Shown here: piece by piece, positions 1 through 32,000 of the stretch
Layout: every line of letters begins with the position of its first letter
How positions within the stretch are numbered: position 1 is the first letter of the stretch
Source of the DNA: Microcystis aeruginosa NIES-843
Lineage (GTDB): Bacteria > Cyanobacteriota > Cyanobacteriia > Cyanobacteriales > Microcystaceae
DNA length: 32,000 bases
NCBI RefSeq assembly: GCF_000010625.1
Contig: NC_010296.1
Location: 2,190,001 to 2,222,000 of the forward strand
Reading direction: 5' to 3'
Position numbers and translations under genes: made by a program
Notes under the pieces: model-generated
The model's input: only the letters and a program-made list of their open reading frames with translations
Told to the model about the DNA's origin: nothing
Databases searched by the model: none

Positions 1-1
1 C

Positions 2-619
2 CAAAGTAATTATAGTCAATCCCTAAAATCTGAATTTACCACCGCTTTAGGATTAGGAGGAGGTCAAGTGGTGAGTGAATTTGATCTATCTTCCCTCACT
101 TTTACCCCTTCTAAAAGCCTCCAACAAGCTCAACAGGAGGGAGCAAATCTAATCGCCCTTCTTGGGGATAGTGGAACCCTAGATAAGGCTTTGCAGGTGG
201 TTCAAATCAATGGTCAAAAATTACCGATTGTGGCGGGTGATGACGTTTATAGCCCCAAAACTCTGGATGTAGGCGGAAAAAATGCCCTTGGCATGATTGT
301 TGCTGTCGCTTGGCATTTGGCGGCTAATCCAAATAGTCCTTTTGTGAATAATTCCCGCCAATTGTGGCAAGGAGACGTAAATTGGCGCACCGTCACCGCT
401 TATGACGCTACCCAGGCTTTAATTGCTGGCATTAAGGCAGAATCTAGCCGAGAGGGAGTTCAACAGGCGTTAAGAAGCAGTGATTTTTCTGTTCCCGGGG
501 CGACTAATCCAGTGCGATTTTTACCGTCTGGCGATCGCAATCAATCCGTGCAATTAGTGGTAGTTAAACCCGGTTCTCGTTCTAGTTTTGGGGTAGATTT
601 TGTGCCAATTTCTCGATAA
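2..619 (+). CDS. C-terminal part of a periplasmic ABC-transporter substrate-binding protein (Leu/Ile/Val-binding-like, type I periplasmic binding fold); the 5' end lies upstream of the window
   Basis: The frame is open from nt 2 (QSNYSQSLKSEFTTALGLGGGQ precedes the GTG listed at 68), so the ORF-track start is a window-edge artefact. Sequence character (GDDVYSPKTL, AVAWHLAANPNSPF, WRTVTAYDATQALIAG) resembles LivK-type binding proteins. Confidence 0.6.
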   Translation, partial: QSNYSQSLKSEFTTALGLGGGQVVSEFDLSSLTFTPSKSLQQAQQEGANLIALLGDSGTLDKALQVVQINGQKLPIVAGDDVYSPKTLDVGGKNALGMIVAVAWHLAANPNSPFVNNSRQLWQGDVNWRTVTAYDATQALIAGIKAESSREGVQQALRSSDFSVPGATNPVRFLPSGDRNQSVQLVVVKPGSRSSFGVDFVPISR

Positions 620-688
620 AATGACAACTAAATCAAGATGAATTATAAGTAAGTAGTTATAATTAAATTGAAGATAGATTTTGCCTCT

Positions 689-760
689 GATCCCCCCTTA
701 ATCCCCCCTTAATAAGGGGGGTGCCGATCCCCCCTTAATCCCCCCTTAATAAGGGGGGTG
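689..760. repeat. Two tandem copies (period 37 bp) of GATCCCCCCTTAATCCCCCCTTAATAAGGGGGGTG, each containing a CCCCCCTTA-A-TAAGGGGGG hairpin
   Basis: Read directly: copy 1 at 689-723, copy 2 at 726-760. A partial copy (GATCCCCCCTTAATA) occurs at 30796-30810. Confidence 0.9.
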
Positions 761-788
761 TCTGAGAACTTTTAACACCTACCTACTT

Positions 789-1514
789 ATGTTAGAAACT
801 CCCCCTAAATATTCTGTTCTTGGTTTACCGGTTCATCTCCTCGATAACTACAGTCGTTGGTTAATCGATCGCCTCTATCAAGGTTTTGGTTCCCACGTTG
901 TCACTCTTAATGCAGAAATGGCAATGTTAGGGGAAAATGATGCCAAAGTAGCCCAAGTTATTCGGGAAGCAGATTTAGTTATTCCCGACGGCGCGGGGAT
1001 TGTTATTTACTTAAAATTAAGGGGTAAAAAACAAACCCGCTGCCCCGGTATTGAATTATCAGAATCCTTAATTACTGAGTTAGGAATGCAGGGAGAGAGT
1101 TTTCCTATTGCTTTTTTTGGTGGTCAACCGGGGATTACGGAAAAAGCGGCAAGTAATTGGCAAAAAAAGATACCTAATATCCGTATTCTGTCTAACCACG
1201 GTTATCTATCCTCCCAGGAAATGTCCGATTGGATCGAGGTGTTAAAAGATCAACAACCGCGGTTAATTTTAGTTGGTTTGGGAGTACCCCGACAAGAATA
1301 TTGGATTAGGGAACATCGATATCTCTGTCCCCAAGCTATCTGGGTAGGTGTGGGGGGCAGTTTTGATATCTGGTCCGGGACAAAAATCCGCGCCCCTCGC
1401 TTTTTCTGTGACAATAATTTAGAGTGGTTGTATCGACTCTATCAGGAACCTTGGCGCTGGAAAAGAATGTTAGCTTTACCTAAATTTTTCTGGCGCTCTC
1501 TTTTTTATTCCTAG
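789..1514 (+). CDS. WecB/TagA/CpsF-family glycosyltransferase (N-acetylmannosaminyltransferase-like)
   Basis: 241-aa ORF. VVTLNAEMAMLGENDAKVAQVIREADLVIPDGAGIV and LVGLGVPRQEYWI are characteristic of the WecG/TagA family. Confidence 0.85.
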   Translation: MLETPPKYSVLGLPVHLLDNYSRWLIDRLYQGFGSHVVTLNAEMAMLGENDAKVAQVIREADLVIPDGAGIVIYLKLRGKKQTRCPGIELSESLITELGMQGESFPIAFFGGQPGITEKAASNWQKKIPNIRILSNHGYLSSQEMSDWIEVLKDQQPRLILVGLGVPRQEYWIREHRYLCPQAIWVGVGGSFDIWSGTKIRAPRFFCDNNLEWLYRLYQEPWRWKRMLALPKFFWRSLFYS

Positions 1515-1523
1515 TAATAGTTA

Positions 1524-2117
1524 TTATAAATTCTTTTCGATAAAGGCAATCACTCGATCTAATCCTTCCCGTGTTTTTAAGTTGGTGAAGATAAAGGGTT
1601 TATCCCCGCGCATCTTTTTGGCATCTCTATCCATCACTCCTAAATCTGCCCCCACCATCGGGGCTAAATCTATTTTATTGATTACCAATAAATCCGATTT
1701 TGTGATACCCGGTCCCCCCTTGCGAGGGATTTTATCTCCGGCTGCCACGTCAATCACATAGATGGTTAAATCTACTAATTCGGGGCTAAAGGTTGCCGCT
1801 AAGTTGTCACCACCACTTTCCAGAAAAATTAGCTTTAAGTTAGCAAATTTTCTCTCTAACTGTTCAATGGCAACTAAGTTAATTGAGGCATCCTCGCGAA
1901 TAGCTGTATGGGGACATCCTCCCGTTTCTACTCCTAAAATTCTTTCCGGAGCTAAAGCTTGCGATCGCACTAAAAATTGGGCATCTTCTTGAGTATAAAT
2001 GTCATTGGTGACTACGGCGATCGGATATTGATCCCGCAAATTTTTACACAGGGCATCGAGCAGGGCTGTTTTTCCTGAACCCACCGGACCGGCAATTCCC
2101 ACGCGCAAGCAAGACAT
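1524..2117 (-). CDS. ureG: Urease accessory GTPase UreG
   Basis: P-loop [10 protein letters not shown], then [22 protein letters not shown] and INKIDLAP. Length of 197 aa is typical. Confidence 0.95.
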
Positions 2118-2292
2118 AGTTTTTTCGGGAAAAAGTGAAAAGGAAAGGGTTAAAAATTTTGGGGCTATCCGATAGAAAAAAGAGGGGTTCGCAGGGCGAC
2201 ACGGATTCCCATTATAATAAAAGGTTAACGCAAATCTGAGAATTTGTCAAGCCTTTTTGTCAATAAATTTGGGGAAATCATCGACAAAAAGA

Positions 2293-2880
2293 TCACCAAA
2301 AGTCAGTGATTTGGTAGCCAAAATCCGTTAACATCTGCCTAAATAGGGGCAAACTTAAACCGATAACATTACTGTGACATCCCTCTAATCTTTCCACGAA
2401 TAGACCCCCCTTTCCTTCTAGGGCAAAACAGCCGGCACATTTGAGGGGTTCTTCGGTGTCAACGTAGGCAATAATTGTTTCATCGCTGATATTGGCAAAG
2501 TGAACTTTAGTGATCCCACAACGAGTCAAAGTTTGATTATTAACTCGATCGATTAAAGCATGACCTGTATAGAGTGTACCCACCTGACCGCGCATTTTTT
2601 GCCAACGCTCGATCGCTTCTGATTTATCCTTGGGTTTGCCATAGACTTCCCCCGCTACTTCTAAGACGGAATCGCAACCAAGAATCAATCCTGTATCAAA
2701 TTTAGGGGCGATCGTTTGCGCTTTACATTGGGCTAAAGTTTGGACAAGATGGAGAGTATCATCAGCATTAATTGTCGATTCATCAAAGTTACTCACCCGC
2801 ACAATCGGATCGATTCCCACCATTTGTAATAGTTTTTTGCGCGCAGGAGAAGCGGAAGCAAGAATCAAGGGAATGGACAT
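2293..2880 (-). CDS. maf: Maf-like nucleoside triphosphate pyrophosphatase (septum formation protein Maf family)
   Basis: [18 protein letters not shown] is the conserved Maf N-terminus. I start at the ATG at 2880 rather than 3000, because the upstream 40 codons translate a heptamer repeat ([12 protein letters not shown]). Confidence 0.85.
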
Positions 2881-2899
2881 AGTTTTTTCAGTAAAAAGA

Positions 2900-2956
<57 letters not shown>

Positions 2957-3017
2957 TAACTGATAAATGAAAAATCTCCCCAACCTGTAAAACCTAACAA
3001 TGCTATGGCAAAACCTG

Positions 3018-3428
3018 CTAGGAATTGGCAGGATTTTCGGGGGGAAAATAACGATCTAAAATCTCAACCATGCGCGATTGTCTTTCTTCCTTGTCAAATC
3101 GATTGTAAAAATCTGACTGAACCTCATAAAAATCCGACATCGATCGAGTTAATTGTCCTAGCAGTTGATAAAGTCCCCGTCTGTCTTTTTCCCATTCTTT
3201 TTTAGACTCAGCAAGACTATTAGTTAACGCTTCGATCGATTTGGCGTTAGAATTAGCGATCACTCTAGTTTCTTTTAATCCCTGATTGGTTTCCTGTAAT
3301 CCTAATTTAATCTCCTGTAATCCTAATCTAATCTCCTGTAGTCCTGATTTAATCTCCCGTAGTTCTGTTAGGGTATTTTCAGCAAGAGATTCGAGTCTAT
3401 CTAGTCTATTTTCTTCCGAGTTACTCAT
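3018..3428 (-). CDS. Hypothetical coiled-coil protein with heptad repeats (GLQEI[KR]L)
   Basis: 136-aa ORF with an ATG start. It contains a repeated [28 protein letters not shown] block encoded by 21-bp DNA repeats (about 3272-3376). I recognise no family. Confidence 0.55.
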
Positions 3429-3431
3429 ATT

Positions 3432-3473
3432 CAGTTACCGGTTATCAGTTATCAGTTATCAGTTACCAGTTAC
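3432..3473. repeat. Heptamer tandem array, 6 units of C(A/G)GTTA(C/T)
   Basis: Read directly: cagttac cggttat cagttat cagttat cagttac cagttac. It lies immediately 5' of the start codon of the 3018-3428 ORF. Confidence 0.9.
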
Positions 3474-3601
3474 CACTTCCCCACTGATTACTGACTCAGT
3501 AAGTAATCTCAATTAATTGTTAGATAATTGTTAGATAGTGGGACAGGCTTCTGGTTCTTTGTCTGTTATCTTTAATTGTAAACCGGCTACCTAGTTGATG
3601 A

Positions 3602-3672
3602 TAGGTGGTGCGTTACGACGGATTGTTACCTTGAAGTCAAAACAGGAATTTTTGCCGTCTAACGCACCCTAC
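3602..3672. repeat. Imperfect inverted repeat (TAGGTGGTGCGTTACGACGG ... CCGTCTAACGCACCCTA), a small palindromic element
   Basis: Arms of about 20 nt separated by about 33 nt. It shares TAACGCACCCTAC-type termini with the elements at 13789-13853 and 30765-30792. It lies just 3' of the psbP-like gene. Confidence 0.7.
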
Positions 3673-3700
3673 ATTTTACTATTGCCTGTGGCCTATTTCC

Positions 3701-4249
3701 CTAACTAACCGAGAAAGAATCAACGATAGTTTCAAAGAGTTCTTGAATTTGCGTCCAACGTTTTTGGGAAGTGGAAAGATTAAAAGAATAGAGTTTATTA
3801 TTATTAACCGTGACGCTGGCCAGATTATGACGTTCTTGGCCGTTGGCTAATTTAACTTGATATTCGAGGATATAATAATCTTGACCGTCGATTTGATGAG
3901 ATTCTGAGCGAATTAATTCTACTTCCTTATCGAGATTGGGGTTAAGACTGTTATTTTTCAGGAGACGATAGCCCACTTCCGAGGGTGTCCCTAAATCTGT
4001 TAAGGTTTTATTGTCGGGGATGGGATTGATAATAACGCTTAAATTTTCGCTCGTTTCGATCAGGTCATGAAAAACCACATCTACTCCTGCAACTTTTTTC
4101 ACATCCACCTGCGTCCAACCCTTAGGATATAAAAATTGATAGCCTTGGCTGCCACTGGTGTATCCTTGCAGTCCAGCGATGGGAGTTGCACAACCGGTTA
4201 AGAGGAGGGTGGTAATTAGGAGGAAAGTCGCCAAAAGAGATTTAATCAT
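3701..4249 (-). CDS. psbP: PsbP-family photosystem II lipoprotein (CyanoP)
   Basis: Lipobox signal LLLTGC. GYQFLYPKGWTQVDVK, ENLSVIINPI and LTDLGTPSEVGYRLL match the PsbP/CyanoP pattern. Confidence 0.85.
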   Translation of the reverse strand: MIKSLLATFLLITTLLLTGCATPIAGLQGYTSGSQGYQFLYPKGWTQVDVKKVAGVDVVFHDLIETSENLSVIINPIPDNKTLTDLGTPSEVGYRLLKNNSLNPNLDKEVELIRSESHQIDGQDYYILEYQVKLANGQERHNLASVTVNNNKLYSFNLSTSQKRWTQIQELFETIVDSFSVS

Positions 4250-4311
4250 GATATTTTGACCTGTGAGTAGGGCTGTTTAATTTTACCTTGAATTGTTTAG
4301 GTGAACGGATT

Positions 4312-5094
4312 ATGAAAATTAAGAAAAAATTGACAATTATTATAGCTATAGCGACTTTTTTACTGACTATCTCTCCCCTAAGCGCTCAAACTACCGCTAA
4401 CCCCGTGAAGGCTGTAGAATTTTATAATCGGGGGGTGGATCGTTTAACCGCAGGGGATTACTCAGGGGCGATCGCTGATTTTACTCAAGCTCTACAATTA
4501 GAGCCGAAGGATGCCGATGCTTACTATAATCGCGGCTATGCGGAATTAGTTCTCGGCCAGTACGAGCGAGCGATCGCAGATTATACCCAGGCCTTGACAA
4601 TCAACTCTAATTATGTTAATGCTCTCGGTAATCGTTGTTATGTGCATTATCTGACGAAAAAATACGAGGCAGCGGTGGAAGATTGCACAAAAGCGATCGC
4701 TTTAAACGGAAATTTTGCTGATTTCTTTATTTATCGCGGTAATGCTAAGGATGACTTGGGAAGACACCTAGAAGCGATCGAGGATTACACAAAAGCTTTG
4801 AGTTTACAGGGAACTAGAGGACAGGATCGCATTTTCTATAATCGCGCTCTAGCCCATAACCGAGCCGGACAGCAGGAAATGGCTTTAAGGGACTATAATG
4901 AGAGTCTGAAAATTAATGCTAATTTTGCCGAAGCGTACCACAATCGGGGTTTGACCTATTATAAATTGGGAAACAGGGAAAAAGCGATCGCTGATTTAGA
5001 GGAAGCGGCCCGTCTAGCGTTATCTCAGGGTAAACAGGGGACTGCGGCTAAGTCTCAGTCAGCAGTGGCATTAATTCAGGGTCAAAAGCCTTAA
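4312..5094 (+). CDS. Secreted tetratricopeptide-repeat (TPR) protein
   Basis: Signal-like N-terminus MKIKKKLTIIIAIATFLLTISPLSAQ. About 6 TPR units of the form A..Y.RG......Y..AI.DY..AL. The ATG at 4312 is preferred over the TTG at 4288. Confidence 0.85.
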   Translation: MKIKKKLTIIIAIATFLLTISPLSAQTTANPVKAVEFYNRGVDRLTAGDYSGAIADFTQALQLEPKDADAYYNRGYAELVLGQYERAIADYTQALTINSNYVNALGNRCYVHYLTKKYEAAVEDCTKAIALNGNFADFFIYRGNAKDDLGRHLEAIEDYTKALSLQGTRGQDRIFYNRALAHNRAGQQEMALRDYNESLKINANFAEAYHNRGLTYYKLGNREKAIADLEEAARLALSQGKQGTAAKSQSAVALIQGQKP

Positions 5095-5168
5095 AATAGG
5101 GAGTAGTTGTGATATTAGCGGTAAAGAGGAGTGAAAGGGGCTAAATCGCAACTACGAGGGACTAAATT

Positions 5169-5348
5169 TTAGCCAGCTTGGGATGCGTAAAAAGCGACGG
5201 CTAACAGTCCACCGACAAGTGTGATCGCAGCAACGCCCCAGACAAGATAATTACGTTGTTGCGATTTAGTGGGGGGAGCCGCTTGATAAACTTTCGGTTC
5301 GGCGGCGAAATTATTTAAGCGTCCACCTTCTTCGTTTGTATAAGGCAT
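5169..5348 (-). CDS. Small single-helix protein resembling the Ssl1498/Psb34 light-harvesting-like family
   Basis: MPYTNEEGGRLNNFAAEPKVYQAAPP followed by one TM helix (LVWGVAAITLVGGLLAVAFY). ATG at 5348 with GAGG about 10 nt upstream; the TTG at 5354 is rejected. Family recalled from memory, not searched. Confidence 0.55.
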   Translation of the reverse strand: MPYTNEEGGRLNNFAAEPKVYQAAPPTKSQQRNYLVWGVAAITLVGGLLAVAFYASQAG

Positions 5349-5431
5349 AATCAAAACCTCAAATATGACAATTTTTCAGGAAAAAAATCCTCTTATTACA
5401 ATACTACAACATATTAGTAACCGAGTCGGGG

Positions 5432-5563
5432 ATGTGGGAAATTCTCACGGGGATAACAATTCTTAGTCTGGGGGTAACTGCCGGACTCTGCTACTTTTAT
5501 TGGCGATCGCATTGCCAAGGATTGCAACTGCGAAAACAAGTTAAAAAAAGTCAATCATACTAA
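5432..5563 (+). CDS. Possible 43-aa single-TM micro-protein (below the ORF-track cut-off)
   Basis: ATG...TAA ORF translated by hand: MWEILTGITILSLGVTAGLCYFYWRSHCQGLQLRKQVKKSQSY. Hydrophobic helix followed by a basic tail. No recognised family and no clear SD. Confidence 0.25.
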   Translation: MWEILTGITILSLGVTAGLCYFYWRSHCQGLQLRKQVKKSQSY

Positions 5564-5600
5564 ATCCGTTTTTAAGTAGTTGGACAAAAGTAAAGTTAAC

Positions 5601-5637
5601 TGTGGGGTAAGGAGTCGGTCGTCAGGAGTCGGTCGTC
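5601..5637. repeat. TGTGGGG unit followed by 2 x 14-bp AGGAGTCGGTCGTC (heptamer-based module)
   Basis: Read directly. The same GGAGTCGGTCGTC module recurs at 18616-18672 and, inverted, at 28288-28308. Confidence 0.85.
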
Positions 5638-5703
5638 AGTAAGAATTGCGGCAATTTACATTTCTTAAGATAGACAACAGAATTTATGTCCGACTACTTA
5701 ATA

Positions 5704-6753
5704 CTAGAATAACGAGCCTTGAATATAAGTATTGCTTCTTTCTTTTTTAAATCTTTTAAATCTCTCTGCAGCTATCTCGCAATAGTCTGGTCGAATTTCA
5801 AAACCCACAAAAATTCTTCCTAATCCCAAGGCCGCTATTCCCGTGGAACAAGAACCAGCAAAGGGATCAAGAATTATTTCTACCGGATTAGATGAAGCTT
5901 GTATAATTCTCTCGACAATTGCTAAAGGAAATTGTGCGGGATGTCCAGTTCTTTCCTTAGAACTGCGCTTTTCTCCTGTAGTGACTTTAGGAACTTCCCA
6001 CACATCAGAAGGATTTTTACCGAGGGGATTACAACGATATTTACCATTTTTCTTTTGATTGGGATACTTAACGTTAGGGTCACGAATATTGTCTAAGTTA
6101 AAAGTATATTCTTGGCAATTTTTGAGATAAAAAAGCCATTTTTCATTGCGAGGACTAAGACGATTTTTTGTAGAAACACCTGCCCCATATTTCCAGACAA
6201 TTTCTTGTAAAAGATAAAAGGGAGACTTATCCCAAAGAAGATAGGGAATCGGAACACATAATCCCTTTTCTGGTACTTCTAAATAACCAACATTTAGCCA
6301 CAAAGCACCGTTATCTTGAGTAATCTGATAAATTTGCCGCAGCCAATTAGCACACCAATCAACATAGTCATTGATTGAAAGAACTCGTTCATATTCTTTG
6401 CCAATATTATAAGGTGGTGATGTAACAGTGAGGTCAATTTTTATGTCACTATGAGATAGTTTAGACAAAAAGTCTGTGGCATCTCCTTGATAAAGAATAA
6501 AGCCGTTGTCCGAGTAAAAAGGTTGACCAAGATGACTAACCAGAATTTCTTTAAGAAAATTAAATTTGTTGGCTCTATCTTTTTCTAACTCTGGAGAAAA
6601 TGGCTGTAGTAAGGAGGAAGGAGCAATCTGAGTTGATTGATGATCAACAATTCCCTCTGCTAGATAAGAGTTTTGTTCCTTGCTGGCAATTGGACGAGAC
6701 TCATCTTCCCTAGACGATAGTTTTTTTTGTTTCCGCTGGGACTCTACAACCAT
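5704..6753 (-). CDS. DNA methyltransferase, beta-class N4-cytosine/N6-adenine type (pfam01555-like)
   Basis: Catalytic motif IV TSPPYNIGKEY lies N-terminal to the AdoMet motif I ILDPFAGSCSTGIAALGLGRIFVGFEI, which is the beta-class order. An N-terminal region of about 75 aa has no recognisable similarity. Confidence 0.85.
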   Translation of the reverse strand: MVVESQRKQKKLSSREDESRPIASKEQNSYLAEGIVDHQSTQIAPSSLLQPFSPELEKDRANKFNFLKEILVSHLGQPFYSDNGFILYQGDATDFLSKLSHSDIKIDLTVTSPPYNIGKEYERVLSINDYVDWCANWLRQIYQITQDNGALWLNVGYLEVPEKGLCVPIPYLLWDKSPFYLLQEIVWKYGAGVSTKNRLSPRNEKWLFYLKNCQEYTFNLDNIRDPNVKYPNQKKNGKYRCNPLGKNPSDVWEVPKVTTGEKRSSKERTGHPAQFPLAIVERIIQASSNPVEIILDPFAGSCSTGIAALGLGRIFVGFEIRPDYCEIAAERFKRFKKERSNTYIQGSLF

Positions 6754-6990
6754 AATCTCAAAGGACAGGTAAGTATTTTGATAGTTTTAATTATGCCCTT
6801 ATTTTACCAAAATATCACTGGAGTTGTGCTTAATTTAATAACTTTTGTAATCATTCTCCTTCCCTTACCCTGGATGGGGGGGGTAAAACCCCACCAAGAG
6901 TTAAAGATTGACTGATAAAGCAGCGAGTTTTCCTTGAAAAATCTCAACTGAGTAGATTGGATAATTAGGAGATGCACCCGAAAATTATCC

Positions 6991-8001
6991 CTAAAATGGT
7001 GGTAAATAACCCATGGCATTTTTGACTCGATCGAGAGTTTGATTGGCCACCGCTTCTGCTTTGAGACGACCTTGCCGCAAAACTGTGGCTAAATAATCTT
7101 TATCCTCTCTAATTTGAGCGTATTTTTCCCGAATAGGTTTCAGAGATTCTATGGTGACTTCTGTTAACATCGGTTTAAATTGTCCCCAACCTAAATCGGC
7201 ACATTCTCCCCCGACTACCTCTTTACTTTTTCCCGATAAAATGCTATAGAGAGTTAATAAATTATGGCATTCGGGACGTTCTGGATCATCGAAAGTTAAA
7301 CCCTTAACTAGATCGGTTTTACAGCGTTTAATTTTCTTGGCAATGACATCAGGACTATCGAGAATATTAATCCGACTCATCTCGGAAGGATCGGATTTAG
7401 ACATTTTATTCCGGCCATCGGTTAAACTCATCACCCGCGCTCCTTCCTTGCGGATCATCGGATCAGGAAGTTTTAAAATTGGTTGTTTCGGTTGCCCAAA
7501 AAGATGATTAATTCTAACGGCTATATCGCGGGTTAATTCTAAATGTTGTTTTTGATCTTCTCCCACGGGTACTTTATCGGCATCGTAGAGTAGGATATCG
7601 GCAGCCATCAGCACGGGATAATCGAGTAAACCTGTGCCAACATTTTCCCCCTGTTTAATCGCTTTTTCTTTAAATTGAATCATATCGGTTAACCAATTTA
7701 AAGGGGTGATACAATTCAATAACCAAGTTAATTCCGTATGGGCCTTAACGTGGGATTGGACAAAGATAGTCGCGTATTCTAAATCAATTCCGCAGGCTAA
7801 ATATAAAGCGGCAATTGCTAAAGTATCCTCCGCAAGAGTGGCGGGATTATGGGGAACGGTGATCGCGTGTAAATCGACCACACAAAAGAAATTATCGTAG
7901 TCTTTTTGTCCCTCCACCCAATTGCGGATCGCACCGAGATAATTGCCTAAATGTAAATTGCCGGTTGGTTGCACACCAGATAAGATTCTTTGTTTACCCA
8001 T
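6991..8001 (-). CDS. trpS: Tryptophan--tRNA ligase
   Basis: SGVQPTGNLHLGNYLGAI (HIGH region) and KMSKS are both present. 336 aa. Confidence 0.95.
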   Translation of the reverse strand: MGKQRILSGVQPTGNLHLGNYLGAIRNWVEGQKDYDNFFCVVDLHAITVPHNPATLAEDTLAIAALYLACGIDLEYATIFVQSHVKAHTELTWLLNCITPLNWLTDMIQFKEKAIKQGENVGTGLLDYPVLMAADILLYDADKVPVGEDQKQHLELTRDIAVRINHLFGQPKQPILKLPDPMIRKEGARVMSLTDGRNKMSKSDPSEMSRINILDSPDVIAKKIKRCKTDLVKGLTFDDPERPECHNLLTLYSILSGKSKEVVGGECADLGWGQFKPMLTEVTIESLKPIREKYAQIREDKDYLATVLRQGRLKAEAVANQTLDRVKNAMGYLPPF

Positions 8002-8062
8002 AACTCTTGCGATCGCTTTTTATCATGATTTCATTGTATCAGTTTTTGCGGGTAATTTCATC

Positions 8063-9376
8063 CTAAATCCAATTGGGAAAAATCATTCTCAGATAATAAT
8101 CCCGCACTGACAGGGGAATGCCTAAATAAATTGGTAGCCAATAGATAAAAGCAAAAATTATCAAAATTATGAGTGAGCGCGAGCCATTTTTATAAATAGG
8201 ACTGGAACTTTCTAAACCATCGGCTAAGAGCCAAGCTAGAGCAATCCAAGTGAAGCTATAGGCAGCCATATAATGATAGAGAAAGGTGCAGCGACTAATT
8301 TTTAACCAAGGCAGCAGATTAGCAATATAGTTACAGATAAGATAGGCGGAAATTACTCGCTCTTTTCGGTTAAATAATCGACTAAAAACTACTAGAATTG
8401 CTCCCGTAGAAAACCACCACAAAAACGGATTTCCCATAGCGTGAACATCATAAATTTTATCATCTACTCTCTTAAAATAATAAGCCACAGGTCGCCCCAT
8501 TACTAACCAACTATACCAGGGAGAACAATAGGGATGAACATCAGATTGATTACCTTTTATTCTCTGATGAAATGACAAAATTTCTTGATGTACTTGCCAA
8601 AAATTATATTGATGGTTGACGAGAAGATGCGGTATCCACAGTAAACTATAGGTAACTAGGGGAAAGATAATTAAGGCGATAAAAATGTCCTCTAATCTCA
8701 GGTTAGTTGCCTTTGTCCAAAGATTATCTTTTGACTGCTCTTGATTCAATATTTTTATTAACCAAGCAATACCGATAAAAATAAATATTCCCAGTAAAAA
8801 TCCTAAGCCATTCCATTTAATATTTGCCGCTAAACCGAAACAAACCCCCGATAATAATAACCAATTGAGTTTCTGATTTTTCTGGAGTGCTAATAAAAAA
8901 AATAATTGTCCAGACAAACCGAATAAAATTAAGTAAATATTATTGAGAGCGTAGCGGGATTCCACCAGAAATAATCCGTCTAAACTGGCGAGGAAAGTTG
9001 TGATTAAAAATACAGTTGTTCTCCGAGTTAATTGATAAGCAATTGCGCCAATAATTAGGGGAATAAAAGAACCAGTGAAAGCATTTAACCAGCGATAACT
9101 AAAAGTTGAGCGCAGGGAACCTGTTAAATTATTAATGGTTTCAGGATCGGCAGGAAAATGGGAGCCAATCCAGATACTAATAGCAATTAAATATTGACTT
9201 AATGGTGGGTGAGACTGGAAAAATTCTTTACCGATTAGATATTCATTGCCGTATTTAGCATAATAAACTTCATCGAAAACAAGAGTATTAAACTGACTGA
9301 GATTCCAGAATCTTATTCCTAGAGAAAATACAAATATCCCTAGGATAGATAGGTTAAATTTTACTTGAGAACTCAT
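8063..9376 (-). CDS. Polytopic membrane glycosyltransferase, GT39/PMT-like (phospholipid-carrier-dependent)
   Basis: 437 aa with more than 10 hydrophobic segments. The N-terminal loop FDEVYYAKYGNEY resembles the PMT/ArnT-type DE motif. Confidence 0.7.
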   Translation of the reverse strand: MSSQVKFNLSILGIFVFSLGIRFWNLSQFNTLVFDEVYYAKYGNEYLIGKEFFQSHPPLSQYLIAISIWIGSHFPADPETINNLTGSLRSTFSYRWLNAFTGSFIPLIIGAIAYQLTRRTTVFLITTFLASLDGLFLVESRYALNNIYLILFGLSGQLFFLLALQKNQKLNWLLLSGVCFGLAANIKWNGLGFLLGIFIFIGIAWLIKILNQEQSKDNLWTKATNLRLEDIFIALIIFPLVTYSLLWIPHLLVNHQYNFWQVHQEILSFHQRIKGNQSDVHPYCSPWYSWLVMGRPVAYYFKRVDDKIYDVHAMGNPFLWWFSTGAILVVFSRLFNRKERVISAYLICNYIANLLPWLKISRCTFLYHYMAAYSFTWIALAWLLADGLESSSPIYKNGSRSLIILIIFAFIYWLPIYLGIPLSVRDYYLRMIFPNWI

Positions 9377-9389
9377 GGAAAGATAATAG

Positions 9390-10019
9390 TTATGATAACT
9401 GGGAATTTTCTGTTAAACGCAAGCGAAATTCTTTGACAGCAAGACGGGGATTAGGATGGTTGACGTATTCGGCTAATAATTCTAAATTTAAATCCGGTAA
9501 TAAAGCACTTTTAGGGATTAAAATATATTCGCCATTCTCTTGTAAAGAATAGATTTTTAACTGATTATCTTGCCAAAACCAAACCTCTTGAGTTCCCAAT
9601 CTTTGATAAACTTCTAAAACTTTCAGGCTGCCACTGGTTAAGATTATTTCTATCGCCAAATCAGGAAACTCTTTTTCTGTGAATAAACAAAAACATTCAT
9701 CTGGTTCTTTTCCCGCTTCTTTTTCCTGTTTTCGCAAAGTGGTGGAACCTAATCCCCAGAAATCAATTTCAGCATATTCTAAATAAACTTCTACCAATCT
9801 ACCGATATTTTTTTTGCTAACTTCGTGACGACGACTAGGAGCCATAATTTCTACCATTCCATCTAAGTAAGTAATGCGATAACTGGAACTATCTTCTAAA
9901 TGTTTTAAGAGGGTTTCGTACTGTTGCCAATTAACCCCAGAAATAAACATTCTTTGTTCAGGATCATTAGCTTTTAACTCGAAATCTTCTAATCCTTGTA
10001 ACCGAATCGTAGTCATCAT
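9390..10019 (-). CDS. Uma2-family (DUF820) PD-(D/E)XK-fold putative endonuclease
   Basis: YRITYLDGMVEIMAPSRRHE, PDLAIEIILTSG and the overall layout are typical of cyanobacterial Uma2 paralogues. Confidence 0.8.
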   Translation of the reverse strand: MMTTIRLQGLEDFELKANDPEQRMFISGVNWQQYETLLKHLEDSSSYRITYLDGMVEIMAPSRRHEVSKKNIGRLVEVYLEYAEIDFWGLGSTTLRKQEKEAGKEPDECFCLFTEKEFPDLAIEIILTSGSLKVLEVYQRLGTQEVWFWQDNQLKIYSLQENGEYILIPKSALLPDLNLELLAEYVNHPNPRLAVKEFRLRLTENSQLS

Positions 10020-10053
10020 AAAATTAATTACCTCGTCTATTTTACTTAATTAC

Positions 10054-12102
10054 TCAGGAAGACTTATTTTGATTTCTTCTGGTCTGAATTTTAGCGCGTA
10101 AAATCCTAACTTTATAGGGATCGGCATCTTTTCGCCACAGAATCTGATAGCCTTTGATTGTAGCACAATGCTCCTCTAAACATTTTTGCCAACCCTGTAA
10201 ACGTTCGATCGCTTTTCTATCTTCTAACAATCCCCAATCCTTTTCTAATTGAGTTAAGCGAAGCAATTTATCATAGTTGGGATAATCAGCCGTTACTAAA
10301 AGCTCTTTTTCGTGTAAAATTGGCGGATTAGGACTATCCCGATAATCACGAAAACTAAAATCAGCCGAACCTAAATATACATCCATGCTAGTAGCTAAAA
10401 TCGGATGAATTTCTGTATCAAAATTGGGGTAATAGAGATAGGAAATTTTGGGTTGACGAAAGGATAAACGAATAACATTAGCATTTTCTAACCGTCCGAT
10501 AGTTTGACTAGCACAACCTTCATATAAGCGTAATAACATCGGTAATTTTTCCAGAATGCTAATATGAATAGTTAGGGAATAACGGGAAAGTTTGCCTAAA
10601 GAACTATTTTCACAAGTACAAGCGATCGCTGGCAGATTTCCCGCACTTATTAACACTTCTTCTGCTAAAGCGCAAGCATTGCGATAACTGCCAAATAAAG
10701 CTTTAAAATCGGCACGGGTAGCGGGGGATAATTCCCGTACTTTCGGACAGTGGCTAAATTGACTTAAAGCTAAATAAAGTAAAAGATCGGCGCGTCTTTT
10801 ATCAGCAATTATCTCCCATTCTTCCGCTTCTGTTACTTGTAAAATAACTTGAAAAGCGCGTCTAAAAGTGCCAAATTCTGCCTTAATTTCTTCCTCTTGT
10901 AATAATTCTCCCGCGACGGGTAAACGTCCCTGCTGGGTGTAAAATTCCATCAGGGGAGTCAATAAATCTTCGTAATCTTCAAAGCATTTGAGATGGGTTT
11001 TAATTTTAGGAGTGGTAGCGCGGGAACGCCATCTGGATAAACGAAAAGCTTCCGCTTTTTCTTCCTCTCGAAAAACTAGATAAACTCCCAAAGTTATCGG
11101 AATAGAATCAACCCCCAAAGTGCTATCAATATACTGTTTTAGTTCTTCCTGTTGATAGTATTTTTGAAAGGTATTACGACGGGTTATAATTCCATCTTCA
11201 TAGGCCATTAAACCCCGTTCGCTATCATCAATTAGAATCTGTGCTGAAACAATTAAAACTTGACGGGTTAGTTGCCAAGCTTTTAATAAGGCTTCCTGCC
11301 GTTCTTCGGCGGATTCAATAACATTAATTACATAGCCTAAATTAACAATATCAGATTCAATTAAAGGACTATCGGGACGATAATAAGGATCCCAACCTTC
11401 ACTTTGATAACCCTGTTCAGCTATGCGTTCTATATCACCTCCATAACCACAACCGTAATCAAAAAAAGTGGTTTCAGGAAGGAATAATCCCGCCGCTAAT
11501 GCTAATCTTGCTGGACGAGAAAGGGTTTTGCGAACAAGAGCAGCCTTGTGGCGATCAATTATTATCGATTTTTCCTTTTGTCCCTCTAGATTACAAACTA
11601 AATAATCTCCAGCAAAATCAAGGTTATGCTTTCTTAAAAGCCGTTGCCATTCCTGTTTAGTACCGATGGGATAAGAACTGTTTAAAAGTCCTAAAGCACT
11701 CTCGATTTTTGTGAGATGCTCGAATTCTTGATAAAGGGGATAGTCCCTAGTAACAAAAGTTTCTTTTCGGTGTAAAATGGGCGGATTATCGGCATTTTGA
11801 TAATTCCATTCACTTAAGATTAATGTCCCCAGATCTACCACTAAACTTTTAGTTAAAGCTGGGTGAGGTTCCCGATCAAAATCGGGATAAAAAAGATAGG
11901 ATATTTTCGGTTTATCGGTGCTAAATTTAATTATTGTTGCCTCGGATAAATGCTGATTAATTCTTGCTTGTTGTTCGTAATTCTGGAGGATAGGATCCAG
12001 TTGATGTAATGCTTCTCGATGAACATAAAGCGCCCCCGGTAATAGTTTACCGATGGGACTAACTTGACACAGTTGCACGATTACGGCGAAATTCTCAGCC
12101 AT
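10054..12102 (-). CDS. Putative SAM-dependent methyltransferase of the DNA phosphorothioation-associated type (TIGR04096-like), with duplicated N- and C-terminal flanking domains
   Basis: The central FFDYGCGYGGDIERIAEQGYQSEGWDPYY is a glycine-rich AdoMet-binding-like motif. Flanking domains both contain KISYL[FY]YP[DN]FD..[PI]HP.L and NPPILH.KE. Family name recalled from memory. Confidence 0.6.
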   Translation of the reverse strand: MAENFAVIVQLCQVSPIGKLLPGALYVHREALHQLDPILQNYEQQARINQHLSEATIIKFSTDKPKISYLFYPDFDREPHPALTKSLVVDLGTLILSEWNYQNADNPPILHRKETFVTRDYPLYQEFEHLTKIESALGLLNSSYPIGTKQEWQRLLRKHNLDFAGDYLVCNLEGQKEKSIIIDRHKAALVRKTLSRPARLALAAGLFLPETTFFDYGCGYGGDIERIAEQGYQSEGWDPYYRPDSPLIESDIVNLGYVINVIESAEERQEALLKAWQLTRQVLIVSAQILIDDSERGLMAYEDGIITRRNTFQKYYQQEELKQYIDSTLGVDSIPITLGVYLVFREEEKAEAFRLSRWRSRATTPKIKTHLKCFEDYEDLLTPLMEFYTQQGRLPVAGELLQEEEIKAEFGTFRRAFQVILQVTEAEEWEIIADKRRADLLLYLALSQFSHCPKVRELSPATRADFKALFGSYRNACALAEEVLISAGNLPAIACTCENSSLGKLSRYSLTIHISILEKLPMLLRLYEGCASQTIGRLENANVIRLSFRQPKISYLYYPNFDTEIHPILATSMDVYLGSADFSFRDYRDSPNPPILHEKELLVTADYPNYDKLLRLTQLEKDWGLLEDRKAIERLQGWQKCLEEHCATIKGYQILWRKDADPYKVRILRAKIQTRRNQNKSS

Positions 12103-12145
12103 GGCAATTAATCTGTCTAATCACAAATTCTAGAGACAGAAAAAA

Positions 12146-12946
12146 CTAAATAAATCTAGTTAAATGAACCCGATAGCGCTCTTTTTTTGTCACAGTAACC
12201 TCACCCACTTCTAAACGACCTTTTCCCCGAAAAGAAATCAAATCACCGGTTTTAACGTTATAACTAGATTGACTGATATCTTTCCAGTTAACTCGCACAT
12301 CCCCGGCGCTAATTGCCTCGGCCATTTTACTGCGAGAAATGCCAAAACCCGCCGATGCGATCGCATCTAAACGCAAGGAAGCTTCCACAGTATTAATTTC
12401 TTTTTTTTGCGGTGGTCTAACTTTTAATTCCGTCAAAGGAATCGGGCTAGTTTTCACGGGAACCGAACGCACTTGTAGTAAATTAGCAGATAAAAAATCT
12501 GCCAATTCAGGTACTACAATCGCCTGCGCTCCTCGCTCACCTAAAACGATTATATCGCCGACTTTTTCCCGGACGATACCCGTCCCCAACATCGCCCCTA
12601 AAAAATCCCGGTGGTTAGCGGTATCAAAAAGAAAATTACCGGCAATATCAAGGGCAGATAGGGGAATATCTGTTACTGTCAAAGGTAGATCAACTCTAGC
12701 AATACCGAGGCGCTGTCTTTCTGCTTGGGGATAACCGCCCCATTTTTGCATTGACACATCGGTTAAACGCTGAAAAACCCGTTCTACTTCCGCTAAAACC
12801 GCGGGAGAAAGAAAGTCTGTCACCGTCACTTCCCAAGTCTTGATCGCTTGTTCGGCTTTATCAATAACTTTCGCTATCTCCTCGCGATTTTCGACACCCT
12901 TTAGTAATTCTTCTCTCGGTAACATTGTTTTCTGGTAATTAATCAA
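12146..12946 (-). CDS. Photosystem II S4-domain protein (YlmH-like RNA-binding protein)
   Basis: WEVTVTDFLSPAVLAEVERVF...WGGYPQAERQRL, plus a C-terminal S4 motif RLDAIASAGFGISRSKMAEAISAGDVRVNWK. Confidence 0.75.
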   Translation of the reverse strand: MINYQKTMLPREELLKGVENREEIAKVIDKAEQAIKTWEVTVTDFLSPAVLAEVERVFQRLTDVSMQKWGGYPQAERQRLGIARVDLPLTVTDIPLSALDIAGNFLFDTANHRDFLGAMLGTGIVREKVGDIIVLGERGAQAIVVPELADFLSANLLQVRSVPVKTSPIPLTELKVRPPQKKEINTVEASLRLDAIASAGFGISRSKMAEAISAGDVRVNWKDISQSSYNVKTGDLISFRGKGRLEVGEVTVTKKERYRVHLTRFI

Positions 12947-12996
12947 AAATTCTTAGGAAAAAATCAAATGCTCCATAACTTATTCCTAATAACCGT

Positions 12997-13515
12997 TCAC
13001 TGTTCTAGGGCGTATCCTTGCAGATTTTCGGGGTTAAATTGACGGAGGATAAGAGTCGCTTGATTTTTCAAGTTTTCGGAACCCTGCACGACAATAATAT
13101 ATTTTCCGGCACCGAGACGATTGCGATAGGGAAGTGCATCGCCACTGCCGGACGATAAACCCACGCCACCACCGACGAAAATACTGCCCATCGCCCCCCC
13201 AATCGCCCCAGCAATGCCGCCAACAATATGATTGCCCGGTTCTCCGGCCCAATCAAAGGTATGCAATCCCGTAATCAGGTTAAAAAGGTAGCCACCGGCA
13301 AAACCGAAGGGAATTAGCCAAAAAGCCATGAGAGTAGCCCGTTTTTTGGCCTGTTGGAAGGGATCGATCAAACCGAACTCATCGGCACTTTTATAGCCGC
13401 GACCGAGAATGGTCACTTGAGATTGGGGAATTCCCGCTTTTTCGAGGGCAACGGCAGCTTCTTCTGCTTCTATGCGATCAGCTAACACGGCAATGAGATA
13501 ATTCATATTCTCCAA
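12997..13515 (-). CDS. Hypothetical membrane protein with a glycine-zipper C-terminal half
   Basis: 172-aa ORF. The soluble N-terminal domain is followed by G-rich helices (GGIAGAIGGAMGSIFVGGGVG). No confident family. Confidence 0.5.
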   Translation of the reverse strand: MENMNYLIAVLADRIEAEEAAVALEKAGIPQSQVTILGRGYKSADEFGLIDPFQQAKKRATLMAFWLIPFGFAGGYLFNLITGLHTFDWAGEPGNHIVGGIAGAIGGAMGSIFVGGGVGLSSGSGDALPYRNRLGAGKYIIVVQGSENLKNQATLILRQFNPENLQGYALEQ

Positions 13516-13788
13516 CTTTTCAGGCTATCTTCATCTCCTATTGTAAGGATTTTCGGGACTGAAAAGCCGCTCGATCGAGAAAATATGCAAGGGGATGGCA
13601 AGAAATTACTTTATTTTGGTTATTTCTGGCAATAATTGACCCTAAAGATCAAGGGAGATGGTTATCATCTTTAAGGACATTTTTGGCGCCAAAAAGAACC
13701 CCCCCATTTTGGCTCAACCTAGAAGGACAGCCACAATCACTACTATAGACCAATTAAGTGGGTGGGTGGAATTAAATATAAGATGAAC

Positions 13789-13853
13789 GTAGGTTGGGTT
13801 GAAGCATGAAACCCAACGCCTGCTCATGTTACGCTACCGCTAACCCATCCTAC
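13789..13853. repeat. Small palindromic element GTAGGTTGGGTT-GAAGCATGA-AACCCAAC...TAACCCATCCTAC
   Basis: Perfect 8-bp stem GTTGGGTT/AACCCAAC with GTAGG...CCTAC termini. Related termini occur at 3602-3672 and 30765-30792. Confidence 0.75.
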
Positions 13854-13972
13854 AAATAATTGTGCCTCCCTACTTAGACCTGTGCGAAAATTAAATTTGT
13901 GAGAAAAAAGAGCAAGACAACCCGTGCGATTGCCCTGTCAATCGTAGCTGATCAGGTCGCCCTTGTTCTTCG

Positions 13973-14230
13973 TCAGTGAAACCCCAGCAGTTTTTGGGTA
14001 GTCGGCAAGAACCCTCCTGCAGCGACTCCAACCAATCCGACTTTAGTTGTGGGTTCTGGAATGGTTTCCCCGCGTTCTTGCAAAACTTCAAGGTAAAGTT
14101 CAATCGCTTCTTTAATATTTTCCTGAACCTCTTCAAAGGTATCTCCAATACTCACGCAACCGGGCAAGTCGGGAACCATTGCTCCCCAGTTTGTTTCGCC
14201 TTGTTCGTAAATGACGGCATACTCTTTCAT
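13973..14230 (-). CDS. hicB: HicB-family antitoxin (short UPF0150 type)
   Basis: YAVIYEQGETNWGAMVPDLPGCVSIGDTFEEVQENIKEAIELYLE is the HicB N-terminal fold. The start overlaps the hicA stop by 4 nt. Confidence 0.85.
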   Translation of the reverse strand: MKEYAVIYEQGETNWGAMVPDLPGCVSIGDTFEEVQENIKEAIELYLEVLQERGETIPEPTTKVGLVGVAAGGFLPTTQKLLGFH

Positions 14231-14421
14231 CGTTTATCCTCCAATTGAGCTTGTTTCCAAATCGATGCTAATGTTCCTTTCGGTATGTCGTCCCCAGACT
14301 TGCCAGGAACAACCACGATTCCTGGCTTTGTTTCATGGGCAAGGATACGATGGCTCCCGCGCATTCGGATCTGATACCAACCATCAGCTTCTAATCGTTT
14401 GAGTACATCACGAACTTTCAA
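14227..14421 (-). CDS. hicA: HicA-family mRNA interferase toxin
   Basis: VLKRLEADGWYQIRMRGSHRILAHETKPGIVVVPGKSGDDIPKGTLASIWKQAQL matches the HicA pattern (GSH...H...P..H). Confidence 0.9.
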   Translation of the reverse strand: MKVRDVLKRLEADGWYQIRMRGSHRILAHETKPGIVVVPGKSGDDIPKGTLASIWKQAQLEDKR

Positions 14422-14670
14422 TCATCCCCTCCCTTGTCTCCGCCCATCGGGTACTTGATTGTAGATTATCAAGGGTATTGTGGCTACTTATAATAATGAG
14501 ACAATTTATCAAATTTTCGGTTCGAGAAATGAGCGAACGGTGAGTCACTAACCGACCTATAGCGGTTCTCGCATCTGTGCGGCACACTTAAACCTTTGCT
14601 GATTAAGCTGTTCAGGATCGGGAATGTACCTCTTGTGAATCAGAAACGCTATATCTCAAACCTAACAGCA

Positions 14671-14705
14671 TCAAAACTTTGATCCCTGGGGCGATGGGAT
14701 CAAAG
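14671..14705 (-). terminator. Rho-independent terminator candidate 3' of the efflux adaptor gene
   Basis: Perfect 10-bp stem CTTTGATCCC / GGGATCAAAG (14677-14686 and 14696-14705) with a 9-nt loop, followed on the minus strand by TTTTG. It starts 20 nt after the stop at 14725. Confidence 0.55.
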
Positions 14706-14724
14706 CTGCCTGCCCCTGGTTTAC

Positions 14725-15945
14725 TCAAGGATTACTTAGGATACTGACCCGGACTTTTTCACCATTTTGCAAAGGTTTACTACTATTAACGACGAAACGC
14801 TCCCCCGGTTCGAGTCCAGTGATAATTTCTACTTGACCGTCAAGCGCTTGACCGAGACGAACGGGACGTTTTTCCACTTGCGAGTTAGACTCGGAAAGGA
14901 CGAAAATTGCCGAGGATTCCCCTTGACTGACAATTGCTGTTTCGGGAACAATCACCTGAGGGGCAGAATTATTATTAAACCGTACCCGGGCCAATAATCC
15001 CCCTTTGATTAAACCATCCCCATTGGGTAGAGCAATCTCCACGGGAATCCGCCGGGCCGTGCCTTGGCTGAGGGGAAAAATCCTGGTGATGCGACCGGAA
15101 AAATTTCTCTCACCGAAAGCATCAAGGCTGACATTAACCTTTTGTCCTAAATTAATCGTTTTTAAATCCAATTCCGATAATAATACTACCACCTTGACCT
15201 GTTGAAAATCGCCAATTTTGAGGACTTCATCGCCGATACTGACTAAATCCCCCGGCTCTTTCAGTTTTTCGATCACTATCCCCGTCGCTGGTGATTTAAG
15301 AATAGCGTAGGCCTGACGTTGTTGTTCCTGAGCGATGACCGATTTTTGGGCGGCAATTCTCCCGATAATTGCCGCCACTACCTGCTCCTCGACTTTAATT
15401 CTCGATCTGGCGCTATTAACGGCTTTTAAAGCCACTGCCGCCGCAGTTTGGGCTGTTTCACCCTGTTGTAGGGGAATCGCCCCTTCTAGGGCTAATTTTT
15501 GCAGGCGCTCGCCATCATTTTTGGCCTGTTGGTATTGTAGTTGTAGGCGCTCCACTTCAATTTCAGCGTTACTGACTTCAATTCTCGCCCGGGCTAATTC
15601 CGCTTCTAGGGCCGACAGGGCGGATTTTTCTTGCCGGACAACGGTGGCAAGGAGACGATCATCAACATGAGCGAGGATTTGTCCTAATTGCACCTCATCT
15701 CCCACATCGACGACGAGATTAAGTAACTGACCGGTGGCTTGCGATCGCAGAGAAACCACTTTCAAAGGTCGGGTAGTTCCCGTGTAATCAAGATTGCGTC
15801 CGATGGTTGCCAGTTTAGCGGTGGTGACGTTGACGGTAGTAGTACGGGCCGCTGGTGGCGGTGGTTGGGTTTCGGTCCTGGGAGAACAACTCGCGCTTAA
15901 GGATAAGATAACCAGAGCGGAAAGGATAATCGGAGTCGATCCCAT
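14725..15945 (-). CDS. Efflux transporter periplasmic adaptor subunit (HlyD/MFP family)
   Basis: Lipoprotein-like signal (LSLSASC), lipoyl-hairpin motifs (GQILAHVDD, GDEVLKIGD), a central coiled-coil (ALEAELARARIEVSNAEIEVERLQLQYQQAKND) and a beta-barrel C-terminus. Confidence 0.85.
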   Translation of the reverse strand: MGSTPIILSALVILSLSASCSPRTETQPPPPAARTTTVNVTTAKLATIGRNLDYTGTTRPLKVVSLRSQATGQLLNLVVDVGDEVQLGQILAHVDDRLLATVVRQEKSALSALEAELARARIEVSNAEIEVERLQLQYQQAKNDGERLQKLALEGAIPLQQGETAQTAAAVALKAVNSARSRIKVEEQVVAAIIGRIAAQKSVIAQEQQRQAYAILKSPATGIVIEKLKEPGDLVSIGDEVLKIGDFQQVKVVVLLSELDLKTINLGQKVNVSLDAFGERNFSGRITRIFPLSQGTARRIPVEIALPNGDGLIKGGLLARVRFNNNSAPQVIVPETAIVSQGESSAIFVLSESNSQVEKRPVRLGQALDGQVEIITGLEPGERFVVNSSKPLQNGEKVRVSILSNP

Positions 15946-15988
15946 GGCGATAATCTTGGTAGAAAGCTGCTTTTGAGTCGATGGTCGC

Positions 15989-16210
15989 TTATTCTTCGTC
16001 CCAAGCTTCTACCGCTACCACTTCGCTGAGAGGGTCTTGCATGGAGAAACCGAAATCGAGCAACTCCTGCTTCCAGTATGCCCACTCATCTCCGTATAAA
16101 AGAGCCAGTTTCCAGATACTATCGCTAGGTTTGACTACTTTTGCATCTATCCACTTGCTAGCCTTGCGTTGAAACTTCACCATCGGGTGAGCTACAGCTT
16201 GTTTGGTCAT
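15989..16210 (-). CDS. Hypothetical small acidic, Trp-rich protein (73 aa)
   Basis: ATG-initiated ORF on the same strand, 43 nt upstream of the adaptor gene. No recognised family. Confidence 0.45.
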   Translation of the reverse strand: MTKQAVAHPMVKFQRKASKWIDAKVVKPSDSIWKLALLYGDEWAYWKQELLDFGFSMQDPLSEVVAVEAWDEE

Positions 16211-16378
16211 AAATTCAATTGCTATGAATACTTCGGATTTTGCGCTTCCCGACTAAACTAACTCAAGACTAAGACTTTTGCCATTACAAAGGAGCGAGAA
16301 GCGCGTTTATTAACTTACTTTTACACCATATCTGTGGTTTTGGGCAAGTCTTTTTAACCAAAAGTACGGTAATTACTA

Positions 16379-17287
<909 letters not shown>

Positions 17288-17345
17288 TCAGTGACCAGTT
17301 TAGCGGTTTCGGGTTTGACAAAAACTGTTCACCTTGAACGGATTT

Positions 17346-18599
17346 CTAGAAAGTCCTAGAGTTGCAGAATTTTTCGACGCAACGGACAAAAATCTCGACT
17401 CCCATCGCTAACACCGATTCATCAAAATCAAAGCGGGGATGATGGTGGGGATAGGCTAATCCTAATTCGGGATTGGCAGACCCCAAGAAGAAATAACAGC
17501 CCGGTACTTCCTGTAAAAAGAATGACATATCTTCCCCTCCCATGGTTTGACATTCGGGAACGATTCCGGCCGGGGTTTCCACCACTTGTGCGGCGATTGA
17601 GCGCACTAATTCCGCCATCTGATCATGATTGATTACCGGGGGATACAATTGCCAGTAATCGAATTGATAACTAGCCCCCTGACTTTGGCAGATGCCCGCG
17701 ATAATTTCTTCCATCCGTTGTCGGAAATAGCCCCCTAACTGGGGATTGAAATAGCGCACCGTCCCACTGAGATTAGCACTATCGGCGATCACGTTTCTAG
17801 CGGTTCCCGCCGCTAATTTGCCCACAGTCACCACGGCAGCATCGAGGGGGTTAAGGTTGCGGGCGACGATGGTTTGCAAGGCGTTGACGATTTGGGCCGC
17901 CACCAGTAGTGAATCGACGGTTTGATGGGGAATTGCCCCGTGGCCGCCCCGGCCTTGAATCTGGAGATCGAAACATTCCACCGCCGCCATTAAGGGACCA
18001 TTTTTCACGCCCACTGTCCCTAAAGGCAGATTATTCCAGAGATGCAGCCCGATAATTCCGTCCACGTCGGGATTTTTCAGCACTCCCGCTTCGATCATCG
18101 GTTTCGCCCCCCCTGGCCCCTCTTCGGCGGGTTGGAAAATAATTTTTACTGTCCCCTTGACATCGTGACGGTTTTGTGCTATGTAAACTGCCGTGCCGAG
18201 GGCGATCGCTGTGTGGCCATCGTGACCACAGGCGTGCATTTGGCCCGGATGTTGGGAACGATAGGGGACTTGGTTTTCTTCGGCGATCGGTAGTGCATCC
18301 ATATCGGCCCGCAGGGCTAAAACCGGCCCCGGTTGACTGCCTTCGATGGTGGCGACAATTCCGGTGCCGGCGATGCCGGTTTGATGCTCAATTCCGTATT
18401 TAGTCAGGGTTTGACTGATTAAGGAGGCGGTGAGATGTTCTTGAAAGCCTAGTTCTGGTTTTTGGTGTATTTGTCGGCGCCAGTGGACTAATTGCGGCTG
18501 CAGGCAACGAATGGCAAGGCGAATTTGAGGGCAATTTAAGCTATTAGGAACGGGAAAGGAGGAAATCATCGGGTTCGGACGGCTAGATTTTTTGAGCAC
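17346..18599 (-). CDS. M20D-family amidohydrolase (N-acyl-L-amino acid amidohydrolase / hippurate hydrolase-like)
   Basis: LVHWRRQIHQKPELGFQE, ALRADMDALP, MHACGHDGH and FQPAEEGPGGA motifs. The true start may be the internal M at residue 11. Confidence 0.85.
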   Translation of the reverse strand: MLKKSSRPNPMISSFPVPNSLNCPQIRLAIRCLQPQLVHWRRQIHQKPELGFQEHLTASLISQTLTKYGIEHQTGIAGTGIVATIEGSQPGPVLALRADMDALPIAEENQVPYRSQHPGQMHACGHDGHTAIALGTAVYIAQNRHDVKGTVKIIFQPAEEGPGGAKPMIEAGVLKNPDVDGIIGLHLWNNLPLGTVGVKNGPLMAAVECFDLQIQGRGGHGAIPHQTVDSLLVAAQIVNALQTIVARNLNPLDAAVVTVGKLAAGTARNVIADSANLSGTVRYFNPQLGGYFRQRMEEIIAGICQSQGASYQFDYWQLYPPVINHDQMAELVRSIAAQVVETPAGIVPECQTMGGEDMSFFLQEVPGCYFFLGSANPELGLAYPHHHPRFDFDESVLAMGVEIFVRCVEKFCNSRTF

Positions 18600-18615
18600 C
18601 GATTTCTAGTTTAAC

Positions 18616-18672
18616 GTCAGGAGGCAGGAGTCGGTCGTCGGTCGTCGGTCGTCAGGAGACAGGATTCAGGAG
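18616..18672. repeat. Composite heptamer block: GTCAGGAGGCAGGAG-(TCGGTCG)x3-TCAGGAGACAGGATTCAGGAG
   Basis: Read directly. It begins 17 nt upstream of the M20 gene start codon and adjoins the CCCCACA array. Confidence 0.9.
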
Positions 18673-18697
18673 ATTGCCTTTATTTATTCTCCCTTCT

Positions 18698-19143
18698 CCC
18701 CACACCCCACACCCCACACCCCACACCCCACACCCCACACCCCACACCCCACACCCCACACCCCACACCCCACACCCCACACCCCACACCCCACACCCCA
18801 CACCCCACACCCCACACCCCACACCCCACACCCCACACCCCACACCCCACACCCCACACCCCACACCCCACACCCCACACCCCACACCCCACACCCCACA
18901 CCCCACACCCCACACCCCACACCCCACACCCCACACCCCACACCCCACACCCCACACCCCACACCCCACACCCCACACCCCACACCCCACACCCCACACC
19001 CCACACCCCACACCCCACACCCCACACCCCACACCCCACACCCCACACCCCACACCCCACACCCCACACCCCACACCCCACACCCCACACCCCACACCCC
19101 ACACCCCACTCCCCACACCCCACTCCCCCACTCCCCCACTCCC
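18698..19143. repeat. Giant heptamer array: 58 perfect CCCCACA units (18698-19103), then about 5 degenerate units (CCCCACT/CCCCCACT)
   Basis: The phase was checked at several points along the array. The complement is (TGTGGGG)n. The array is flanked by an identical 9-mer CTCCCTTCT at 18689-18697 and 19139-19147. Confidence 0.95.
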
Positions 19144-19644
19144 TTCTTTACAAAACTTCATCGTAATTGGAGGGCTGGAAAGGGCAATCCTTGGGCAATA
19201 GGGGAAGGGAAAGCGGGGAAATATTAAAAAAAACTTAAAATTTTTATCTTGCTGCCCTTTATACCCTTAAAGCCTTGCTGTCTCTGATTTCCCGACGGTG
19301 AGAGGCTTTGAGCCATGGTCAGGAATTGATGACCAACTCGATCGAGTCATTGTTAAGTGACCGTTACAAAAAGACAGCAAAAAACTTAATAATATGTAAC
19401 AAACAAAGTTTCGACAGCAGTGTATAAATTTAACTTGAGGGGCCAAGATAACAGACAAAAGTTAAGCTGGATACTTGTTTAACCTCCTTAGGTGATTTAT
19501 GAGAGAGCAGTGAAGTTTTTTCAGGTTTCTTAAAGTAAATCGCAACAATCACGGTCAAGGCTCGTCCAGACTCACCGTGAAATCCCTTAAGAGGGAAAAT
19601 TTTAATTGCAAGCAAATCCCATTTAAATTTAGGAGATTGTCACA
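19144..19644 (+). promoter_or_regulatory. cpcB upstream region (promoter plus long 5' leader), with the SD AGGAG at 19631-19635
   Basis: A 500-bp stretch with no convincing CDS directly upstream of cpcB. By analogy with the long cpcB upstream promoter region used in Synechocystis (Pcpc560). The exact TSS and -10/-35 are not determinable by eye. Confidence 0.45.
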
Positions 19645-20163
19645 ATGTTTGACGCATTCACCCGGGTAGTATCCCAAGCTGATGCTCGCGGCGAATATTT
19701 AAGCTCTTCCCAACTAGACGCTCTGAGCGCCATGGTTGCCGACAGCAACAAACGGATGGACTCTGTTAACCGGATCACCAGTAACGCTTCCACCATCGTT
19801 GCCAACGCCGCTCGTAGCCTGTTCGCTGAACAGCCCCAACTGATCACCCCCGGTGGTAATGCCTACACCAGCCGTCGTATGGCCGCTTGCTTACGCGACA
19901 TGGAAATCATCTTGCGTTATGTTACCTACGCTACCTTCTCTGGCGACGGCAGTGTTCTCGATGATCGTTGCTTAAATGGTCTGCGCGAAACCTATGTAGC
20001 TTTAGGAGTACCAGGAGCTTCCGTAGCTGCTGGCGTAAGCAAAATGAAAGAAGCGGCTTTATCCATTGCTAACGATCGCAACGGTATCACCCCCGGCGAT
20101 TGCAGTGCTTTAATGTCTGAAATTGCCAGCTACTTCGACCGCGCCGCCGCTGCTGTCGCCTAG
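19645..20163 (+). CDS. cpcB: C-phycocyanin beta subunit
   Basis: [27 protein letters not shown]...[19 protein letters not shown]. 172 aa. Unmistakable. Confidence 0.98.
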
Positions 20164-20229
20164 TCCCTGGGGCTAGTCTCAATTAAACCGTAGGAAACTT
20201 ATTGCAAGATTATTGGGAGATACCAAACA

Positions 20230-20718
20230 ATGAAAACCCCCCTTACCGAAGCCGTAGCAGCCGCTGATTCTCAAGGTCGTTTCTTAAGCAGCACCGAAAT
20301 CCAAACTGCTTTCGGTCGTTTTCGTCAAGCTTCTGCTGGACTCAGCGCCGCTAAAGTGTTGACCGAAAAAGCCAATTCTTTGATCTCTGGCGCTGCTCAA
20401 GCTGTGTACAACAAGTACCCCTACACCACCCAAATGCAAGGGGCTAACTTTGCGGCGGACCAACGCGGTAAAGAAAAATGCGCTCGTGACATCGGTTACT
20501 ACCTCCGCATGGTGACCTACTGCTTAGTTGCTGGTGGAACCGGTCCGATGGACGAGTACCTCATCGCTGGTATCGACGAAATCAACCGCACCTTCGACCT
20601 GTCTCCTAGCTGGTACATCGAAGCTCTCAAATATATCAAAGCCAACCATGGTTTAAGTGGCGACCCTGCGGTAGAAGCCAACTCCTATATCGACTACGCT
20701 ATCAACGCTCTCAGCTAG
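20230..20718 (+). CDS. cpcA: C-phycocyanin alpha subunit
   Basis: [25 protein letters not shown]...[29 protein letters not shown]. 162 aa. Confidence 0.98.
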
Positions 20719-20737
20719 TCCGATCGAAAAAACTGCT

Positions 20738-20797
20738 GGTCTGGAAAGACAGGAGGTTGTTAGCAAAAGGGTTAGCAATCACCTGTTCTTCCAGACC
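20738..20797 (+). terminator. Long imperfect stem-loop between cpcA and the first linker gene (candidate partial terminator or mRNA-stabilising hairpin)
   Basis: GGTCTGGAAAGACAGG (20738-20753) pairs with CCTGTTCTTCCAGACC (20782-20797), 14 of 16 positions, followed by TTGTTAT. Confidence 0.45.
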
Positions 20798-20837
20798 TTG
20801 TTATATCCATTAAAGGTTAGTTTCAGGAGGATCGACG

Positions 20838-21653
20838 ATGACTAGCTTGATAGCGGCCCAAAGACTGGGATTTGAACCCTACAACGGTTCCCCCCGCTTG
20901 GAATTACGCTCCACCGACAGTGATGAACAGGTAGAAGTGGTGATCCGCGGGGCCTATCGACAGATCTTGGGCAACGAGCATCTGATGTCCAGCGAGCGCC
21001 TGATCAGCCTAGAATCCCTCTTACGCAATCGTTCCATTAGCGTCAGGGATTTTGTTCGGGCGATCGCTCAATCAGAACTATATCGGCAGAAATTTTTCCA
21101 CAGCAATCCCCAAAATCGCTTTATCGAGTTGAATTATAAACACCTGCTCGGTCGCGCTCCCTACGATCAAGCCGAGATCGCTGTCCATAGCGATCTCTAC
21201 AATCAACAGGGTTACGAAGCAGAAATTAATTCCTATTTCGATTCCCCCGAATACAACCAACATTTCGGTGAGAACATTGTCCCCTACTATCGCGGTTTCG
21301 CTACCCAGACGGGTCAGAAAACCGTCGGTTTTAGTCGGCTGTTCCAAGTCTATCGCGGTTATGCGACCAGCGATCGGGCGCCGTTAAAAGAGGGAAAACT
21401 GACCAGGGAACTAGCCTATAACAGTGCTTCCCCCGTTTATATTAACGGAACTGGTCAATCCTTAACCGGATTAGCTGGGGGCGATCGGGGCAAATTCTAT
21501 CGCTTGCGCGTGGTGAGTGGCGCAAAAGCGGGACGACAAACCCGTGTGCGTCGCAGTGTGAGCGAGTATCTCGTTGCCTACGAGCAACTATCGAACAAAT
21601 TGCAAGAAATCAACCGTCAAGGCGGCCAGGTAATCGAACTGATCCTCGCCTAG
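20838..21653 (+). CDS. cpcC2: Phycobilisome rod linker polypeptide (CpcC type, 271 aa)
   Basis: PBS-linker domain ([21 protein letters not shown]...[18 protein letters not shown]...IVPYYRGF) plus a C-terminal CpcD-like domain (FYRLRVV...[18 protein letters not shown]). The C2 label follows the Synechocystis cpcBAC2C1 order and lengths only. Confidence 0.9.
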
Positions 21654-21698
21654 CTTTGAGCGGTCAGAAAATGATCATTTTTTTGTAGGAGAACTTTA

Positions 21699-22577
21699 GT
21701 GGCAATTACTACCTCAGCTTCCCGTTTAGGGACAACCGCTTTTAGCGAAGTTGCTCCCGTGGAATTACGTCCCGATTGGTCCCGTGACGACGCACAGGCG
21801 GTTATTCGCGCCGTCTATCGTCAGGTGCTAGGCAATGACTATATCATGCGTTCCGAGCGCCTTACCAGTGCCGAATCCTTACTCTGCAATGGTTCGATCA
21901 CCGCGCGGGAATTCGTCCGCGCCGTGGCCAAATCGGAACTGTATAAGAACAAATTCTTCTACGGTAACTTCCAAACCCGCGTCATCGAACTTAATATCAA
22001 ACATCTTTTAGGTCGCGCTCCCTACGATGAGTCGGAAGTGGTCTATCACCTCGATCTCTACGAAAACAAAGGATTCGAGGCCGATATCGACTCCTACATC
22101 GATTCCGCCGAATATACCGAAAACTTCGGTGATAGCATCGTTCCCTACTATCGCGGTTTTGCCAGCCAACCCGGTCAAAAAACCGTGGGATTTACGCGGA
22201 TGTTCCAACTCTATCGCGGTTATGCCAACAGCGATCGCTCTCAGATTGCCGGCAAAACCTCCCGTTTAGCGGTGGAATTAGCTCAAAACGGTGCTTCGGC
22301 AGTAGTCGGTCCGTCCGGTGGCAGCGATGGTTGGGCCTATCGTCCCTCTGCTCAACGCAACACCCCCAGTAAAGCTCTTGGTGGTAGTGTGGCCTATGGT
22401 GATGTGGGTAAGCTCTATCGCGTGGAAATTGCCGCCATCAGCAAACCGGGTTATCCCAGTGTCCGTCGCAGTAGCAAAGCGGTTATCGTCCCCTTTGAAC
22501 AGTTAAATAACACCCTGCAACAGATCAACCGTCTCGGTGGCAAAGTTGCCAGCATCACCCCCGCTAGTTTGAACTAA
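21699..22577 (+). CDS. cpcC1: Phycobilisome rod linker polypeptide (CpcC type, 292 aa)
   Basis: GTG start preceded by [21 protein letters not shown]-terminus, PBS-linker domain and C-terminal CpcD-like domain (LYRVEIAA...[18 protein letters not shown]). Confidence 0.9.
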
Positions 22578-22600
22578 TTTTCTAGCTTAAGATAGCTAAA

Positions 22601-22642
22601 AGTCTCCCGGGCAGCCGTCAGGTTCACCGGGAGACTTTTTTC
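22601..22642 (+). terminator. Rho-independent terminator of the cpc operon
   Basis: AGTCTCCCGG (22601-22610) pairs with CCGGGAGACT (22627-22636), with a 16-nt loop, followed by TTTTTT. Confidence 0.8.
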
Positions 22643-22714
22643 TAGGGAACTGGCAGAAATTGACCCTCAGCAGATCGGGCAAACCTGTAGAATGAAAATA
22701 ATTCCCTCGTTTTA

Positions 22715-24391
22715 ATGCCTGTGACTGTCACTTCGATCGCTTTTGACTCTATCGATACTGCCTTAGCGGAAATCAAAGCCGGACGTGCCATTGTCGTAGT
22801 TGATGATGAGAATCGCGAAAATGAAGGAGATCTAATCTGTGCAGCCCAATTTGCCACCCCCGATCTGATTAACTTCATGGCAGTGCAAGCTCGCGGTTTA
22901 ATCTGTCTGGCAATGACGGGAGAGCGTCTTGATGCTCTCGAATTACCCTTGATGGTGACAAAAAACACCGATAGCAATCAAACCGCTTTTACCGTTAGCA
23001 TCGATGCCGCTCCCCATTTAGGGGTTAAAACTGGCATTTCGGCAGAAGATCGGGCGAAAACCGTGCAAGTTGCCATTAATCCGGTCACTCGTCCCGACGA
23101 TCTCACCCGTCCCGGTCATGTCTTCCCGATTCGTGCTAAAGCCGGTGGGGTCTTAAAACGTGCCGGTCATACGGAGGCGGCCGTGGATCTAGCTCGGTTA
23201 GCCGGGTTGTATCCGGCGGGAGTTATCTGTGAGATCCAAAATCCCGATGGTTCCATGGCCCGTTTACCGCAACTATTTGAATACGCTCGTCAACATAATC
23301 TCAGGTTAATTAGCATTGCCGATCTGATCGGTTATCGCTTAAAACACGATCGCTTTGTCCATCGGGAAACGGTCTGTAATTTTCCCAGTCAATTCGGTAC
23401 TTTTCAGCTTTATGCCTACCGAAATTTATTAGATCAAACCGAACACATCGCTATTGTGAAAGGCGATCCCGCTCTCTTTGGCGATCGCCCTGTAATGGTA
23501 CGAATGCACTCGGAATGTCTGACCGGGGATGCTTTGGGATCCTTGCGTTGCGATTGTCGGCAACAGTTACAAGCTGCCCTAAAAATGATTGAAAACAACG
23601 GTTTAGGGGTGGTGGTTTACCTGCGACAGGAAGGACGGGGAATTGGCTTAATTAATAAGCTAAAAGCCTATTCTTTACAGGATATGGGACTAGATACGGT
23701 GGAAGCCAACGAAAGGTTAGGATTTCCCGCCGATTTGCGCGATTACGGCATGGGAGCGCAAATGCTCAACGATTTGGGGGTGAGAAATATTCGTTTAATT
23801 ACCAATAATCCCCGTAAAATTGCCGGATTAAAAGGCTATGGTTTGGAAATAGTCGAGCGAGTACCTTTGCTGATCGAGGCTAATGATTATAATTCCAATT
23901 ATCTGGCCACAAAAGCGGAAAAGTTAGGACATCTATTCCTACAAACCTATCTAGTCACCATCGCTCTCAGTTGGGGGGAAAATCCGCCGTCAATTTCGCA
24001 AAGATATCATCAATTAGAGAAATTACGGCAGTTAAGTCGCGCTAATCAATTATCTCTCCAAGAAGAAACCCGACCGGTAGCCAATGCCCTTTTTGATCGC
24101 GCCCCTTTGATCGTACATTTAGGTTTAGATATTCGTCAGGGTGTCAGCAGTAATTGGTATAAAAATCCTTCCCATCCTTATCTTCTGGTTATTGACAAGA
24201 TATTAAATGACATTAAAGATTGGTCGGAAATTGAACGCTTAGAATTTTTAATTTCCGACGGAGACGATTCGATGACGGGATTACAAATGAAACTCGATCG
24301 TCAAAAAATGTCCGATGAAGATTTCTCACAATTACCACAATTAGCTACCCAAATTATCTACAGTTTTACTCGTGATTCAGCCAAAAATTAG
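22715..24391 (+). CDS. ribBA: Bifunctional 3,4-dihydroxy-2-butanone-4-phosphate synthase / GTP cyclohydrolase II, with a C-terminal extension of about 150 aa
   Basis: DDENRENEGDL and GHTEA (RibB half); RMHSECLTGDALGSLRCDCR and YLRQEGRGIGL (RibA half). Residues from about 409 to 558 have no recognisable similarity. Confidence 0.92.
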   Translation: MPVTVTSIAFDSIDTALAEIKAGRAIVVVDDENRENEGDLICAAQFATPDLINFMAVQARGLICLAMTGERLDALELPLMVTKNTDSNQTAFTVSIDAAPHLGVKTGISAEDRAKTVQVAINPVTRPDDLTRPGHVFPIRAKAGGVLKRAGHTEAAVDLARLAGLYPAGVICEIQNPDGSMARLPQLFEYARQHNLRLISIADLIGYRLKHDRFVHRETVCNFPSQFGTFQLYAYRNLLDQTEHIAIVKGDPALFGDRPVMVRMHSECLTGDALGSLRCDCRQQLQAALKMIENNGLGVVVYLRQEGRGIGLINKLKAYSLQDMGLDTVEANERLGFPADLRDYGMGAQMLNDLGVRNIRLITNNPRKIAGLKGYGLEIVERVPLLIEANDYNSNYLATKAEKLGHLFLQTYLVTIALSWGENPPSISQRYHQLEKLRQLSRANQLSLQEETRPVANALFDRAPLIVHLGLDIRQGVSSNWYKNPSHPYLLVIDKILNDIKDWSEIERLEFLISDGDDSMTGLQMKLDRQKMSDEDFSQLPQLATQIIYSFTRDSAKN

Positions 24392-24498
24392 TTTTCTATG
24401 ACCATACTGTTGCCTCTTGCCTCATCTCAACAAGCAATTTAAATATTTAACAGCTTAACAGTTATAATTAAATAAAGCTAGTGTAACGGGGAAAAACC

Positions 24499-25263
24499 AT
24501 GACAACTCTCGACATTTTACCGGAAGTTACCTGTCCCCCCACCGATTTATGGAGTGATGAACCACCTTTGGAAAGTGATCTACATCTGCAACAAATTACA
24601 ATTCTGATCGGTTGTTTGGAAAGGTTATGGCAAGAGAAAAACGATTACTACGCTTCCGGTAATCTGACTATCTACTATAACGAAGAACAACTGAAAAAGC
24701 GCGATTTCTGTGGTCCTGATTTTTTTGTGGTTTTAGATACGGAAAAACGTCCCCGCAAAAGTTGGGTAGTCTGGGGAGAAGGGGGTAAATATCCCAATGT
24801 AATCGTGGAGATTCTTTCCGATTCTACGGCCAATATTGACCGCACTAAAAAGAAAATTCTCTATCAAAATACCTTTCGCACTCCTAATTATTTTTGGTTT
24901 GATCCTAATACCTTAGAATTGCAAGGATTTAGATTAATTGCGGGACAATATCAGGCTATTGCTGCTAATGAAAACGGCTATTTATGGAGTGAACAATTAG
25001 AACTCTATTTAGGCATTTTTGACCGTAAACTGCGTTATTTTACCACCGATGGTCAATTGGTTCCCACTCCCCAAGAAGCTGAATTAGAGCAAAGACAAGC
25101 AAAGGAACAGATTCTTTTAGAAAGGGAACAGATTCTTTTAGAAAGGGAACAGGAACGACAAGCGAAGGAACAGGCTATCCTCGAAAAAGAACAAGCTATC
25201 TTGGAAAGGGAAAGATTAGCCCAAAAATTACGAGAATTGGGCATTGATCCTGAAACTATCTAA
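24499..25263 (+). CDS. Uma2-family (DUF820) putative endonuclease with a C-terminal coiled-coil repeat tail
   Basis: PDFFVVLD, VVWGEGGKYPNVIVEILSDST and YFWFDPNT are typical Uma2 motifs. The tail is EQILLEREQILLEREQERQAKEQAILEKEQAILERERLAQKLRELGIDP. Confidence 0.8.
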   Translation: MTTLDILPEVTCPPTDLWSDEPPLESDLHLQQITILIGCLERLWQEKNDYYASGNLTIYYNEEQLKKRDFCGPDFFVVLDTEKRPRKSWVVWGEGGKYPNVIVEILSDSTANIDRTKKKILYQNTFRTPNYFWFDPNTLELQGFRLIAGQYQAIAANENGYLWSEQLELYLGIFDRKLRYFTTDGQLVPTPQEAELEQRQAKEQILLEREQILLEREQERQAKEQAILEKEQAILERERLAQKLRELGIDPETI

Positions 25264-25320
25264 TTGATCAATATCTCTAAGCTAGGTAATTCCTATCCTA
25301 GAAATGGTGGTAATTTAACC

Positions 25321-26379
25321 TTATTTTTCCTGTCTTTCTAAAGCTAATTGTACTAACTTATCGACCAATTTATCAAACTCTAAACCGGTGGCTTTCCAGA
25401 GTTGGGGATACATACTAAAATTAGTAAACCCCGGCAGAGTATTAATTTCATTGATCAACACTTCCCCAGTATTTTCTACATAGAAAAAATCCACCCGCGA
25501 CAATCCCGCAGCATCCACAGCTTTAAATGCTTCTACAGCCATTTCTCGCACTTGATTAGCAATTTTATCAGGAATATTAGCGGGAATCACCATACTCGAT
25601 CGCCCGTCAGTATATTTAGTTTCATAGTCATAAAAATCACTATCAAAAGTAATTTCTCCCACCAAAGAAGCTTGGGGATTATCATTACCTAAAACCGCAC
25701 ATTCGATTTCTCTTGCGGTTACTCCTGCTTCAACAATAATCCGTCGATCATAACTAGCAGCACTATCTAAAGCAGCCTCTAATTCTTGCCGGTTGCGTGC
25801 TTTACTAATACCCACCGAAGAACCTAAATTAGCCGGTTTAATAAAACAGGGATAACCTATTTCCTCGGCGATTTGATCGCACAATTGCGGAAAAACACAG
25901 GGATTTGACCACACTTGCGAGCGGGTTATAGCCTTATACTTAACTTGGGGTAATCCAGCGGCTGCAAAAGCAGTTTTCATGGCAATTTTATCCATTCCCA
26001 AGCATGAACCCAGGACCCCACTACCCACAAAAGCAACCCGCATGAGAGTGAGTAATCCTTGTAAAGTGCCATCTTCCCCATTCGGTCCGTGGAGAATTGG
26101 AAACCAAACCTCCATTTCCCTCACTTCTGGGGGAAATTGCCAGATATTGACTTTTATATTACTCTCAATAGCTAGGGGTTGCCCAGAGGTTAAAATTTGT
26201 CTAGCAGTTGCTGCCGAATGCCAACAGCCATTTTTATCGATATAGAAGGGGATAACGGCGTATTTGTCAAGATTTTCGGGATAATTAAAAGCTTGCAGGA
26301 TCGATCGAGCCGAATTGATAGATACCTCGTGTTCTCCCGATCGACCACCAAACAACAATCCTACCTTGATCTTATCCAT
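25321..26379 (-). CDS. ddl: D-alanine--D-alanine ligase
   Basis: [22 protein letters not shown]-grasp motifs ([24 protein letters not shown]). 352 aa. Confidence 0.95.
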
Positions 26380-26410
26380 ATTATCCTCTCTAGACCCAGC
26401 TAGATCCTAA

Positions 26411-26563
26411 ATTAGAGTTCAACTATCATATATACTATGGGCGGAGTTTACAATAGTTGCCAATGATTTAGATGCAGCTGTTCCTCGTCAGATCGAGGTT
26501 TTGGCAAAACCTCAAGATAAATTAATTATCGCTCATGATGAGATGTGGTCGTTCTTTCCCTAA
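26411..26563 (+). pseudogene. Short remnant of a DDE transposase gene (IS1-like DEMWSF motif)
   Basis: Hand translation of the stop-to-stop frame: IRVQLSYILWAEFTIVANDLDAAVPRQIEVLAKPQDKLIIAHDEMWSFFP*. The xxDEMWSFx string is typical of the first catalytic-Asp region of IS1-type transposases. There is no start codon and no downstream continuation. Confidence 0.35.
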
Positions 26564-26611
26564 AAAAATGGATAATCACTTTGGAGCTATTCACCCCCCG
26601 AAATTGAATGA

Positions 26612-27613
26612 TTATTTAGCTAATTTTTCCAGTTTTTTCTTAGTTTTCTGAAGTTTTAAGGCTAAATTACCATGATGTTCGGGATAGTAAACGTGCAAGA
26701 ATTCGATAAAATCCTCGATGGTACAAGGTTGATGAAATCCCCCTAAATTACCGTGGAATTCTTGGTGAATTTCTTCTTTAATAGTCACCAAATTCAGATC
26801 TAATGTCGCTAGATGGGGATATTTTTGGACAGAGTAAAGATGATGGACAGCGAGATTAAATCTATTATTTCTATCCGGTTTTTGCCCTGTCACCTGACAA
26901 GTGTTTTTATCTCTAGTTTTAGCTCGTTTTTTAGCCTTTTCAATCTCGATTTTTTGTTTGGTATCGTCATCTAGATGTTCCTGAATTTCTTTAAAGGCAA
27001 GAGGAAACTCCATTGCAATCATTTTACACATTTCTTGGCGCGATTTATTCGTCAAAGTTTCACTCATGGATTTAGAAATCATCACTATTCCACTTTCAGA
27101 GAACCAAAACTCTCTTTTTTCATCTTCGTAAAAATCTACTCCTAATTCTAGAGGTTTATCAGTTCTTTGCTGAAGATGATTCACGGTTTTATTTAGCTTG
27201 GTTCCATTAGTTTTTAAAATTCGCCGCAAACTCTGTTTATGAATCATAGGCCGTCCTTTATAAACTTGAATTTCGCCGGAGTCAGTGAGTTCAGCAAAAA
27301 TTAATTTTCGTGCTAAGGAGCGACGAATTTTTTGATCGTGCTTAGTAAAAAATTCTCTAAATCTGTATATAATTCCTCGCTTTTCATTCTTCTCGATATA
27401 GGAAGCAATTTTTAAAGCACCTTCAAAAGAAAACACTCTAACTTTATCTTTTTTATTGACAAATTGATAATCGACACCTTCAACTAAATCCCAATCATCA
27501 TTAGGATCAGCATCAAAAATATCAACAATTTTTTCTAGTTTTTCAAGAGTAATAGAAAACCATTGAGCTAATTCGGTATCCCGGATCAGGAAGGTATTTG
27601 CTTTCTGAGGCAT
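26612..27613 (-). CDS. Hypothetical DNA-binding/HNH-nuclease-like protein: two tandem related N-terminal modules plus a C-terminal HNH-type motif
   Basis: C-terminus CQVTGQKP...NLAVHHLYSVQKYPHLATLDLNLVTIKEEIHQEFH fits an H-N-H pattern. Modules LVEGVDYQFVNKKDKVRVFSFEGALKIASYI and LELGVDFYEDEKREFWFSESGIVMISKSM look like an internal duplication. The start codon is 2 nt after the upstream gene's stop. Confidence 0.6.
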   Translation of the reverse strand: MPQKANTFLIRDTELAQWFSITLEKLEKIVDIFDADPNDDWDLVEGVDYQFVNKKDKVRVFSFEGALKIASYIEKNEKRGIIYRFREFFTKHDQKIRRSLARKLIFAELTDSGEIQVYKGRPMIHKQSLRRILKTNGTKLNKTVNHLQQRTDKPLELGVDFYEDEKREFWFSESGIVMISKSMSETLTNKSRQEMCKMIAMEFPLAFKEIQEHLDDDTKQKIEIEKAKKRAKTRDKNTCQVTGQKPDRNNRFNLAVHHLYSVQKYPHLATLDLNLVTIKEEIHQEFHGNLGGFHQPCTIEDFIEFLHVYYPEHHGNLALKLQKTKKKLEKLAK

Positions 27614-27615
27614 GA

Positions 27616-28218
27616 TTATTTTATCTCCGTGGTGATAGATTTATACATCACAGTCAAACGATCAAAGATGTGAGAGTTTCCTGTTTCTTGGTTATCGGGA
27701 TGATAGATCTTAGAAAGACGATAATAGGCATTTTTAATGTCTTCCTTGCTGGCAGTATTTGGATCAAGATCGAAAACACGATAGGGACGAAAATATTTAA
27801 AAATATTGATACCGTTGATACAATCTTTCCCCTGTTCGTAATCTTCTTCGGGAAGAATACCGATATATTTCCTGTAGATAACCTCCCAACTTTCTCGCTG
27901 AGATAAATTGATGTTATCAAAGGCTCTAGTAGCCATTTGAAACATACTCGATTTTTTTAGTTCTGTGGTATTGTTAACCTCAAAATAGGCATAAACTGCC
28001 TGTTTAAGTTGCGTTAGAGTTAAAGGTTTAACTTTTGAGCTTGTGGTGGTGGTGGCTGTAGTTTTTGATTTAGTTAACGATGGTTTGGGAGACTTTTTAC
28101 GGTGGTTTTTGATGACAAAATCGGCAAAATCTTCGAGAATACGACTTTCGATCGAGTATTGCTCACAGATATGACTAATCTGCTCTAAAATGAGCGAGTT
28201 AAGAGGATTAGTGGTCAT
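27616..28218 (-). CDS. J-domain (DnaJ-like) protein with an unrecognised 130-aa N-terminal region
   Basis: C-terminal YRVFDLDPNTASKEDIKNAYYRLSKIYHPDNQ carries the HPD tripeptide in the canonical J-domain helix II-III context. It has no Gly/Phe or zinc-finger regions. The ATG at 28218 is preferred to the TTG at 28239. Confidence 0.7.
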   Translation of the reverse strand: MTTNPLNSLILEQISHICEQYSIESRILEDFADFVIKNHRKKSPKPSLTKSKTTATTTTSSKVKPLTLTQLKQAVYAYFEVNNTTELKKSSMFQMATRAFDNINLSQRESWEVIYRKYIGILPEEDYEQGKDCINGINIFKYFRPYRVFDLDPNTASKEDIKNAYYRLSKIYHPDNQETGNSHIFDRLTVMYKSITTEIK

Positions 28219-28870
28219 AATTTCCCTAAGAAGCTGCAAAAAATCTAGCCTTTCTTATCAAGATGAAGTGTAGGCTAATTTGGTATGAACGACCGACGAC
28301 TGACTCCCGAAAACTTCCTATCCTAAATTAATACCACAGCAGTGGCCACTTTATCAAGTGGTTAATCATAAAAAAAATTGCTGGCATATTATAGATTTAA
28401 GTCAATAAATGGGCAGCCGTGGCTCTTCTAGGTTCTGTGTGATCAGTTTAACTTACTATAGAAGCGATCAATCTTTGTGTCCTCTGTGTCTGGAGTGGTT
28501 CCTTCCACTCCCTCCCCAGCAGGACTGTATCTTAGAATACATTTTACCCACCAAACCGAAGAGAGCTGCAGCCGTTTAGCTAGGCAGTCATTCTAAAGAT
28601 AAGATTCCCAAGAGCGATGGTAAAGTTGAGACTAGAATTGAGGAGACAGTCGGGAAATTTTTACCTAATCAAGAAAAGATGGCTCTCTGAGTCTTTGGGT
28701 GAAAAATGTTCACCACGTCACATTATGCACGGAAGCTTTCATAGGTGGCAACTTAAGCAAGAAGCTTAATTATCAAGAGTAGCTGATCATCCAAGGGGAA
28801 GGACGTAAAAAATGGTAAAATAAGGCAGATAAATCTAACAATAATCCTAATTCCTACACCTACTATTTTT

Positions 28871-29875
28871 TTAGGTTTTAGAGGGGAAGTAACCAAACAG
28901 TTTTTTATAATCAGAGGCCAGATATCCTCGGTGAAAAAAACCTAATTCTTCAGCAATTTCATAAATTAATTTTGTCTGATTATTTTGGTTAAGAGATTGA
29001 TGTAGAGCATTAAGACGAAGCAATTTAAAATAATTGTAAGGAGACATTTGATAGAAGTCTTTAAATATATATTCTAAGGTGCGTTGACTTACTTTTAAGT
29101 CTTGACAAATCGCTGGAATAGTAAGATCAGAACGCAGATTTTTTCTCATCATTTCTTCTGCTTTTTTGAGAATAGAGGTGCGTCTGATAGTGTTTTTAGG
29201 AGTTTTAATATCTTTGGTTACTGCTAAAGTCAAAAGAAAATCTTTGACAATTTCTTCTTTTAATTTTTGCTTGACAAAATTTAATCTTAATGCTTTTCTT
29301 TGCCCAGATATTTGTTGACGATCTAAATTAAATAGCATTTGATAAAGTTGATGACAAGATTGTTGGAGATGACGAATTTTTTCCGATGGGCAAATCACAA
29401 TAGAAGAAGCGGAAGAATTTAAAAACTTTTTCGCTTCTGGTAGCTCTAAAGTTTGGCACAATTGTTGCAGATAATTATCATGAACGTAAAGCTGAAAACG
29501 ATTGGAAAAAGGATGTTGAAAAACGGAAATTTCTGATTTAGGGGGGATAATCCCCAGATAGTTATTTTCTAATGGATACAAATTTTGGAAGAAGACAGAA
29601 TTCACCTGAACAGGAATCGCAAAAACCCACATTTTAGAATGGATTACTCCCGCAACATTCGTTAAACAATTACGTTGCGATAATTCTAACATCACTTCAT
29701 CGATGATGATCCTTGAAAGATACCCTTCAAAATGATCACCACTGAGTTGTAAAGCATCTACGTTGAGAAATTCTCGATTCTGAAAATAGCGAGAAAAGTC
29801 ACAAACATATTCACTTTTAAAGGTTAATTCCTGAGAATTAATTAAAATATTGGTTTTATTGTCAAAAATAAACAT
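28871..29875 (-). CDS. AraC-family transcriptional regulator
   Basis: C-terminal double HTH (LTIPAICQDLKVSQRTLEYIFKDFYQMSPYNYFKLLRLNALHQSL...IYEIAEELGFFHRGYLASDYKKLFGYFPS). An N-terminal domain of about 220 aa is presumably the sensing domain. Confidence 0.85.
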   Translation of the reverse strand: MFIFDNKTNILINSQELTFKSEYVCDFSRYFQNREFLNVDALQLSGDHFEGYLSRIIIDEVMLELSQRNCLTNVAGVIHSKMWVFAIPVQVNSVFFQNLYPLENNYLGIIPPKSEISVFQHPFSNRFQLYVHDNYLQQLCQTLELPEAKKFLNSSASSIVICPSEKIRHLQQSCHQLYQMLFNLDRQQISGQRKALRLNFVKQKLKEEIVKDFLLTLAVTKDIKTPKNTIRRTSILKKAEEMMRKNLRSDLTIPAICQDLKVSQRTLEYIFKDFYQMSPYNYFKLLRLNALHQSLNQNNQTKLIYEIAEELGFFHRGYLASDYKKLFGYFPSKT

Positions 29876-30076
29876 CTATATATAACTATTTGGTTATTGA
29901 GTAAAGTTAAAATTTTTTTGCCCATCAATTTAAAAACTTGCGTTTTTTGGATCATCTTAGCATAGAAGACTGAGTAGTATGAGTTAAAGCAGAGTTGGTT
30001 TGTTAATTTTGTCCATCAGTGTAATTCCAGCTAAATCTCTCACTTTTTTCCGTTATCAATTACTAAGGAGATTTCG

Positions 30077-30712
30077 ATGGCTAAACAATATATGCCACTT
30101 GAAGATTGCTCTGGGTCTGCGGTATTGGGTGGAGAAATTCCGCAATTACGTCCCCCAGCATTTTCTGATCACCCACAATATACCACATTTAGCTATACCT
30201 ATCATCCAGGGGGATCAGAAATTTCCGAAGCTGTTGCCCCTAATATTAGCACTCGTTTCTATGCCATCGAAGCAACTATTGATTTCTCCAACGCTAAAGG
30301 GGACTTACAAGGTGTTCTGATGGCGCACGGCGGATGTTTTGGTGGACATAGTTTCTACATCTATCAGGGAAAACTATGTTATGTCTATAACTGGTTAGGA
30401 CAACAACAGAAGATCACTTGTGATCTTCCTCGTCTTAGTAGCGAGGTGACACTCAAAGTTGAATTTGCCAAACCAAAGATAATCGCCCCTTCCGATGAAA
30501 AGTTGGGTAACAGCACAATAGATAAGATGAAACTGTATATTAATAACATCGAACAAAATGTCGATATTATAAGAACTTTATCAAATCATACTCCTAACTT
30601 CCTAACTCAATATAAACACGAGATTCCTTACGAGTTTCAAGGTGCGAAGCTGCAAAGAATTATCGTTACCATTACCAATGATATTATACTAAATCCCTTG
30701 AGTAAAGGCTAG
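30077..30712 (+). CDS. Stand-alone protein homologous to the C-terminal domain of large arylsulfatases (no catalytic sulfatase domain)
   Basis: YTYHPGGSEISEAVAPNISTRFYAIEATIDF...GVLMAHGGCFGGHSFYIYQGKLCYVYNWLG matches the conserved C-terminal module of arylsulfatases of about 780 aa. It has its own SD (AAGGAG 7 nt upstream) and an in-frame stop at 30032-30034. Confidence 0.65.
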   Translation: MAKQYMPLEDCSGSAVLGGEIPQLRPPAFSDHPQYTTFSYTYHPGGSEISEAVAPNISTRFYAIEATIDFSNAKGDLQGVLMAHGGCFGGHSFYIYQGKLCYVYNWLGQQQKITCDLPRLSSEVTLKVEFAKPKIIAPSDEKLGNSTIDKMKLYINNIEQNVDIIRTLSNHTPNFLTQYKHEIPYEFQGAKLQRIIVTITNDIILNPLSKG

Positions 30713-30733
30713 TTATGAGGAGAGGCAAAAGGC

Positions 30734-30850
30734 AACCCCCCCGACGTCGGGGGGTTGATTCATAGTAGGGTTGATTCATGAATCAACCCTACCTTGATCC
30801 CCCCTTAATACTAGGGCGTTGACAATCCCCGCACTAAAGCGACGGGGATT
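30734..30850. repeat. Cluster of palindromes: C6-7GACGTCG6 hairpin (30734-30756), perfect 28-bp palindrome GTAGGGTTGATTCATGAATCAACCCTAC (30765-30792), GATCCCCCCTTAATA fragment (30796-30810), and hairpin AATCCCCG-11 nt-CGGGGATT (30824-30850)
   Basis: All read directly. The first hairpin begins 22 nt after the stop of the sulfatase-domain ORF and could act as its terminator. Confidence 0.85.
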
Positions 30851-30887
30851 CTTGGTTCAAAGAGATTACTTGCGTAAAATCGGTCAA

Positions 30888-31073
30888 CTAGAAATGACGG
30901 GAAACGATTTTTTCGATGGTTGCTTGGGTATCCTGCAGCAGTTTCTCGCGACTATCGCTAGTATTAGTCAGACTAGGCACGAGATTACGAGCTTGTAAAG
31001 CCATGTGAAGCTGTAGTTGAGCTACATACTCGCGGATATCTTCACGGGTTTCCGATTGGTTAGGATGAAACAT
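30888..31073 (-). CDS. Hypothetical 61-aa helical protein
   Basis: ATG-initiated ORF with no overlap. No recognised family, so coding status is uncertain. Confidence 0.3.
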   Translation of the reverse strand: MFHPNQSETREDIREYVAQLQLHMALQARNLVPSLTNTSDSREKLLQDTQATIEKIVSRHF

Positions 31074-31333
31074 AGAGAAACTGGAAGGGTCTGTCTAGCT
31101 GATGGTGTCTTGTCGATAACTCCTATACAAGTTATCACGAGAGCTTAGGTTCCAGTCAAGGGTCGGCCGCAACTCTACACATTTCTCAACACAACTTATC
31201 TCTCTTTCATCAATCTAAGAGAGTTAAAATGAGAAGAAAAGCCTGAAACCGAGACAGAGACTATGGTTAAGCCTAGACCCGCCCAACGGTCAAATCTGTA
31301 GATATTTAGGGTTTGCGGCAAAAAGTTTTTCGG

Positions 31334-31374
31334 TGGGGGCAGGGTGTGGGGTGTGGGGTGTGGGGTGTAGGGTT
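31334..31374. repeat. Short G-rich heptamer run (GGGTGTG x3-4), the inverse orientation of the CCCCACA array
   Basis: tgggggcagggtgtggggtgtggggtgtggggtgtagggt, bracketed by TCGGT...ACCGA. Confidence 0.85.
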
Positions 31375-31648
31375 TTACCGATTTTCATCTGCTCAATTAC
31401 CTAATTTTCAGGGAAAAAGTACCTGAATTTTCCCCCCGCTCACTCCCACGGCCGGTACTTTTGGATTGACAAAAAGTCTAAAAGTCTTATCCAGCAAGGT
31501 TTTTAGATTTATTCAGCAAGTCCTAACTATAACAATCTAGAAAATATAATTACTTGTGCAACAATGGTAATTCGCCTCAGACAGTGATGCAATTCAGACT
31601 TGAATTGGCCTCAGCGCCTCTCGAACCTAGGAAATTAATTTGGCATGA

Positions 31649-32000
31649 TTACTTAATTTCTACGGGTTCTAAATTATCAGCAGGAGTAAAACCAAAGAGA
31701 CGGGAATAAAAATAAAATTCTGCATCTAATGCTCGTTTTATCGATTCAGCTTGACGAAATCCGTGTTGTTCTCCCGCAAAGGGAACGTAAGCGACGGGTA
31801 AACCTTTTGCTTTTAAAGCTTGTACCATCATTTCCGCTTGATTGGGTGGAACCACTCGGTCTTCTAAACCTTGGAAAAAGATCACTGGACAGGATAACTG
31901 AGCGGTAAAATGAATAGGCGATCGCTGATAGTAAATTTCCTTTTCTTGAGGATAAAGTCCCACCAATTTATCTAAATATCTCGACTCGAATTTATGGGTA
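31649..32000 (-). CDS. C-terminal part of an S9-family serine peptidase (prolyl oligopeptidase / acylaminoacyl-peptidase-like); the 5' end lies beyond the window
   Basis: [56 protein letters not shown] contains the catalytic Asp and His region. The frame stays open past the TTG at 31966 to the window edge ([11 protein letters not shown]...). Confidence 0.8.

Follow-up and report, generated by a model that had tools for sequence, protein, structure and literature searches.

The stretch of DNA analysed here, which we call the window, comprises 32,000 nucleotides of the Microcystis aeruginosa NIES-843 genome (NC_010296.1, positions 2,190,001 to 2,222,000) and contains a two-gene unit with both open reading frames on the minus strand, as are all features described below unless stated otherwise. 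Gene 1 (27616-28218, including the stop codon at 27616-27618) encodes a 200-aa class-C (type III) J-domain protein and is an exact match to M. aeruginosa NIES-843 BAG02275.1; its start is taken as the ATG at 28218, and a TTG at 28239 would make a protein of 207 aa. Gene 2 (26612-27613) encodes 333 aa made up of two winged-helix modules, a long helix and a predicted HNH domain, and is recorded as BAG02274.1 / WP_012265583.1 with the annotation "hypothetical". The two are joined by a translational-coupling junction (27611-27618), in which the TAA of gene 1 (27618-27616) is followed by 2 nt and the ATG of gene 2 (A at 27613), and a GGAG sits in the last codons of gene 1, ahead of the gene 2 start. 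The tight coupling pointed out in a preliminary description of this DNA is borne out by comparison with other genomes, since the stop-2 nt-start junction is kept across the family, with 47 of 81 loci having a gap of exactly 2 nt and 70 of them one between -1 and +3 nt. Upstream of gene 1, a leader or promoter region of putative function (28219-28376) is near-invariant in five Microcystis strains, in which the sequence further upstream is unrelated, and the spacer is not conserved between strains beyond ~350 bp. The leader has no Rfam match, but it does contain a candidate promoter (-35 TTGATA at 28352-28357, an 18-nt spacer and -10 TATTAA at 28328-28333) overlapped by CCAC/GTGG palindromes at 28334-28361, which are candidate operators. 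No palindrome common to other genera was found upstream of the pair.

The J-domain of gene 1 is minimal and lies at the extreme C-terminus (aa 145-200, 27619-27786), with the HPD encoded at 27694-27702 and helix IV missing. It is matched by Pfam DnaJ (PF00226) at aa 145-195 with 34.1 bits (gathering score 27.8) over profile positions 2-53 of 63, and the same profile finds the J-domain in 22 of 22 family members. Furthermore, Y172, H173, P174 and D175 (YHPD) are invariant in the family alignment, and Foldseek matches the C-terminus to the J-domains of Sis1, polyomavirus T-antigen and Tim14 with probabilities of 0.84-0.99, so that the J-domain initially recognised is genuine by Pfam, by its HPD and by Foldseek. 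A G/F region, a zinc finger or a C-terminal substrate-binding domain was not found with Pfam or NCBIfam, and the NCBIfam DnaJ and CbpA models align to the J region only, far below their cut-offs, in agreement with the previous remark that other DnaJ features are lacking. With PF00226, the HPD and no class A/B domains, gene 1 is by sequence criteria a class-C J-domain protein.

Ahead of the J-domain the protein has three further parts. An N-terminal two-helix domain (aa 7-39, 28102-28200; helices 8-21 and 25-39 in the model) has F31, F34 and V35 invariant in the family alignment, and is missing from the J proteins of four loci (L071, L079, L081 and L111) in which the partner gene is retained. 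It is followed by a disordered and strongly basic Lys/Ser/Thr-rich linker (aa 41-65, 28024-28098), with pLDDT below 50 at aa 42-60 and family medians of +7 for net charge and 10.6 for pI, and by a conserved middle domain (aa 66-143, 27790-28023) with many invariant residues, including W111, E112, Y115, R116 and G130...C133-I134-N135-G136. No PDB fold match was found outside the J-domain, leaving the fold of the middle domain without a recognised relative. A profile of aa 1-143 identifies, among the matches listed, only cyanobacterial J proteins of ~200 aa, and a distant relative of the middle part and J-domain is found on one viral contig (L086). The designation of gene 1 as an orphan J protein does not stand, as the whole 200-aa protein represents a conserved cyanobacterial family.

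The gene 2 family comprises about 60 full-length clusters at 50% identity, and the AlphaFold (AF2) model of the window protein has a pLDDT of 91.8 and a pTM of 0.72. That the protein contains a duplicated module, as was first suspected, is confirmed both by hhalign of aa 1-82 against aa 108-190 (probability 96.1%, E = 3.5e-9) and by the model, in which a β-α-α-β-β-α topology is present twice. Module 1 (aa 8-76, 27386-27592) is an acidic winged-helix of this topology with a conserved FFDxDPxDxWxLxEG motif; its family-wide medians are 4.7 for pI and -5 for net charge, the net charge in the window is -6, and taken over window and family the pI of module 1 is 4.4-4.7. Module 2 (aa 115-186, 27056-27271), the duplicate of module 1, is neutral to basic with a pI of 9.4 in the window, and leads into a long Lys-rich helix (aa 190-234, 26912-27046), a single helix of 45 residues with pLDDT above 93 and a family median pI of 9.7, which is a candidate dimerisation or DNA-contact helix. 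The acidity of module 1 throughout the family suggests that it may bind protein rather than DNA, and the notion of a tandem DNA-binding protein is not supported for this module. Module 1 occurs in Microcystis as two allele classes, one with 117 clusters and the other with 2. The gene 2 alleles differ at 40 amino acids, 26 of them in aa 1-82, and the second allele has its replacement breakpoint at the gene junction.

Both modules follow the order β1-α1-α2 (HTH)-β2-β3 (wing)-α3, and the long helix comes after module 2 as in MerR-type regulators. Local Foldseek matches are to the pSK1 Par DNA-binding domain (TMt 0.80), RacA and BmrR, with E above 1; for the whole chain all matches to PDB folds are non-significant, so that the "MerR-like" label of the modules rests on local matches and topology. 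A profile search of the PDB likewise gave nothing significant, HTH_17 matches are seen in 2 of 40 family members, and in the BFVD viral fold library gene 2 instead resembles Bro-N, KilA-N or antirepressor-like proteins. J proteins are known to pair recurrently with MerR-like winged-helix proteins (PMC4063869; PMC7074700), and this, together with the local matches to DNA-binding domains of MerR type that lead into a long helix and with the palindromes overlapping the promoter-like element and its 18-nt spacer in Microcystis, speaks for a chromosomal DNA-metabolism or stress-regulatory factor. The winged-helix protein would then be a regulator, a nucleoid factor or a repair nickase, possibly acting on its own promoter, with its DNA binding tuned by the J protein and DnaK in the way of the HspR-DnaK, H. 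pylori HspR-CbpA and CbpA-CbpM circuits. The fact that the upstream palindrome is not kept outside Microcystis is however in poor agreement with such a function.

The C-terminal part of gene 2 is predicted to be an HNH (ββα-metal) nuclease domain (aa 237-295, 26729-26905). C239, H257, H258, N274, H283 and H287 are invariant in sets of 40 and 21 diverse members, and the core of the domain in the model (strands 254-258 and 275-279, helix 280-289; pLDDT above 97) superposes on phage HNH nucleases with an rmsd of 1.4-2.7 Å and a probability of 1.0. The fold matches include NUMOD3-HNH and NinG, and the C-terminus thus has the ββα-metal fold, for which the preliminary description had asked for a check, in both model and fold matches. 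In many HNH families, not all, two CxxC pairs form a structural zinc site. The early observation of a motif with one of the usual zinc cysteines proved accurate, C239 (in CQVTG) being the sole canonical zinc-Cys position kept and the second pair being replaced by hydrophobic residues. A second invariant cysteine, C297, lies downstream of the HNH helix in a C-terminal helical extension (aa 296-333, 26615-26728) that carries a conserved CTxDDFIxF motif. At the sequence level, no HNH profile of Pfam or NCBIfam matches the window protein at threshold, and its match to PHROG HNH families is sub-threshold (E = 8e-5); HNH_2 gives weak matches to 14 family members out of 40, Pfam HNH (PF01844) or HNH_2 (PF13391) is present in distant relatives of the C-terminal region, and the closest HNH relatives outside the family are proteins with an HTH or zinc finger and a C-terminal HNH. 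We can conclude that the gene 2 domain is a divergent subfamily of the HNH superfamily. For the regulatory explanation, the family-wide invariance of the catalytic-type residues is a difficulty, as it favours catalysis and disfavours pure DNA binding.

DNA-binding modules combined with an HNH domain make up the architecture of free-standing phage and homing HNH enzymes, and along with the relatives just mentioned and the NUMOD3-HNH and NinG matches this raises the alternative of a selfish homing-endonuclease-like cassette. Gene 2 would then be a site-specific HNH endonuclease promoting its own spread or retention, and the J protein a helper by which DnaK releases or recycles the DNA-bound enzyme or limits its toxicity to the host. 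I-HmuI-like, NUMOD-HNH and NinG-type enzymes resemble gene 2 in joining an HNH ββα-metal fold to separate DNA-binding modules, and the free-standing homing enzymes are, like the pair, AT-rich, sporadic and located between housekeeping genes. Gene 2 differs in that two winged-helix modules and a long helix precede its HNH domain, in that the CxxC zinc pairs are lost, and in that the family is always paired with a J protein and was not found in phage and plasmid records. An obligate and more strongly conserved J partner is, furthermore, without precedent among homing endonucleases.

The gene 1 family is encoded in at least 189 species-representative cyanobacterial genomes, and in 79 of the 80 species-representative loci inspected the next gene after the J gene, on its own strand, is a gene 2 homolog. 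For distant relatives of gene 2 (25-31% identity), a gene with a DnaJ domain lies 0-6 nt upstream in all four cases (4/4), and the linkage of the genes is obligate in both directions; co-occurrence outside this genome, on which the original proposal was to be judged, is near-absolute among the inspected loci. The two proteins co-diverge (r = 0.78, Mantel p = 0.001), the J gene being the more conserved with a mean pairwise identity of 53% versus 38% for the nuclease, and dN/dS values within Microcystis of 0.04-0.29 for gene 1 and 0.11-0.39 for gene 2 show that both genes are under purifying selection and functional in this genus. No third gene family recurs in the flanks.

Neither protein matches described toxin, antitoxin or defence protein families in PADLOC or Pfam, PADLOC giving no match for gene 2 and a spurious one at E = 0.02 alone for gene 1. 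A tblastn search of 72,556 plasmids (PLSDB) matched neither protein, and one of 50,697 phages (INPHARED) gave nothing for gene 2. The pair was not found in IMG/VR, where no retrieved viral locus has a full-length gene 2 homolog and two weak partial matches to the gene 2 HMM were seen (E = 1.4e-4 and 4.9e-3). No literature on a J-protein/HNH nuclease pair was found, and the pairing is undescribed, as had been supposed when the pair was said to belong to no described module. It appears to be missing from Synechocystis PCC 6803, where Sll0909, the J protein tested, gave no match by its termini, and this again fits poorly with a chromosomal regulator. The other listed J proteins of that strain are set apart by their described architectures.

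The pair has a G+C content of 35.0% compared with 43.2% for the rest of the window and about 50% for the cpcBA-linker genes at 19645-22577, which substantiates the earlier impression of AT-richness relative to the cpc genes, and in 62 of 64 loci its G+C is below that of the flanks by a mean of 8.7 points. At least five subfamilies of the two genes can be distinguished that are incongruent with taxonomy, one genome carries three divergent copies, and the flanks vary from genus to genus and are also different in one Microcystis strain. In the latter, M. aeruginosa NIES-4325, blastn delimits a shared unit (26585-28566) as a discrete ~2-kb cassette both flanks of which differ, the pair being located between an AraC-like gene and ddl in the window and between genes for a HoxU-like Fe-S protein and an epimerase in NIES-4325 (L008). 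Subfamilies and flanks suggest horizontal exchange, and horizontal acquisition, as originally proposed, is supported by the AT-richness, the incongruent subfamilies and the NIES-4325 cassette. The putative transposase fragment nearby that was mentioned in the same connection (...IAHDEMWSFFP, ~26440-26570, plus strand) has no Pfam match, its identification as such going back to a motif. Within Microcystis, synteny on the ddl side is mostly stable. Gene 2 is broken by IS66 insertion or frameshifts in several genomes with the J gene intact, and no clear example of the converse was seen among the loci inspected; several of these broken copies may be sequencing errors, since they come from MAGs or nanopore-only assemblies. 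The 141 immediate neighbours are mostly of housekeeping families, with integrase, rep, par and structural phage genes absent from this census, and there is no defence-island signal around the pair, only scattered PIN, CHAT, R-M or defence matches in few loci. The pair is a self-contained, accessory and cyanobacteria-restricted two-gene module.

These observations bear on the alternatives to different degrees. The homing-type cassette would account for the AT-richness relative to the hosts (62/64 loci below flanks), the position of a discrete ~2-kb unit amid unrelated housekeeping genes with other flanks in NIES-4325, the multiple copies in some genomes and IS insertion or frameshift decay in others, and the swap of module 1 for a second allele with its breakpoint at the gene junction. 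We nonetheless find it unlikely, since neither a target site nor an intron, intein or flanking repeat could be identified, since the pair was found in no phage or plasmid record and not in IMG/VR, and since the mostly stable ddl-side synteny and the purifying selection on both genes fit it poorly; Microcystis is also frequently rearranged, and differing flanks alone are no proof of mobility. A regulatory factor is about equally improbable: housekeeping neighbours and a family widespread in one phylum under purifying selection are in its favour, but a patchy, taxonomy-incongruent, AT-rich, multicopy and decaying gene pair is atypical of a housekeeping regulator. Replication in lambda, P1 and F depends on DnaK/DnaJ, and on this basis the pair had at first been considered a possible replication or maintenance remnant of an integrated plasmid or prophage (hypothesis a), in which DnaK, brought in by the J protein, would remodel an initiator and the spacer upstream of gene 1 would be the origin. 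Apart from this dependence, the AT-richness of the pair, a distant copy near a phage-tail-like gene (L109) and the J-protein relative on the viral contig can be cited for it. This explanation is very improbable, however, since there is no match among the 72,556 plasmids for either protein and none among the 50,697 phages for gene 2, since no gene 2 family member is present at the retrieved IMG/VR loci, since the 141 neighbours are mostly of housekeeping type and include no integrase, rep, par or structural phage gene, and since gene 2 is a predicted HNH nuclease with no recognisable initiator. The spacer, moreover, has no iteron-type repeats in addition to being unconserved beyond about 350 bp, and its proposed role as an origin is likewise unsupported.

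The evidence is compatible with the other possibility put forward at the outset (hypothesis b), a chaperone-gated toxin or abortive-infection system, and this is the explanation that we favour over the others. More specifically, we think it quite possible, although short of probable, that host DnaK is tethered by the class-C J protein to an HNH nuclease sitting on DNA, the two genes forming a chaperone-gated, toxin- or defence-like conflict module. In its favour count the linkage and conserved coupling of the genes, the features of the J-domain and of the HNH domain, the purifying selection, and the AT-rich, taxonomy-incongruent and at times multicopy or decaying state of the unit. We infer from the data a physical complex, recruitment of DnaK, nuclease activity, a direction of gating and a biological role of the pair, and the mechanism could be as follows. 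The two products would act together, the conserved non-J parts of gene 1 docking onto the partner or its DNA complex and the J-domain with its invariant HPD recruiting host DnaK (Hsp70) and triggering its ATPase. Gene 2, as client or effector, would be an HNH nuclease that keeps its catalytic-type residues and that the basic module 2 and the long basic helices may position on DNA, and the acidic module 1 would serve as a protein-contact module that may, in a CbpM-like manner, attach to the J-domain of gene 1 or to its basic linker. Engagement of Hsp70 through a dedicated J protein would gate the nuclease and make its activity depend on the state of the chaperone system, and if DnaK were titrated by phage capsid synthesis or proteotoxic stress, control would be lost and DNA cut. 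The gating could also be reversed, with DnaK activating or recycling the nuclease. The stronger conservation of the J gene relative to the nuclease is the opposite of what is usual for fast-evolving antitoxins and argues against this explanation. Both proteins also exceed the typical size of type II toxin-antitoxin components, which likewise speaks against it, as do the lack of a PADLOC match and the mostly housekeeping neighbours of the pair.

It is doubtful, if somewhat less so than the homing and regulatory alternatives, whether a new class of conflict systems begins with this pair, one in which a nuclease has its own J-domain adaptor and host Hsp70 serves as both ATP-driven regulator and sensor of infection or stress. 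If true, it would amount to an "outsourced chaperone guard", where DnaK titrated by phage capsid synthesis or proteotoxic stress sets free a DNA-cutting HNH DNase, and which is passed horizontally between cyanobacteria, bloom-forming Microcystis among them.

Parts of this favoured, chaperone-gated mechanism have counterparts in known systems. CbpM is a MerR-like protein encoded just downstream of CbpA that binds the CbpA J-domain in competition with DnaK (PMC4063869), and in E. coli cbpA-cbpM the J gene comes first and is coupled to the second gene as here, the two overlapping by 1 nt. CbpM (pI 5.2, net charge -6) and module 1 are both acidic, module 1 having the topology of a MerR-type winged helix, and it is by this acidity that module 1 is likened to a protein acting on the J-domain surface used by DnaK (PMC4063869); the hhalign comparison of the two (probability 17.5% over 31 columns) is not significant. 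CbpA is however a full class-B DnaJ homolog with an N-terminal J-domain, whereas the J-domain here is C-terminal on an unrelated body of 140 aa, CbpM has 101 aa and no nuclease where gene 2 has two modules and an HNH domain, and CbpAM is gamma-proteobacterial and the present family cyanobacterial.

Gating of a toxic effector by a chaperone is known from TAC and CmdTAC, where SecB-like chaperones gate the toxins and sense phage capsid protein (PMC11618068; bioRxiv 10.1101/2024.02.24.581848), a dedicated chaperone being encoded in the operon of the effector and titration of this chaperone by capsid protein freeing the toxin (PMC11618068; bioRxiv 10.1101/2024.02.24.581848; PMC5105189). Like the pair these systems are accessory and patchy, but they show no homology to it, they consist of three genes with a SecB homolog that acts itself where a J-domain adaptor would borrow host Hsp70, and their toxins are RNases or ADP-ribosyltransferases as opposed to a predicted HNH DNase; no labile antitoxin-like protein or ChAD element was identified in the pair. 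A role of host DnaJ in phage sensing has been reported for bNACHT25, which requires it (PMC12169576). The HNH domain of gene 2 furthermore gives local fold matches to PtuB, a retron-associated HNH protein and Cap5, with non-significant whole-chain E. These belong to defence systems in which an HNH effector is paired with an ATPase (Septu PtuA-PtuB, retron-associated PtuAB, CBASS Cap5), and the pair resembles them as a two-gene module in which the partner would give ATP-dependent control, yet its partner is no ATPase but a J-domain protein that could act only via host DnaK, and PADLOC gave no match. With HscB, DjlA, Tim14/Pam18 and polyomavirus T antigen, finally, gene 1 shares a minimal J-domain joined to a unique targeting domain, and with class-C J proteins in general the logic of one client per J protein. 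It differs from them in that its targeting region has no recognisable relative, in that its J-domain forms the very end of the protein and has no helix IV, and in that its presumed client, a nuclease, comes from the operon of the J protein itself.

The J-protein gene (gene 1, 200 aa) occupies positions 27616-28218 on the minus strand of the window, starting with an ATG at 28218, and the gene for the HNH protein (gene 2, 333 aa) occupies positions 26612-27613 of the same strand, their products being exact matches to the M. aeruginosa NIES-843 entries BAG02275.1 and BAG02274.1 / WP_012265583.1, respectively. At the junction the window sequence reads TAA, 2 nt and ATG, exactly as the preliminary description had it. 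A scan using the J-protein alignment found relatives of gene 1 in at least 189 species-representative genomes, and the best 80 of these loci, all cyanobacterial except for one MAG labelled Chitinophaga that is probably mis-binned, were examined with HMMs of both families on six-frame ORFs. A gene 2 homolog lies directly downstream and on the same strand in 79 of these 80, the exception having a truncated J gene, and divergent gene 2 relatives (25-31% identity) are in four of four cases preceded by a DnaJ-domain gene at a gap of 0-6 nt. The pairing is obligate, and the two-gene operon that had been proposed is borne out by its conserved neighbourhood. Of 81 loci, 47 have a gap of exactly 2 nt and 70 one of -1 to +3 nt, and a GGAG-type Shine-Dalgarno sequence is often found inside the last codons of the J gene. 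Furthermore, the pairwise identities of one protein are correlated with those of the other (r = 0.78; Mantel p = 0.001), with mean identities of 53% for the J protein and 38% for gene 2, and the flanks of the pair contain no third family that recurs from locus to locus.

Gene 1 matches the Pfam DnaJ family with 34.1 bits (threshold 27.8) over residues 145-195, corresponding to profile positions 2-53 of 63, while the NCBIfam models of DnaJ, CbpA and TopJ align to this J stretch only and far under their cut-offs. Since Pfam and NCBIfam reveal neither a G/F region nor a zinc finger nor a C-terminal substrate-binding domain, the protein is a class-C J protein. Its AlphaFold model (pLDDT 74) has five parts, namely two N-terminal helices (residues 8-39), a disordered linker (42-60), a helical middle domain (68-119), a short hairpin at an invariant GCINGI motif and the helices of the J-domain. 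Foldseek matches are confined to J-domains, such as those of Sis1, polyomavirus T antigen and Tim14 (probability 0.84-0.99), and the first 140 residues have no structural relative by this method. The J protein had previously been called an orphan, which it is not, since the homolog search retrieved 490 clusters, with full-length homologs of 47-65% identity in Crocosphaera, Calothrix, Nostoc, Nodosilinea, Phormidium, Leptolyngbya and other genera. In the family alignment YHPD is invariant, as are, outside the J-domain, F31, F34, V35, W111, E112, Y115, R116, C133-I134-N135-G136 and others. A profile of the non-J part, used in a third deep homolog search, gave 524 matches, and those listed are the same J proteins of about 200 aa, with the non-J region fused to a J-domain in every one and no new architecture among them. 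Sll0909 of Synechocystis was considered as an ortholog and rejected, since its termini, as derived from primers (MDDLTIYTSP... and ...DLKEQLGV), are at odds with the family, and the induction of sll0909 in a lexA mutant consequently has no bearing on gene 1. IMG/VR holds J-domain-only matches and a single distant relative, located on a high-GC viral contig (UViG_3300032308_002493; L086:7692-13272), where a 259-aa protein combines the middle domain with a J-domain. This protein carries an N-terminal Cys-rich motif, CGNxCIxxxxxC, that recurs three times in the adjoining giant ParB-like protein of 1573 aa, and as the contig has no gene 2 homolog it represents a different pairing for the same J-protein core.

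Gene 2 has no family match in Pfam, NCBIfam or PADLOC, and PHROGs gives only weak HNH-endonuclease matches over residues 224-293 (E = 8e-5). A search of 1.84 billion representative proteins yielded 202 relatives, about 60 of them full-length (310-350 aa) and the rest aligning to the C-terminal ~90 residues only; several of the latter carry Pfam HNH (PF01844) or HNH_2 (PF13391), and HNH_2 is matched weakly by 14 of 40 family members. The AlphaFold model made with the family alignment (pLDDT 91.8, pTM 0.72) predicts two b-a-a-b-b-a modules at residues 8-76 and 115-186 joined by a 30-residue helix, followed by a 45-residue helix (190-234), a beta-beta-alpha unit (strands 254-258 and 275-279, helix 280-289) and C-terminal helices. 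The duplication of the module, noticed earlier, is confirmed by hhalign (probability 96%, E = 3.5e-9 over 69 columns). As a whole chain the model has no significant Foldseek match in the PDB (best E ~1), and profile searches of PDB sequences with the whole protein and its domains likewise gave nothing significant. Local matches were found to the winged helices of the MerR-type DNA-binding domain of pSK1 Par (TMt 0.80), RacA and BmrR, and to the HNH units of retron- and Septu-type PtuB, Cap5 and GVE2 HNH. Among viral models the N-terminal part resembles phage regulatory, antirepressor, Bro-N and KilA-N proteins, while superposition of the HNH part gives 1.4-2.7 A at a probability of 1.0. Judged by these local matches and superpositions of the predicted structure, the HNH fold is established, and the two modules would be winged helices of MerR-type or antirepressor/Bro-N/KilA-N affinity. 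Homology of the modules to CbpM was tried and dropped, as hhalign aligned module 1 over 31 columns at a probability of 17.5% and found no match with module 2, leaving an analogy only.

Across 40 diverse members G65, C239, H257, H258, N274, H283 and H287 are invariant, and so is C297 in the domain alignment; C239 is the only canonical zinc cysteine left, in keeping with the single cysteine already remarked upon, and we infer the role of each His and Cys from its counterpart in the aligned canonical HNH motif. The view of the protein as a tandem DNA binder is supported in part only. Family-wide, module 2 and the helices range from neutral to basic, but module 1 is an acidic unit in the whole family (median pI 4.7, net -5), the window copy having pI 4.4 for module 1 and 9.4 for module 2, and an acidic winged helix is unlikely to bind DNA. 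In a Merismopediaceae MAG (L060:4533-6899) the gene 2 homolog runs in frame and without a stop into a complete group-2-type sigma-70 factor (regions 1.2 to 4), the joined ORF of 788 aa being either a true fusion or the result of a lost stop codon, and extended gene 2 ORFs of about 416 aa occur at two further loci (L056 and L075).

The pair behaves as an accessory, exchanged unit. In 62 of 64 loci its G+C content is lower than that of the flanks (37.8% against 46.5%; Wilcoxon p = 2.6e-11). The figures for the window are 35.0% and 43.2%, and the difference is extreme in high-GC hosts such as Nodosilinea (41% against 59%). Neighbours vary by genus, and a census of the two nearest ORFs per locus, called mechanically, returned 141 genes that are mostly housekeeping, with scattered PIN, CHAT, transposase, restriction-modification and other defence matches. 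Only a few loci have a defence-type neighbour; at one of them (L111:2578-6693) a short J protein of 138 aa, lacking the N-terminal domain, lies directly upstream of a DNA methylase and a Bpu10I-type restriction enzyme. Within Microcystis, three strains retain synteny on the ddl side, an upstream segment of about 2.4 kb with an AraC-like gene is an indel, and NIES-4325 has only window positions 26585-28566 in common, its flanks being entirely different. At least five subfamilies cross taxonomy; the Nostoc parmelioides copy, for instance, is 67% identical to that of Prochlorothrix and 45% to that of another Nostoc, and the three copies in one Prochloron MAG belong to three subfamilies and share 36-40% identity. 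Within Microcystis, dN/dS values of 0.04-0.39 indicate that purifying selection acts on both genes. Gene 2 is split, truncated or IS66-interrupted beside an intact J gene in eight loci. In Crocosphaera chwakensis CCY0110 (L003:6587-9109, the same as L009), an IS66-family transposase of 483 aa on the opposite strand splits it at about residue 160-178 and leaves the J gene intact, while in a related Crocosphaera MAG (L010) it is uninterrupted. Among the loci no clear converse case was seen, and as three 'broken J' genes are paralogs without the N-terminal domain and several of the broken loci are MAGs or nanopore-only assemblies, the asymmetry is suggestive only. A selfish homing-endonuclease-like cassette with a chaperone helper would account for the AT-richness, variable location, copy-number variation and decay, but neither a target site nor a mobile context was found, and an obligate, better-conserved J partner is without precedent among such elements, making this explanation rather improbable. 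The earlier proposal of a plasmid or phage replication remnant is essentially excluded, since neither protein matches any of 72,556 PLSDB plasmid records, 50,697 phage records contain no match to gene 2, the neighbours are housekeeping genes, and the spacer at 28240-28870, put forward as a candidate origin, holds no iterons, a repeat scan giving only short, chance-like two-copy matches.

Upstream of gene 1, a promoter-like element on the minus strand (TTGATA, 18 nt, TATTAA) and a cluster of CCAC/GTGG palindromes overlap at 28328-28361, within the conserved leader. This arrangement, near-invariant among five Microcystis strains and absent upstream of the pair in other genera, may be an autoregulatory operator; a universal operator was sought and rejected, since palindromes are present in many loci and none is common to different genera. 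The conserved leader (28219-28376) has no Rfam family. The palindromes over the promoter-like element, together with the theme of winged helix plus J protein, fit a factor of the HspR/CbpM type with a stress-regulatory or DNA-metabolism role, but as such a role leaves both the invariant catalytic residues and the patchy, taxonomy-incongruent distribution unexplained, and the palindrome is not kept beyond Microcystis, we regard it as unlikely. The segment at about 28377-30817 (~2.4 kb) holds an AraC-family gene at 28871-29875 on the minus strand and an ORF of 211 aa without Pfam match at 30077-30712; it is missing at the same position in two Microcystis strains (L006 and L007) and is therefore a strain-specific indel directly upstream of the operon. 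Gene 2 itself is an allelic mosaic within Microcystis over residues 1-82 (window 27386-27613; compare L007:862-1110 and, in NIES-4325, L008:4603-4850). Between the window and L007, nucleotide identity is 98-99% in the J gene, 63% in the first 100 nt of gene 2 and 92-100% thereafter, and module 1 has two allele classes, one of 117 clusters and one of 2, the latter including the NIES-843 protein (P0001) and another locus, L005.

Class-C J proteins use their non-J region to tether Hsp70 to one client or site, and their HPD motif is needed to trigger the Hsp70 ATPase. Since the nuclease is the sole constant companion of the J protein, encoded on the same mRNA with coupled translation, we infer that the client is this nuclease or the complex it forms with DNA. 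Several systems offer precedents. The acidic MerR-like CbpM, whose gene follows the J-protein gene cbpA immediately with a 1-nt overlap, binds the CbpA J-domain on the surface used by DnaK and thereby switches CbpA off (PMC4063869), and CbpA of H. pylori modulates the MerR-family repressor HspR (PMC7074700). In TAC and CmdTAC a dedicated SecB-like chaperone restrains the toxin system until a phage capsid protein displaces it (PMC11618068; bioRxiv 10.1101/2024.02.24.581848), and phage sensing by bNACHT25 requires host DnaJ (PMC12169576). On account of CbpM, TAC/CmdTAC and bNACHT25, and of the accessory behaviour of the pair, we favour a chaperone-gated nuclease, in which the J protein would link the HNH protein with DnaK. 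Module 1, being acidic, would be a candidate contact for the J-domain or for the +7 basic linker of gene 1, module 2 and the basic helices would hold DNA, and loss of DnaK availability would change nuclease activity, the sign being either inhibition or activation and recycling. The role of such a nuclease might lie in defence, in addiction or in selfish spread. Three points speak against a toxin-antitoxin or defence system of the classical kind, namely the lack of a PADLOC match, the absence of a defence-island context among the two nearest ORFs per locus and the better conservation of the upstream partner.

Searches of the literature for J-domain with HNH, for DnaJ with HNH endonuclease in Microcystis, for the accession numbers and guessed locus tags, and for gene-neighbourhood analyses found no description of the pair, which is absent from PADLOC as well. 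Class-C J proteins, HNH nucleases and chaperone-gated toxins are known kinds, whereas the combination of a J protein with an HNH protein, and a J-domain adaptor to host Hsp70, would be a new variation on them. If the two proteins act together in the way proposed, this would be a bacterial J protein dedicated to one nuclease of the same operon, so that the principle of 'one J protein, one client' known from class-C co-chaperones would also apply to DNA cleavage, and chaperone-gated toxin and defence systems such as TAC, CmdTAC and bNACHT25-DnaJ would gain an Hsp70-based variant. Should the pair turn out to be a defence or addiction system with Hsp70 as its sensor, it could arguably be counted as the first of a new class. 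Public records annotate gene 1 at the domain level only ('DnaJ domain-containing' or 'J domain-containing'), with JGI wrongly giving 'Sec63', and gene 2 is 'hypothetical' or, equally wrongly in JGI, 'ribosomal protein S14', so that it has no functional annotation. As the pair is present in at least 189 species-representative cyanobacterial genomes, including bloom-forming Microcystis, in which phage-host conflict shapes bloom dynamics, a functional label would correct many annotations. The module measures about 2 kb, and both genes have obvious residues for mutation (HPD; H258 and H283).

Elsewhere in the window, a short plus-strand frame at 26430-26570, between ddl and gene 2, ends in KLIIAHDEMWSFFP and a stop; described before as a transposase fragment, it is a 42-aa peptide without Pfam match, and its assignment to an IS family is an assumption from the DE.WSF motif only. 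A long perfect short-period tandem repeat lies at 18650-19200 between a peptidase-like gene and cpcB, reading GVWGVGC or PHTPHPT depending on the frame. Its G+C content is 55-58% and its strand skew extreme (GC skew -0.5), and all ORFs that span it are probably artefacts. Between ribBA and ddl, at 24499-25263, is a gene for a Uma2-family putative restriction endonuclease with a C-terminal tandem repeat (EQILLEREQ / EQAILEKEQ), and this repeat region differs among Microcystis strains.
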